Notes under the pieces: model-generated | Seen by the model: only the letters and a program-made list of their open reading frames with translations | Told to the model about the DNA's origin: nothing | The model's database searches: none | Made by a program: the position numbers and the translations under genes | In this document: piece by piece, positions 1 to 64,000 of the stretch | Layout of the letters: each line of letters begins with the position of its first letter | How positions within the stretch are numbered: position 1 is the stretch's first letter | DNA from: a virus | Virus genome (UHGV): UHGV-0240317 | Length of the DNA stretch: 64,000 bases | Direction: 5' to 3' (one strand)

Positions 1-749
1 TCAGTGGCTGGTACAGAACTGCCAATATCAGAGATTGGGTAAGACTGACCATAGATTCGTTTAGCCGTATACACAGCAGGGAAGCTATCAGTTCCTTTAA
101 AGCTGGTTAAGTGGCCTACAGCATTAAATGCGTCATCAGTAAAGCCGGACATACCACGCATAGCAAAGTCATGGCACTGATAAGGCAAATGTAAGTCGTT
201 GTCACAAGTAAGGTCAGCCCACTTCTTACAGATACGTTTGTAGTGCAATGCAATAGTTGCAATGGTACAAGCCTTCCAAATCTCAGCAGAGAAAGCATCT
301 TCCAGATAACCTGCTACCCAATGGAAACCTGAAACAGTGTTCTGAAAAACAATCATCGGAACACGCATAGGGACAACCGTGCCTTCTTCTACAGCGTATA
401 CTTCAACTGGTAGATAACCTAAGTCGTGAAGTGCTTCCCAATGCTCTCGACCGATAGCATCTTTACCCAGAACACCATTCATGACTTCTAAGATTTCGTC
501 AATTGCTTCTTTTTTATCACGTTCAAAGAAGGTGGCATTCCAATGGTCTATCAAGTAATCTTTAACGAAACGTTGAATACCAAAAGCCACTACACCATCA
601 ATTACTAAGGGGCTGTTAAACCACTTATCACTACGTGGTGTCAGGTTCAACATAAGATATTGCGTAGCATCTGGATACTGATATATATGTGATGCCTTGT
701 AAGCATCTGCATTAAGACCTGCTGGTACTGCATAAAGTGATTTAGTCAT
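1..749 (-). CDS. nicotinamide phosphoribosyltransferase-like protein (NadV/NAMPT family), N-terminal part only; gene runs off the window start
   Basis: Minus-strand translation from ATG at 749 reads MTKSLYAVPAGLNADAYKASHIYQYP...HDFAMRGMSGF...SFKGTDS, resembling NAMPT N-terminal motifs; preceded by GAGAGAG RBS; not in ORF track because it has no stop in window. Confidence 0.7.
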   Translation of the reverse strand, partial: MTKSLYAVPAGLNADAYKASHIYQYPDATQYLMLNLTPRSDKWFNSPLVIDGVVAFGIQRFVKDYLIDHWNATFFERDKKEAIDEILEVMNGVLGKDAIGREHWEALHDLGYLPVEVYAVEEGTVVPMRVPMIVFQNTVSGFHWVAGYLEDAFSAEIWKACTIATIALHYKRICKKWADLTCDNDLHLPYQCHDFAMRGMSGFTDDAFNAVGHLTSFKGTDSFPAVYTAKRIYGQSYPISDIGSSVPAT

Positions 750-757
750 CTTTTAAT

Positions 758-785
758 CTCTCTCAAAATGGGGCTTTCAAGCCCC
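758..785 (-). terminator. GC hairpin (GGGGCTT gaa AGCCCC) followed by U-run, between prs-like and NAMPT-like genes
   Basis: Inverted repeat 770-785 with AUUUUGAG on minus strand. Confidence 0.4.
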
Positions 786-794
786 TATAAACTT

Positions 795-1676
795 TCAATC
801 AAGGTTTGCTACAGTAACTTGACCATAATGTGTTAAGCCACGGTCTTTAGCTTCGCCTAAAGAGTTTGTAGTGTAAATATGGTCGATACCGTTGTCAAGA
901 AGGTTTTCAACACCTTTAGAGAAGATACCATGTGTTACATAAAGCTCAACACGTTTTGCACCTGCTTCACGTAGGTGTTTAGCTGCCTCTACGAAGGTTC
1001 GACCACCATCACAGATATCATCAAGAATCATGACGGTTTTATCGGTCAAATCAACATCGTCAAGGATTCGCATACCAGTGATTTCTCCAGTCTTAAGATT
1101 TCGCACCTTAGACATTGTGATATATGGTTTATCCACCTCTTTAGCAGTCTCTGCAATCTTCTTAGAAGCACCTGCATCTGGGGCTACTAAGTAATCAATT
1201 AGAGGGTCATTTGCATAGTGGACTGCAATCTCCTTTTGAGGAATACTTTGGAAGCAGTTAAACAGGTTATCTGGTACATAACTGTGAGGGTCAACTGCAC
1301 AGACTGCACCAAATCCCATTGCATTTACCTGTTTAGCAAAAACCTTTAAAGCTGCTGCGTCGCCTTTAAACATGTGACGGTCATATCGTGCATTTGGTAA
1401 GTAGTAAAAGATGACAGTCTTCATGGCATAATCATGAGGAACTAAATCATCAATTGCTTCTTTAGCAAGTGCCACAGCAAACAATGTGTCTTTGTCATAA
1501 CCCTTTACAATCATAACCACATTGTTAATAGATGATGCTGCATAAGCAGTAAAATCAACAAGCTCTTGTGAAAAGTGTCCACCAATCTCACCAGAAGGAA
1601 ATTGGATAATGTTAAACTCTTCTTCATGAGTTCCTTTAGTTGGTGAATGAACTGTAACACGGATAGATGTTTTCAT
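795..1676 (-). CDS. ribose-phosphate pyrophosphokinase (PRPP synthetase)-like protein; candidate ADP-ribose pyrophosphokinase of a NAD+ reconstitution pair
   Basis: 293 aa; PRPP-binding loop ILDDICDGGRT and Prs-like N-terminal domain; ATG start with GAGAGAG RBS. Confidence 0.7.
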   Translation of the reverse strand: MKTSIRVTVHSPTKGTHEEEFNIIQFPSGEIGGHFSQELVDFTAYAASSINNVVMIVKGYDKDTLFAVALAKEAIDDLVPHDYAMKTVIFYYLPNARYDRHMFKGDAAALKVFAKQVNAMGFGAVCAVDPHSYVPDNLFNCFQSIPQKEIAVHYANDPLIDYLVAPDAGASKKIAETAKEVDKPYITMSKVRNLKTGEITGMRILDDVDLTDKTVMILDDICDGGRTFVEAAKHLREAGAKRVELYVTHGIFSKGVENLLDNGIDHIYTTNSLGEAKDRGLTHYGQVTVANLD

Positions 1677-1805
1677 AGTTTTCTCTCTCTCTCAATCAAA
1701 GGTTACGTTTGTTACTGATATTGCAGCAGAACGTTTTAGGTTTGACAGATACATATCATCTCCAAAATAAAAAGGGAACCTTTACAGTTCCCCTATAGTA
1801 TCTGT

Positions 1806-2126
1806 TTACTGAGCTACTTTCAAGATGCTTGTGAATGAAATCTCACTCTCATCCATAAACTCTTTTGCTTCCCCAGTAACTTTTACAAAGTTATCTAGGC
1901 AGATAATCTTCTTATCTTTCTTGCTGTAGGTTAGCTTAACCTTTTCAATATCTTTCTTAGAGCTTTTCTCTTCATTAAAGAGCTTCACAGCTTCTTTGAA
2001 TGGAAGGTATGAGCCATCATCATCGCTAATAAAACCTGTACCACAATAGTAGAAGTTATACTCTTTAGCCATAAACTTGCACAGTACGAAAATCTGTAAT
2101 TTACGAGTGTTATAAACTTTGCTCAT
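1806..2126 (-). CDS. hypothetical protein
   Basis: 106-aa ORF in compact minus-strand gene array. Confidence 0.45.
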   Translation of the reverse strand: MSKVYNTRKLQIFVLCKFMAKEYNFYYCGTGFISDDDGSYLPFKEAVKLFNEEKSSKKDIEKVKLTYSKKDKKIICLDNFVKVTGEAKEFMDESEISFTSILKVAQ

Positions 2127-2128
2127 GA

Positions 2129-2386
2129 TTATTTAGCCTTCTTATTACGTTTACGGTTACGAGATTTCTTAGCTGCTCGTTTAATAGCTGCTGCACCAGA
2201 CGGACGATGGGCTTGTTTCTTACCACCTTTGCCACGGCCTACATAGATACTTTTCATAATCTCACTAGCCATCTTCTCATCCATCTTGAAGTTCTGCATA
2301 AGATGAGTCACATCAACACCAGTGAGCATACCTAATGAAGCTAGTGCTGCTTTTACTTTTGATTTAAAACTGTTCCAGAGTCCCAT
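2129..2386 (-). CDS. hypothetical protein with highly basic C-terminus
   Basis: 85-aa ORF; C-terminal KKSRNRKRNKKAK. Confidence 0.45.
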   Translation of the reverse strand: MGLWNSFKSKVKAALASLGMLTGVDVTHLMQNFKMDEKMASEIMKSIYVGRGKGGKKQAHRPSGAAAIKRAAKKSRNRKRNKKAK

Positions 2387-2730
2387 TTCGTATCTCTCTC
2401 AACCTTTTCACAAAAGGTTTTAAGTTCTTCTTCAGTGACACCAACAATATTGTCGCCGACGTTTAAATTTGTTTTGTAGAACATTGTGTAGTTACCTTTA
2501 CCGACAACTTCAAATGCTCCAGCCTTCTCAATCTCTGCTAAGGCTTCCATTCCAACATTACCGAAAAGGAAGTTTGTATACTTTCTCCATTCATCAAGTA
2601 GCTCGGTCTTAACTTTATAAGTACCCAATAAAGCACTGTTAAAAGAAAGAACCATTACCTCACCTTTTCCGTAACCCACTTTACGACGAGACTTACTCGG
2701 CTCTCCACTGACAATCACCTTGCCACCCAT
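2353..2730 (-). CDS. hypothetical protein (start uncertain: 2730 or 2655)
   Basis: ORF-track frame 2353-2811 overlaps nrdG; internal ATGs at 2730 and 2655 both have purine-rich upstream sequence. Confidence 0.35.
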   Translation of the reverse strand: MGGKVIVSGEPSKSRRKVGYGKGEVMVLSFNSALLGTYKVKTELLDEWRKYTNFLFGNVGMEALAEIEKAGAFEVVGKGNYTMFYKTNLNVGDNIVGVTEEELKTFCEKVERDTKWDSGTVLNQK

Positions 2731-3178
2731 ACTCTTTTCTCCAGAGGTTTTGGTTATCAGAACCACGATATGGTTTAACTGTTGGTTTAGATGAATCATA
2801 CTTACCATCAATCACCACGTCAACATATTTCATTACATCTAGGTGAATTTTTTCGTGTAACTGAAAACCTGTCCAAAGCCATATAGACTTTTCTGGATAA
2901 ACAGTTTTAATACGCTTGCATATGTTGGTGACCTCTTGAATGTTTCTGTCATCCAGAGGTTCTCCACCAAGTATTGACAGCCCACTGACGGCATTATCAT
3001 CCATTAACTTAATGATGCCATAAAGGTTTGCATAAGTGAACTCTTTACCAGCATTAAACTTCCAAGACTCCCTGTTAAAGCAGCCTTCACAGTGATGCTT
3101 ACAACCAGCTACGAAGAGGCTTACACGAACCCCTTCACCATTAGCTGTGTCAAATGGTCGAATCTCCATGTAATTCAT
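2693..3178 (-). CDS. nrdG: anaerobic ribonucleotide reductase activating protein (radical SAM)
   Basis: 161 aa; cysteine cluster GCKHHCEGCFN and glycine-rich SAM region LSILGGEPL; adjacent to nrdD. Confidence 0.8.
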   Translation of the reverse strand: MNYMEIRPFDTANGEGVRVSLFVAGCKHHCEGCFNRESWKFNAGKEFTYANLYGIIKLMDDNAVSGLSILGGEPLDDRNIQEVTNICKRIKTVYPEKSIWLWTGFQLHEKIHLDVMKYVDVVIDGKYDSSKPTVKPYRGSDNQNLWRKEYGWQGDCQWRAE

Positions 3179-3187
3179 CTAGTTACC

Positions 3188-3487
3188 TCACCAATACATA
3201 TAAGTGTTCTTAGCGGCTTTCTTTGGAGACTTGCTATCAATGTCAAAGTCTTCATCTAAGAAGGCTGTCTTAGAAAGCTGCCTGATTTGTGTTCTTGTAA
3301 GACGTTTAGTAGCCTTCTTAATCTCCCTACAAGGTTGACTTGTAAAGTCATAAGAGCCACCTTTTCTGGACATCATATCAGAATGGAAGTAGACATCTGA
3401 AGCATTTTCTCTGTTACGTACCTCATTTCTCCACTCATAGAGTCCATGAACGTTCTTTAAACCTTTTCTTCGAATTGTTTTACTCAT
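3188..3487 (-). CDS. hypothetical protein
   Basis: 99-aa ORF. Confidence 0.4.
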   Translation of the reverse strand: MSKTIRRKGLKNVHGLYEWRNEVRNRENASDVYFHSDMMSRKGGSYDFTSQPCREIKKATKRLTRTQIRQLSKTAFLDEDFDIDSKSPKKAAKNTYMYW

Positions 3488-3879
3488 TTAAACACCACCT
3501 GACAAGGAACCTGTTTAGTAATAAATTCTTCACAGTGCTCTTTAATGAAGTTTTGTAGTGGCACACAGTCTTGTGCACAAGTCATTAGCATAATGTACTC
3601 TGGATTCATGATGTTTTCAAGACTGTAGAAGACAACATCATCAGATAGTTCGTGACCATCTTCTTCAGACCAAGTTCCAGTGACTACAGCTAATTTGTCA
3701 AGCAATTCATTAGGCAATGCTACACCATCTTCTACAGAATCACTTAGAACGTTGTCGCCGATATACAATGTGAAGACCGTGTGGAATGTTGAGTATCTTA
3801 CATGATTCTTTTCACAAGAGCCACACTCTGAGGCATAATCTTTAATCCACTCTAACTGTTTTTGGCTCAACTTAATCAT
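3484..3879 (-). CDS. hypothetical protein
   Basis: 131-aa ORF with overlapping stop/start to neighbours. Confidence 0.45.
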   Translation of the reverse strand: MIKLSQKQLEWIKDYASECGSCEKNHVRYSTFHTVFTLYIGDNVLSDSVEDGVALPNELLDKLAVVTGTWSEEDGHELSDDVVFYSLENIMNPEYIMLMTCAQDCVPLQNFIKEHCEEFITKQVPCQVVFK

Positions 3880-4076
3880 AATTTCACCTTAGTTGGTAAT
3901 GCACTGAATGCTATGACTAACCCTAAAAATGGTTTGAAGCATGACCATAAATCCATCTGACCATGATATGAGAAACTCCATTGTGGGTCTGAAAAACCCC
4001 ATACCATAACACTAACCCCAAAGAAGAAGACTAGAATATGGAGTATGTATATCAACGCTTTTGATATCTTAAACAT
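3876..4076 (-). CDS. hypothetical small membrane protein
   Basis: 66 aa, hydrophobic segment ALIYILHILVFFFGVSVMVWGF. Confidence 0.4.
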   Translation of the reverse strand: MFKISKALIYILHILVFFFGVSVMVWGFSDPQWSFSYHGQMDLWSCFKPFLGLVIAFSALPTKVKL

Positions 4077-4229
4077 TTTAACTTACCTTTCAATTCGCAA
4101 TAAGAGAGTCATAAAAAGAACCCTAGTAAGACAGAACCTATGAACAACCCAATAATACTCTCTGCCATATCTAACATCCAATAAAAAGGTGATGTAAGCC
4201 TATCAAGACTCACACCACCATGTCAAGTT

Positions 4230-5177
4230 TTACATAGAAACCCTATCCTTAATTTCTGCCATCTTAGCGTCATTCATTCGAGACTGACCTTTAATTTTTG
4301 TGAATGACAAGTACCCGCACACCCTGTTAATCACAGAGATATCGTGTGAATGGCAAACCTCACACTCTTCAACATCAGCCTTTGGTCTGTTACCACAATG
4401 TTCACAGATTGCTAAGTCAAAGTTAAGTCCCTGATAGAAACCTTTCAACATCCCTCTTGTAATACAACTTTTAAGTGCTGATAAGTTTTCTGGATTAGCT
4501 ACCCTTACATACTGGATTCTGCCGCCTCTACAGATATGGAAGAAGGGTTCTTCTAAGTCCTGCTTCTCAAATGGTGAGATGTTTGCTGCAACATTCATAT
4601 GGAAACTGTTTGTGAAGTATTCCTTGTCAGAAACACCTTTAATAATCCCAAACATCTCTCTGAACTGTTTTAGCTGAGTTCCGCAAAGTGATTCTGCTGG
4701 AGTACCATAGACGGCATATAAGAAGCCATCTTCATTTTTAAACTCTTCGGTTTTCATGTTGATGTATGCCAGAACATCATATGCAAAGCTATAGTTTCCA
4801 ACTTCATGAAGTCGTTTACCTTCAGCAAGAACAGACAACTCATCAAGCGCAGTAACACCAAAAGAAGCTGTGAAGGACTTCACAATATCCCAACCAACCT
4901 TGTCAGTAGGCTTCTTAGTTCCTTTGTACAGACCACCTTGTGTAAATGCAAGAGGGTTAGAACTTGCTGGCATATTAGCAATCATTTCATAGCGTTTCTT
5001 GTGGAAACTACGAATCATCTCTAGGTACTTATCAAGCTCTTTCCAGAAATCTAAACCATTCTCTTTAGAGTACTGGTAAATCATCGGTAAGTTCAAAGAT
5101 ACAGCACCAATGTTTGCACGACCTACATAAAACTCTTCACCATATTCGTTATGGTATGGTGATAAAAATGCTCTACA
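4230..5177 (-). CDS. nrdD: anaerobic ribonucleoside-triphosphate reductase, exon 2 (C-terminal part with glycyl-radical motif)
   Basis: Open frame begins CRAFLSPYHNEYGEEF upstream of the ORF-track start; C-terminus has Cys cluster CEHCG...CEVCHSHD and glycyl radical motif RVCGYL; junction with exon 1 gives ...VISPMG|CRAFLSP... Confidence 0.8.
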   Translation of the reverse strand, partial: CRAFLSPYHNEYGEEFYVGRANIGAVSLNLPMIYQYSKENGLDFWKELDKYLEMIRSFHKKRYEMIANMPASSNPLAFTQGGLYKGTKKPTDKVGWDIVKSFTASFGVTALDELSVLAEGKRLHEVGNYSFAYDVLAYINMKTEEFKNEDGFLYAVYGTPAESLCGTQLKQFREMFGIIKGVSDKEYFTNSFHMNVAANISPFEKQDLEEPFFHICRGGRIQYVRVANPENLSALKSCITRGMLKGFYQGLNFDLAICEHCGNRPKADVEECEVCHSHDISVINRVCGYLSFTKIKGQSRMNDAKMAEIKDRVSM

Positions 5178-5919
5178 CTTGTTGTTCAGGTAAGTTCGCT
5201 AAGCTTACCCCGCTTTATTCAAGCTGCTTACTGTCGCCAGTAAGTCCAGACTATATCTTCTACTTATTTCTAAGTAGCGTACCATTTCGAGTCGCTTGAC
5301 CCTACACCGCTACATTCATCACGGTTAGTCGTTCGGCATTTAGATGTATTCAAACTCATATTCGAAGTTATTATGCTCTTTTACACCCTTCAATATTGAA
5401 GAGATGGTCTTGCGATTGTGTCCAAGTATATTGGATAACTCTCGTATTGACTTAGTAACAATAACTTCCTTTGTCACTTTGTGTGTGGCTTTCACGGCAT
5501 ATGAACGCTTGTGGAACTTGTAGCACCCGTTCTCATAACCCTCTTTAGCATTCTCAGAATGAGTACCCCATTCTAAGTTGGATGCGTGGTTATTTAGTTT
5601 GTTATCGTCCTTATGTTTTACAATTGGAAGATTATTTGGGTTAGGTACATATTTCTCAGCAACTAACCTGTGGACATACATGTCACGATTCTTCTTACCG
5701 TAAAACCTCACTTTCATATACCCAGTGTTGGATTTCCACTGCGTAAGCTCTACACCATTTTCCCTAAAGACTTTTCTATCTTCAGTGACGTGATAGTTTG
5801 GCATGTAAGACTCCTATGTTGTATAGTTTCTTACATCGTACATCATTTAGCACAGGATTGTCTACATCTGTAGAGTTTCCCTGTTTAGGCACGTTTTAGA
5901 TGAGCTATAGAGCTTGTTA
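5178..5919 (-). mobile_element. group I self-splicing intron in nrdD (with embedded HNH homing endonuclease ORF)
   Basis: Exon 1 ends with U (…AUGGGU|UAA), intron ends with G (…CUGAACAACAAG|); core elements CTAAACAGGGAAACTCTACAGATGTAGACAATCCTGTGCTAAAT and GTAGGGTCAAGCGACTCGAAATGG ... ATATAGTCTGGAC closely resemble the T4 td/nrd group IA2 intron core as remembered. Confidence 0.8.
5340..5804 (-). CDS. HNH homing endonuclease (intron-encoded)
   Basis: 154 aa; HNH motif HKDDNKLNNHASNLEWGTHSEN; ATG with AGGAG RBS; lies inside nrdD intron. Confidence 0.75.
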   Translation of the reverse strand: MPNYHVTEDRKVFRENGVELTQWKSNTGYMKVRFYGKKNRDMYVHRLVAEKYVPNPNNLPIVKHKDDNKLNNHASNLEWGTHSENAKEGYENGCYKFHKRSYAVKATHKVTKEVIVTKSIRELSNILGHNRKTISSILKGVKEHNNFEYEFEYI

Positions 5920-7116
5920 ACCCATCGGTGAAATAACCTTACCAGAACGCTCAAAAGCCTCTGCTACAGCACCATGACCAGATACACTTAAGAAGTCTGG
6001 ATACATTGCTTTAGAGCAACACTCAATAGCTTTACTGTACAGGTGACTTTGACAGATATTTTCATCATGTCTCTTCTGGTCATAAATATAAACCAGTTTA
6101 GGGAATACAACAGGTTTTTTGCTCTTGCCTTGTCCATTCATACGAACATCTAGGAGAGTACTTGCAATCATGTATTGTAGTCGATTATCCTCATTAGACA
6201 TATCTGAGTCAAGTAAACCAAATGTTAAAGTTGTGAATGCAAAATCACCACGGCTACAAGGTACGGTATTTAGTTTCATCTCAAGTGACTGAAAACCTTG
6301 AGTCAGTTCAATTTGTAACTGCTCCATTACATAATTGTGGTAATGCTCTTTAGGAATACCATAAGATGATGCTTTCTCAGCATGATAGCGTAGAGACTTC
6401 TTAGCATACGGTACAAGTACCTTATCAATCTCTGCTAAAGTAAAACCACCAAATTGCTGTGCAGTTGCTGAAAGTACTACGTCACCAATAACCTGCAACG
6501 CTGACAGTACAGATTTAGGTTCACAGTACTCAATGCCGGACATTTCAAAGCCACCTTTTAGTACTTTACCAATGTCAAACAGGCAACAGTTAATACCACC
6601 AAAAATCAGGTCTCTCAAATCGTGGATATAGATAAAGCCTTTCTCAATGGCTTCAAGTTCCTCTGGTGTTAGATGATACTGTTTAAAGATTTCTTTAGTC
6701 AGGTAACCACGGATAATTGAACCTTTCGTAGAAATTAAACTGCTGTCAAAGTTAGCATTTTCACGGTCACCTAAGAAGAGTGTATCTTTGGTCTTCTGGT
6801 AAAGCTCATCCCAATTTTGAGCAACTTCTTTACGGTAATTTCTATATGTTGAGTAAGACTCATAAATCTCGTGATTGACTTCTGCCAAAGCACCCTCAAC
6901 AATACTGTGAATATCATTTACAGAAATTAGCAAATTATTCTGCTTAGTGGACTTTACCAGAATCCTCATAAATGCTGACTCAAGAGCTTGGGTAACATCT
7001 GGTGGAAGTTCTTTATATCCAACCCTGTTAGCTGACTTTGTGACTGCTGCTAAAACTTTTTTGATATCAGGTTCTTCAAGTGAGCCATTCTTTTTAATAA
7101 TCTGTACTTTGTTCAT
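5920..7116 (-). CDS. nrdD: anaerobic ribonucleoside-triphosphate reductase, exon 1 (N-terminal ATP-cone and catalytic core)
   Basis: 399 codons starting MNKVQIIKKNGSLEEPDIKKV (ATP-cone-like); ends ...YPDFLSVSGHGAVAEAFERSGKVISPMG immediately before intron-borne stop. Confidence 0.8.
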
Positions 7117-7130
7117 TATTACCCCTTTAC

Positions 7131-7156
7131 ATGCTAAAAAGGTCTCCGAAGAGACC
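7131..7156 (-). terminator. hairpin with UUCG tetraloop (GGTCTC ttcg GAGACC) plus U-run, immediately upstream of nrdD
   Basis: Inverted repeat 7141-7156 followed on minus strand by UUUUUAGCAU. Confidence 0.45.
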
Positions 7157-7164
7157 CTTTCATT

Positions 7165-7371
7165 TTAAATCTTTTTAGAAAACTTCGCAAAGAGTTCTCT
7201 TAGTTTTTCAGCGATACCTAACTGTATCTCTAATATTTCGAAGATAACCCATAGTAACATGGCTCCAAACAATGAACCTTGTTCAAAGTCAGTAAATAGG
7301 TTAACGATAAGCATACCAATCACAATAGCTGGTGCATCAACAACCAAACCTTCCCAAATGCGTTTAAGCAT
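7165..7371 (-). CDS. hypothetical small membrane protein
   Basis: 68 aa, hydrophobic core VVDAPAIVIGMLIVNLF. Confidence 0.4.
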   Translation of the reverse strand: MLKRIWEGLVVDAPAIVIGMLIVNLFTDFEQGSLFGAMLLWVIFEILEIQLGIAEKLRELFAKFSKKI

Positions 7372-7606
7372 TATTCACCTCTGCCATAAAATTCTGTAGC
7401 GTACCAACAGGTTTTAGGTTTTGTCCATCAGTTTTCATGATGAATGGCATCTGACGAACTGGCATCTGTGCAATATCCATCAGGTCTGATAGTTCATAGT
7501 CCTGCCCTAACATTCTCACAACATGGTCAATACCACGAGCTTTTGCAAAATTCTTTGCAGTCTCACACTGAGGGCATCCAGTTTTGGAGTAAATTACATA
7601 AGTCAT
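7364..7606 (-). CDS. glutaredoxin/thioredoxin-like redox protein (RNR hydrogen donor)
   Basis: 80 aa; CPQC active-site motif near N-terminus; sits between nrdB and nrdD. Confidence 0.65.
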   Translation of the reverse strand: MTYVIYSKTGCPQCETAKNFAKARGIDHVVRMLGQDYELSDLMDIAQMPVRQMPFIMKTDGQNLKPVGTLQNFMAEVNNA

Positions 7607-8679
7607 TAAGGAACCTCTAAAAATCCACTATTCAAATCATCTACAACAGTATTCAACAGGTACGCACCGTTCTGTTGCTCCTGATTAGCATTCTGCTCTT
7701 TATCAATTTCCATCTTCTTAATCATGTACTTCAAAGGTGGTTCTTTAGGAGCTACAAAATCTCTGGGAATGCCAAACATATCATACAGTGGTGCAGCATT
7801 ATAGTAAACCCACTCATGAAGAAGCTTTGTATTTAAGCCAACTACAGCACGTCCTTCGGAGAAGATATAATACGACCATTTCTCTTCACTTTCAACTACT
7901 TCATCTAAGATTACTTTAATCTCTGGAAGAATTTGTTGAAAAGCTTTCTGCCATTCATCATCTCTTAAAGTTTCTTTTAAAACTTCAATATCAATTTTAG
8001 TGTGAAGGATTTCGTCAAGCATAATTTTCTGAACAGCTTGAGCAATACCCTGAAATTTATCTTGAGCATCAAGTGCAAAAGTACATGCAAAGGATGCCAT
8101 AAAAGATATGCCTTCAAGTGCAGTCACTGCAAATAGACCTTTCAGAATCACTTTATGGAAGTGTAAAGGGTCTTTGTCCAGAAGTGAATCACGGACATAA
8201 CTCAGTCGATAGTTTATACCTTCATCCAGTAATTCTTCAAGAACACGATTCACAGTTTTTAATCGGTCTTGTACAGCAATGTTCTGGTTAATCTCATCTA
8301 AGATTGTTTCAGGATTTTTAATACACTGTCTTACAATCTCCGAGTAAGTAAGAGCATGTAGGTTTTCAATCTCAGACTGCTTCATAATTGCAGTTGCATA
8401 GATGTCATCAGAGATGAATGGTGCAAAAGCAAACGCTAAACTCTTAGCAACTTGGGTATCTGCTTCCCACTGCCACTTAAGAATCTCAAGCATTACACCT
8501 GACATTGATGCTGGTACACTCTCAAAATCAAGACGTGATTGTTCAAAAGGGAACTCATCTTCTGACCAGTCTTGTGCTTTTTGTTGTTTATAGAGTTCAA
8601 AGATTTTTGGGTAGTGCTTGTTAAGTGAGTCAAATGTCTTTCTCTCACCACCTAAAAAGATTGGGTGCTGGTTAATCAT
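7606..8679 (-). CDS. nrdB: ribonucleotide reductase class Ia small (beta) subunit
   Basis: Ferritin-like small-subunit sequence; ATG at 8679 overlaps upstream stop (ATGA); follows nrdA. Confidence 0.75.
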   Translation of the reverse strand: MINQHPIFLGGERKTFDSLNKHYPKIFELYKQQKAQDWSEDEFPFEQSRLDFESVPASMSGVMLEILKWQWEADTQVAKSLAFAFAPFISDDIYATAIMKQSEIENLHALTYSEIVRQCIKNPETILDEINQNIAVQDRLKTVNRVLEELLDEGINYRLSYVRDSLLDKDPLHFHKVILKGLFAVTALEGISFMASFACTFALDAQDKFQGIAQAVQKIMLDEILHTKIDIEVLKETLRDDEWQKAFQQILPEIKVILDEVVESEEKWSYYIFSEGRAVVGLNTKLLHEWVYYNAAPLYDMFGIPRDFVAPKEPPLKYMIKKMEIDKEQNANQEQQNGAYLLNTVVDDLNSGFLEVP

Positions 8680-8933
8680 AGCGTGATTTCTCCTTTCTTT
8701 ATCATTTCTAAGGCTTGTTTTCTGTCTAAAACTTCCCAATTTTCTTTGTTAAACATCTCATAAGGTCTTGCATAGATTTTACCATCTGCTGTAGAGATGT
8801 AAGAGATACCAGCAACCCATGAGTCATCATTTTGTTTTATCATCATGTCTGTGCTACTCACATAGTACATCGTTTTCCGAGGCTTGTGGAGCAAGTATAT
8901 TGGTCGCTCATGTTTTTCTATTAAATCTTTCAT
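8676..8933 (-). CDS. hypothetical protein between nrdA and nrdB (start uncertain)
   Basis: ORF 8676-9017 overlaps nrdA end; internal Met MKDLIEKHERP at 8933 chosen. Confidence 0.35.
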   Translation of the reverse strand: MKDLIEKHERPIYLLHKPRKTMYYVSSTDMMIKQNDDSWVAGISYISTADGKIYARPYEMFNKENWEVLDRKQALEMIKKGEITL

Positions 8934-8988
8934 GGTCTCTCCAAAGTTATTTTTAGAGGGTCTTTTACGACCCTCATAGTTATTAAAA

Positions 8989-11223
8989 CTAAACACCACA
9001 ACCCTCGCAATAGGCATCTTGCAGTGCAGACTTACCTACACCGATGCGACTGTTAAGGTAGTACATGGTTTTCATACCTACCGAGTTGGCATAAATCATG
9101 TACTTCAAAGCTTGAGCCAATGATACCTTCTTAGACTTTGCATAGTCAACATAGAAGTCTGAAGAGATAGCTTGACCAGTGAACTTTTGAACAATTGCAT
9201 AACAATCAATCAGGTCAAAGGTGTCAATACCCCAAGCAATTTCATATACATACTTCAACTCTTCATAATCTGGAACAATAAACAGTACATTACCAGTTGC
9301 AGACTTTTTAGTTAAAATAAAGTCACGAATTGGGTACAATCCATTTGTTGTATTAGTCGCCAGTGAAGAACTCTCATTAGGCATATAAGCCTCAAGTACA
9401 GAGTTTCGGATTCCACCATTTTCTTTGATACGTTGTGCTAAGTCATCCCAATCATATCGTAGTTTTGCATCATGCTTTTCATCAATCTTCTTGTTGGCTG
9501 TCTTTGGAGGAACCCAGCCTTCAGGATACTTAGTGAACTTCATGTACTCTGGAACTCCACGCTCTTTAGCAAGTCTCAGAGAGGCTTCGTGTAAGTAGTA
9601 AGAGTGCATTTCAGCAAGCTCATGAAGCTTCGTCTTACCTGCTCTTGAAGAGTAGTTCACGTAGTTTTTTGCAAGGTAATGAGCCACATTTGTAAGGCCA
9701 ATACCAACAGAACGACGCTTCTGAACATGGTTACGCATCGACGGATACGGATAATCCATAAGGTCAATAACGGAGTCAACCATTGCAAGAGCATAATAAG
9801 CAACGTCAGCGTATTCATCTTCTGAAATTCTCCCTGCAACCAAACTAGCTAGGAAGCAAAGAGCTACCTCACCATCCTCTTTCACAGCATCATCTCTGTA
9901 AAGGTCTGTCTCTTTCTCAAAGCCGTACACTGGCAACACAATTTCCATACAAAGATTTGACATCTTCAAAGGTTCTTTAAATGGCGTATGTGTGTTTGCA
10001 TTATTCGTGAAGAATGGGTACACACGGCCTGTTGCATAACGCTGCTGGATAAACAGTTTAGCAATTTCACGAGCCTTTACTCGTCTGTGCTTAACACCTG
10101 AATGGACTGCGTGACCAACTGCCATAGCAAACTCATCAGCAGATGCTGTGTAGAACATGTCATAGAGTTTTGGTGCATCCTTGTAAGAGAATAGCAACCA
10201 GTCTGTATCATATTGAACACACTGCCAGAAATAATCATTTGTACCAAATGAGTAGTCCATCTCGTTAATACGTTTCGAAGGAACCGTTGTAGGGTGCTTC
10301 AAACGCAGTAAATCTTCAATCTGCGGGTCTAGAGCAGTATAGAAGTTGTTAGCTGAACCACCACGACTCTTCTGTTTGTTTGCCTCTACAGATGAACGTA
10401 CAAGCTTGTAATAAGGTAGCTTACCCATGTGTTCAATAGTATTTTGACGGATACCATCACCAATAGTGCGAGTCTCCATCAGCATCCCGATACCAGCTTG
10501 CTTTGTAGTCATATCATAAGCAACCTTTGCAGCAATACCGAGAGATTCAGCGGTATCATTCGCCTTAATCAAACAGCATGACGCATAACCTGATTTAGTG
10601 GCTCTTAAACCATTCAGGTAAGGAGTAGGAGCGTTAATCTTCAGGTCAGATAGGTAAGTGTACAGCTTGATAACATCTTGCAGTCTACGGTGCTTTGGTT
10701 GCTTCTCAAAGGCTTTCATAGCCATACCCATAAACATAAATTGTGGTGACTCAAAAAGTCTTCCCGTTTTAATATCACGGATACCATACTTGTCTCTGAA
10801 CTGTTTCAGGACTGCATAACCATAAGAGATATCTTTTGAGTGCACAATGTACCCTTGCAGGTATTCAAGCTCTTCCTGAGAATAGTCCATCTTCTCCCAA
10901 AGTCCTGCTCTCTCCATATTTTTAACGAAGGTAACCAGCGTAGGAACCTTAGTAAAACCTCCAAAGGCTTCTTTGTAGATAATTCCCAGAAGTAGCCGTC
11001 CAGCCATATCTGAGTACTCTTGAGTTTGTTTATCAACACAAACATCAATCATGGCTTGGTGCATCTCTTTTGTAGTGCAACCTTCATAGACACGTTTCAT
11101 GGCTTCCATAGTGACTTCTGACCAGATGATTCCGCGCTTATCTGCCCATGATGCCCACTTATTCAGTCTTTCTGGGTCAAAGCTTACTACTGTACCGTTT
11201 GATTTTTTAATTGTCTTAATCAT
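8989..11223 (-). CDS. nrdA: ribonucleotide reductase class Ia large (alpha) subunit
   Basis: 744 aa; N-terminal ATP-cone, C-terminal cysteine pair YCEGCGV typical of class I large subunits. Confidence 0.85.
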   Translation of the reverse strand: MIKTIKKSNGTVVSFDPERLNKWASWADKRGIIWSEVTMEAMKRVYEGCTTKEMHQAMIDVCVDKQTQEYSDMAGRLLLGIIYKEAFGGFTKVPTLVTFVKNMERAGLWEKMDYSQEELEYLQGYIVHSKDISYGYAVLKQFRDKYGIRDIKTGRLFESPQFMFMGMAMKAFEKQPKHRRLQDVIKLYTYLSDLKINAPTPYLNGLRATKSGYASCCLIKANDTAESLGIAAKVAYDMTTKQAGIGMLMETRTIGDGIRQNTIEHMGKLPYYKLVRSSVEANKQKSRGGSANNFYTALDPQIEDLLRLKHPTTVPSKRINEMDYSFGTNDYFWQCVQYDTDWLLFSYKDAPKLYDMFYTASADEFAMAVGHAVHSGVKHRRVKAREIAKLFIQQRYATGRVYPFFTNNANTHTPFKEPLKMSNLCMEIVLPVYGFEKETDLYRDDAVKEDGEVALCFLASLVAGRISEDEYADVAYYALAMVDSVIDLMDYPYPSMRNHVQKRRSVGIGLTNVAHYLAKNYVNYSSRAGKTKLHELAEMHSYYLHEASLRLAKERGVPEYMKFTKYPEGWVPPKTANKKIDEKHDAKLRYDWDDLAQRIKENGGIRNSVLEAYMPNESSSLATNTTNGLYPIRDFILTKKSATGNVLFIVPDYEELKYVYEIAWGIDTFDLIDCYAIVQKFTGQAISSDFYVDYAKSKKVSLAQALKYMIYANSVGMKTMYYLNSRIGVGKSALQDAYCEGCGV

Positions 11224-11227
11224 TTTT

Positions 11228-11255
11228 GAATCCTACAGATGAAAAGAGCCTCCGA
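11228..11255 (-). terminator. hairpin with UUCG tetraloop (GAGCCTC ttcg GAGGCTC) plus U-run, 5 nt upstream of nrdA RBS
   Basis: Inverted repeat 11238-11255, minus strand followed by UUUUC. Confidence 0.45.
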
Positions 11256-11269
11256 AGAGGCTCCCTAGT

Positions 11270-11605
11270 TTAAATCTTGAAAATTTGCTCATTCTGCCAC
11301 ATATCGTAAAACTTATCACTTACTTTTGTGACTGAAGAGGCGTGCATACAATTTAGGAACCATGACGGTGTACTAGCATCCATAATTGTTTCAAGTTTTT
11401 GTGTGACATTCACATCCATGTCTGCAACAACGTAATTGCCTCGCATCTTGCAAACAATTCTTCCAAACAAGATTGCACTTCTACCTCTTCTGTCGTCACA
11501 GTACATAACTGTGTCTCCGTGCTTAACATCTTGTCCGATACTATCAACACCTAATTTAGCACCTGAGATAATGTCATCATAAGATAGCTTTTTTGCTTTA
11601 GGCAC
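11270..11605 (-). CDS. hypothetical protein
   Basis: 111-aa ORF. Confidence 0.45.
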   Translation of the reverse strand: MPKAKKLSYDDIISGAKLGVDSIGQDVKHGDTVMYCDDRRGRSAILFGRIVCKMRGNYVVADMDVNVTQKLETIMDASTPSWFLNCMHASSVTKVSDKFYDMWQNEQIFKI

Positions 11606-11930
11606 GGTATTTCTCCAAGTTTCTTTTTAGATATAACCAACCATAGTCAGTTCTTTCTACACCCATGAAGAGTGGAGCCATTACAACTTTACCAAAAGTA
11701 TTCCTGTGTTGACAGATTTCAAAAGAATACTCTTTCTCAATATCAATCCCGTATTTGTACAGGACTGCTTTTAAAACTTGTTCATTATCCAGAAGTGTAT
11801 CTGGAGTCTCACCATACTTCTCAAGTAACGGGTCATTCATAAACACCGTCATAGAGATATTGTAGTTTGAGAAGTGGCTCTTCTGAGACACACCTTCTTT
11901 ATTAATGTTCTGTGAATCCATTATAACCAA
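11598..11930 (-). CDS. hypothetical protein
   Basis: 110-aa ORF. Confidence 0.45.
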   Translation of the reverse strand: MVIMDSQNINKEGVSQKSHFSNYNISMTVFMNDPLLEKYGETPDTLLDNEQVLKAVLYKYGIDIEKEYSFEICQHRNTFGKVVMAPLFMGVERTDYGWLYLKRNLEKYRA

Positions 11931-12657
11931 CCCCTTTTAACCAGCACTTCAGGTTATTAGCATCATAATTCAGTTTCGGGTATGAGGTTACATGGAACTG
12001 CTCACCATCATAGTAGACAATATCTGCAATCCATAGTCCATTCTCTTTACAGAAGTCTTTATCTGCTTTAGAGGTAATTGGATTAACTTCTACAAAACCA
12101 TCTACACCCAAATCCTTTAAGCTACATACAATACCTTTGCAGATAACGCATGTGTCAGATACTACCACAAAAAGTTCTTGGCTTTCAAGTTCTACAATGT
12201 ATTCACCAAGCTGAACTTTAGGGAGATTAGATTGCTTCATAATCTTCCCATCGGCTGCGCGAACAATTGCATACCACTCTTTACCATCAACTACTGACAT
12301 TCTGATGATACACTCTTGACCAGTACGCTTCTCAATATCTGCAAGACGTTTTAAAGCTTCTTCATAGTCGTCTGTGTACTTCAGGTCATTATTATGGCAA
12401 ACGGCTTCCATAGCGCCATTGTGGTCATGCTGTGACAGGTAAATCAAACCGTCAAGAACATATTGCAAATCTGCCTGAGCATCCAATGTCTCAATGGGGT
12501 CTTTCTCTTCAATTGCTTTTACAAGCTCTTTTGCTTCTTCAAGCATACACAGAGATTGAGATTTCAAAGATTCCCAATACTCATTACTGTAGGGTTGCTT
12601 TTGAGTGTTTCCACAACGAAGGTTCCAGTTTTTTACTGATTCTCTTGAGTTAAACAT
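11902..12657 (-). CDS. hypothetical protein (N-terminal region weakly MazG-like: EEAKELVKAIEE...DAQADLQYVLDGL)
   Basis: 251-aa ORF; acidic-helix motif only, no firm assignment. Confidence 0.4.
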   Translation of the reverse strand: MFNSRESVKNWNLRCGNTQKQPYSNEYWESLKSQSLCMLEEAKELVKAIEEKDPIETLDAQADLQYVLDGLIYLSQHDHNGAMEAVCHNNDLKYTDDYEEALKRLADIEKRTGQECIIRMSVVDGKEWYAIVRAADGKIMKQSNLPKVQLGEYIVELESQELFVVVSDTCVICKGIVCSLKDLGVDGFVEVNPITSKADKDFCKENGLWIADIVYYDGEQFHVTSYPKLNYDANNLKCWLKGVGYNGFTEH

Positions 12658-12896
12658 TCGGACTCCTTAAAATATCTGTTAACTTTTAGCTCTCGTGTTT
12701 CAATATATTCTAGATGCTCACGTAGCTCTTGGCGTTTAAGCATTAGGTGCTGCATTTGAGATTCAACAGCTTCAACTTCTTTAATTATCGACTCTCTAGC
12801 ATTTGCAAGAGTTCGCTCAAGTTCTTCAATCTTGCTGTCAACCTTTGCTACATGACTCACAGCTTTATTTTTGTTAAACATTTTATTCTCTCTCAA
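12633..12896 (-). CDS. hypothetical coiled-coil protein
   Basis: 87-aa ORF rich in E/L/K heptads. Confidence 0.4.
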   Translation of the reverse strand: MRENKMFNKNKAVSHVAKVDSKIEELERTLANARESIIKEVEAVESQMQHLMLKRQELREHLEYIETRELKVNRYFKESECLTQENQ

Positions 12897-12902
12897 TAGT
12901 TA

Positions 12903-13400
12903 TCAAGCACAATTTGCTTTCATTACCTTATGGATTCTTTTTTCAGCATCTTCATAAGTTTCTTTAGTAATAAACTTAATTGCTGCAATATTGGCATTGT
13001 AGAAGAGCCTGAGCTTCGAGTCAATCCTTTTTGTCATTACATCGAATTTATGTTGAAGGTTTGCTTCACCATAGACTAGACCACCTTTTGTGTAGTAGGT
13101 TTGAATAATGTAAAAATCAAAAGATTCTTTTCCAAAGCTTTCAATATCTTTTTTAATATACTCAGAAGAGGTTTCGTAAGTCATCCAATCACTCTCCTTA
13201 GTGACTACCTTCTTCCGAGTCTTCCCAGCAACTTTTCTTTTTGTCACACTGTTAAGCTGTTTCTTTCCGATATAATATTGTCCAGTCTTCTTACAGTGCA
13301 CTAAATAGACAAAGCCAAAATGTTTAGTGGGGTCAACTTCCCCACATAAAGATACCCAATGACCGTAGGTAGGGCAATTGCCAAATCCTTTAATCTTCAT
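12903..13400 (-). CDS. GIY-YIG-like domain protein (possible free-standing endonuclease)
   Basis: 165 aa; FGFVYLVHCKKTGQYYIGKK fits GIY-(10)-YIG spacing. Confidence 0.4.
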   Translation of the reverse strand: MKIKGFGNCPTYGHWVSLCGEVDPTKHFGFVYLVHCKKTGQYYIGKKQLNSVTKRKVAGKTRKKVVTKESDWMTYETSSEYIKKDIESFGKESFDFYIIQTYYTKGGLVYGEANLQHKFDVMTKRIDSKLRLFYNANIAAIKFITKETYEDAEKRIHKVMKANCA

Positions 13401-14430
13401 TCATACACGGCTCCCAATTATATTTCTTGAAAGAGAAATTGTCTTTTGGATTTCTCTCTTGATATGCTATCCAGAAATGCTGTTCCATTAACTCTAATGG
13501 TGTTTTGGTAACAGTCTGTCCATCCCATGACACATAGGTATAAGAATCTTTTTTAGCATAAAGTTCATAGATAGCGTCAAGACACTCTTTGTAGGTCTCT
13601 TTACCCTCTAAAGCATTCATCACAGCTACTTTACCAGCACCTTTTAGGCCGAAGTAGTTGTCTGCATTATCTCCAGCAACAGCCTGATAGCACAAGAATT
13701 TAAAACCTACACCAACTGTTTTTGCAGCTTTTGGTTTTGATTTGATAGGACAATCCCAGATATCACCAACATTATTGTCAGCAATAAAGATTAGTGGTGA
13801 TTTTTCATAGGTCATATCAATGCAGTAAGTCCCTTCAGCTTGTCGAAGGTCTTTGTCAATGCTCATAAGAGCAGCTTTCTTACCCATCTTTTCAGCTTTA
13901 GCAATTACGATTGAATCGGCTTCGAAGCCACCCTTTAAGAGTTTGAATTCTGGTCTTGACAGAAGATACTCACGACAAGCAACTAAGTGTGTTGGTGTGA
14001 CAGCATCTTTACGGTTACCTTGATATTGGTGCTCAAGACCTTTAATGTCTTTATGTTTATGCACACCTTTCTCTGTTAAATAACCTACCCAAGTTCTCTC
14101 TTTACCAACAATCTTAAGCCATTCCTGAAGCACCTGTTGAGTAGCCATGATAGCTTCTTTTTCACTCTTAGCTTCTTTCCAAGTCTGTCTTTCCCATTCA
14201 TCTTCATCAAATGTCAGGCCAAGCTCTTCCACAAGGATTCTCTGGTCTGCTAACCATCTTGCAGCATCTTTCGCATTATCAAATGGCTCAGATTCTTCTG
14301 CTGTGAGTTTATTGATGTATTTATATTTTGCTTTCTCAACTACACAAGCACCTTTATAGGCAATACTGTCAGAGTCGATAAAAACATGTGTAACTGAATC
14401 GGGAAGTTTTGTTAATGTGTACTTCTCCAT
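13390..14430 (-). CDS. 5'-3' exonuclease / flap endonuclease (RNase H-like, FEN family)
   Basis: 346 aa; FIDSDSIAYKG N-terminal metal site and EADSIVIAKAEKMG...MSIDKDLRQ FEN motifs. Confidence 0.65.
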   Translation of the reverse strand: MEKYTLTKLPDSVTHVFIDSDSIAYKGACVVEKAKYKYINKLTAEESEPFDNAKDAARWLADQRILVEELGLTFDEDEWERQTWKEAKSEKEAIMATQQVLQEWLKIVGKERTWVGYLTEKGVHKHKDIKGLEHQYQGNRKDAVTPTHLVACREYLLSRPEFKLLKGGFEADSIVIAKAEKMGKKAALMSIDKDLRQAEGTYCIDMTYEKSPLIFIADNNVGDIWDCPIKSKPKAAKTVGVGFKFLCYQAVAGDNADNYFGLKGAGKVAVMNALEGKETYKECLDAIYELYAKKDSYTYVSWDGQTVTKTPLELMEQHFWIAYQERNPKDNFSFKKYNWEPCMNED

Positions 14431-14439
14431 TATGGCTCT

Positions 14440-14477
14440 CCATATGAAAAAGCCCCATACTAAGTACAGGGCTTTAA
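14440..14477 (-). terminator. hairpin (AGCCC...GGGCT) with U5 run downstream of SSB-like gene
   Basis: Minus strand AAAGCCCUGUACUUAGUAUGGGGCUUUUUCAUAUGG. Confidence 0.4.
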
Positions 14478-14492
14478 AGTAACTTTTAGAGA

Positions 14493-15350
14493 TTAGTCTT
14501 CTGTATCGAAGTCTTCATCTTCTTCGTCATCTGGGTCTGGCAAGTCTTCATCGTCACCATCATCAGAATCATTCGAAGATTTATGGTCTGTTGCGTCTTC
14601 TTCAGTGATTTCACCGTTATCTTCGACACCATCAAGACCAAGCATAGCCAGTTCATCTTCATCCAGTTCAGGTTCACCGTTAGCACCGTTACCACCAGTG
14701 TAAGGTACAAGAGTATCAATGATAAACTGTTCCTGAATAGGTTTTGTCAGAACATTGTTCTCAAAGGTGTAGAAGTGAGTAGAAAGAATCACACTACCAA
14801 AAGAACCGTTACCAACTGCAATATCTGGATGAATTACATCATAGTTCTTGTCATCTTCATGTTTATCAGATGCTTGAGCTTTGATTTTCTTCATCGGCTG
14901 CTTAACAGCTACACGCTTACCATTTACTTCTTCAATCAGCATTACAGGGAATGACTGTTTAGCTGTCCATACAGCACCATCTTTATAAGCTGCTGCACGA
15001 CTTACTTTCAAGATGTAGTAAGTGTCTGCTTCAAAAGGTGGTTTGCAACCAAACTTCTCTTCGAAGTCATCTGCATCAACTGCTTCAGTAGTAACTTTAT
15101 CCCAACCTTCTGGGTTCTTCTTAGACTTAGTAAACTCTTTAAACAGTTTGTTACCGTCTTCTGCCAGAATTGATACGCTGTAGTTACAGTCCTTGCCTGG
15201 GAATTTCTTATCAATAGACTTACCTTTTCCCGGACGTGGTGAAGTGTTCAGGTAATAAAACCAGACATCTTTCAGGAGGTAACGCAGAGTTTGACGTTCA
15301 GTACCGTTGTACTTCTCTACCGGAGCTTTCATTTTAACAACTTTAGACAT
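14493..15350 (-). CDS. single-stranded DNA-binding protein-like with acidic C-terminal tail
   Basis: 285 aa; C-terminus DSDDGDDEDLPDPDDEEDEDFDTED resembles acidic tails of phage SSBs; position in replication module. Confidence 0.45.
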   Translation of the reverse strand: MSKVVKMKAPVEKYNGTERQTLRYLLKDVWFYYLNTSPRPGKGKSIDKKFPGKDCNYSVSILAEDGNKLFKEFTKSKKNPEGWDKVTTEAVDADDFEEKFGCKPPFEADTYYILKVSRAAAYKDGAVWTAKQSFPVMLIEEVNGKRVAVKQPMKKIKAQASDKHEDDKNYDVIHPDIAVGNGSFGSVILSTHFYTFENNVLTKPIQEQFIIDTLVPYTGGNGANGEPELDEDELAMLGLDGVEDNGEITEEDATDHKSSNDSDDGDDEDLPDPDDEEDEDFDTED

Positions 15351-15421
15351 TATTTAAACCTCTATCTCAATTTATGAAGAGTACCAATTCTAATTTGTTG
15401 ATACTCTATTGTCAAATATTA

Positions 15422-15571
15422 ATTACTGGAAGTTGTGCTTATCTTTAGAAGCTGCTTTACGTGCAGTTTTTCCAGTTCTTACACGCTTCTCTTCATAGTA
15501 TTTTGCTGGTTTTCCAGCAGTGGCTTTTAAGGAATCCCCAAAAACTTTTTCAAATGCTTTAGAGTGTTTCA
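15422..15571 (-). CDS. small basic protein (49 aa, below ORF-track cutoff)
   Basis: ATG at 15571; translation MKHSKAFEKVFGDSLKATAGKPAKYYEEKRVRTGKTARKAASKDKHNFQ; fills intergenic gap. Confidence 0.3.
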
Positions 15572-15862
15572 TGATATTCTCCGATATACTTGATATTCAA
15601 ACACATTTTCTTTTATTACAAACAGCCAACCAATATTATGTTCAGGTATAGCGATGATGACTGTGACAGTATTGTGATAGGACTTTTTCTCTACTTCGAC
15701 ACCACCATCACATTTCATGTAGAGCATTCTATAGAACCTATCAACCTTTGTCAAACACTCTTCCTGAAATTCATTTAAACTTTTTTCTCCAAAGAAGGGT
15801 ATGAACCCCTCTCTTTTATAACTATCACTCAGTTTCAAACGGGCAGTCATCTGCATCCTCAC
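15569..15862 (-). CDS. hypothetical protein
   Basis: 97-aa ORF. Confidence 0.4.
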   Translation of the reverse strand: MRMQMTARLKLSDSYKREGFIPFFGEKSLNEFQEECLTKVDRFYRMLYMKCDGGVEVEKKSYHNTVTVIIAIPEHNIGWLFVIKENVFEYQVYRRIS

Positions 15863-17810
15863 TTAATACAGGTGGAATCGTTGAGCTTTGACGCTGTTCT
15901 TCAGTATAGACTTCACCAGTCTCACGGTCAAACACTTCATCTTCATAATGAGGTAGAGAGTCATCATAATGGTCTTCAGCTTCACCAATACCAAACTGTT
16001 GACGAATATTTTCTGCTGCACCATCAATGTCAACACCACATCCAGAAGCTTTGATAAGACGTCCTGTGTCGGGATTGTACCAAGTATGACCAGCAATACC
16101 TGTTGACTTACCATGACGACGACACTTAGTTAACTTGATTTTTGTCAAGTTTTTCTTAACAGGGTCTGGGTCAACCTTGTTACGCATTAACAGAATGTTG
16201 TTCATAGAAATCTGGAAATACGCACCAGAACCTTTAATATCCTCTTCAGAGATATCTCCACCTTCGGAGTTAGCCTTCTGACCACCTGCACTCTTACGAA
16301 CGTGACAGACGTTCACCTGTGCATACTGGTAGCGTTTGCAACGGCGCAATAGCTCAGACAAAACTTCCTCTTCATCCGTATCTGAACGTGACAGAGCCAA
16401 CGTAATAGGGTCAAGAATAATAATCTTACAGTCTAAGCTGTTAACAAGATAGTCAACAAACTCCAGCAAGTTATCTTGGTCAATTGCCCCTTGATGGTCT
16501 ACGATGTGGATACGACGACCTTTAGACAGTTCTACGTGTGCTTCCTTCAATTCATCCCAATCACGTTCGTCATAAGGAATCTCAGAAATCTGCTTGCTAA
16601 GGTGGATTGCACAGAGCATCTCCATCAACTCTTCATAGGTATCTTCTACAGGAATTACACCAATATTGTAATCGGTATCTTTCCAAGCAGTGTAAATCAT
16701 TTCACGAGTGTATGCTGATTTACCCACTGAAGATGGTGCTGCCAGAGTTGTAATCTCTCCTAAACCGTAACCACCATAAGTCAGCCTGTTCAAATCTCCG
16801 AAAGATTCTGGGAAAGGAATCAATGGAATCTGACCACGATTCTTCATTGCCTCAAAACCATCTGCGAAGTTCTTGATACCAGCAGGACAGTAACGAGGTG
16901 CATTGTAGATACGCTGCTTAAATCCTTCCAGAACTGTATCTTTCTCTTTATAGAACTTTGTCCACCATTCGTTAAGGTCTTTTACACCTTCTGGATACTG
17001 GAATAAACGAACCTTCTCGATAGGGAGAATGCCAGCAGCCTCTTTGGTAGCTTTAGCACCTGCTTCATCGTTATCAAAGCACAAGTAAATCTCATCAAAT
17101 GATGTGATGTACTGATAGTTGTCTTTGATAGACTTAATGTTTGCACCTGATGGAACAGATACGTGACAGTAATTCTTACGACGAGACTTGTCCTTAATCG
17201 CAAGAGAAGTCATATAGATTGCTGTCGCACATTCCATCTCACCTTCCCAGATGAATAGACGGTTACCACCTTCTGGAGCAATCCATGAACCGAACATTGC
17301 CAGCTCACCTTTAATGTCTCCAACACCACCTGAGAAGTCTTTTAGCTTACCTCGTAGGTGTTCTTTTGGATGGTCTTCTGGATAACGATGACGTACACGG
17401 TAACCAACGTGCTCTAGCTTACCATCTTCATTACGTTTGTAAGTTGGATAGAAATGCGCATCAATTTCACCATCACTGTCAATGTCAACCTTGATACCTA
17501 AACGCTCAAGAACTTTTGCAGGAATCTTCCTGTCTTTTAAGTCCATTGCTTCAAGGTTTTCTTTCACATCGTCTAAATCCATTCCACGGAAAGTACGGTT
17601 TTTATTGTCTGAACCAGTAGAATAAGTGCTCACGATTTGTCCTTTATCAAAATCCCACTCTGGGAAGCCTTTGTTACAACTAAAGCAAGTCATCGAATAA
17701 GAATCATCGTCATGATGATAGATTGAACCAGCATCTGATGAACCACAACGTGGACATGCACAATGACCAATAAACTGACCAGCCTCTTTCAATTTACGAC
17801 CTTTAGACAT
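15825..17810 (-). CDS. bifunctional DNA primase-helicase (T7 gp4-like: zinc ribbon, TOPRIM, DnaB-like ATPase)
   Basis: N-terminal CxxC...CxxC (CACPRCGS...CFSCNK), TOPRIM acidic motif IYLCFDNDEAGAKA, Walker A LAAPSSVGKSAYT and Walker B KIIILDPITLAL; ATG at 17810. Confidence 0.8.
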   Translation of the reverse strand: MSKGRKLKEAGQFIGHCACPRCGSSDAGSIYHHDDDSYSMTCFSCNKGFPEWDFDKGQIVSTYSTGSDNKNRTFRGMDLDDVKENLEAMDLKDRKIPAKVLERLGIKVDIDSDGEIDAHFYPTYKRNEDGKLEHVGYRVRHRYPEDHPKEHLRGKLKDFSGGVGDIKGELAMFGSWIAPEGGNRLFIWEGEMECATAIYMTSLAIKDKSRRKNYCHVSVPSGANIKSIKDNYQYITSFDEIYLCFDNDEAGAKATKEAAGILPIEKVRLFQYPEGVKDLNEWWTKFYKEKDTVLEGFKQRIYNAPRYCPAGIKNFADGFEAMKNRGQIPLIPFPESFGDLNRLTYGGYGLGEITTLAAPSSVGKSAYTREMIYTAWKDTDYNIGVIPVEDTYEELMEMLCAIHLSKQISEIPYDERDWDELKEAHVELSKGRRIHIVDHQGAIDQDNLLEFVDYLVNSLDCKIIILDPITLALSRSDTDEEEVLSELLRRCKRYQYAQVNVCHVRKSAGGQKANSEGGDISEEDIKGSGAYFQISMNNILLMRNKVDPDPVKKNLTKIKLTKCRRHGKSTGIAGHTWYNPDTGRLIKASGCGVDIDGAAENIRQQFGIGEAEDHYDDSLPHYEDEVFDRETGEVYTEEQRQSSTIPPVLSEDADDCPFETE

Positions 17811-18003
17811 TAACACCTCTTCGTTGTAGTTCTGCCTTCAATCCATTTTCAATCTTGTCCAGTTCATGAATCTCATCTGCAATCTCTTTCCTTCGTGATT
17901 CAACTCTCTTAAGACGTTCAATCATTACCTCATTGGAAAGAGATGAGAGTTCCACTAAACGGTGGTCAATAACTTTAAAATTGTCTTTTACTCTCATCTT
18001 CAT
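17803..18003 (-). CDS. hypothetical coiled-coil protein
   Basis: 66-aa ORF. Confidence 0.4.
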   Translation of the reverse strand: MKMRVKDNFKVIDHRLVELSSLSNEVMIERLKRVESRRKEIADEIHELDKIENGLKAELQRRGVNV

Positions 18004-18011
18004 TCTCTCTT

Positions 18012-18755
18012 TTAAATCTTCAGGATAGCTCTTAGCTTGCTCTCAAGGTCTGCAAGAGTACCATTATTATGAATAATGTCACGCTCATATTTTGTAGAAA
18101 TCCCATTTTCTGAAACATGTGATGAAACTTTGTCCACATTGTCTCTTTTTACTTCAATGGTTTGGTGTGCAAATCTACTCAGCCACTCAGCTTCAGAGTC
18201 AAATCTTAAATCACTGATTAAAACAACACCTTCTTGATTTCTAAGTGAGCAAACATCAAAGAAATTTACCATTCGTTTTTCGAGGTCTTTAGCCCAGAAC
18301 TTGTCACCCATAACTTTACGGATAACTTCAGTGCCCCAAATCTGTTGGATTTGTCTTGATGAGAATTTATACTTTTTACTAAATCCCAGACGTGTTAATA
18401 GGGTCGGCTTAGCAACCTTCTTAAGTTCCATGATTAATCGTCCGGTTAACTCTGACATAAGCTTAAAATCCATATGGTAACGCTCACCTTTGAAGGTGAA
18501 CTCCATAGCCTCTGTAACTTTGGACATCAGTTCAGGATATGATAAATCAAAAACCTGTGGAGTCTCTTTAGTTTCACCATACAGGTCATTCCAAGTCAGG
18601 TCAAATATCTTTGATGCAGATAGCTTAAGGTTGTCTGCATAGGCCATTACTGCAACATTGTAGCCGTACTCATCCTCTAAGATGTTCTTCACAATAGAAC
18701 ATGAGGTGTCTTTTCCAGAGCGTGCCTTTCCAGTAAATGCGATAATATTACTCAT
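18012..18755 (-). CDS. deoxynucleoside monophosphate kinase
   Basis: 247 aa; N-terminal P-loop IIAFTGKARSGKDT closely matches T4 gp1 dNMP kinase start LIFLSGVKRSGKDT as remembered. Confidence 0.65.
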   Translation of the reverse strand: MSNIIAFTGKARSGKDTSCSIVKNILEDEYGYNVAVMAYADNLKLSASKIFDLTWNDLYGETKETPQVFDLSYPELMSKVTEAMEFTFKGERYHMDFKLMSELTGRLIMELKKVAKPTLLTRLGFSKKYKFSSRQIQQIWGTEVIRKVMGDKFWAKDLEKRMVNFFDVCSLRNQEGVVLISDLRFDSEAEWLSRFAHQTIEVKRDNVDKVSSHVSENGISTKYERDIIHNNGTLADLESKLRAILKI

Positions 18756-18816
18756 TTTATCTCCCTTAATTACTAAAAAGCCCCCAACTAAGGAGGCTTG
18801 TAAGATTTATAAAGAC

Positions 18817-19617
18817 TTAGTGCAGTTGCTCAGCAGACTCTTTTTCAGACATAGCTGAGATTTGCTTCACAAAATCATCACCGAAGTTAATGCGTAGCTT
18901 CTCTTCAATGATTGAAGCACCAATACTCACCAAAACATCATTGATTGCTTGCATACTAACGCCACCAGTCATCTCCTCAATGAACTCAATACTCACACCC
19001 ATCATCTGTGACAGTTGGATTAGTGCAACGATATTCATCATCGTAGAGATAGCTGGAATCATCAGTGCAACTTTCACCTGAAGTGGTTCAATGTCAGCTA
19101 CAGAGTCATTTTCAACAGCTTTTTCCAAAGACTCTTTAGTTTGCTGGATAATCTCTTTGATTCGTGGGTTTAATTCTTCTACGCCCCAATCAAGTTTTTC
19201 ATATCGTGAAAGTTTCTCTTCCATGCGCTTCTCAAGAGCAGCCATAACAGCACTAGTTGATGAAATTAACAGGTCAATTAGTTCATCATTACCTGCGAGT
19301 AGTAGCAAGTCTTTTTCTTCAGTGGTCATGGCAATATAGTCATTTTTCTGCATCTTATAAAAAATGAACTCTGCAAGAGCATCAACACCTACAACGATAG
19401 ATGCTAAAGCAAGTGTTTTGTCGCAAAGCATCATGTTAACCTGTTCTGCAAAAGCACCGTTATCAAACTTGTCTTCAGGCAAGTTATAGCTTGCAGGCAT
19501 AAACTGTTCTGTGTAGTTGTTGCCACGAAGAATCATAGCCATGCTTTCTACGGCATTGATTAAGAACGCTTCGTCAACACCTTTTTCTTCAAGCATCTTT
19601 TCTACATCGATATTCAT
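18817..19617 (-). CDS. hypothetical acidic protein
   Basis: 266-aa ORF. Confidence 0.45.
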   Translation of the reverse strand: MNIDVEKMLEEKGVDEAFLINAVESMAMILRGNNYTEQFMPASYNLPEDKFDNGAFAEQVNMMLCDKTLALASIVVGVDALAEFIFYKMQKNDYIAMTTEEKDLLLLAGNDELIDLLISSTSAVMAALEKRMEEKLSRYEKLDWGVEELNPRIKEIIQQTKESLEKAVENDSVADIEPLQVKVALMIPAISTMMNIVALIQLSQMMGVSIEFIEEMTGGVSMQAINDVLVSIGASIIEEKLRINFGDDFVKQISAMSEKESAEQLH

Positions 19618-19618
19618 A

Positions 19619-20041
19619 TTATTTCTCTCTCAGTTTGTTAAGTTTCTTTCTAGAACATTTTAAGTTTTCGGATGAAGAAAAGTCAAGTGTCTTTTCAGAA
19701 CGTGGATAATAGTGCCTATCCCAAGAAGTTTCAACATCGTTAATCAGTGATGCTAGGTTACACAGGTCTGTACCACTTTGCAACCTCTTTTTAAGAGAAT
19801 CTAGTAAAGCAACTGTGTCTTTAGCTTTACGTCTCGCTGTAGCAACATCTTTCATATGCTCAAATACAGAGCATTTTAAGTCATCTTCATAGTTTTCAGA
19901 CAACTCTATTTCATGTTGTATATCAACCATTCTCCTGTGATGGTGAGCATATTCCCGCTGAGCAGCAATGTCAAGTTCTTCCAACTTCTGCAAAGCTCTA
20001 ACAAAGTCAGCTATGTCTGGGTGAACAAACATTTTCTGCAT
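19619..20041 (-). CDS. hypothetical protein
   Basis: 140-aa ORF, first gene of minus-strand block after divergent region. Confidence 0.45.
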   Translation of the reverse strand: MQKMFVHPDIADFVRALQKLEELDIAAQREYAHHHRRMVDIQHEIELSENYEDDLKCSVFEHMKDVATARRKAKDTVALLDSLKKRLQSGTDLCNLASLINDVETSWDRHYYPRSEKTLDFSSSENLKCSRKKLNKLREK

Positions 20042-20298
20042 GTAAGCCTCTTTTAAGTAACTATTAAGTTTTAATCTTTTATCTTAACGTATTCTATACG
20101 TTATACTTTAAAGCTTTTTAAAAGCTATTAAATAATCTTTTAAGAGTTTTAAAGTATCTGTATAGTTAAACTGTTAAGTAACCTTTTAAGTAAAAACCCA
20201 CTTCGCAAAGATTAACACCTTGTCAAGTGCATTGTCAACTTGCTTTTTATAATTTTTTGCAGTAATGTATGAGGTTAATGATTTTAGAGGGAGTAAAA

Positions 20299-22441
20299 AT
20301 GGAAAACGTAGATTTTAAAAACTTACATTTAGTTGGTGATACAGAAACTGATGGTTTACTCCTTGAGTTCACTAAAGTGCACGTAATGGCTTTCGCAGAC
20401 TATAAATCTGACGATGAAGAGCCACCTGTATGGGTCTTTACAGATGAGCCTATCCTCGGTCACAAGTATACCAAGTACATTAAGGGTGGCTTACGTGAAG
20501 GTGTTGAATTTGCGTTAAAGGCAAAACGTCTTTGCATCCATAATGGTCTCGGTTATGACTGGTGGGTTTTTAATCACATTGCACCTGATTTATGGAACTT
20601 TGATAATCCAAAGTGTAAACCGTGGAGTAATTTCTTTCAGGATTCTCTTATCCAGTCTCGTGTTCAGTGGATGGATAGACCAACCCCAAAAGGTTATAAG
20701 GGTGCTCATGGCTTGGCTGCATGGGGTGCTCGTGTTGGTGTCCGTAAACCAGAGATTGAACATTGGGGTGTGTGGAATGCAGAAATCTTCACTCGTGTTG
20801 TAGAAGATATCCGTATTAACGCCAAAACTAAACGGGCACTTGATAATGAATATCTCAAGCTTAAGAAGTGTGGCATAGATACTTATGAAACCTACATGCG
20901 AGCTAAAGAAACATCTTTTTGGATGAGTCAACAAGCTATCAATGGCTGGAAAGCTGATAAAGAGCTTATGGAGTTCCATGTAAAGGAACTTGACAAGTTG
21001 ACTAATGAGCTTGCTTCAGAGGTTGAACCACATCTACCTCCAACTATTAAGACCAAAGGTAAAGTCACTGGAGAAGAGTTTGCAAAAGCTTGGAATGAGT
21101 ATGTTGAAACATTTGGTCATGCAGATGGACTGAAGAGAATTACCAAGTACCCTAAGACAAAGTATCGTCAGCAGGTACGTAATGGTGAGATGCAGACTTA
21201 TGAAATCAAACCATTTGGTAAGCCAACTACAAAGATTTTTAACATTGAAAAGAGAAATTGCTATACACCAACCAACTCTGTAACTGGTGAAGAGTACAAG
21301 GAAGGTTTTGTAGCAATGAAGGATGCTCGTGCAATTTGCAATGAGTTGAATGCAAAGATTGGTAAGAAATGCAAAGACTGGAAGCCAGCAAAAACAGTTA
21401 AGACTGTGAAGTACTATAACAGCCATGTTGTTAACCACTTTGAGCTTGAGTCAAGTCGCTACACAGGTTTGATTGATGCACCATATACACCAATCGAGTT
21501 CGAAGTTTCTCGTATGACTCAGGTAGCAGTTGTTAAAGACTACTTGAAATCAGTTGGTTGGATTCCAGATGACTGGAACTATAAGAAAGACTCTGATGGT
21601 CGTCCTGTTAAGGTTTGTCGCTTCAAAGACAACAAAAAGATGATTACAAAGCATCCTAAATGGCAGGAAATGGTTGAACGGTGTGGTTTGAGCTATGTTG
21701 AACATGAAGGCGTCCAGTACATTGAGCATAACTGGTCTGTGAAGAAATACACAGATTTGCTTGAGCCTTGCTTAATCCGTACTTCACCAAAACTTACTGA
21801 ATCATCTTATGATACGATTGAAGGTGAGCTTGGACAGAAGATTGCTAAGTACTATACTTTGATGCACCGACGCAGAACTATTGAGAACTCAAAGGATGAT
21901 GAGAAAGGTTGGTTAAACCAGATTCGTCCTGATGGTCGCCTTAGTGCTGGTGCAATGGTGTTTGGTACTTCAACTGGACGTATGACACAATATGGTATTG
22001 TAAACGTACCGTCTGGTGCTGCTGTCTATGGAGCACCTATGAGGGAGGTGTGGATTTGTGAAGAGGGGACTAACATTGTTTCTGTTGACCAGAACTCAGC
22101 CCAGCTTGTTTTACTGTGTAACTTTATGGGTGATAAAGACTTCACCAAAGCAGTAACTGAAGGTAAAGAGTCAGTAGAGTTCACTAAGCAAGATGATGGT
22201 AGATACTACTGTAAACATCTTGACAAGTATCTTAACCCAGAAACTGACAAGTATCTGCGTTATGATGCTGAAAATGACCTCTATGAAGTCTACACAGGGA
22301 CTGATGCGCATACACTGAACAGTATTTACTTTGGTCTTAACAAGGAAGAAGATATTGTCCGTTGTAGGGAGACACAGGGTGAGGAACTTCTCCACGAGAT
22401 TACAAAAGGTCGTAAGAAAGCCAAAAATGGCATTTATGCGT
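20299..22441 (+). CDS. DNA polymerase family A (T7 gp5-like), exon 1 (3'-5' exonuclease and N-terminal polymerase domains)
   Basis: ATG 20299 with GAGGGAG RBS; exo motifs LVGDTETDGL and HNGLGYDWWV; exon ends ...RKKAKNGIYA + U, before in-frame stop located in intron. Confidence 0.8.
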
Positions 22442-22709
22442 CAGTGGCGCATGTAAAACGTTGTGAATTGCTGGAAGCCTAAGTCTGTAAAGATATGGTA
22501 ATCAGCAGCGAAGCCTCTTGAGAGGAACGTTCAGAGACTATCGAAAAGCATACTTAATGTATGAACTGAGTAGAGTAGGGTGGTAAGCTAATGACCATAC
22601 CCAAGTGCAACGGTAGCATCACTGCTACGTGATATAGTCCGACACTCCGTAGAAATGCGGAGAAGTTCATAAGAGAACTGGTACACCTTGCGAGTGTATT
22701 GACCAGATG
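22442..22709 (+). mobile_element. ORF-less group I intron in DNA polymerase gene
   Basis: P1: exon ATGCGU pairs with intron GCGCAU (U-G at splice site); P7 strands GTTCAGAGACTATCG and GATATAGTCCGAC; terminal G at 22709; splicing restores ...NGIYALLFGAGDEKF matching T7 pol motif YGFLYGAGDEK. Confidence 0.75.
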
Positions 22710-23266
22710 TATTGTTCGGTGCAGGTGATGAGAAGTTTGCCAAAACCATTAAGGCAGCTTCTACAGAGGAAGGTGCATTGACTAAGCAGACCTACTATAT
22801 GCGTCTACCAAAGATTAAGAAACTACTTGATAGCTTAGAAGCCGATTTTAAGGCGTCTAAAAAGGCTCTGGAAGAGGTTTTTGGGAAGAATTCTTCAATT
22901 GCTAAAGGTGGTTATATCAGAGTCGCTGGAGCATGGATATGGTGCAAATCTCCACATAAACTACTGAACTACCTCCTGATGAGTTCGGAAGCACAGATTC
23001 AGAATGAGGCCATCAACCTAGCAGCAAGAAAAGCCTGTGAAGATGGCCTGACAAAACTGAATGCTCGAAAACCAGCTATCGGAGCAAGGTTACTTCTGGC
23101 ATATCACGATGAAAATAGTTGGGAATGTCCAGAGGGTATGACACAGGATATGAAAGCAATTGCTGACTGGATGTATGGACAAGCTTCAAAAAACTTAGGT
23201 TTGAGGAAAGAAACACTTGTAACTGGTACAGCAAAGGTTGGTAAGAGCTGGTATGAGGTGCATTGA
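22710..23266 (+). CDS. DNA polymerase family A, exon 2 (motif B/C region to C-terminus)
   Basis: Begins (L)LFGAGDEKFAK; contains ...AYHDENSWECPEG (motif C-like HDE) and C-terminal ...WYEVH. Confidence 0.8.
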
Positions 23267-23269
23267 TTG

Positions 23270-23803
23270 ATGGATTTTATTTCACAAAAACGTTTAAAGG
23301 AGCTACTACACTATGACCCCGAAACAGGGGTCTTTACTTGGCTTCGTAGAGAAGGTAAATCAAGAGCTGTTAGTGTTTTTAACAGTAACTATGCAGGAAA
23401 GGTAGCAGGTAATGTTCAGACAGATTCAACTGGTCATAAACAGATTAGTATCTATTTTGACAAGAAAGCACATAAAGCACACAGACTCGCATGGCTTTAT
23501 GTATATGGCAAGATGCCAAAAGGTATCATTGACCATATCAACGGAGACTCTCTTGACAACAGGATTGCAAACTTAAGGGAAGCAGATGACTTCCAAAGTG
23601 CTTGGAATAAAGGTAAACTAGCCACCAATAAATCTGGGTACAAGGGTGTAAGCCTTAAGAAGAAGTCTGGTAAGTGGGTCGCACAGATAAGTTATAAAGG
23701 TAAGAAGATGTTTTTAGGTTACCATGACACCCCTGAAGAAGCCCATAAAGCTTACTGTGAAGCTGCTATGAAACTCCACGGAGAGTTTGCAAAACTAAGT
23801 TGA
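23270..23803 (+). CDS. HNH homing endonuclease with AP2 DNA-binding domain (free-standing, abutting DNA polymerase gene)
   Basis: HNH region HRLAWLYVYGKMPKGIIDHINGDSLDNRIANL; AP2-like SGYKGVSLKKKSGKWVAQISYKGKKMFLGYHDTPEEAHKAY. Confidence 0.75.
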   Translation: MDFISQKRLKELLHYDPETGVFTWLRREGKSRAVSVFNSNYAGKVAGNVQTDSTGHKQISIYFDKKAHKAHRLAWLYVYGKMPKGIIDHINGDSLDNRIANLREADDFQSAWNKGKLATNKSGYKGVSLKKKSGKWVAQISYKGKKMFLGYHDTPEEAHKAYCEAAMKLHGEFAKLS

Positions 23804-23854
23804 CAAGGTGCTCATGGAAGAGTACCTTATACTATATCTTATATAGGAGGGCTT

Positions 23855-24064
23855 ATGAGCCATCGTGGAAGAACCCATGCAGCGATGATGAAAGGTGCTT
23901 CAAAGGAAACTATCAAGAACCGTAAGCAGAAGTTGTTTGAGAGAATGAATAGACTCATTGATAACACTTCCCTGTCTGGTGGTGAGAAAGTTTTCCTTAA
24001 AAGTAACCTTAAAAGCATTGCACAAGAACTTGTAGATATTGAATATTGGGGACATCAAAAATGA
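23855..24064 (+). CDS. hypothetical protein
   Basis: 69 aa; AGGAGGG RBS 6 nt upstream of ATG. Confidence 0.5.
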   Translation: MSHRGRTHAAMMKGASKETIKNRKQKLFERMNRLIDNTSLSGGEKVFLKSNLKSIAQELVDIEYWGHQK

Positions 24065-24279
24065 CACTTGCAGACGTTATTCAGCAACTTCATGATAACT
24101 GCTATACTCCAGAGTTGATTCAGGAGATGTGTATTGTAGTGATGCCTAGCAAGTTCGTAAAAGCCTTTAACAGTGACACTTTAAGGTCTGCACACATTCT
24201 TATTGTTGAAGGGAAGATTGCAAAAGACCGTACCGGAGTCCTTAAGGGTGAACGTATTGATATTGACTTAGCTTTTTAA
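24061..24279 (+). CDS. hypothetical protein
   Basis: ATGA overlap with upstream stop; 72 aa. Confidence 0.45.
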   Translation: MTLADVIQQLHDNCYTPELIQEMCIVVMPSKFVKAFNSDTLRSAHILIVEGKIAKDRTGVLKGERIDIDLAF

Positions 24280-24288
24280 GGGAAAACT

Positions 24289-24495
24289 ATGGAAGTCTTA
24301 GTAAACTATATCTATTGTTATGATGTTGTTCACTCCACTACAACCGTAGCTCAACGTAATCCCATCATCCCACGAGAAGGTGAGTTGGTTCGCATTGATG
24401 GTTGGACTTACACTGTGGAAAGCATCATTCATAAGTTTGATGTTGCTGGCGATGTTCAAGTTATCGACGTAGAGATTGGTGGTAAGAGAAAATGA
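24289..24495 (+). CDS. hypothetical protein
   Basis: 68 aa; stop overlaps ligase start. Confidence 0.45.
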   Translation: MEVLVNYIYCYDVVHSTTTVAQRNPIIPREGELVRIDGWTYTVESIIHKFDVAGDVQVIDVEIGGKRK

Positions 24496-25592
24496 CAATC
24501 CTGTACAAACAAAATAAAGACGGTTCCTTCAACGTCTGGTCATGCGTTGCTGTAGGTGACAAAGTTATTACAACCTACGGTAAAGAAAATGGCAAGATGA
24601 CGTTTGAAGAGTATACAGCAGAACCTAAAAACATCGGTAAAAAGAATGAGCGTAACGCTGAACAGCAAGCCCTCTTTGAAGTTGCTGCTAAGTATAAAAA
24701 ACAAGTTGACCGCAAAGGTTATGCTTACACAAAAGAATCTGCACAGAATACTGAGAAGGTAGGTGTACAGCTTGCTCATGATGCTGCAAAGGTTAGTCAT
24801 GCAAAGTATCTGAAGTTCCCTGCTGATGCTCAACCAAAACTTGATGGTGTCCGTTGTAGAATTTCAAGAGATGCTGATTCAGTCAGTTTCACAGCTTATT
24901 CTCGTGAGAACACTATTTATAAAATTCCTACTGAGCTAACACCTGACATTATGGCAATGTTGAGGCTCCATAAAGATGTTGATGAATTTGATGGTGAGAT
25001 TTATGCTCATGGGTGGGACTTAGAAGATATTGTCTCTATGATTAAAAATGAAGACAATCCTGACAGACACTTACTTAAGTTCTACTGGTATGATATCTGT
25101 GACAGTACTAAAACGTGGCCTGAGCGTAGAGATATTATTGAGACTTCACCATTGAATGACTTTAGAGACGGCTGTAAAGTTGTTCCTGTTAAATCTCGTC
25201 GTGTAAATTCTTGGGAAGAGTTTGATGAAGCTCATGATAAGTGGGTTGAAGCTAAGTTTGAAGGTGCAATGTACCGTTCAATCTCTGAAGACTCCTTCTA
25301 TGAGTGTTGTCACCGTTCATACTTCTTGATTAAGCACAAGAAGATGCACACTGAAGAGTTTAAAGTGACTGGTGTAAAGACTGATAAGCGTGGTCATGGC
25401 AAGTTCGTTGTAGAGACTCTTCCTAACGTCTTTGTAGATGTCTCATGGAAGACTACTCATGAGAAGAAACAGTATCTTGCTGAACATCCTGAAGAGTTTA
25501 TCGGGAAACCTTTGACGGTTCAGTTCCAGAAGATGACTCGTAAAGGTTCTTTACAGTTCCCTGTTGGGTTAGTTATTCGAGACTACGAATAA
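24492..25592 (+). CDS. ATP-dependent DNA ligase
   Basis: 366 aa; nucleotidyltransferase motif I PKLDGVRC (KxDGxR) with downstream motifs (FDGEIYAHG). Confidence 0.75.
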   Translation: MTILYKQNKDGSFNVWSCVAVGDKVITTYGKENGKMTFEEYTAEPKNIGKKNERNAEQQALFEVAAKYKKQVDRKGYAYTKESAQNTEKVGVQLAHDAAKVSHAKYLKFPADAQPKLDGVRCRISRDADSVSFTAYSRENTIYKIPTELTPDIMAMLRLHKDVDEFDGEIYAHGWDLEDIVSMIKNEDNPDRHLLKFYWYDICDSTKTWPERRDIIETSPLNDFRDGCKVVPVKSRRVNSWEEFDEAHDKWVEAKFEGAMYRSISEDSFYECCHRSYFLIKHKKMHTEEFKVTGVKTDKRGHGKFVVETLPNVFVDVSWKTTHEKKQYLAEHPEEFIGKPLTVQFQKMTRKGSLQFPVGLVIRDYE

Positions 25593-25599
25593 AAAGTTG

Positions 25600-25627
25600 T
25601 TGACATAGGAAATTTGGTGAGTATACT
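25600..25627 (+). promoter_or_regulatory. sigma70-like promoter candidate (TTGACA-16 nt-TATACT)
   Basis: TTGACA at 25600-25605, TATACT at 25622-25627; downstream of ligase, upstream of repeat array and accessory genes. Confidence 0.35.
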
Positions 25628-25639
25628 GAGCAGCATAAA

Positions 25640-25975
25640 CCAACGGGTACTCACCAGCATCACTTAAGAGTCTTTTAAAAGGGTTTTTAAGTAATGTGAT
25701 GTTTGGTTTGGTGTGGTCAGGTAATGTGATGTCTGGTTTAGTGCGGTGATGTGCGGTCCGGTAAGGTCCGGTGCGGTAAAGTGCGGGTAGTTAGTCTCAG
25801 CTACATTAAAATGAGACTTACCTTTTTAAAAGGTCTTTAAGAGGGTCTTTTAATAAGGTGCTGTATGGTAAGGTGATGTCTGGTGTGGTAGGGTGAGGTT
25901 AAGTGAAGTGAAGTGAGGTGAGGTATGGGTGGATGGTAGTAGCCACGTTAAAAATCTACCAAGTTTCTAAAGAGT
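25640..25975. repeat. intergenic repeat array 1: two units of [GGTCTTTAAGAGGGTCTTTTAA-like box] + [GGTNN pentamer-periodic tract ~70-100 nt] + [covarying stem-loop]
   Basis: Tracts such as tGGTttGGTgtGGTcaGGTaa... ending GGGTAG, followed by hairpins AGTCTCA-gctacattaaaa-TGAGACT and GGTAG-tagccacgttaaaaat-CTACC. Confidence 0.6.
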
Positions 25976-26018
25976 CTTCTGTTGAGGGTTCTTTACAAAC
26001 AACTTAACAATCAACTAA

Positions 26019-26624
<606 letters not shown>

Positions 26625-26626
26625 TT

Positions 26627-27067
26627 ATGAATACAAAAGCATTAGCAGCAAAGTTTAGTTATGGTGACACTGTATCACACTCTGAGATGGACACCTTCTT
26701 AGGTATTGTGAAGCCAACTTATCAAGGTGACATTGTTAAGTACGAAGATGAAATGAAGGCTTATGCGCTTACACGTCTAAACCGACTTGAGAAGTTTATT
26801 GAGAAGCTTCTTAAAGAAGAGAAGATTTATCTGGTTGCTTCAATGGGTGTTGGTTATCGTGTGGTTGAACCTAAGCATCAAGCAACTATTGCAAAACGCA
26901 AAATGTCTGGTAAGATTGGTCGTGCTTTAAAGCAAGCCACTCAAGCTATTGAGAATGTGAACACTATGGCACTTAGTCATCAAGAACGCTCACGACTGAT
27001 TGAACAGCAAAACCATTTAGCTGCTATGAAAGCTAACATTAACAAGCAACGTAGAAAACCTTTCTAA
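26627..27067 (+). CDS. hypothetical protein
   Basis: 146-aa ORF, basic C-terminus. Confidence 0.5.
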   Translation: MNTKALAAKFSYGDTVSHSEMDTFLGIVKPTYQGDIVKYEDEMKAYALTRLNRLEKFIEKLLKEEKIYLVASMGVGYRVVEPKHQATIAKRKMSGKIGRALKQATQAIENVNTMALSHQERSRLIEQQNHLAAMKANINKQRRKPF

Positions 27068-27077
27068 GTTGACTAGG

Positions 27078-27101
27078 TAGCCTCTTCGGAGGCTCCTTTT
27101 T
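27078..27101 (+). terminator. intrinsic terminator with UUCG tetraloop (AGCCTC ttcg GAGGCT) + U5
   Basis: Inverted repeat 27079-27094 followed by CCTTTTTAAAA. Confidence 0.55.
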
Positions 27102-27495
27102 AAAAGGTCTTTAAGAGGGTCTTTTAATGAGGTTTGGTATGGTCAGGTATGGTGTGGTGTTGTAAGGTTTGGTGCGGTCAGGTTAGGCTTGGTATGGGTA
27201 GTTAATCGGAGCTACATAAAAATCCGATTACATCACTTAAGAGTCTTCTAAGAGGGTTTTTAAGTGGTGTTTGGTAGGATAGAGTAAGGTAAGTTAAGGT
27301 AGGGTGAGGTCTGGTATGGTAAGGTAATGTATGGGTAGTTAATCGGAGCTACATAAAAATGAGACTCACATCACTTAAGAGTCTTTAAAAAGGGTTTTTA
27401 AGTGTTGTGAGGTGATGTAAGGTCGGGTATGGCTATGTCTTGTATGGTTTGGTATGGAAGGATGGCAGTAGCCTTATAAAAAATCTGCCAAATAA
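27093..27495. repeat. intergenic repeat array 2: three units of box + GGTNN periodic tract + stem-loop (paralogous to array 1)
   Basis: Units end GGGTAGTTAATCGGAGCTACATAAAAATCCGATT, ...AATCGGAGCTACATAAAAATGAGACT (chimeric, unpaired), GGCAG-tagccttataaaaaat-CTGCC. Confidence 0.6.
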
Positions 27496-27581
27496 GCTAT
27501 AAAATCTGTTGACAGTTCAGGTGTTATAGCTTATTTTTATACTCAACGTCATACAAAATTTAATATAACTTTGAGGTGTTT

Positions 27582-27965
27582 ATGAAAAAGATTTTATTAG
27601 CTGCTGCAATGGTTATGGCAATGAGTTTACCAGTTAATGCAACAGAACTGCCAAATGTGAACTTATCAGGTGTCCCAGAGGATACTTGCCAGATTGTAAA
27701 AGGTGTTGCTCTAGCTAATGGTGAACTACTTAAACCAATCTCTGAAGAGTCTTTAACAGAGATGACTGACAAGGTAACTGACTATCAGTATCGTGTTCTT
27801 GCAGAGTATTTCCTGCAATCTGCAAATATTAAAGAGAAGCACCATGATGATATTGATGTACAGGCTATGCTTAATCATCGTATTCAGTTTAAAGAAGATT
27901 TGATGCAAAAAGCTATGTATGGTGTTGAGTATTTCTTAGAAAACAGAAGCTGCACAGGTATTTGA
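27582..27965 (+). CDS. hypothetical secreted/periplasmic protein (signal peptide)
   Basis: MKKILLAAAMVMAMSLPVNA-TEL: n-region, hydrophobic core, AxA-like cleavage site. Confidence 0.55.
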   Translation: MKKILLAAAMVMAMSLPVNATELPNVNLSGVPEDTCQIVKGVALANGELLKPISEESLTEMTDKVTDYQYRVLAEYFLQSANIKEKHHDDIDVQAMLNHRIQFKEDLMQKAMYGVEYFLENRSCTGI

Positions 27966-27966
27966 T

Positions 27967-28179
27967 ATGGCTCTTAAAAAGTTACATCCCAGAAGCGGTT
28001 ATGGTAAGATAATTGATGATACAGACGGCTTTACAGTCTTTACAGTTATCTGTCAAGATGATTCACAGATTGAAAAGGCTCTTGATGATTATCTTAATGA
28101 TGAACGTGAAAAGGTTAGGGCTACAAACATAGATTCATTGATTGACACTTCACGCAAACGGAAGAAGAAAGATGAATGA
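27967..28179 (+). CDS. hypothetical protein
   Basis: 70-aa ORF. Confidence 0.4.
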   Translation: MALKKLHPRSGYGKIIDDTDGFTVFTVICQDDSQIEKALDDYLNDEREKVRATNIDSLIDTSRKRKKKDE

Positions 28180-28471
28180 AGTTTTTGACCCTTATGCCCC
28201 ACAAGATGATTGGGAGGCTGATAGAGAGGCTGAAATGGAGAGTTATATTTGTCCAATGGATGTAGACGAAATGAGAGACTTCGTTGCACATCGTTTTAAG
28301 AGAGAGATTAAATCAAGAGGTCTTTCTCAAGAGCAAGTTGCTAAAATTTGTGGTATCTCTCAGTCTCGTGTATCCAACATAATCCATCTCACTGGTAATG
28401 TCTCCCTTGAGTATATGTTGGAAGTATGTGAAAAATTTGGTGTTAATTTCAATTTAAGGTTGGCAGATTAA
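28172..28471 (+). CDS. helix-turn-helix (XRE/Cro-like) DNA-binding protein
   Basis: LSQEQVAKICGISQSRVSNI matches HTH_XRE pattern. Confidence 0.55.
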   Translation: MNEVFDPYAPQDDWEADREAEMESYICPMDVDEMRDFVAHRFKREIKSRGLSQEQVAKICGISQSRVSNIIHLTGNVSLEYMLEVCEKFGVNFNLRLAD

Positions 28472-28472
28472 T

Positions 28473-28832
28473 ATGAAACGTGAAAACATTATCCACTCTG
28501 AAAACTTCGCATTAGGCTTTTATGGTGTACCTACTCACCTTGAAAAGTATTATGGTGTAAAAATTCTTTCCAATCTCATTATGGCTTACAAAGATGGTAA
28601 GATTAAGCATACTGAGAAGAAACGTGTCATGGGCTATATGGCTGTAGGTTCAGCAATCTCGAACATTAAGCTGGAAACAACTAGCAGTCAGATTGTGAAA
28701 GACCACTTCATCAAAGAGCTTTACCAGAATCTTGATGGTGTAGATGTTCAGGCTGTTTGGCTGGATGTTGATGGTCACAACTACACAAGTTTTGTTTTTA
28801 AAAACGATGACATCAAGTGTCTGTTCCCATAA
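28473..28832 (+). CDS. hypothetical protein
   Basis: 119-aa ORF. Confidence 0.45.
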   Translation: MKRENIIHSENFALGFYGVPTHLEKYYGVKILSNLIMAYKDGKIKHTEKKRVMGYMAVGSAISNIKLETTSSQIVKDHFIKELYQNLDGVDVQAVWLDVDGHNYTSFVFKNDDIKCLFP

Positions 28833-28835
28833 TAG

Positions 28836-29360
28836 GTGATTACTATGATTGATATCTACTTACAAGATGCTCATGCAGATTTCCTTAAAGTGATGCTTAA
28901 AAAGTTTATGGCTTCACAGTATGAGAATGAAGCATCTTTTAAAATAGTTACATGTGGCGATGAAGCTGGTTTTGTTGAGATTGAACATGAAGGTACTGGA
29001 AAGATTGTTTGTAAGCTACCTGATAGTATGTTCTCTAGCACATTCTTAACAAAGACTAGTATAAATGTTAAGCTTGTGCCTCAGATTGAAACATACTCTG
29101 GTACAGATTACCCTAAAGGTTTTAAGTCACTGATGAAGCACTTCTTAGATGACTTTGTAAGTAATCTTCTGAGGGAGGTAAAAGAAAGTCGTACAGTGTT
29201 GACTGTAGAGAACATAGGAGGAACTATCAAGGTCACTTCTGACTGTTTTGTTATGAGCCTCTTCGACTTCGTCCCTAAGAACTTTGATGGTATTCTGGAT
29301 GAAGAAGATGACTGTGTAGATTTTATATTGGTTCTTGAGCCAGTTTTTGAGGTTAAATAG
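28836..29360 (+). CDS. hypothetical protein (start 28836 GTG or 28845 ATG)
   Basis: 174-aa ORF. Confidence 0.45.
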   Translation: MITMIDIYLQDAHADFLKVMLKKFMASQYENEASFKIVTCGDEAGFVEIEHEGTGKIVCKLPDSMFSSTFLTKTSINVKLVPQIETYSGTDYPKGFKSLMKHFLDDFVSNLLREVKESRTVLTVENIGGTIKVTSDCFVMSLFDFVPKNFDGILDEEDDCVDFILVLEPVFEVK

Positions 29361-29621
29361 ATGAAAATTGAACACTGCTATGAGTCTGATGGAACACCTA
29401 TCCGTTGTCCACATTGTGGGTGTACAGACTTACAAGGTGAGGTAAGTGAAATAGTCAACGGTCATATTGCTGAAGAAAGTACCCGATGCACAGGGTGTAA
29501 TGAAATTATCGCTTTCTGGGCTTATGGTTCATACCAACCATCTCCACATTTTATCTACCATCGTAGTAAAGTTGTGAAGAGTGTCATCAACTGGTTCATT
29601 AAGAAAGGGTTTACAAAATGA
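29361..29621 (+). CDS. hypothetical zinc-ribbon protein
   Basis: CPHCGC ... CTGC cysteine pairs. Confidence 0.45.
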   Translation: MKIEHCYESDGTPIRCPHCGCTDLQGEVSEIVNGHIAEESTRCTGCNEIIAFWAYGSYQPSPHFIYHRSKVVKSVINWFIKKGFTK

Positions 29622-30163
29622 TTAAACTAATATTTGCAAGTGGTGAAAACGGTGAATTTGGTACACCGACTGGTATGCCGTGGCCTCGACATAAGCAAGA
29701 TATGCAAGAGTTTAAGAGACTCACTAAAAACAACTTAGTAGTGATGGGTAATGAGACTTTCAAGACTCTGGGGGGTAAGCCTTTACCAGAACGTGCAAAC
29801 CTCATCTTAACAAATTCTGTACCATACTTAGGCATAGACTTTGGCAAAGATGATGTAATGTATGCTAAAGCCAGTAAAGAGTCATTTGGAGCATTTTTGA
29901 AGTATCTTGATAGCTCTATTGATGAAGATGTCTTTGTAATTGGTGGCGCAGGTGTCCTTGTCGATGCTTTACCGTATGCTGATGTAGTGTTCCATACTGT
30001 TTTCCATAAAGTTACTGAAGAGGTCACTGTGTATTTACCTTTTGAGAACTTCTTTGAGAAGCTGTATGATAACCGTGTATTTACAAAGGTGCAGTCAAGA
30101 CCCTCAGATGATGGTAAAGCAACCTTTGAAATTTATGTTCCACAAGTAAAAGGACACTTTTGA
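29618..30163 (+). CDS. frd: dihydrofolate reductase
   Basis: 181 aa; IFASGENGEFG, GMPW and VVMGNETFKTLG motifs characteristic of DHFR. Confidence 0.8.
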   Translation: MIKLIFASGENGEFGTPTGMPWPRHKQDMQEFKRLTKNNLVVMGNETFKTLGGKPLPERANLILTNSVPYLGIDFGKDDVMYAKASKESFGAFLKYLDSSIDEDVFVIGGAGVLVDALPYADVVFHTVFHKVTEEVTVYLPFENFFEKLYDNRVFTKVQSRPSDDGKATFEIYVPQVKGHF

Positions 30164-30164
30164 T

Positions 30165-31064
30165 ATGTCACAAGCAGATTCAAGTTACAAAAATATCCTG
30201 AACCATGTTTTATCCGTTGGTGAACTGCGTACTACACGAACTGGAGACGTTATCTCTGCATTTGCTCCACCACAATTTCGTTTTGATATGAGAACTGGTT
30301 TCCCACTCTTAACATCTAAACAGGTGTTTACACGGCAAGTTATTGGGGAAGCTTTATGGTTCCTGAATGGTGAGAATAAACTTGGTGAACTCCGTTACCG
30401 TACTTGGGGTGAAAATGACGGAGAACGTTGGACTATCTGGTCAGATGATTTTAAACGATGGCTAAGTTCTAATTATTCTTCTGAACAAGATTGGTTAGAA
30501 GATGCAGGTGGGAGAATCTATGGGGTCCAGTGGAGAAACTTCGAAGGTCATAATGGTTGTGTTGTAGACCAGTTAGAGACCTTAGTAACGAAGATGAAGG
30601 GTGATATCACAGACCGTTACATGCTTGTTAATGCTTGGAATGCAGCAGATATTGCAGCAAACTCAATGGCTTTAGCACCTTGTCATGTTCTGTTTCAGAT
30701 TTATATAACTAATGAAGGTGAAGTGGATTTGCAATGGTATCAGCGTTCTGTAGACACCTTTTTAGGACTTCCGTTTAACATTGCGTCTTATGGCTTCATC
30801 TTAGAAGTTCTTTGCAAGATGACTGGATACACTCCACGGTACTTGATAGGTGTCTTTGGAGATACTCAGATTTATCAGAACCATATGAAGCAGGTTTATG
30901 AACTGATGAACAATGAAGAGTTCCATGCACCTACTTTTGAGATTGGTGTACAGCTTAACACTTTAAGTGACTTAAAACATCTTACTGCAAGTGACTTTAT
31001 TGGTGGAATTAACAACTACCAACATGCAGGGAAGATTGAAGCACCTTTGTCAGTAGGTAAATAA
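30165..31064 (+). CDS. td: thymidylate synthase
   Basis: 299 aa; LAPCHVLFQIY active-site cysteine motif and FPLLTSKQVF folate-binding region. Confidence 0.85.
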   Translation: MSQADSSYKNILNHVLSVGELRTTRTGDVISAFAPPQFRFDMRTGFPLLTSKQVFTRQVIGEALWFLNGENKLGELRYRTWGENDGERWTIWSDDFKRWLSSNYSSEQDWLEDAGGRIYGVQWRNFEGHNGCVVDQLETLVTKMKGDITDRYMLVNAWNAADIAANSMALAPCHVLFQIYITNEGEVDLQWYQRSVDTFLGLPFNIASYGFILEVLCKMTGYTPRYLIGVFGDTQIYQNHMKQVYELMNNEEFHAPTFEIGVQLNTLSDLKHLTASDFIGGINNYQHAGKIEAPLSVGK

Positions 31065-31069
31065 AACAA

Positions 31070-31098
31070 AAAAGGCTCCCGTCAAAAGGAGCCTTAAA
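31070..31098. terminator. bidirectional intrinsic terminator between convergent td and minus-strand genes
   Basis: AGGCTCC cgtcaaa GGAGCCT flanked by A-run upstream and T-run downstream. Confidence 0.6.
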
Positions 31099-31101
31099 AT
31101 T

Positions 31102-31473
31102 TTATTTTTCAGTATTCTTTGTGTTCTTCTCAGTAATAGCTTGGAGGGCTGATACTGATTGAGCCAGATTATTCACACTGTCAGAGAATTTATCAAGAGT
31201 TTTGGTAAGTTTTGCGTTTTCACCCTTAACATTCTCTAACTGAACTTTCTGGTTCTCCATCCCTAACTGAATCAGTCTCATGTCAGACTGTAAATCACGA
31301 ATAGCTAAATAGTTACTTTTGGAATAATTATCGAGCTGCTGTAACTTTGTTGTGACAGACACTTCTTGTTTACCACTTGAAACTTGCATCGTGGTATACA
31401 TCCCAATAACACTAAAAATACCAACTACAATTGCACCAATATTATTTTTAAAAGCTTCCTCTAGCCACTTCAT
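31102..31473 (-). CDS. hypothetical membrane-anchored coiled-coil protein
   Basis: N-terminal TM (IGAIVVGIFSVIGMY) then coiled coil. Confidence 0.4.
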   Translation of the reverse strand: MKWLEEAFKNNIGAIVVGIFSVIGMYTTMQVSSGKQEVSVTTKLQQLDNYSKSNYLAIRDLQSDMRLIQLGMENQKVQLENVKGENAKLTKTLDKFSDSVNNLAQSVSALQAITEKNTKNTEK

Positions 31474-31667
31474 TTATTCTCCCCCTTAAAAGCTTTTTCT
31501 AAGTTATCTACGAACTCATCATCAATAGGTGTGTCTGTTTTACTCGCAAGGTATCTTGCAAGCTTAAAGAACACTTTCTCAATCATGTATTCACTTAGAA
31601 GGGATAAAATGAGTTTCCAGAAGAAGCTACCTAGATTTTTTAGAAGAATTGCTAGGATTGTAGGCAT
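31470..31667 (-). CDS. hypothetical small membrane protein
   Basis: 65 aa, N-terminal hydrophobic segment. Confidence 0.35.
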   Translation of the reverse strand: MPTILAILLKNLGSFFWKLILSLLSEYMIEKVFFKLARYLASKTDTPIDDEFVDNLEKAFKGENK

Positions 31668-31746
31668 TTAATCACCTCATCAGCCAAGATGGTGAGAATA
31701 CCCATAAAGAATATTAACACCATCTTAACAATCAGTCAACAAGGGA

Positions 31747-34314
31747 TTAAGCAGTTCTTACCCAAGCCATTAACTTGTAGAACTGGTTAGTAACACTAAA
31801 TGCTGAACCAGAACCTGTACCACCAGTGTTACCACTAACTGTATGAGTGTGAGCACCGATACCTACAGAGTGGGAATGGTCGCCAGCACCACTTGTAGTA
31901 CCAGACCATGTATGTGTATGGTTGCCAGTTGTGTTAGTGTTAGGGAATTTATTGTCCCTTCTGTCAAGCCAGTCAAGTGTTCTAGGGAGACTGTTACCAA
32001 TGGTTGTATAACCGTACAAAGCATCACCACCATTAACCAATAGTAGACCTAAGTGGTGAGCGTGGTCACCAGCAGCACTTGTTGTACCACTTACAGAGTG
32101 AGTGTGTCCACCAGTACTATTAGTTCCCTTCGTACCATAATCAAAAGATGAAGTAGTTGCAGAGAAACTATGAGTGTGTGATGGTAAGTTACCAACAGCT
32201 AACGTCACAGAATCTGAACCACCTGTTGTAGCAACATCTGAACCGTTTGCTGCTGCAATTCTGATAGTTCTACCAACACCATTGTTCAGGTACGTCCAAG
32301 TTAACCCAGGCAACGCTGTGTTAGGGTTAACATTACTGTTAAACCACGTTACAATACCAACTGGGTAGATTTTATTAAGGTCTGTAGAGTCACTTACTGC
32401 CTGTGCAATCTTCTGGTCAGTCTCAGCTTTAGTGTATGCACCGATATCTGAAGGGGTTGGTTTTTGCATACTTGTGTAGTATTTTGCAACAGTGCCTTTA
32501 ACAATACCTTGTGGTGCATCATCAAATGTTTGTGGAGTTTCAAACAACTGTACACTTGCATTACTAGAAGACTGAACTCTTGTTGTTGTCCCATTTTGGG
32601 AATTACCAACTCTACAGTAGATATCATAAGTATCACCAGACGTATTCACATAACCAATGTCACTGATAAGATTATTCTTCGAGACTCTCCAAGCTACAGC
32701 GTTTAGACCCTTCGGTCTGTTATTTGATGTTCTCAAGACAATCTCACACTTACCTGCCTGATGTGGTGTATTAGCCTTAAAACCTGACCCACCAAATACT
32801 TCAATCACCGCAGTGGATGCAGCTTGTGGCATCACAACAGTAGCAAGTTTAGCCCACTTGTCAGTGCTTCCTTTATTGAAGCCAGTACTTCTGATTCTCA
32901 AATATCTCTCATCACTAGTACTTTGGGTGAAGTATCTCCCATCAATGTTAGTCCAATCAGAAGGTCGAACTTGACCAATGATGCTCAATGTTTTATTGAT
33001 AACAGCGATACTAGATAGAATAACTTCACAATCTGTCTTGTGATTGCGAATGGTAACATCATCACTCCCTGAGCCATTACCTACATACCACCTGTAAGCA
33101 CCAGTGCTGTCCTGACCTCTAATGTACAATGGTGAGTTCTCAGAAGAGTTTTTTAACCTAATGGCTTCACCGTTTGCTTGAATAATTTGTTGGAAAGTGA
33201 AAGTGTTAGCCACATTAATCTTAGCAAGATTACTCAAAGTAGCTGCTGGAATGTATCTAGAGTCAATGTTAGCCCAATCAGAAGGTTGAACTTGACCAAC
33301 GACTTTAAGTTGCTTATTAACCTTAACATAACCATTGTCGAGTCTAAGATTAGAACCATACGTATAGTTGTGGATTAATACAGCAGGTGTATTATCACCA
33401 TTACCTACATACCACTTACCAGAGCCATCATTAGCTTCGCCTTTAATGTACAGTGCACCATTAGCTACAGTATTTTTTAACCTTAAGGCTGCACTATTCG
33501 TCTCAATTGATAGGATTTGATTAAATGTATTCACGCCTCTAAAGGTATTATCACCAGATAACTGTGCAAACCTCTGATTAGCTGCTGTCTGAGTAAAATA
33601 CCTAGCATCTAAGTTAGTCCAATCAGAAGGTCGAACTTGACCAGTGATTTGAATTGATTTATTCACAGAGATTAGGTTAGCTAAAATAGCTACGTATGCA
33701 CCAGATTTAACGTTTTTTAAAACAAGGTTGTCTGTGCCTTTATTATCATTGCCTAGATACCATCTGTTAGTACCATCTGCATCTTGACCACGAATATACA
33801 GCGGCATTCCTTGTGTAATATTCTTAACAATAAGAGCTTTATTGTCAGAGAGAATAGCTTGAGTACCTCTAAATGTGTTATTTACAGCTAATCTTGAGTA
33901 TCTTGCATCATTTTCTTCATTAGTTCTCATCCCAAGTTCATTAGGACTTGGTTTATTCAGAGTATGATAAACAGTTGCTGACCTTGAAGCATCTGCAATA
34001 GTCAGTTTAAGACCATTTGCGTTGATTTTAAAAGTCTTTAAAACATCCCCGATATTAATCTCAGAAGAGCCTGTTGGGTTAAATACTACCTTACCACCAT
34101 AAAGTAACTTAACAATTCCTAAGTCACCCGTCATAGTGCTACCAGCAATCTGAACAAATCTTTCAAGTTTAAAAGAAGCTAAGAAATCTCGATAGGTCAT
34201 TCGACGGTCTTCATCGCCAAGCATTTCAGGTCTCTTTTTAACTCTGACATGAAGAAGGTCATCTGAACGGATTGTATCGATTGAGTTTAATTCACTCAAC
34301 TTGTAATCTGCCAT
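31747..34314 (-). CDS. tail fibre protein with internal tandem repeats and C-terminal His-rich (HxH) module
   Basis: 855 aa; three ~98-aa repeats; C-terminus HTHSFS...GHTHSVSG...DHAHH...NHTHTWSG...[17 protein letters not shown] ending AWVRTA. Confidence 0.7.
32994..33885. repeat. three in-frame tandem repeats (~294 bp each) inside tail fibre gene
   Basis: Protein repeats ...LYI(R/K)G(Q/E)..G..(R/K)WY(L/V)GN...GQV(R/Q)PSDW(T/A)N(L/I)D.RY...; antisense ORF-track peptides 32824-33018 and 33178-33378 are near-identical. Confidence 0.6.
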
Positions 34315-34319
34315 TATAA

Positions 34320-34349
34320 ATTTTCCTCTTAAAAGGGGCTATCAAGCCC
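34320..34349 (-). terminator. hairpin (GGGGCT tgata AGCCCC) + U-run upstream of tail fibre gene
   Basis: Inverted repeat 34334-34349, minus strand followed by UUUUAAGAGG. Confidence 0.45.
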
Positions 34350-34360
34350 CTGTAAAGAAA

Positions 34361-35548
34361 TTAAGCTGTTCTCTGCCATACATAAAGTACGAAGGATGGC
34401 TGCTCAATGTTAAAAGCTTGTCCACCACCAACTCTGTTAGTGTTCCCGCTATGCGTATGCTCAGAAGAAGAAACTGTTACAGTACCATTGTGTGTATGTG
34501 AACCAATACCAACCGTATGGCTGTGAGCACCAATACCAACCGTGTGGTTGTGGTTACCAGTCGTGTTAGTGGTCACACTGAAAGAGTGGGCATGTGAACC
34601 AGCAACTTCACAGACAGCATCTGCTGAGTACCATGATTGGTCATTCCTTGAAGACCAAACCATTGCAGGTCTTTCCGATAAACCACCACCTGCTTCATAG
34701 GTCAATCTGTGGTTGTGAGCACCAGCCGCATTTGTTGACCCACTACCCACATGGTTGTGGTTACCAGTCGTGTTAGTGGTCTTTGTTCCATAGTCAAAAG
34801 AGTTGGTAGTCTTAGTTCCATAATCAAAAGCTGAAATTGACACCGTTGCATTATGGGTGTGACCACCGCCACTAAGAGACACAGAGTGTGAGTGTTGTGG
34901 CATGTTATTAACTGACAAAGTGACAGTTGAAGCACCAAATACAGAGCCTGCTGGTCTTGTATCAGAGTCATAACCAACCAATGCTCTACCTTTTGAAACT
35001 AACTCCCAAGTTCCTCCACAAATTAAATACGTAGAAGGGTTTGCAGAGTTCATGGAAAGATGGATAGTACCTACTGGATAAGAAGCCTGAACAGCCTTGT
35101 ACAAGTTATTTACTGCTCTTGCTGTAGCATACTTATCTGCATCTTCGTTATAAAGGTTCGATGTTGTCCAGTTCTGGACATTGCGCAACCCTACCTGTGC
35201 CTTAGTTGTATTGTGTGGGTTGCTCTTGTCCTGAATATGCTGTTGAACAAGATTATTAACCTCTTCTGAAGACATAATCTGTAGATTTGCTCTTGCCTGA
35301 GCTACATTAGTAACGTCTGATAAGTTATTTGCAGCAACTAACTGAAGAGCATTAATAACATTATCTAAACCAATTTGTGTTTTAGTAACACCATGAGGGT
35401 TATTTCTTAGGCTTGAGTGTGGAGCAAGTAATTGCTCAAGAGTGCACCTCTTATCCTCAATACCCTGCTTAAGATGGAAGATATCACTAAGGTCAATTGG
35501 TAAGGCTGCTTGAGGCAAGGCACTAATTTGAATTTCACCTACTGCCAT
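34361..35548 (-). CDS. tail fibre protein paralog sharing C-terminal His-rich module
   Basis: 395 aa; C-terminus HSHSVSLSGGGHTHN...FDYGTK...NHNHVG...AHNHR...SHAHSFS...HNHTVGIGAHSHTVGIGSHTHNG ending VWQRTA. Confidence 0.65.
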   Translation of the reverse strand: MAVGEIQISALPQAALPIDLSDIFHLKQGIEDKRCTLEQLLAPHSSLRNNPHGVTKTQIGLDNVINALQLVAANNLSDVTNVAQARANLQIMSSEEVNNLVQQHIQDKSNPHNTTKAQVGLRNVQNWTTSNLYNEDADKYATARAVNNLYKAVQASYPVGTIHLSMNSANPSTYLICGGTWELVSKGRALVGYDSDTRPAGSVFGASTVTLSVNNMPQHSHSVSLSGGGHTHNATVSISAFDYGTKTTNSFDYGTKTTNTTGNHNHVGSGSTNAAGAHNHRLTYEAGGGLSERPAMVWSSRNDQSWYSADAVCEVAGSHAHSFSVTTNTTGNHNHTVGIGAHSHTVGIGSHTHNGTVTVSSSEHTHSGNTNRVGGGQAFNIEQPSFVLYVWQRTA

Positions 35549-35550
35549 TA

Positions 35551-43548
<7,998 letters not shown>

Positions 43549-43549
<1 letters not shown>

Positions 43550-43788
43550 TACATTTTTCCTGCTCTTCTAAGTTCGTTGTAAGCAATTTCCTCTTTATAC
43601 GACCTCTGAATTTCAAGAAATTGTCTCAATGATAATAAATCAGAGAATGTCATAGCAAAGAGTTGGTCAAGTGTTTCTTTACACCCTTCCATACCATAAA
43701 TAGCAAGCACAAATTTCATCTCGTCTGCTTCTTCATAGGTTGCCTCTACAGCAGCATCAGTTAGTGGTGTCTGTAGAGTATTACCCAT
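43549..43788 (-). CDS. putative tail assembly chaperone (small)
   Basis: 79 aa between chaperone-like ORF and tape measure. Confidence 0.4.
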
Positions 43789-43790
43789 GT

Positions 43791-44189
43791 TTACTGAGAA
43801 GTTAGGCTTTTGAAAATGCTTGCTTCGAAAAAACTTCCGAAGTTTGCCTCCAGCGCAAATGCTAAGTAATCAATAAACTCACCGTAGTTTGCTTGGAAGT
43901 ATGTATCAATATTAAGTGGGAAATCATCAACAGTTGCCCCTTGAAATAATAGTGTAGCCATTTCTTCAAGGTTAATTTCTTCAATTCTGTCAAAACAAGC
44001 TTCAACAAGTTCTTTAAATGGAACCATTGGAGCTTCTTTTTTATCTTTATCAGTCAGACTTGACAGCATCTGTGCAAATGTTGGAACAACAATCTTACCC
44101 AACTTCATAGACATCTTAATACCATCTCTTGCCCCAAGCAGAATGATATTTACTTTCTTACCATTAATTACTCTAGATTCTGTTTTCAT
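43791..44189 (-). CDS. putative tail assembly chaperone
   Basis: 132 aa; position tube-chaperone-TMP. Confidence 0.4.
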   Translation of the reverse strand: MKTESRVINGKKVNIILLGARDGIKMSMKLGKIVVPTFAQMLSSLTDKDKKEAPMVPFKELVEACFDRIEEINLEEMATLLFQGATVDDFPLNIDTYFQANYGEFIDYLAFALEANFGSFFEASIFKSLTSQ

Positions 44190-44207
44190 TGTGATTCCTT
44201 AATACTT

Positions 44208-44249
44208 TTAAAAGAAACAAAAAAGGGGAAGACCTTTTAAAGTCTCCCC
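44208..44249 (-). terminator. strong intrinsic terminator after tail tube gene
   Basis: GGGGAGAC uuuaaaag GUCUUCCCC followed by UUUUUUGUUUCUUUU on minus strand. Confidence 0.6.
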
Positions 44250-44262
44250 CTTATAGGATTTA

Positions 44263-44709
44263 TTAAACACTTGACGCTGGAATTGTAGAAGTGTAGTCTA
44301 GCTTCTCACAACCAAAAATCCAAGTTTTAGAGTTCTGGTCACGCCCAAGTTCAATCTGTGGTAATTCCTGCAACCAAGCATTAATACCAGTTGCCAGAAC
44401 AGAGCCTGATGGGTCGTATATTACGAAGTTAGAAGAGATGTCTTCTTCAAGTTCCATGTTGTCTTGTTTAGCTTGAATTGCAGAAAGCATCTGGTTAGAG
44501 AGAGAAGTCTGCATTAGCTCAATCTCAATAGTACCTGTCTTGTCTGCATTTCTTGTCAGAGCAACTTGACCACCTGCCCCAACAACTGGTGTCACAAGTG
44601 GTGATGTTCTCTGTAGACGTAAAAATGAGTCTGGGGCAAAGCCTTCAATGGCAATACCATTCCAGCTACATACAACGTCTTTAGGGGAATATTGCTGATA
44701 CATAGCCAT
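44263..44709 (-). CDS. putative tail tube protein
   Basis: 148 aa directly downstream of sheath-sized gene and upstream of terminator. Confidence 0.5.
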   Translation of the reverse strand: MAMYQQYSPKDVVCSWNGIAIEGFAPDSFLRLQRTSPLVTPVVGAGGQVALTRNADKTGTIEIELMQTSLSNQMLSAIQAKQDNMELEEDISSNFVIYDPSGSVLATGINAWLQELPQIELGRDQNSKTWIFGCEKLDYTSTIPASSV

Positions 44710-44724
44710 TCCAATTTACCTCTA

Positions 44725-46077
44725 TTATTCGTAAGCCACTGTACCTTTCAAGTCAACATCCAAGATAGCCCCTGCTAAGATACCTGCAAAGGTAACATCT
44801 TTCAGGATACGAGCTTTCTTGTCTGCCAAAGCAACTTGAGAGGCTTTAGGAACATTAACTGTGTAAGATGACAGGAAGTTTCTGTTGACTGCTCTTTGTA
44901 GAGAGGTTTCAATGACTTGACGAATACGGGTAATACCAGTATCATCATAAGTAATCTTACCACCCTTCTGGTTAATTAGCAAGTCCCTCAGAGAAGTTTT
45001 CAGGTCTGATTCTAACCAGTCAACGCCACGGACGATATCAATCCATTCCCCACCAGAAGTAATCCCTCTACGAACCACTGGAACACCACCATCAAGGTCA
45101 ATAAAGTTACAGTGACGTGCATCTAAAGCTGACTTCTGAATACTTGTCAGAGGTCTCTTATTAGATGGTTGTAGAGAAGCTGCTACACCAGTTAGCTGAG
45201 CATTACCCCAAGCAATTGAACCTGCATCATATGGAGCACCATAAGCAATGTATGCCATCTCTGGGTAATCTTCTGCTGCTGCGTGATGCCACAAGCAAAC
45301 TGTGCGAGTATACATACTCTTAGCAAGCTGTGCTGGAACATCATTTGCACTGTTTAATTCTGTACCTTGCAGTGCTGCTACATCAGAGTTAGCTGTGAAG
45401 AAGATTTTCTTACGAGCCTGAATCTCAGAAGCCATTGCTAAGACAAATTGTTGAGTTCTGTCTTCTGCTGCAATGAAATACCAGTCAGTAGAATAAGCTT
45501 CAATGGCTGCCAGAGCAGTTGATGCTGTATCAGCAGTTGTGCTTGCAATAGATACAGTCTGTGCTGTAGTTGTTACCTTCACAAAGTCGTTATCACCAGC
45601 TTTGGTAATAATCATTGTGGCGGAACCAGCACTACCAGTTACATTCACAGAAACCTTATCTTTGATGGTTGGGTCATCTTCAATCTGTGATTTAAACTGT
45701 TGCAATACTTTCTCAGCAGTGTCTGATTCTTGTGCTGTATACTGATATGGTTGAGAAATTCCACCCCCAGCAGCTACAGTAATTGAGTAGTCTGTGCTTT
45801 CAGTAACAGAGTCGGGAATTGATACAGTGTACTGCATAGCACGTCTACCAATATAAAGCTGAGTTACTTTAGGAGTCTGACTCCAAAGTTGTTTAGCAGC
45901 CTTATATGCAGCAGACCTCTCATCGAAATCTTCAGCAACTTCAGTTAAGGAAGTGTAGCCACGGACTCTTTCTTCAAAGTTATCTGTTGAAGCTAAGAAT
46001 AGTGGCAAACCAAAACCTTCTCTTGTAGTTCCTGCGGTGTTCAATGTAATATCTACATTAACAATTGGATTCCACAT
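44725..46077 (-). CDS. putative tail sheath protein
   Basis: 450 aa; sheath-tube-chaperone-TMP gene order typical of contractile tails. Confidence 0.5.
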   Translation of the reverse strand: MWNPIVNVDITLNTAGTTREGFGLPLFLASTDNFEERVRGYTSLTEVAEDFDERSAAYKAAKQLWSQTPKVTQLYIGRRAMQYTVSIPDSVTESTDYSITVAAGGGISQPYQYTAQESDTAEKVLQQFKSQIEDDPTIKDKVSVNVTGSAGSATMIITKAGDNDFVKVTTTAQTVSIASTTADTASTALAAIEAYSTDWYFIAAEDRTQQFVLAMASEIQARKKIFFTANSDVAALQGTELNSANDVPAQLAKSMYTRTVCLWHHAAAEDYPEMAYIAYGAPYDAGSIAWGNAQLTGVAASLQPSNKRPLTSIQKSALDARHCNFIDLDGGVPVVRRGITSGGEWIDIVRGVDWLESDLKTSLRDLLINQKGGKITYDDTGITRIRQVIETSLQRAVNRNFLSSYTVNVPKASQVALADKKARILKDVTFAGILAGAILDVDLKGTVAYE

Positions 46078-46677
46078 TTATTTTACCCCTTTGGAGTCTA
46101 CATCTAGATGGATAGTATATTCTGGTGGCTCTTGTCCTTCTTCATAAACCAACTCACCATCAACAATGACACGCTCAATAATACTTCCACGTTCATCTTT
46201 CAGGACTGAGTTTTTTACAAGAGTTACAACAAGAGGTGCAGAATTTTCGAAATCTGTATTGAGATAAGTGTAATCATTTGGGATTGCTCCAGTGTCTAGT
46301 ACTGTAGCTCCTGTTTCTTCAAGGATTAAATCTCTGACTGAACTCATCTCTAATCGTTGTTTAAGCTCAAGCATAATACTGTGAGCACCTTTACCATTTA
46401 CCGTAATCAATACAGGAATCTGAAAAGCAATTCTGTAGCAAACTACATCATCCTCAACAAACTTATCAAGAACCCAACCATAAGGTGTTGCAGCATCTTG
46501 ACAATATACGGTAATAAATGGCTGGTCAGGCTTTAAACCTTTGTCATTTGAGTTATCAGAAGGGTAAGCTCTAATTACGTTTGGTCTATTATTTTTATCA
46601 CGAGCTAGTCTGTGACCAATAACATCCACTAAGGTTCTAACTAGACCTTTTTCAAGTTCTGCTGTTTCTAACTGCAT
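46078..46677 (-). CDS. hypothetical head-tail joining / tail completion protein
   Basis: 199 aa between capsid and sheath genes. Confidence 0.35.
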   Translation of the reverse strand: MQLETAELEKGLVRTLVDVIGHRLARDKNNRPNVIRAYPSDNSNDKGLKPDQPFITVYCQDAATPYGWVLDKFVEDDVVCYRIAFQIPVLITVNGKGAHSIMLELKQRLEMSSVRDLILEETGATVLDTGAIPNDYTYLNTDFENSAPLVVTLVKNSVLKDERGSIIERVIVDGELVYEEGQEPPEYTIHLDVDSKGVK

Positions 46678-47053
46678 TCATTTTATCCCTTCTAATAATG
46701 ATATATTCATAATGGGACGTATGGGCTAATTGCTGTGACCAATCCATAGTCATAAATACCTCATACTCATGACCATCAATCATAACAATATCAGACTCAT
46801 TCCACTCTACATCATCTGAAGTTCTAAGTTTATATGTGGTATACAGGATTCTTGTATCTGTAAGTCTAATACCTTCCGGTAAAGCAATCTGTGTACCATT
46901 CTTTACAGAACCTTTGATATATGGCTGGATATTGCCTCTACAGTTAACCTCTACAATATCTTGTGAAGCTACCCAATCACCATCATCGTTATAATAACCG
47001 TCTTCAGAGACTTTACGCTTTACTACAAAGCTGTGTCTGTTTAAGAGTCTCAT
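46652..47053 (-). CDS. hypothetical head-tail joining protein
   Basis: 133-aa ORF. Confidence 0.35.
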   Translation of the reverse strand: MRLLNRHSFVVKRKVSEDGYYNDDGDWVASQDIVEVNCRGNIQPYIKGSVKNGTQIALPEGIRLTDTRILYTTYKLRTSDDVEWNESDIVMIDGHEYEVFMTMDWSQQLAHTSHYEYIIIRRDKMNAVRNSRT

Positions 47054-47532
47054 TTTTTAATACCCTTCTTAGTAGAAATTTTATAAGCAAGGTTATCTCT
47101 TAAGTCACCTGTCTCAACAAGAGGTGCGTTAAATCCTTTTTTCTTGACTGTGGAAGGTGCGTTAGGAGGAAGGATAGCAGAATTACCAAAACCCCTTTTA
47201 ATTACCTTTTGAGCATTCTTTGCAAATGCTTCTAAGGTATCTGAAGGGTCTGTGTTGAGACTGCTAAGTTGCTTATATAGATTCTTCTTAGTCTGCTCTA
47301 ACAAGGTCTGTTTGTTTAGCATCATAGTGATTTCAAACAACCTACGATATACTTTACCAGAAGCTGAAGGAACCCCAATAACTTCTTGTAAATACATTAA
47401 AGCAGGGTAAGAAAAACCAGAGCTATGTTGACCTTGTTCTTGAAAATACCCAACTTGAGCATTAGCCGTTTGCAAGTTCTTCATAGCCCCGACTAATTTT
47501 GCTCTAGCGGGGTGAATAACCCTTTTAACCAT
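47050..47532 (-). CDS. hypothetical head-tail connector protein
   Basis: 160-aa ORF. Confidence 0.35.
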   Translation of the reverse strand: MVKRVIHPARAKLVGAMKNLQTANAQVGYFQEQGQHSSGFSYPALMYLQEVIGVPSASGKVYRRLFEITMMLNKQTLLEQTKKNLYKQLSSLNTDPSDTLEAFAKNAQKVIKRGFGNSAILPPNAPSTVKKKGFNAPLVETGDLRDNLAYKISTKKGIKK

Positions 47533-47981
47533 TATTCATCTCGCTCGATAATAAATACGCCATTAACACGGTTGCAGTAATCTCTGCCTTCGTATCTGGC
47601 AGCATCACCATATTCTGTGTATTTCTTGACAGAGCAAGGATTCTGACGACGCATGTCAATATCACACTGATTAATACCACCTGCATAGGGTAGTCCTGAA
47701 ACAGAGCTTTTAACAAGGTCATCATAAACAGCTTTCAGAGATTTGAATCTGGAAGAGTTACGTAAATAAACACCACCAACCTTCTCATCTCCCATCTTGG
47801 CTACTTGAAAGAGTAAATATTTAAGAGCTTTGATGGCTGCTTTCTTTTCATCCTTTCCAGATTCTAGATAGAACCACTCTAGCACAGACTGTTCAATAAG
47901 GATTTCATCATTATTGGTGTCTGTGCAGAGGACTCTTACTCTATCAAGAGGGTTATTGGCTGGGTCGCCTGTATAACACAT
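47532..47981 (-). CDS. hypothetical head completion protein
   Basis: 149-aa ORF. Confidence 0.35.
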   Translation of the reverse strand: MCYTGDPANNPLDRVRVLCTDTNNDEILIEQSVLEWFYLESGKDEKKAAIKALKYLLFQVAKMGDEKVGGVYLRNSSRFKSLKAVYDDLVKSSVSGLPYAGGINQCDIDMRRQNPCSVKKYTEYGDAARYEGRDYCNRVNGVFIIERDE

Positions 47982-48002
47982 TCATAACCCTCCTTAAGAA
48001 TA

Positions 48003-49115
48003 TTATTCACCTTTAGCGTCAGAACGAACATCTACCAGCAACTGAGGACGAGTACAGTATGGCAGCATGTAAGAGTGAGCTTCAAAGTCGATACCTTCGT
48101 CACGGTCTTTTTCGTATTCGAATACGTATAGTTCCTGACCAAGTGTATTCGCATAACCCATCTTAGGACATGGGCCATATGCCACTTCGAAGATGTTGTT
48201 TGCTTCACCCAGCATAGAAACGTTAGGGAAAGCATGTCCTACACCTACAGTTCCATCCTGAGTAACACCATCAATGCTAACCAGAGTGTGAACCTTACCA
48301 CGCTTGTCTTTGAACTTACCGTTGTACTGGACAAACTTAACACCACCGTAGTAGAAGGTGTTCATATGAGCCTGAACGCCGTCAGCACCACCAGTTCTCA
48401 GAGAACCAGTAATCTGTTGCCAAGCCAGTGGAGTCTGCTGTGCAAGATAAGCGTCACGAATCTTAGGATGCTTAACCAGTTTGCTGAAGAATACACGGTC
48501 AACAACTACGTGAATCTCTTCACCGTTGATTACAGTGCCAGTCTTAGCTTCGTCTTCCATGTGCATACGCAGTTCTTCAATAGCAGCGTCAATGTCAGCA
48601 TTAGGATTGTCGAGGTCGAAGTGAATAGTCTTCTTCTCAACGTCGAACTGCTTGTACAGGTCAGCGTACAGAGTACCACGAGCATCAACAACTTTACCCT
48701 TCAGAGCTTGCATAAACAGGAACTCACGAGTAATATCGAACTTGGTACGAATCTTCATCAGCTTCTTAGCACGTACTACAGCTTCAGTAGTCAGTTCGTT
48801 TGCAGTGCCTGGCTGACGTACACCCTGAATCTCATCAGGAGTAATGCTTTCAACTTCTTTGAAGTACATCATTGGGAAGCTGATTTGACGAACACGCTCA
48901 GGTGCGCTAGTCTCTGCTTTACGGCTATCACGGTCTACCGCATCAAGCAAGCTAACATCCCAATCAGTCAAGTCCATAAGGAAAGTAGTTTGGGTGATTG
49001 GTGCTGAACGGAACAGACCTAAGTTGGAAATATACCCATAAGTATTTGGGATAGACTGGACTTCACCAGTCAGGTCAGCAAGGTAAAATCTGCTTTTTTC
49101 AGAATTAGTCAACAT
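48003..49115 (-). CDS. major capsid protein
   Basis: 370 aa; follows protease/scaffold and decoration-like gene; ATG 49115. Confidence 0.6.
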   Translation of the reverse strand: MLTNSEKSRFYLADLTGEVQSIPNTYGYISNLGLFRSAPITQTTFLMDLTDWDVSLLDAVDRDSRKAETSAPERVRQISFPMMYFKEVESITPDEIQGVRQPGTANELTTEAVVRAKKLMKIRTKFDITREFLFMQALKGKVVDARGTLYADLYKQFDVEKKTIHFDLDNPNADIDAAIEELRMHMEDEAKTGTVINGEEIHVVVDRVFFSKLVKHPKIRDAYLAQQTPLAWQQITGSLRTGGADGVQAHMNTFYYGGVKFVQYNGKFKDKRGKVHTLVSIDGVTQDGTVGVGHAFPNVSMLGEANNIFEVAYGPCPKMGYANTLGQELYVFEYEKDRDEGIDFEAHSYMLPYCTRPQLLVDVRSDAKGE

Positions 49116-49148
49116 TGTAAAATTCTCCAGAATGTCTTATTATTGTTA

Positions 49149-49526
49149 TTACAGGCCAGTTGGTACGAAATCAATACCTTTAGCAGCCAGAGCTTTCTTG
49201 ACGTTCTCAGCGTTAACACCGGATTCAAGTTTAAGCATGTCTTTCAGTTCTGCATCACGGTGGATACCAACAACTTTCAACTGACCATGATAAGACAGTT
49301 GCAGGTCTGCATAAAAGTTAACGATACATACAGAGTCGGCCTGAGTCTCTTCTCCTGCTGCAACTTTAGTACCATCTGCTTTCAGAACTTCACCTACACG
49401 GTATTCTGTAGAAGCTTTTGGAGTGTACTCTTTACGAGAGTGGCCTGTTGGGGTAATCTGTTCCCAAAGAATGATATCATTCAGAGGTTCTCTGTTACCT
49501 AACTTAGTAAAACCTTGATATGCCAT
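49149..49526 (-). CDS. putative head decoration / minor capsid protein
   Basis: 125 aa between protease and capsid gene. Confidence 0.4.
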   Translation of the reverse strand: MAYQGFTKLGNREPLNDIILWEQITPTGHSRKEYTPKASTEYRVGEVLKADGTKVAAGEETQADSVCIVNFYADLQLSYHGQLKVVGIHRDAELKDMLKLESGVNAENVKKALAAKGIDFVPTGL

Positions 49527-49537
49527 TATTGTGTTCC

Positions 49538-50884
49538 TTATTTGATAAGAGATTTTAGAGCATTCTGGAGAGCCAGTTTGCGTTGTTCAGCGGTGTCTTC
49601 TGAAGCATTCTTAGCTGGTTCTTTTTCTTCTTCAACCAAATCAGCTTCGCCGTCATTACCCACTTCTTCCATAGCGTTGGAATGTTCAAGAACAGCACCA
49701 GCAGTTTCTTTCAGCTTGGTGATTTCTGATTCTTTTTCTTCCATTGCAGAAGCATGGGACGCGATAGTTTCATTAAGTTTCTGGTTAGCACCTTCCATAG
49801 CATTCATAAACAGAACACTCAGAGGGTTATCAAGACCAGCACCTAAAATAGTCGTTGCAGCTTCTTTTGCATCAAATCCAAAAGCTTCAGCAGAAGCAGA
49901 AATCTTATTAGTCAAATCTGACAAAGCAGCTTCCTGTTCTTTGGCTTTCATTTGAGCAACCTGAAGACGCAAAGCTTCTAGTTCTTGCTTTTCTTGTTCA
50001 GTCATTTCTTCACCTGAATTGTTAACGTTTAAACTTACAGGAGCCTCTTCAGAACCTTGTAAGTAATTTAAGAAATCATCTTGAGACATGATTGAGTTAA
50101 TTAAACCAAGTTCAAGAGCTTCCTGAGCAGAATAAACATTCGCCTCAGTATTCTTTACAGCTTCTTCAGAGAGATTACGAGATTCAGCTACAAAACCTGT
50201 AAAGGTTGCGTAGGTATCATTAATTCTCTTTTGAAGTCTTTCTTTGCTTTCTTCTGAGAGTGCTTGGAATGGTGAACCCATACCTTTAAACTCACCAGCT
50301 TTGATGACGTTAATTGTTACGCCATTCTTTTCAAATGCCTTAGTTAATTCCTGATGAACCATGATTACACCGATAGAACCAACATCTGCATCTGGTGATG
50401 CAATAATTTCTTCAGCAGAAGATGCAAGAGCATATGCAGCGGAACAAGCGAACTCATCTACATAAGCAATAATTTTCTTTTGGCCTCTTGAAGCCATAAT
50501 GTGACGTGCTAATTCAAAGCAACCTGAAGCTTCACCACCACCAGAATCAATATGCAGAACAATAGTCTTGATTGACTCATCTGCTAAAGCTTCGTCAAAG
50601 CCTCTACGCAAACCTTCATAAGAGCTTAATCCACCTGTACACATTGCATCAATGAATGTCATACGATGGGTTAAACCACCCATAATAGGGATAATAGCAA
50701 CGTCATCTTTTACTTTTAAAAGACTTCTTGCTTCACCTTTGGGTTTATCAAAGTTTACTGCTGCTTGGACATCACCCAGCAATCTGTTATTCACATAAGT
50801 TGCTGCTGAGTGAGCTAATGATTCAGTGGCTAGTAAAGGTTGGTTGAATAATCTATCAGCAAGTCTGAAGATATTCGAACTCAT
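49538..50884 (-). CDS. prohead protease (S49/ClpP-like) fused to scaffold-like coiled-coil C-terminus
   Basis: IVLHIDSGGGEASG...YVDEFACSAAYALASSA...DADVGSIGVI peptidase core; C-terminal E/A/K-rich coiled coil. Confidence 0.6.
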   Translation of the reverse strand: MSSNIFRLADRLFNQPLLATESLAHSAATYVNNRLLGDVQAAVNFDKPKGEARSLLKVKDDVAIIPIMGGLTHRMTFIDAMCTGGLSSYEGLRRGFDEALADESIKTIVLHIDSGGGEASGCFELARHIMASRGQKKIIAYVDEFACSAAYALASSAEEIIASPDADVGSIGVIMVHQELTKAFEKNGVTINVIKAGEFKGMGSPFQALSEESKERLQKRINDTYATFTGFVAESRNLSEEAVKNTEANVYSAQEALELGLINSIMSQDDFLNYLQGSEEAPVSLNVNNSGEEMTEQEKQELEALRLQVAQMKAKEQEAALSDLTNKISASAEAFGFDAKEAATTILGAGLDNPLSVLFMNAMEGANQKLNETIASHASAMEEKESEITKLKETAGAVLEHSNAMEEVGNDGEADLVEEEKEPAKNASEDTAEQRKLALQNALKSLIK

Positions 50885-50895
50885 TTTTACTCACC

Positions 50896-51228
50896 CTATT
50901 TGTTTAAATCTACAGAGACTGAAGAGATAACATAGATACCTTCTTCAGCAAAGAATTGAGGTTTGCTAAGAGCGCCAGTTGCCACGCATTTATTGTTAGC
51001 ATCCCACAAGCTATAGTGTGAGACCGTTGCAGAAGCTGGGACAGTAATATTAACTGTGTCTTCTGAGGCAATTAAGCCATTATCCGGTTCAGAAAAATAA
51101 ATAGCCACTGGCTGAGTAACCTTATTTGCTGTAGGGTCTGCCGTTGGGTCTACATTGTGTAAAATAATAGTCGTTGGGGTTAGCGTGGCGAGGATTTTAT
51201 TCTTACCATCAATAGTTAATGTTCCCAT
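50896..51228 (-). CDS. hypothetical head protein
   Basis: 110-aa ORF. Confidence 0.35.
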   Translation of the reverse strand: MGTLTIDGKNKILATLTPTTIILHNVDPTADPTANKVTQPVAIYFSEPDNGLIASEDTVNITVPASATVSHYSLWDANNKCVATGALSKPQFFAEEGIYVISSVSVDLNK

Positions 51229-51728
51229 TAATTAAACCTTACTTTTTGTTTAAGGACTGTTGAATGGTTACCAGATTCATCTACCACATTTACAATCATA
51301 TCATATACTTTACCTTTGACAAGTACTTTGTAATCATTTTGTGAAAAAATGTATTCAAGTCTGTTTGTTTCTTTATTAACTGTCATTGGAGATTGAAATG
51401 CAGTGTCGAGGGTAATGAAAGCGGCTTCAATGCTATTAACATTGATACGTTTATTCTCGCAGTTATATAACTTTACACCCAAAAGGCATGAACTGTCAAA
51501 TGGAATTTTAACAATTTCACTACAATTTCCTAAAATAAACGGTTTTCCACTCATTGGTGCATCAAGTAACCTGCAAATAGTGAAAACGTCAGAGGTTCCA
51601 CCATCACTTACATAACCTGAAAGGCTGACCCTTGAGCCAGCCTCTACAGATAATTTGTCAGTGATAATAAGAACACCTCTATACGAATGCACTCGTGTAG
51701 CATTTGAAATAGAGATAACTTCAGCCAT
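51228..51728 (-). CDS. hypothetical head morphogenesis protein
   Basis: 166-aa ORF. Confidence 0.35.
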   Translation of the reverse strand: MAEVISISNATRVHSYRGVLIITDKLSVEAGSRVSLSGYVSDGGTSDVFTICRLLDAPMSGKPFILGNCSEIVKIPFDSSCLLGVKLYNCENKRINVNSIEAAFITLDTAFQSPMTVNKETNRLEYIFSQNDYKVLVKGKVYDMIVNVVDESGNHSTVLKQKVRFN

Positions 51729-53194
51729 TATTTATTTGCCTTATTTGCTGTGCTCGGGTCTTTCGCTGAAGGTGTCTTTGCAGTACCTTCTCCAGCGGTC
51801 TTATAACCATCTCCTGAGCGGCTTTGGCTATTTGGAGAAAGCTTTTCAGATACTGGCTGAGACTCATCAGCAGGAGGAAGACCAATATGCTCTCTAAGCT
51901 TGTTAGATAGCTCTTTGTCAACTTCCAAAGCACCTACTGCAACAGTCTTCTGGATATAAGAACCAATTACTTCAAGGTCTGGAGTTTCGATATCATCATA
52001 AGTGATTTGTACATGTTCTTCATCGTCCCACATATTAAGAGCATAAGTCTGTGCAACTAAATCACGGTTAATTACGTTCTTAATTTGCTTCAGCAGAATA
52101 TCTACCGACATCGCTAGTAGGCTTGTCTTAGAATCTGCAAGAGAGAATGAACCGTATTTTGACTGACCCATAGCAAGAACATCTGACATAAATGCCATCA
52201 TAATCTGCTTGGAATATCTGTCAATAATAGAACCTGTATCGTATGCTTTAGCACCCTGTCTAGAAACTAATGAGAACTCAAAAATATCCTCTTTAGTATC
52301 TGGGTCGATATATCTAGGCCAGATTAAACCTGCTCTATCATTAGCAATCATATCGTTAACAACAGTTTTGCAGTATTGTACGAAAGCTTTCTTTTCAGGT
52401 TCTGCATTTTCATCCAGATAATCTGGTGGTAAACCAATCTTTGGCATACCTACCAAGTCTCTTGAAACACCAACAGCTTCGTACTCTTCAATCTGGACTT
52501 TGTACTTCCACGGTACATAGGCATTAAGTAATGGTGAACGACCTTCTGGGTTTCCATATTCATCATCATACTTAAACAGCATGAATTTAGCTCGTGGAAG
52601 TTTTCTTGTTAGTGGTCTTTCTCCAAGATTAATTGCTCCAGCAATATGTGAAACATTTCTCAGATTCTGTCTAACACCAGTAACTTTTCTAAAGTCTTCG
52701 TCAAAATACCACTTATCAAGTGTTGATTGGTTTCTGATTGGTAATTTAGCCCATCCAATGAGACCATCATCAAATTTTGACTGGTACTTTCCTTTTTTAC
52801 CCTGTCGCTTCTTATAAACTTTCTCGTTAACACAGAACCCATAAGTGCAGAATGACATTACAGAGTTAATAAAATCTGCCCAATCATGCTCCATGTCGTC
52901 CATTAAAGAATTAAAGAAGTCTGCTCTTTCAAGCATTTTAGGGTCTTGCTCTTTTCCCTTTGGAGGTACAAATCTCCAGTTGACTTTTCTGACAAACATC
53001 TTAATAATATTTACAGATGCTGCTACAGCAGGGTCACGCATCATTAATTGGAAAGTTTTAATACTTTCAGGGAACCTTAGTGCCTGACGAGGTTCTTCAT
53101 AGATTCTTCCATTCTTAACCTTCAGACCCAAAGAACCTACTTCACCCATTCTAAATGGTGGTAAGCTTTCTTGTGTTTCTGTAATATCTGCCAT
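51728..53194 (-). CDS. portal protein
   Basis: 488 aa directly downstream of large terminase; acidic/basic C-terminal tail. Confidence 0.6.
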   Translation of the reverse strand: MADITETQESLPPFRMGEVGSLGLKVKNGRIYEEPRQALRFPESIKTFQLMMRDPAVAASVNIIKMFVRKVNWRFVPPKGKEQDPKMLERADFFNSLMDDMEHDWADFINSVMSFCTYGFCVNEKVYKKRQGKKGKYQSKFDDGLIGWAKLPIRNQSTLDKWYFDEDFRKVTGVRQNLRNVSHIAGAINLGERPLTRKLPRAKFMLFKYDDEYGNPEGRSPLLNAYVPWKYKVQIEEYEAVGVSRDLVGMPKIGLPPDYLDENAEPEKKAFVQYCKTVVNDMIANDRAGLIWPRYIDPDTKEDIFEFSLVSRQGAKAYDTGSIIDRYSKQIMMAFMSDVLAMGQSKYGSFSLADSKTSLLAMSVDILLKQIKNVINRDLVAQTYALNMWDDEEHVQITYDDIETPDLEVIGSYIQKTVAVGALEVDKELSNKLREHIGLPPADESQPVSEKLSPNSQSRSGDGYKTAGEGTAKTPSAKDPSTANKANK

Positions 53195-53211
53195 TCTTCT
53201 TCACCTAGCTA

Positions 53212-54813
53212 TCAACGTCTAAGCCCCTCATACGGGTTTCCTCTCACTAAGTCTGTGTGAGCACCCATTGATGGTGGCTTGAATAATTTAACTTCGTTAA
53301 GACTGTTGAAAGCATCACTGGTAGCATCCACTTGGTCATCTTTAGTTTTACCATCACCACAAAAGCCTTCAAGCTCTTGGAAGTAAGCTTCATTCCAACT
53401 ACCTCTCAAGACTTTTACAAGTCCAGCTTCAGAAGCAGCAGAAAACCCCGCAAATCGGGTAACTTTATCTTTATTTGTTGGTTTAGCTCTTGCACGATAG
53501 CCTTTCTCGGCAAGTTTCCTGATGAGGGATGTTGCATAGGATTTACCAGCAGCGCCTGGGTCTTGAGGGATAAAAATACCAGTTCGCTTACCGTCACTTT
53601 CAGCAGTCAAATTAATTTGTGTTTCGACTCCAGAGGGTCTATCTCTAAATCTTACTACATCAATGATATAATAGCAACCGTCTTTTTTAGATTTACCCAT
53701 CTTAACACCCGCTGTCCAGTCTGGGTTAGGGTTAATTTCAGATGGTAAAGTCGCTGCTAAGTCCCATGCTCTGACATCAAAAACATCTTCTGGTAGTGAA
53801 TCAACAATCTCACACCATTGTCTTTGCCAATAGTTTGAACCTTCTGCACGAGCCTTCCAGTTACCGAAACGAAGTCTTGCAACGTTTACAGGTGTGTTGT
53901 TTTCCAACTTACCACGATATTTAGGTTCTAAGAAGTCAAGAATTGGGTTATCATCAATCGTACCAGAGATGAAGGTGTATGTTTGAGGAATCTCAAGAGG
54001 GAACATTTCAAGAATCTTGTCTCTCTCCCAATCAGAAACCATCACACCATCGTTCATAACATACCAACGAATACGACCACACTTTTCAGGGTCTGGATAA
54101 CCTTCTTCATCTAAGAATGGCTCTACCCAATCGTAAATAAAGTGGTCTCTGTCTGGGTTCATGGAAATCTTCATGTATGAATCACCTTCAGCACCAGAAC
54201 GTAGACGGGTTTGTAGGTATGAAATCTGTGAAGCAGAGAAGTGTGTACCTTCGTCAAAGTAGATAGCTGAGTATTCAATACCCTGATGACCTTCAGCGTG
54301 CTTTTCAAGTTCTAGGTAGGTAAACTTGATAGTTGCCCCAGAAGGGAATGTGATAGTCATTTTCTGCTCGTGAGGAATCCCACCAAACTTACCAAATAGT
54401 TTCTTTGCAGCAGGCCATAAACCACCTTGTAACTGTGTTGTATTTCGACGGAAATATACAGCATTATAGTTAGGGTCTTCAATAAATCTTAAAGAGTCCA
54501 TTAACAATGCAGCAGTTTTACCAGCACCAGCAGCACCACCATATAAAACCAAGTCAGCATTAGTATTTAAAAACACCTCTTGAGAACCCGGTTGAGGGGC
54601 TACATAATTCTTATCAGTCATCAATTTGAAGATAAGTCTAACTTGGTCTGGTGTGTATCTTAATAAAGTCAGAATTTGAGTTGGAAGGAATTTAGAGGGG
54701 TCTTTACCGAATGATTTGATAATTTCTTTTACTTCATCAGAAAGCCCCAACTCTCCAGCTAGGACTTTCCTAACATCTTCCACTCGCTTCTGCTTAACAG
54801 CATTTAAGTCCAT
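53212..54813 (-). CDS. terminase large subunit
   Basis: Walker A LVLYGGAAGAGKTAAL; C-terminal nuclease-like acidic residues; ATG 54813 with GGAGGTG RBS (ORF-track start 54828 is an upstream TTG). Confidence 0.8.
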   Translation of the reverse strand: MDLNAVKQKRVEDVRKVLAGELGLSDEVKEIIKSFGKDPSKFLPTQILTLLRYTPDQVRLIFKLMTDKNYVAPQPGSQEVFLNTNADLVLYGGAAGAGKTAALLMDSLRFIEDPNYNAVYFRRNTTQLQGGLWPAAKKLFGKFGGIPHEQKMTITFPSGATIKFTYLELEKHAEGHQGIEYSAIYFDEGTHFSASQISYLQTRLRSGAEGDSYMKISMNPDRDHFIYDWVEPFLDEEGYPDPEKCGRIRWYVMNDGVMVSDWERDKILEMFPLEIPQTYTFISGTIDDNPILDFLEPKYRGKLENNTPVNVARLRFGNWKARAEGSNYWQRQWCEIVDSLPEDVFDVRAWDLAATLPSEINPNPDWTAGVKMGKSKKDGCYYIIDVVRFRDRPSGVETQINLTAESDGKRTGIFIPQDPGAAGKSYATSLIRKLAEKGYRARAKPTNKDKVTRFAGFSAASEAGLVKVLRGSWNEAYFQELEGFCGDGKTKDDQVDATSDAFNSLNEVKLFKPPSMGAHTDLVRGNPYEGLRR

Positions 54814-54834
54814 TAAGCACCTCCGCAAATAGAA

Positions 54835-55035
54835 TTATTCAGAGTCTGTAGCAGTCTCTTCTTTCTTAACTTCGAACTTTGCATCAACAGCATCAAGAAG
54901 TGCATCCATAGATGCCTCTTTAATATCAATACCTGTTGCTACAGATAATCTGTCTGCAATTGCCATGATAGTATTCTGCATAAATTCTAGCTTCTTGTTA
55001 GCTTCATAAAGTTCTTTATAAACGGTCTCGCTCAT
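54835..55035 (-). CDS. hypothetical protein
   Basis: 66-aa ORF upstream of terminase. Confidence 0.4.
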   Translation of the reverse strand: MSETVYKELYEANKKLEFMQNTIMAIADRLSVATGIDIKEASMDALLDAVDAKFEVKKEETATDSE

Positions 55036-55064
55036 TATGTTTTCTCCAAATAATTAACCATGTT

Positions 55065-55095
55065 TCCCCTTAAAAAAGACGGTACAGAGACCGTC
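55065..55095 (-). terminator. intrinsic terminator at downstream end of tRNA cluster
   Basis: GACGGT cucugua ACCGUC followed by UUUUUUAAGGGG on minus strand. Confidence 0.5.
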
Positions 55096-55259
55096 AAGGA
55101 GAAACCACAATGTACGTCAGAGACATACTGTATAAGCCTTCTTATAAAGTATAACTCTGTAAAAAAGCCCTGTCTAAAAATACTCTTCGGTAGCGAAAGG
55201 AAGAATACTTATAGCAGGGCATTATTATTATTTTAATTGAGAGAGAGAGTAAAATAACT

Positions 55260-55335
55260 TGGAGAATCCGAAGGGACTCGAACCCTTATAAGCCTGTTTT
55301 GCAGACAGGCACATAGCCATTTCTGTCACGGATTC
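55260..55335 (-). tRNA. tRNA-Cys (anticodon GCA)
   Basis: Acceptor GAATCCG/CGGATTC, T-arm GGGTTCGAGTCCC, anticodon loop CTGCAAA, encoded CCA. Confidence 0.75.
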
Positions 55336-55339
55336 AAAT

Positions 55340-55432
55340 TGGAGGAAGATACCAGACTTGAACTGGTACACCGATTTCTCAGCTACTGGCAGTTTAGCAA
55401 ACTGCTCCCTTACCTTTTAGGGTTAATCTTCC
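55340..55432 (-). tRNA. tRNA-Ser (anticodon GCT), class II
   Basis: 93 nt with long variable arm; anticodon loop TTGCTAA; T-arm ACCAGTTCAAGTCTGGT; CCA. Confidence 0.7.
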
Positions 55433-55433
55433 A

Positions 55434-56009
55434 TTATTTCTGTAATGCGTTCTTCATTTCTGGTGTTGCAATAGTGTCAATCACACCAGTTTTACAAGCA
55501 TCATCAAACCAGTCTGGTAAGATACCTGCTAAGAACCCATTGATATTCGTTTTAAGGTACTCTGCAATAAGGGCAGCTTCTTCTTCAATCATCTGCACAA
55601 CTTCATCTGCATAAGCTGTAATCTTTGAGATACCTTCATTAATCTTACTGACAGCTTGGTTAGCTAAATCAGAAACAGTATCAAGACCCTTATCAATAGC
55701 ATCTTGTAAGTCACTTAATACACCATTAACACTATCCAATGTACTGTTCATCATGTCAATAGCTTTTTGACCATACTCTGTAGCAACACCCATAATACCA
55801 CTGAATGGTGTACAACCAACTTGTTCTCCTGCTGCACCCATAACATTGGAGTATCCCTTTGCTACCTGCATACGTGATGAAAACTCATCAATAGACTTTT
55901 GACCGTAGTCTGTTAGGGTCTTAGTAGTTGCTGTAGTGCTTGTAAGGCTTGTTGTAAAGCTGTTTAGAAGGACTGTTGTAAGTCCAGCAGCAACAAGTTT
56001 CTCCTTCAT
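55434..56009 (-). CDS. hypothetical protein embedded in tRNA cluster
   Basis: 191-aa ORF, Ser/Thr/Ala-rich, helical. Confidence 0.4.
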   Translation of the reverse strand: MKEKLVAAGLTTVLLNSFTTSLTSTTATTKTLTDYGQKSIDEFSSRMQVAKGYSNVMGAAGEQVGCTPFSGIMGVATEYGQKAIDMMNSTLDSVNGVLSDLQDAIDKGLDTVSDLANQAVSKINEGISKITAYADEVVQMIEEEAALIAEYLKTNINGFLAGILPDWFDDACKTGVIDTIATPEMKNALQK

Positions 56010-56185
56010 TGTAGGGTCTGTTACAGAGCTAATAGAGCTTACAAGTGATGTAGAAGCAGCTACGGTTCCACCGAGAACTGCTGCACCAGTAATAAGTGGG
56101 TTAGAGAACCCTTTACCGGTTTTTTAAGAGATTAAAAATCTCCTTACCTTGTTCTGTCATCTCTTTCATTAAGCACCTTTGAAAT

Positions 56186-56261
56186 TGGTAGTCCAGTGGG
56201 ATTTGAACCCTCTTCTCATGTTTTTCAGACACGCGCTTTAACCATATAAGCTACTTGGACT
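56186..56261 (-). tRNA. tRNA-Phe (anticodon GAA)
   Basis: Anticodon loop CTGAAAA; T-arm GGGTTCAAATCCC; CCA. Confidence 0.7.
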
Positions 56262-56267
56262 ATAAAT

Positions 56268-56343
56268 TGGGGTGACCTACGGGATTTGAACCCGTATAGA
56301 CCATGTTCACAGCATGGGTCATTACCATTTATGATAAGGCCAC
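56268..56343 (-). tRNA. tRNA-His (anticodon GTG)
   Basis: Anticodon stem-loop CCATG-CTGTGAA-CATGG; T-arm CGGGTTCAAATCCCG. Confidence 0.7.
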
Positions 56344-56374
56344 ATTTAAGGACTCTCGCAAGAATCCTTAGAAG

Positions 56375-56450
56375 TGGCAGCGGCATAAGGATTTGAACCT
56401 TAATAGGACAGCTTCAGAGGCTGCTGCATTGCCAGTTATGCTATACCGCT
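56375..56450 (-). tRNA. tRNA-Gln (anticodon CTG)
   Basis: D-stem GCAT/ATGC, anticodon loop CTCTGAA, T-arm TAAGGTTCAAATCCTTA, CCA. Confidence 0.65.
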
Positions 56451-56455
56451 AAATT

Positions 56456-56534
56456 TGGTACTCCATATCGGATTCGAACCGATACATAACACAGATTTTA
56501 AGTCTGGCCTCTCTGCCAATTGGAGTAATGGAGC
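56456..56534 (-). tRNA. tRNA with anticodon TAA (Leu-type anticodon but class-I-like length)
   Basis: Anticodon loop CTTAAAA; T-arm ATCGGTTCGAATCCGAT; 7-nt variable region; isotype uncertain. Confidence 0.5.
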
Positions 56535-56536
56535 AT

Positions 56537-56611
56537 TGGCGGGGGATGTTGGAATTGAACCAACTTCTTCGATTTCAAAGACCGAGGTTTTAACCTTGTA
56601 AACTAATCCCC
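56537..56611 (-). tRNA. tRNA-Gln (anticodon TTG)
   Basis: Anticodon stem-loop TCGGT-CTTTGAA-ATCGA; T-arm GTTGGTTCAATTCCAAC; CCA. Confidence 0.6.
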
Positions 56612-56620
56612 TTTAAATCT

Positions 56621-57178
56621 TTACTTTCTCAGTGGATGAATAAAGAATGCCAACATAACTCTTTCCCTTGAGAATGCTCTTTCTTCTGGGACAACACTTT
56701 TTAGTTTCCATCCAATATAAATTCTCCAGTAAAACTGTTTACCAAAGACTTTAATTGATGGGATAAAAGCGAATAATCCCCAAGCATTACTGTTCCACAT
56801 TAGGAGATAACCTGTCTGATTATCTTCAGGGTCAGAACTTACGTTGATATTACCTTTCCACTTAGTAACATCTTTTACATCTCTTCCTAATACATGGTAA
56901 GAGAAGTTATAAGCTTTGTTTCTCCAGAGCCATCCGACTCTCTGCATGTAGACACCCAGCTTACCAATCTTTCTAATCTTAGCCCATCTTTTAACGTGGC
57001 CTTCATCACCATCAATCGGGTTGTCATAGGTCTCCATCCATCTGAATCCAAAAGGTAGATGCCCTTTCTTCTCACTGTAGAATGGAACTACGAAAGGTGC
57101 TAAGATGACTGCTAGGGTTGCTGCAAATGGTTCTAACAAAGCTAGGAAAATCCATGAAGCATATTTTAAATATCTCAT
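56621..57178 (-). CDS. hypothetical membrane protein embedded in tRNA cluster
   Basis: 185 aa; N-terminal TM segments IFLALLEPFAATLAVILAPFVV. Confidence 0.45.
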   Translation of the reverse strand: MRYLKYASWIFLALLEPFAATLAVILAPFVVPFYSEKKGHLPFGFRWMETYDNPIDGDEGHVKRWAKIRKIGKLGVYMQRVGWLWRNKAYNFSYHVLGRDVKDVTKWKGNINVSSDPEDNQTGYLLMWNSNAWGLFAFIPSIKVFGKQFYWRIYIGWKLKSVVPEERAFSRERVMLAFFIHPLRK

Positions 57179-57417
57179 CGTCTAATCCTTGTAAGGAGAT
57201 AAATGTTATTATTCGTTTCTAAACCTTCTGGTAAAACTGTCTCAAAAATAACACTCTTTAGCTGTCTACCACCAAAACAATCACGTATAAATCTTTCTAC
57301 TCTAGCGGGGTCACATAAGTACCCTACTTTTAAGAAAATGTGGTGTTCAACACCAATGACCCTGACAAACTCAATATTCTCACAGTTTTCATGTTCAACT
57401 ACTGTTAATGTTTGCAT
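57175..57417 (-). CDS. hypothetical protein
   Basis: 80-aa ORF. Confidence 0.4.
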   Translation of the reverse strand: MQTLTVVEHENCENIEFVRVIGVEHHIFLKVGYLCDPARVERFIRDCFGGRQLKSVIFETVLPEGLETNNNIYLLTRIRR

Positions 57418-57434
57418 AGTATCACCTTTTTATC

Positions 57435-57510
57435 TGGCGCAGGATAAGGGATTCGAACCCCTATTAACAGCTTCGTAGACTGTTGCTCTATCCATTTGAA
57501 CTAATCCTGC
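57435..57510 (-). tRNA. tRNA-Arg (anticodon ACG)
   Basis: Anticodon stem-loop ACAGT-CTACGAA-GCTGT; T-arm AGGGGTTCGAATCCCTT; CCA. Confidence 0.75.
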
Positions 57511-57515
57511 AAAAT

Positions 57516-57593
57516 TGGTGTTCCAAGACGGATTCGAACCGTCACTAATACAAGGTTTGAGCTTGCATCCTCTTCCAATTGGGATACTGGAAC
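57516..57593 (-). tRNA. tRNA with anticodon CAA (Leu-type anticodon but class-I-like length)
   Basis: Anticodon loop CTCAAAC; T-arm GACGGTTCGAATCCGTC; perfect acceptor stem; isotype uncertain. Confidence 0.5.
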
Positions 57594-57594
57594 A

Positions 57595-57669
57595 TGGTAC
57601 TCACTAAAGGACTTGAACCTTTTTCTTCATCTTGTAAGGGTGATGTTTTACCATATAAACTAAGCGAGT
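57595..57669 (-). tRNA. tRNA-Val (anticodon TAC)
   Basis: Anticodon loop CTTACAA; T-arm AAAGGTTCAAGTCCTTT; CCA. Confidence 0.65.
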
Positions 57670-57674
57670 GTGAA

Positions 57675-57760
57675 AGAGGTCTGAAGTTGTGCCGCTAACT
57701 CAACTCCGTGGAATTTGTTACGGTCTTCAGTTGACACCAGCGGTCTTTCACTTGACCTCT
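57675..57760 (-). ncRNA. structured non-tRNA element in tRNA cluster (7-bp closing stem AGAGGTC/GACCTCT, inner 6-bp stem CTGAAG/CTTCAG)
   Basis: No T-loop/CCA; contains GAAGACCGT box related to the repeated elements at 59928-60707. Confidence 0.3.
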
Positions 57761-57764
57761 GAAT

Positions 57765-57841
57765 TGGTGCTGCTCACAGGACTCGAACCTGCATTTCCAT
57801 CCTTACAAGGGATGTGTAATAGCCAATTATACGAAAGCAGC
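57765..57841 (-). tRNA. tRNA-Thr (anticodon TGT)
   Basis: Anticodon stem-loop CATCC-CTTGTAA-GGATG; T-arm GCAGGTTCGAGTCCTGT; CCA. Confidence 0.65.
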
Positions 57842-57847
57842 ATTGTT

Positions 57848-57922
57848 TGGAGCATCCAGAGGGAATCGAACCCTCAACCTCAGTTTGGAAGACTGTAATT
57901 TTCCCGTTTAAACTATGGATGC
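57848..57922 (-). tRNA. tRNA-Gly (anticodon TCC)
   Basis: Anticodon loop CTTCCAA; T-arm GAGGGTTCGATTCCCTC; CCA. Confidence 0.7.
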
Positions 57923-57928
57923 ACTAAT

Positions 57929-58004
57929 TGGTGGAGAAGCAGGGAATTGAACCCTGTACTTAAGTTTGCAAAACTTATGTTTTAACCATGTAAACTACAT
58001 CCCC
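57929..58004 (-). tRNA. tRNA-Ala (anticodon TGC)
   Basis: Anticodon stem-loop TAAGT-TTTGCAA-ACTTA; T-arm CAGGGTTCAATTCCCTG; CCA. Confidence 0.65.
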
Positions 58005-58010
58005 AATGTC

Positions 58011-58086
58011 TGGTACAGGTGGAGGGAATTGAACCCATCGTCTTACTGATTAAGAGTCAGCCGCATAACCATTTTGCTACACCTGC
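58011..58086 (-). tRNA. tRNA-Lys (anticodon CTT)
   Basis: Anticodon loop CTCTTAA; T-loop TTCAATT; acceptor GCAGGTG/CACCTGT; CCA. Confidence 0.6.
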
Positions 58087-58093
58087 ATTAATT

Positions 58094-58170
58094 TGGTACA
58101 CCTAGAGAGATTCGAACTCACACTGAGCAGATTCTAAGTCTGCTGCCTCTACCAATTGGGTTATAGGTGC
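58094..58170 (-). tRNA. tRNA with anticodon TAG (Leu-type anticodon but class-I-like length)
   Basis: Anticodon stem-loop GCAGA-CTTAGAA-TCTGC; T-loop TTCGAAT; isotype uncertain. Confidence 0.5.
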
Positions 58171-58171
58171 A

Positions 58172-58624
58172 TTAAATCAAATGTCTTGAGAATTGACTGT
58201 GGCAATTTGGACACAAGAACCGAAGATTCTCTTTTCTATCATCTAACCAGTTCTCGTTAATGTGGTCAACATCAAGAGTTAGAGGATTACCCAACCAATC
58301 AGGTAACTGACCACATTTAGAGCACTTGTATTCGACACCAGAGGCTATTAAAGCTCTTCTTAGTTGTGAAGACCTCGCTCTTTCACCAGATTCACGTAGA
58401 ATTAGGATTTCTTCAGGCTTTCTTTTTGGTACAGTTTTAATCTTACCAGCCTTTTGTCCGAGAAAATGAGAAGTGTCTATTTCAAACTTTTCTATAACAC
58501 GCTTTAGATGTGACTGAGAACCACCTGCTGGTTTTCTCCCAAGCTTAATAAGTACTTCTCTGAATGATACTGAATCCTTTACTAAAGGTTCAAGAATATC
58601 TTTAGTCAAACTGCTGCGTGCCAT
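58172..58624 (-). CDS. HNH endonuclease (free-standing, inside tRNA cluster)
   Basis: 150 aa; C-terminal HNH/zinc motif CSKCGQ...LDVDHINENW...NLRFLCPNCH. Confidence 0.7.
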   Translation of the reverse strand: MARSSLTKDILEPLVKDSVSFREVLIKLGRKPAGGSQSHLKRVIEKFEIDTSHFLGQKAGKIKTVPKRKPEEILILRESGERARSSQLRRALIASGVEYKCSKCGQLPDWLGNPLTLDVDHINENWLDDRKENLRFLCPNCHSQFSRHLI

Positions 58625-58894
58625 GTGTCAATCTCCCATTAAATCTTTTTAGAGAACTTCTAAGAACCTAAGCAACAAGGTTCCACAACAAGCTGTAATA
58701 ACCTTAGAAGCCCTCTAAAAAGACCTAAAAAGGTCTTTGCATAGTCTTGTTTAATCCGGTGACTAGAACCTTTGGAGAGCTTGATATTATCTCTTCTCCG
58801 TGACACCTACTAGGTGCTTTATCAGTGCGTACAACAATACACGCGGTATACCAAAGCAACATCCGAATGAAGCTTGGCTTTAAATCTTATTAGG

Positions 58895-58982
58895 CGGTAA
58901 GTAAAGGAGTCGAACCCTCACCGTATCTCTACAGTGGCAACAGTTTTCAAGACTGTTTGGCTGCCATTAGCCGCTACCTACC
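58895..58982 (-). tRNA. tRNA-Ser (anticodon TGA), class II
   Basis: 88 nt; anticodon stem-loop ACAGT-CTTGAAA-ACTGT; long variable arm; T-arm GAGGGTTCGACTCCTTT; CCA not encoded. Confidence 0.6.
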
Positions 58983-58995
58983 CCTAATAAGACTT

Positions 58996-59078
58996 TGGCA
59001 TGGGACGGAGGATTTGAACCCCTTTGAAACGGTTTTGGAGGCCGTTGCTCATGCCTTAGAGTCTTAACATCGTCCCAT
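58996..59078 (-). tRNA. tRNA-Trp-like (anticodon CCA) with enlarged D-loop
   Basis: Perfect acceptor ATGGGAC/GTCCCAT, T-arm GGGGTTCAAATCCTCC, anticodon loop CTCCAAA on a 4-bp stem; 83 nt. Confidence 0.45.
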
Positions 59079-59220
59079 ATTATAATTCGAAGCTTACCGT
59101 ATTATCTCAACACTGTAAAGCCCCTTCTCAGATTATTTACATGTTCTGGAAAACATGAGATACAGACCACCTCCCTACAGGAAGACCCGCTTAGGTCGTC
59201 TAAGTAATCTGCTAACTAAT

Positions 59221-59297
59221 TGGCACACCCTACAGGATTCGAACCTGTAACTAACGATTTAGAAGACCGTTGCTCTATCCAATTGAACTAAGGGTGC
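59221..59297 (-). tRNA. tRNA-Arg (anticodon TCT)
   Basis: Anticodon stem-loop ACGGT-CTTCTAA-ATCGT; T-arm ACAGGTTCGAATCCTGT; CCA. Confidence 0.7.
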
Positions 59298-59544
59298 ATT
59301 AATCTTTAAAGACTCTCTGAGAAAGCCCTTAAAGATGCCCACCTTATTAATCATACCGTGGGCTAGTACGCCAAATTCTTCGATGAGGGATTGGAAGACC
59401 TCACTGGTGTTTAGCCTATCAAGCTACTGCCAGAAAAACATTGTCGTTTGCATTTATTTTAAATTTGCAAAATAGACGCTACGCAACGAAAACTAAGGTT
59501 ACTATAAAGTAGTCACATCTCAATGTCAACAACTTTATTGAAAG

Positions 59545-59619
59545 TGGTTGTAGGTGAGGGTATCGAACCCTCTTCTAACGGTTATCAGCCGTTTGCATTA
59601 CCATTTATGCTAACCCACA
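59545..59619 (-). tRNA. tRNA-Ile (anticodon GAT)
   Basis: Anticodon stem-loop AACGG-CTGATAA-CCGTT; T-arm GAGGGTTCGATACCCTC; CCA. Confidence 0.7.
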
Positions 59620-59621
59620 AT

Positions 59622-59698
59622 TGGAGGTTCAGATGGGAATCGAACCCACATTCATAGGGCTTATGAGACCCTTGCATTACCTTATCTGCGACTGAACC
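59622..59698 (-). tRNA. tRNA-Met (anticodon CAT)
   Basis: Anticodon loop CTCATAA; T-arm GTGGGTTCGATTCCCAT; perfect acceptor GGTTCAG/CTGAACC. Confidence 0.65.
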
Positions 59699-59702
59699 AT
59701 AT

Positions 59703-59778
59703 TGGTAGAAGTGGAGGGATTCGAACCCATCGCCTGTCAGATTAAAAGTCTGCCGCATCACCATTCTGCTACACTTCC
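59703..59778 (-). tRNA. tRNA-Lys (anticodon TTT)
   Basis: Anticodon loop CTTTTAA; T-loop TTCGAAT; CCA. Confidence 0.6.
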
Positions 59779-59927
59779 ATTAAATTATCTTTGTAGATAA
59801 GCTACCCAGACTTGCTTAAGGTCTGTAGCGATGTGTATTGTTGGGTTTAAATCTAGAATTTACCCTTTCACCCTTTGTGGTCGCATACTCACAGGTAAGC
59901 TTAATAACTTATCTACAAAGATAATTA

Positions 59928-60060
59928 CCAGACCGTTGTTTAACATCTTAAGTGCTACCATTACACCAACTCGACATCTGCCGAGTGAAGGAATCGAACC
60001 TTCTCCTTTTCTTTACCGGAGAAATAGATTGTTTAAAGTTTGCTGTAAACGGTCTTCTGT
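59928..60060 (-). ncRNA. structured RNA element (repeat-family member 3) containing a tRNA-like module without anticodon arm
   Basis: Closing stem ACAGAAGACCGTT/AACGGTCTGG; interior has canonical T-arm GAAGGTTCGATTCCTTC, 7-bp acceptor-like hairpin ACTCGGC-agat-GTCGAGT and D-arm-like GTGT-AATGGTA-GCAC. Confidence 0.35.
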
Positions 60061-60072
60061 AAATTTGTTGAG

Positions 60073-60151
60073 CCAGACCAAGTTTTAAAATTTTTTCAAA
60101 ATTAAATTGGCTTGAAAATATCATACGTACTTGCTGTAATTGGTCTTCTGC
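60073..60151 (-). ncRNA. structured RNA element (repeat-family member 4)
   Basis: Plus-strand CCAGACC...TTGCTGTAATTGGTCTTCTGC; same terminal boxes as members 1-3. Confidence 0.3.
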
Positions 60152-60211
60152 TCCTTTAAAGAATACTCGTAAGAACTCTTTAAGGGAGGGGCTAAATAGC
60201 CCTCTCAAAAT

Positions 60212-60289
60212 TGGCGGTTACGAAGGGATTTGAACCATCATCATCTCCCGTGACAGGGGAGTATTTTAACCAAATTAAACTACATAACC
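60212..60289 (-). tRNA. tRNA-Asp (anticodon GTC)
   Basis: Anticodon stem-loop CTCCC-CTGTCAC-GGGAG; T-loop TTCAAAT; CCA. Confidence 0.7.
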
Positions 60290-60294
60290 TTTAT

Positions 60295-60382
60295 TGGTGT
60301 GCCGTGTAGGAGTCGAACCTACCGAGTCTCAATGACAAGGGATTTACAGTCCCCACCGCTACCATCTACGGGATAACGACAC
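60295..60382 (-). tRNA. tRNA-Tyr (anticodon GTA), class II
   Basis: 88 nt; anticodon stem-loop GGGGA-CTGTAAA-TCCCT; long variable arm; T-arm GTAGGTTCGACTCCTAC; CCA. Confidence 0.7.
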
Positions 60383-60391
60383 ATTTAAATT

Positions 60392-60468
60392 TGGCGGTTA
60401 GTCAGGGATTCGAACCCTGTGCCATTCGCTTAACAGGCGACCGCACATACCTTATGTGCTTCCTAACC
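60392..60468 (-). tRNA. tRNA-Asn (anticodon GTT)
   Basis: D-stem GCAC/GTGC; anticodon loop CTGTTAA; T-arm CAGGGTTCGAATCCCTG; CCA. Confidence 0.7.
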
Positions 60469-60479
60469 TTAATACATTG

Positions 60480-60541
60480 CCAGACCGTGTTTTTTCTTTT
60501 ATCCGCAAAAAGTATTTTGTTGCTGTAAACGGTCTTCTGTA
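60480..60541 (-). ncRNA. structured RNA element (repeat-family member 1)
   Basis: Plus-strand CCAGACCG...TTGCTGTAAACGGTCTTCTGT; on minus strand directly follows tRNA 3' end. Confidence 0.3.
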
Positions 60542-60545
60542 AATT

Positions 60546-60621
60546 TGGAGGCGGGTGCAGGAGTCGAACCTGCCGATACCATGCTAATGAGACATGTGAG
60601 ACGCCCTTTCTCTATACCCGC
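60546..60621 (-). tRNA. tRNA-Met-type (anticodon CAT), second copy
   Basis: Anticodon stem-loop CATGT-CTCATTA-GCATG; T-arm GCAGGTTCGACTCCTGC; could be initiator or Ile-lysidine type. Confidence 0.55.
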
Positions 60622-60633
60622 AATTCTTAATGA

Positions 60634-60707
60634 CCAGACCAAATCTCTTCTTTGTCCGATTTACCTTCAGATGAATAAGATTAAGTTTGCTGTAATTGGT
60701 CTTCTGT
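60634..60707 (-). ncRNA. structured RNA element (repeat-family member 2)
   Basis: Plus-strand CCAGACC...TTTGCTGTAATTGGTCTTCTGT. Confidence 0.3.
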
Positions 60708-60713
60708 CAAAAC

Positions 60714-60791
60714 TGGCGTTCCAGAAGGGATTTGAACCCTCAGATATCCACTTTGAAAGAGTGGTGACTTTACCATTTTGTCTACTGGAAC
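60714..60791 (-). tRNA. tRNA-Glu (anticodon TTC)
   Basis: Anticodon stem-loop CCACT-CTTTCAA-AGTGG; T-arm GAGGGTTCAAATCCCTT; CCA. Confidence 0.7.
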
Positions 60792-60798
60792 ATTAATT

Positions 60799-60875
60799 TG
60801 GTCTCTGTTGGAGGACTTGAACCTCCGGCCTTACCGCCCCAAACGGAACGCTCTACCAAGCTGAGCTAAACAGAG
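60799..60875 (-). tRNA. tRNA-Pro (anticodon TGG)
   Basis: D-arm GCTC-AGCTTGGTA-GAGC; anticodon loop TTTGGGG; T-arm GGAGGTTCAAGTCCTCC; CCA. Confidence 0.75.
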
Positions 60876-61040
60876 ATAAACTTTTCAAACTCTATGTAAC
60901 CACTTTAACATTATTTTTTAGTGGTTGTCAAGAACTTTTTTAAAATATTTTTCAGTATCTTAGAAAAGCTCTCATTTCGTTTCTATGTAGAACATATTAA
61001 AGGGTATTAAACGCATTGTCAATACCCTTTTTAAAACTTT

Positions 61041-62456
61041 TTACCAGATGTAACGGTCAATCATTACTGCTCTGAGCATTACGCTGGTTGGGTCAAACTT
61101 CTCACCACCAAGCAGAGCTTTTAAAGTGGCTGGAGAGAACCCTGATACTATTGCTACACCATTATCCTTAACAGACACTTCGCAAGTACCACTACGGTTT
61201 GCTAAGTACCAGAATACCAGTTGTGGCATTTCGTATCCAGCTTTTTTGTACTTACTACGAATTACTTCAAAGTTTGTACGACCATTTGCACCGTCAACCT
61301 GATTAAACTCCATATCAGAGAAGATGATAAGCTTACTTGGCATATCTTTCTGAGTCAAGTTGTTTCTCTTACCTGTCTCAAGGATGCGGTCAAAAGCTGC
61401 TTGTAAGTTAGTTGAACCGTATTCAACGTGTCGCATCACCTGACGATGACGGTTTAGTAAATCACCACTCAGTTCGATGAAGTGAGGGTTTGTTGAATAG
61501 ACCATTAACTCATTTTTAAAGCAACCTGTATTGCGTTCTGCTACATACAAGGCAAGTGATACACCAATATCAAGAGCAGTAATGGAGCCAAATTTAACCC
61601 AAGACATTGAGTTTGAAACATCAGACATACATAGAATGTTTTCACCCTCTGCCATCCAGTTTGGTAGTGCTTTCCACTGCTCATTAGCAACATCTGCATT
61701 GCCATACTTAACAGATTTAATCACATCGTATGGGTAAACAGCACCAGCATTAATCTTAGTCTCACCCTTTGATAAGGACTCAATGTAAGCTTTGTAGCGT
61801 TCTCCATCTTTACGGTTAAACAGTTTTTGGTAACGTGCAGCAGCAAGTGAAGGAATCTTACTGTAGTCAATCTTGCCGAACTCATTAGCAGAGATTTTTT
61901 GCTCAACTGTATCAGATAGTGCAGACAAAAGTGTGCGGTACTCTTTCTCACTCAAGTTGGCAAACTTGCAGAAACGTTTTACAAACTGCTTATGACGTGG
62001 TTTGACTCGTGGTAACCACTTAGCTACCAAACCTGCTGTTGCAGGGTCTAGTAATGCTGCTTCTAAATGTTTGAAGGCATCTGTCTCGAAACGAGTACCT
62101 ACGAAGATTTTGAAGTCATCAAAACGACCAAGTTCTGCAATCTTATCCATAATGCGAAGAACCTGTGTAGGCTCTAAAACTTTATCTTCACTTGCTTGAA
62201 GCAAAACAGTTCTGAAGGCTTTACGCTCACCCATACCTTCTCGTACATCTCGCATATGAAGCAAAATACGAACTGCAACATCAACATCCTCACGCAAAGC
62301 TTTGTAGAACAAGTCTGGTAAGATTTCTACATTACTACGGCTTGAACCAGCAGCTTTGTAAAAGTCTACAAGAGCAGACATTGATGAAGTATGGTTTACA
62401 GCACCATTTTCAGTTCGACCTGCATGAAGGTGCGCATGTTTAAATAATTCGCTCAT
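61041..62456 (-). CDS. vWA-domain protein with MIDAS motif; candidate Ro60/TROVE-like or DUF2828-type RNA-associated protein
   Basis: 471 aa; helical N-terminal region then ILCMSDVSNSMSW (DxSxS) ... LIIFSDMEFNQ pattern that I recall from Ro60 vWA domains; ATG 62456. Confidence 0.45.
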   Translation of the reverse strand: MSELFKHAHLHAGRTENGAVNHTSSMSALVDFYKAAGSSRSNVEILPDLFYKALREDVDVAVRILLHMRDVREGMGERKAFRTVLLQASEDKVLEPTQVLRIMDKIAELGRFDDFKIFVGTRFETDAFKHLEAALLDPATAGLVAKWLPRVKPRHKQFVKRFCKFANLSEKEYRTLLSALSDTVEQKISANEFGKIDYSKIPSLAAARYQKLFNRKDGERYKAYIESLSKGETKINAGAVYPYDVIKSVKYGNADVANEQWKALPNWMAEGENILCMSDVSNSMSWVKFGSITALDIGVSLALYVAERNTGCFKNELMVYSTNPHFIELSGDLLNRHRQVMRHVEYGSTNLQAAFDRILETGKRNNLTQKDMPSKLIIFSDMEFNQVDGANGRTNFEVIRSKYKKAGYEMPQLVFWYLANRSGTCEVSVKDNGVAIVSGFSPATLKALLGGEKFDPTSVMLRAVMIDRYIW

Positions 62457-62537
62457 ATTTTACTCTCTTCTCTCATTTGTTGTTTGATGTGACAGACTTT
62501 AGAACAACTTTGTAGAGTCTGTCAACACCTTTTAAAA

Positions 62538-62909
62538 CTATTTTTTGAGAGTCGCTACAGCAGAGAACGTTGGTTTGTTATCTGTCTGGGGTTGACCACC
62601 ATTATCAGGAGCCTTCTTAGTGTCTGCTGCAATCGCTTTCATCTCACCTGCTGAGTGAGTCATGATAGTTTTACCGACCTCAATCATACTCTTGATGGTT
62701 ACATCGTCTGTGTTTAACCCGAACTCTGCAAGCTTAGCAGCATCCCTTGTAACAATCGCTTCAAATAACTTTGCAGCAAACTCAGCAGAATTATCAATGG
62801 TCAGTTGAGCTTTTACGAGTGAGCTTTTGTTACGAGAGCCTTTTGGTCTTCCGGATGGGTTTCCAGACTGGCCTTTTTTAAACTGGCCTTTGTTTGTTCT
62901 ATTTTTCAT
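62538..62909 (-). CDS. hypothetical protein with N-terminal KGQSGNPSGRPKG basic motif
   Basis: 123-aa ORF. Confidence 0.45.
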   Translation of the reverse strand: MKNRTNKGQFKKGQSGNPSGRPKGSRNKSSLVKAQLTIDNSAEFAAKLFEAIVTRDAAKLAEFGLNTDDVTIKSMIEVGKTIMTHSAGEMKAIAADTKKAPDNGGQPQTDNKPTFSAVATLKK

Positions 62910-63158
62910 TGGTATGCCTCTTATAAGACCTCTTAAAAGGCTTTTAAGATAAAAGATAGATATCCAGAAAGATATCTGTTTAAATAGCCTTTTTAGAGGA
63001 ACCTTTTAAGTTATCTTCTAAGTATTTATAAGCCTACACCTTGTCAAGTACTTTGTCAACAACTTTTTTAACTTGCAATAGTTCTTGACTTGTTGTATGG
63101 ATTACTGTACCATCTTACTTAAAGCTGTAGGTCTGCCTTGTTCTACAAAGGAGACTTA

Positions 63159-63320
63159 ATGAGAAAATCAAATAACCCGAAGAAAGGTAAAAATACCAAT
63201 CACTGTAAGGAATCAAAAAGGGTAGAGTTGCTCTACTATTCATCCTCTGAAATTGGTCTGTACCTGTTCTTTCAAAATTACAGAAGACAAGAGGATTATC
63301 TATGTGTAGTTCCCAATTAG
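63159..63320 (+). CDS. hypothetical small protein
   Basis: ATG 63159 preceded by AGGAG; 53 aa. Confidence 0.35.
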   Translation: MRKSNNPKKGKNTNHCKESKRVELLYYSSSEIGLYLFFQNYRRQEDYLCVVPN

Positions 63321-63535
63321 AAATCGCAGATATTATAGATTTATATCAAACTGCAAAGAGTCATGGCTATATAACCTCAATTGGAAAGAATAGTCACTAT
63401 GATGCTTTGACTGGAATGTATTTCAGGGCAATGGCTCAATCTAGTGAACAACACTTAATGGTTTCTTCCAGTGAGTTTACTTCGTTTCTCTATTGCAGCA
63501 AGATTATAAACCGCAGGAGAACTGAAAAATGTTAA
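63302..63535 (+). CDS. hypothetical protein
   Basis: 77-aa ORF. Confidence 0.4.
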   Translation: MCSSQLEIADIIDLYQTAKSHGYITSIGKNSHYDALTGMYFRAMAQSSEQHLMVSSSEFTSFLYCSKIINRRRTEKC

Positions 63536-64000
63536 CAGTAAGTTTTAATTACAATAGTGATGGCTCTGTATCAATTAATTCACCATATGCAAATGACCTT
63601 CTTAAAGAGCTAGTCAATCAGTGTGATAGAGGTCTCCACTATGTTCAAAATTCTTTTAAACAGAAGACTATTGCTAATAACTTGATGCGTGTAACAGTAA
63701 CGGCATCGAATCCAAATTATGACTTTGATAGTGAAAGTCCGTACTCATTAGTTGCTCTTGGAGAGAGCAGCCAATTCAAACTTGTTTGCCACGACTCAGA
63801 AACATTCCTTAAGGTATTTTCCAACCTTATCCATAATAATAAGTACAGCTACGTTGATGGTAGTGTAAATTTCTATCCAGCAAACTACACATGTTTATTG
63901 GTTGATAATATGAGAAAAAGTAAGCAAGAGCCTACAGAAATCTCATTTGATGTGAACTCTAGTCCAGACGCAGAAACAAGTAAGAACTTTGATATGAGTT
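63529..64000 (+). CDS. hypothetical protein, N-terminal part (runs off window end)
   Basis: ATG 63529, open frame MLTVSFNYNSDGSVSINSPYANDLLKELVNQ... continues to window end. Confidence 0.45.
   Translation, partial: MLTVSFNYNSDGSVSINSPYANDLLKELVNQCDRGLHYVQNSFKQKTIANNLMRVTVTASNPNYDFDSESPYSLVALGESSQFKLVCHDSETFLKVFSNLIHNNKYSYVDGSVNFYPANYTCLLVDNMRKSKQEPTEISFDVNSSPDAETSKNFDMS

Follow-up and report, generated by a model that had tools for sequence, protein, structure and literature searches.

A conserved 131-nt tRNA-mimic element, a candidate Y RNA, beside a predicted Ro60-like protein gene in a Felix O1-type phage

Organization of the locus

The stretch of DNA analysed here (hereafter the window: 64,000 nt of the virus genome UHGV-0240317, a Felix O1-type phage) carries a tRNA array in which ARAGORN called 26 tRNAs. 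In the gaps of this cluster, on the minus strand, we found four exact copies of AGAAGACCNNNNACAGCAA, each closed by GGTCTGG, and no copy elsewhere in the window. These copies define four paralogous elements, A to D, framed AGAAGACC-NNNN-ACAGCAA...NNNN-GGUCUGG and located 7–11 nt from tRNA ends (Table 1). An HNH endonuclease gene lies in the cluster, and a gene encoding a Ro60-like protein is located about 1 kb upstream of element D on the same strand. Two sigma70-like promoters upstream of tRNA-Pro likely drive the tRNA/element array, as no minus-strand terminator-like site lies between them and element D. By contrast, a promoter reading of the TTTACA within the frame was rejected: it is not conserved in elements A and C, and the only hit of the promoter scan was weak (9/12).

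Table 1. Coordinates of the features of the locus in the window (all on the minus strand)
Feature	Coordinates	Sequence or description
Element D	59928..60058	131-nt framed RNA with a permuted tRNA-like insert
P1 closing stem, 5' strand	60049..60055	AGACCGU
Single-stranded motif	60040..60048	UUACAGCAA, directly 3' of the P1 5' strand; candidate protein-recognition site
V hairpin	60008..60024	UUUCU-CCGGUAA-AGAAA; variable-arm equivalent
T-arm	59987..60003	GAAGG-UUCGAUU-CCUUC
Acceptor-like 7-bp hairpin	59969..59986	ACUCGGC-AGAU-GUCGAGU
U8-G9 equivalents	59967..59968	UG
D-arm	59952..59966	GUGU-AAUGGUA-GCAC
P1 closing stem, 3' strand	59930..59936	ACGGUCU
GG tail	59928..59929	Conserved
Element C	60073..60149	77-nt paralogue; conserved interior hairpin loop GCCAAUUUAAU
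Element B	60480..60538	59-nt paralogue between tRNA-Met and tRNA-Asn
Element A	60634..60705	72-nt paralogue between tRNA-Glu and tRNA-Met
sigma70-like promoters	60902..61022	TTGACA-17-TAATAT; TTGACA-18-TAAAGT
Ro60-like protein gene	61041..62456	471 aa; Pfam DUF2828 + DUF7788; PHROG 850 'RNA-binding protein'

Element D carries a permuted tRNA-like module

An earlier note, made from the sequence alone, had described a T-arm, a 7-bp hairpin mimicking an acceptor stem and a D-arm-like hairpin, enclosed by a long closing stem within one member of a repeat family. This observation is confirmed: the three motifs are present exactly as described, the enclosing strands can be written AGACCGT(T)/(A)ACGGTCT, the repeat family exists, and the tRNA hallmark residues are present (U8, A14, G18G19, A21, G53-T54-T55-C56-R57-A58 and C61). 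The arrangement is beyond chance: a strict pattern (5-bp T-stem and T-loop, 7/7-bp capped acceptor, 2 nt, D-arm with GG) found a single site in the 128 kb of window strands, which is this one, and none with a D-arm in 1.73 Mb of unrelated viral contig strands. The minimum free energy fold yields the closing stem, the T-arm, the capped acceptor and the D-arm; however, single-sequence folding z-scores are modest (−1.2 to −2.1) and were not used as evidence.

The element is not a conventional tRNA gene. ARAGORN made no call at this position, and the Rfam tRNA model (RF00005) scored 22.2 bits against a cutoff of 29, with unpaired acceptor positions. The note's statement that no anticodon stem-loop exists is nevertheless literally wrong, as a 5-bp/7-nt hairpin, here called the V hairpin, lies 4 nt upstream of the T-arm. 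The Rfam tRNA model aligns this hairpin as an anticodon arm, and the GenBank record REP5 annotates a 131-nt 'tRNA-Thr GGT' here. However, the loop is 5, 6 or 7 nt long in relatives, showing that it is not a constrained anticodon loop, and we therefore consider it a variable-arm equivalent. The annotation of a tRNA-Thr(GGU) with an intron, as in REP5-8, was rejected because (i) the proposed 5' acceptor does not pair and (ii) the 'anticodon' loop varies in length. We noticed by eye that AGAAGACCGUU is complementary to the anticodon arm of tRNA-Arg(UCU); as the frames of distant phages have different stem sequences, this is probably coincidental, and it was not pursued.

We asked whether the module could be a true permuted or split tRNA-type gene, in which RNase P would cut 5' of G1 in the acceptor loop, the 3' side would be trimmed and CCA added or exposed, to give a two-piece molecule with a chargeable acceptor end as in two-piece tmRNA or Mycobacterium smegmatis YrlA. 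The 7-bp acceptor and 5-bp T stem with an intact elbow are compatible with this view, NCCA is encoded in the acceptor loop of the Moogle-type element (loop G-CCA-AACA) and of two distant loci described below (L145, in two elements, and L171), and M. smegmatis YrlA is a precedent. However, the loop in the window is AGAU and has no CCA, no anticodon arm is conserved, and the junction is a long conserved stem rather than a bulge-helix-bulge (BHB). No tag ORF or pseudoknots are present, the element is only 131 nt, and no hit of the Rfam tmRNA or permuted tmRNA (RF04321) models overlaps it. We consider this reading very unlikely as an alternative, and cleavage would in any case be compatible with a Y RNA.

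The structure of the element is conserved

The note had named beforehand a finding that would count against it, namely an intact conventional tRNA at this position in homologous phages. No such tRNA was found: Mooglevirus and Suspvirus keep the permuted arrangement with compensatory changes. The order of the protein gene, tRNA-Pro, tRNA-Glu and elements A, B, C and D is kept in three genera of Ounavirinae, Felixounavirus, Mooglevirus and Suspvirus. Fourteen distinct variants of element D, from at least four sequence families, were then compared. The RNAalifold consensus and our explicit structure agree on 23 pairs, and 99.4% of all cells are paired, against 40–45% with slid partners. The acceptor hairpin changes sequence completely but stays paired: three positions have double-sided compensatory changes, two of which show three pair types, and the covariation score is 0.171 against 0.055 when shuffled (0/500). 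P1 is 100% paired in the 14 variants, with one C-G to U-G change, and covaries among the paralogues. UUACAGCAA is invariant in all D variants. The T-arm is identical in 13 of 14 variants, the D stem is invariant and the D loop varies only at the position-20 equivalent; these arms hence carry no covariation evidence. It should be noted that independent lineages are few (3–4 in Ounavirinae). The helix between P1 and the junction (P2) is not resolved: candidate pairings exist (AAUCU/AGAU in the Felix-type, AUUUA/UAAAU in the Moogle-type), but the MAFFT alignment does not put them in register and they were left out of the statistics. Protein coding on either strand was rejected, as the overlapping ORFs are not conserved across genera and the PHROG hits are over-called ORFs, one of which lies antisense to two tRNAs.

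These data bear on two other explanations. The element might be a decaying relic without function, either two tandem copies of one tRNA that lost their outer halves or a degenerate tRNA-Thr. The topology is what tandem duplication followed by deletion would give, Moogle-type and several distant copies still carry discriminator-CCA-spacer in the acceptor loop, like a tRNA 3' end followed by the next tRNA, and the Suspvirus V loop CUGGUAA is a perfect Thr(GGU) anticodon loop. Element D is moreover absent from some relatives: the relative L126 (63% protein identity) has A–C-like elements but no D, and phage FG1m has lost C and D together with neighbouring tRNAs. However, the acceptor stem has been rewritten three times and remains 99% paired, the T- and D-arms are near-invariant across genera whose flanking sequence has diverged to 74–89% identity, the architecture recurs in unrelated phages, and the module is always inside the conserved frame. 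A relic is therefore very improbable. A DNA-level repeat, either a MITE-like mobile element with terminal inverted repeats or target sites for a homing endonuclease, is suggested by the four copies with inverted termini and by the HNH endonuclease gene, but we regard it as the least likely reading: the copies are fixed at syntenic positions in three genera and all lie on the tRNA strand, the interiors are individually conserved structures, and the frame substitutions are of the G-U type, which pair only in the minus-strand RNA.

The upstream gene encodes a predicted Ro60-like protein

The 471-aa protein encoded upstream of the array matched only DUF2828 and DUF7788 in Pfam, and sequence and profile searches of the PDB returned no hit; it is thus not a sequence-recognisable TROVE protein. 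However, its AlphaFold2 model (pLDDT 83, pTM 0.85) matches Ro60 over its full length: the top 9 Foldseek PDB hits are all Ro60/TROVE structures (E 4e-8 to 4e-6, 516–562 aligned columns). The MIDAS residues DVSNS..T..D are present, and the protein also matches phage proteins named 'TROVE' and 'Ro-like'.

Similar frames accompany the gene in distant phages

We wondered whether the association between the frame and the gene holds in other phages. In 65 loci (labelled with L numbers) from phages with only 39–46% protein identity, stem+TNCAGCAA frames number 146 on the gene strand and 64 on the opposite strand, whereas about 56 are expected from 95 unrelated viral contigs (Poisson 1e-23). In 50 of the 65 loci a frame lies within 1.2 kb of the gene, although many of these loci are related to one another. 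The core UNCAGCAA is shared by 71 unique frames. Stems covary, as shown by GGACUGU/ACAGUCC and GGAUUC/GAAUCC in Yersinia phage P778. Framed permuted T/capped-acceptor/D modules recur next to the gene in unrelated phages (L145, L158, L171 and L173), and none with a D-arm occurs in the controls. In KVP40-like phages, a frame wraps the RBS and start codon of the Ro60-like gene itself, as expected for a protein-binding site. A family-wide covariance model was not built.

These results weigh against a functional RNA that is independent of the Ro60-like protein, such as a tRNA-mimic decoy or sponge for a host factor recognising the tRNA elbow or acceptor (a tRNA-targeting defence nuclease, RNase P or a modification enzyme), or a processing or stability element punctuating the tRNA polycistron. 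In favour of this reading, element D sits inside the tRNA array with no terminator upstream, its tRNA hallmark residues are fully conserved, the frames lie close to tRNA ends and D can be lost without losing the protein gene. However, this does not explain why the stem+UNCAGCAA frame follows the DUF2828 gene into phages where the frame is not in a tRNA cluster, and even wraps the RBS of the gene. In addition, the element lacks an anticodon loop and is a poor decoy for anticodon nucleases, and the conserved single-stranded motif is unnecessary for simple RNase punctuation. We hold this explanation to be unlikely, albeit the strongest of the alternatives.

Discussion

With moderate confidence, we propose that element D is a gene for a structured non-coding RNA that works like a bacterial YrlA-type Y RNA, partnered with a divergent, phage-type Ro60-like protein. 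In this model, the RNA is transcribed with the tRNA array, and released by processing of the flanking tRNAs and trimming back to the terminal stem. The terminal module, shared by elements A–D, comprises the 7–8-bp stem P1, the single-stranded UUACAGCAA and the 3' CU-GG tail, and would be the docking site for the Ro60-like protein. The interior is a circularly permuted tRNA body: the T- and D-arms form a tRNA elbow, the 7-bp acceptor stem is capped by a loop, a hairpin resembles a variable arm, and the helix leading to P1 takes the position of the anticodon stem. This mimic would recruit or occupy a tRNA-recognising factor (for example RNase P, the CCA-adding enzyme, modification enzymes or an exoribonuclease) and so couple it to the Ro60-like ring, which is how Y RNAs tether PNPase to Ro60. 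Elements A–C would present other effector modules to the same protein. The RNP would belong to the tRNA/RNA-protection toolkit of the phage, and may be needed for the anti-defence activity reported for the orthologous Bas63 gp130. Of these steps, our analysis demonstrates the conservation and covariation of the terminal module and the structural conservation of the interior; transcription and processing, binding, the function of the mimic, the roles of A–C and the part played in defence are inferences, as no expression, end-mapping or binding data exist.

The main interpretation of the earlier note, that this is not a conventional tRNA and resembles the tRNA-like domain of YrlA-type Y RNAs, is supported, and is strengthened by the neighbouring Ro60-like gene, of which the note was unaware. 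Nonetheless, the element resembles YrlA without being a member, and the note overlooked the V hairpin. Its alternative of a permuted or degenerate tRNA probably describes the origin of the module and not its present function.

Ro60-Y RNA particles are a conserved but poorly understood RNA-surveillance system, and the purpose of the tRNA-like domain of bacterial Y RNAs is unknown. Our data provide concrete RNA candidates for a phage Ro60-like protein that, according to a 2024 preprint, counters a bacterial defence system (Ppl). Whether the protein needs these RNAs, what the tRNA mimic recruits and how that defeats defence thereby become directly testable questions. The frame also defines what appears to be a large RNA family, absent from Rfam, that tracks DUF2828/DUF7788 genes across many uncultivated phages. 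In practical terms, recurrent mis-annotations (a 'tRNA-Thr GGT' and 'hypothetical proteins') are corrected in Felixounavirus genomes, which are widely used as therapeutic and typing phages.

Relation to known systems

In YrlA (Rfam RF02553; Chen et al. 2014, PMC4201824), the 5' and 3' ends form a terminal stem, and the interior tRNA-like domain has the order V region, T-arm, capped acceptor-like stem, D-arm, with the anticodon-stem position continuing into the terminal stem. This order is found in element D, and so are the proximity of a Ro60-fold protein gene and the presence of several paralogous RNAs beside one protein gene (YrlA/YrlB). However, the Ro-binding motif GNCGAA(N0-1)G is absent from elements A–D and from the whole tRNA cluster, and no CGAA is present in the elements; the conserved parts are instead UUACAGCAA and a CU-G(G/U) 3' end. 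If the RNA binds, the recognition mode thus differs from known Ro60-Y RNA pairs; neither Ro60 binding nor tRNA-type modification (TruB, DusA) was assayed here. The Rfam YrlA model (gathering score 69 bits) gave no hit even at E<=10 on the isolated 156-nt region, and none at gathering on 9 distant loci. The partner is a DUF2828/DUF7788 protein, the RNA is embedded in a phage tRNA array, and no RtcB was seen among the neighbouring ORFs scanned. The YrlA of M. smegmatis has a 7-bp acceptor-like stem, which makes it an RNase P substrate with subsequent CCA addition (PMC4201824); relatives of element D encode N-CCA in the acceptor loop, whereas the copy in the window does not, and cleavage of the phage RNA was not examined.

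Two phage systems are close to the one described here. The Ro60 of Thermus phage phiLo binds two adjacent small RNAs, Yrl1 and Yrl2, as well as host PNPase, which it is proposed to hijack, and it is proposed to help evade defence (PMC12135203); the phiLo RNAs carry the canonical CGAA motif and were not reported as tRNA-like, and the protein is a recognisable Ro60. Bas63 gp130 (PhageMaP preprint, 10.1101/2024.10.10.617714) comes from the same virus genus and is encoded at the same position, directly upstream of the tRNAs. It was noted to be structurally Ro60-like and counters the Ppl defence system, and its authors speculated that some annotated tRNAs are Y RNAs, but no RNA was identified; the candidates found here are not annotated tRNAs but lie in the gaps between them. 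The equivalence of gp130 with the ORF studied here is inferred from taxonomy and synteny and was not checked by alignment.

The dictyostelid Class I RNAs (Rfam RF01414; Kjellin et al. 2021, PMC7919456) have a short stem joining the 5' and 3' ends, a conserved motif ...UUACAGCAA immediately 3' of the 5' strand, a variable interior and a conserved 3' end C-UGU, with the C pairing to a conserved 5' G; they are about 60 nt long, and the phage short class has a median of 59 nt. With respect to the terminal stem, the adjacent CCUUACAGCAA motif and the 3' CUGU, the architecture and 8 of 11 motif positions are shared and the distant phage frames end in CUG(U/A); only the consensus was compared, and this resemblance neither places the phage RNAs in the class nor excludes them. 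Phage copies score 14.1–27.5 bits against a gathering score of 41.5 (23.9 bits for element B), the host domain and promoters differ, and the only known direct binder of Class I RNA is the RRM protein Rnp1A. A far-reaching but doubtful possibility is that the phage RNAs (terminal stem, UNCAGCAA, 3' CUG(U)) and the Class I RNAs are one class, Y-RNA-like ligands of the DUF2828/DUF7788 branch of the Ro60 superfamily, which is also abundant in giant viruses of amoebae and other protists. Eukaryotic DUF2828 homologues, including any in dictyostelids, were not examined, and literature searches for the motif and for Dictyostelium with TROVE returned nothing relevant. If true, Class I RNAs, an abundant development-regulating class reported as unique to Dictyostelia, would gain both relatives and a candidate protein partner, and a second, TROVE-independent Ro/Y-type RNP lineage would span phages, giant viruses and eukaryotes.

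Finally, in circularly permuted tRNA genes and two-piece (permuted) tmRNA genes, as in element D, the 3' half (T-arm and acceptor 3' strand, sometimes with CCA) is encoded upstream of the 5' half (acceptor 5' strand and D-arm) and joined to it by a short linker. Element D differs from these genes by the features described above and in that its ends are locked in a conserved protein-type frame.

A tRNA-like module in the gap between tRNA-Asp and tRNA-Lys

The 433-bp gap that contains the element in this Felix O1-like phage (Felixounavirus) matches 252 phage records, mostly at 95-99% identity. ARAGORN identified 26 tRNA genes on the minus strand of the surrounding cluster. When the minus strand of the gap is read, it contains a T-arm (GAAGG-UUCGAUU-CCUUC), a 7-bp hairpin (ACUCGGC-AGAU-GUCGAGU), the dinucleotide UG and a D-arm (GUGU-AAUGGUA-GCAC), with all the tRNA hallmark residues present, and the whole is enclosed by AGACCGU(U)/(A)ACGGUCU. 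The T-arm, hairpin and D-arm are exactly as the earlier note had described, and its observation is confirmed. tRNA detection had been proposed in that note as a check: no tRNA detector calls the element, and the Rfam tRNA model gives 22.2 bits against a cutoff of 29. A strict pattern (T-arm, capped 7-bp acceptor, D-arm) retrieved this single site in the window and none with a D-arm in 1.73 Mb of unrelated viral contig strands.

However, the statement of the note that no anticodon stem-loop exists needs correction. A 5-bp/7-nt hairpin (UUUCU-CCGGUAA-AGAAA) lies 4 nt 5' of the T-arm and looks like an anticodon arm: Rfam aligns it as one, and GenBank record REP5 annotates a 131-nt "tRNA-Thr GGT" at this position. 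As its loop is 5 nt (Moogle-type, GGGUA), 6 nt (CGGUAA) or 7 nt in relatives, it is not an anticodon loop; it occupies the position of the V (variable-arm) region of YrlA. More generally, public annotations (records REP5-REP8, UAB_Phi87, PK6 and others) place a "tRNA-Thr GGT", a "tRNA-OTHER" or a "hypothetical protein" over this element and its neighbours.

Coordinates of the elements and neighbouring features (positions in the window unless a phage locus is named)
Feature	Position	Strand
tRNA cluster (26 tRNA genes)	55260-60875	-
tRNA-Lys	59703-59778	
tRNA-Asp	60212-60289	
Element A	60705-60634	-
Element B	60538-60480	-
Element C	60149-60073	-
Element D (tRNA-like insert)	60058-59928	-
Promoters (two)	61022-60902	
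Ro60-like ORF (471 aa)	61041-62456	-
Stable 152-nt region, immediately 3' of element D	59779-59930	-
Probable atypical tRNA-Trp(CCA)	59002-59076	-
Region compared with the 5' strand of the frame, tRNA-Arg(UCU)	59252-59298	
Group I catalytic intron	22379-22662	+
Locus L128 (KVP40-like Vibrio phage), frame copy	5961-6010	
Locus L166, Class I RNA model hit	8413-8470	
Locus L192 (uncultivated phage), permuted tmRNA gene	2000-2281	+

Four elements share a conserved frame

The element, hereafter D, is one of four (A to D) that all lie in gaps of the tRNA cluster and share the frame AGAAGACC-NNNN-ACAGCAA...NNNN-GGUCUGG. The variable bases stay complementary: CCAA/UUGG in A and C, CCGU/ACGG in B and D. 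Only D has the tRNA-like insert, whereas A, B and C have their own conserved small hairpins. Related phage genomes, a comparison that had also been suggested in advance, showed all four elements at the same positions in Mooglevirus and Suspvirus. Substitutions in the stem (A-U to G-U, C-G to U-G) keep pairing only in RNA of the minus strand, which argues for an RNA-level element and against a DNA-level one. The frame sequence AGAAGACCGUU is, by eye, the exact complement of positions 26-36 (anticodon stem-loop) of the phage's own tRNA-Arg(UCU); this is probably a coincidence, since distant frames use other stem sequences.

Two further features were noted in the cluster. A 152-nt region folds into a very stable structure with a 24-bp closing stem (MFE -45.6 kcal/mol, z = -5.9, 0 of 200 shuffles as stable) and contains a miniature frame-like hairpin, CAGACC-UUAAGCAA-GUCUGG; it has no Rfam match and no known function. 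A probable atypical tRNA-Trp(CCA), missed by ARAGORN, has a 7-bp acceptor (AUGGGAC/GUCCCAU) followed by G73 and an encoded CCA, the anticodon loop CUCCAAA and an aberrant long D region. It is conserved in the phage loci L126 and L127 and would complete the set of 20 amino acids. Elsewhere in the window, a group I catalytic intron (RF00028) scores 62.3 bits, above the gathering score of 50; its host gene was not examined.

The structure of element D is under selection

To address whether the structure is maintained, fourteen distinct D variants, falling into four sequence families, were aligned. RNAalifold, run blind, returned exactly the 23 pairs that we had specified. In this alignment 99.4% of cells are paired, against 40-45% when partners are slid by 1-3 columns, and the covariation score is 0.171 against 0.055 in shuffles (0 of 500 reach it). 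The acceptor-like stem has been rewritten (ACUCGGC/GUCGAGU, ACCCUUC/GAAGGGU, ACACGUU/GGCGUGU), with three positions changed on both sides. As the T-arm, the D-arm and the closing stem P1 are almost invariant, they carry no covariation evidence, and the small number of independent lineages is a main weakness: this is good rather than overwhelming evidence. The ORFs that overlap the element on either strand are not conserved between genera, and the PHROG families that match them (PHROGs 14433 and 36255) are over-called ORFs, one of which lies antisense to two tRNAs. The feature is real, conserved and non-coding.

A Ro60-like protein is encoded upstream of the tRNA array

Directly upstream of the tRNA array, on the same strand, lies an ORF with Pfam DUF2828 and DUF7788 that PHROGs labels "RNA-binding protein". 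Sequence and profile searches against the PDB found nothing. However, the nine best PDB hits of an AlphaFold model (pLDDT 83, pTM 0.85) are all Ro60/TROVE structures (Thermus phage phiLo Ro60, human and Xenopus Ro60, and Deinococcus Rsr), with E 4e-8 to 4e-6, 516-562 aligned columns and TM up to 0.62, and vWA-only hits follow them. The vWA MIDAS residues are conserved. Against viral models, the closest relatives are DUF2828/DUF7788 proteins of phages and of giant viruses, and more distant matches include annotated "TROVE" and "Ro-like RNA binding" phage proteins. The protein is a divergent member of the Ro60 superfamily.

The RNA frame follows the protein

We asked whether the frame accompanies this protein in other phages. 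The phage of locus L126 (63% protein identity) has three framed elements but no D. Yersinia phage P778 (53%) has three frames with new, still complementary stems (GGACUGU/ACAGUCC, GGAUUC/GAAUCC and GGACUC/GAGUCC), one of which has a reduced T-arm-containing insert. The T4-like Vibrio phage phi-pp2 (45%) has a frame, GACAUU-UUACAGCAA-...GAGGAA...-AAUGUC, that wraps the RBS and start codon of the Ro60-like gene itself. In KVP40-like Vibrio phages (L128, and also L144 and L146) the frame copy GACAUU-UUACAGCAA-UUUAAUAUGAGGAAUAAAC-AAUGUC-AGC encloses the Shine-Dalgarno sequence and start codon of that gene, which suggests translational autoregulation by the protein.

We then collected 65 loci from other phages (39-46% identity) and counted a pre-specified motif, TNCAGCAA with a closing stem of at least 6 bp.

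Framed motifs in the 65 loci and in controls
Sequence set	Framed motifs
Gene strand	146
Opposite strand	64
Shuffles, per strand	about 27
Expected on the gene strand from 95 unrelated viral contigs	about 56 (Poisson 1e-23)

In 50 of the 65 loci a frame lies within 1.2 kb of the gene on the same strand, where we calculate from the control rate that about 10 would be expected, although the loci are not all phylogenetically independent. These data indicate that the RNA frame does follow the protein. The family consensus is 5'-AG(R)-stem-(0-3 nt)-U-N-CAGCAA ... stem-(Y)CU-G(U/A)-3'; a short class has a median length of 59 nt, and longer classes also exist. Framed permuted T / capped-acceptor / D modules recur in loci L145 (several), L158, L171 and L173. 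In four cases (Moogle-type, two L145 elements and L171) the acceptor loop reads discriminator-CCA-spacer. The uncultivated phage of locus L192 carries a permuted (two-piece) tmRNA gene (RF04321, 90.9 bits) about 2 kb upstream of its DUF2828 gene and framed RNAs.

A candidate Y-RNA analogue

The reading of the note, that the module resembles the tRNA-like domain of YrlA-type Y RNAs, is supported and considerably extended by these results. The architecture is the one described for YrlA-type bacterial Y RNAs: a terminal stem with V, T, capped acceptor and D inside it, next to a Ro60-fold gene, with several paralogues sharing the stem. Our best explanation, held with moderate confidence, is that element D is a Y-RNA analogue. 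In this view the shared frame would dock the Ro60-like protein, and the permuted tRNA body would present a tRNA elbow and acceptor/T minihelix to a tRNA-recognising factor. While conservation, structure and the association with the gene come from the analysis itself, transcription with the tRNAs is inferred from two strong promoters and the absence of an intervening terminator, and binding, expression and function are all unshown, the complete lack of experimental evidence being a main weakness. The fact that D is dispensable in some relatives also weakens the proposal: Salmonella phage FG1m has lost C, D and several neighbouring tRNAs, and L126 has no tRNA-like frame. These natural variants would be useful controls for function.

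Precedents make this explanation plausible. phiLo Ro60 binds adjacent Y-like RNAs and host PNPase, and M. smegmatis YrlA, which has a 7-bp acceptor, is cut by RNase P and receives CCA. The PhageMaP preprint reports that Bas63 gp130 is Ro60-like, sits directly upstream of the tRNAs and counters the Ppl defence system, and it speculates that some annotated tRNAs might be Y RNAs. The candidates found here lie in the gaps between the tRNAs.

Comparison with YrlA and Class I RNAs

Despite this resemblance, the element is not a member of the YrlA family. The GNCGAA(N)G motif is absent, the Rfam model gives no hit even at E<=10 on the isolated region or at gathering on nine distant loci, and the protein is not a sequence-level TROVE protein. 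The element works like a Y RNA, if at all, through a different recognition motif.

The only Rfam family that the frames touch is the Dictyostelium Class I RNA family. Elements A, B and D and a sequence of locus L166 gave weak hits, at 14-27.5 bits against a 41.5-bit gathering score, and the individual hits are at chance level (E about 0.5). Class I RNAs were reported as unique to dictyostelids, with only an RRM protein known to bind them directly. DUF2828 proteins are multi-copy in giant viruses of protists; whether dictyostelids encode such proteins was not tested, and we regard the link as possible but unlikely. The architecture was compared at the consensus level only, where the match is striking: both have a short terminal stem, ...UUACAGCAA immediately after its 5' strand, a variable interior and a conserved 3' C-UGU whose C pairs with a conserved 5' G, and both are about 60 nt long.
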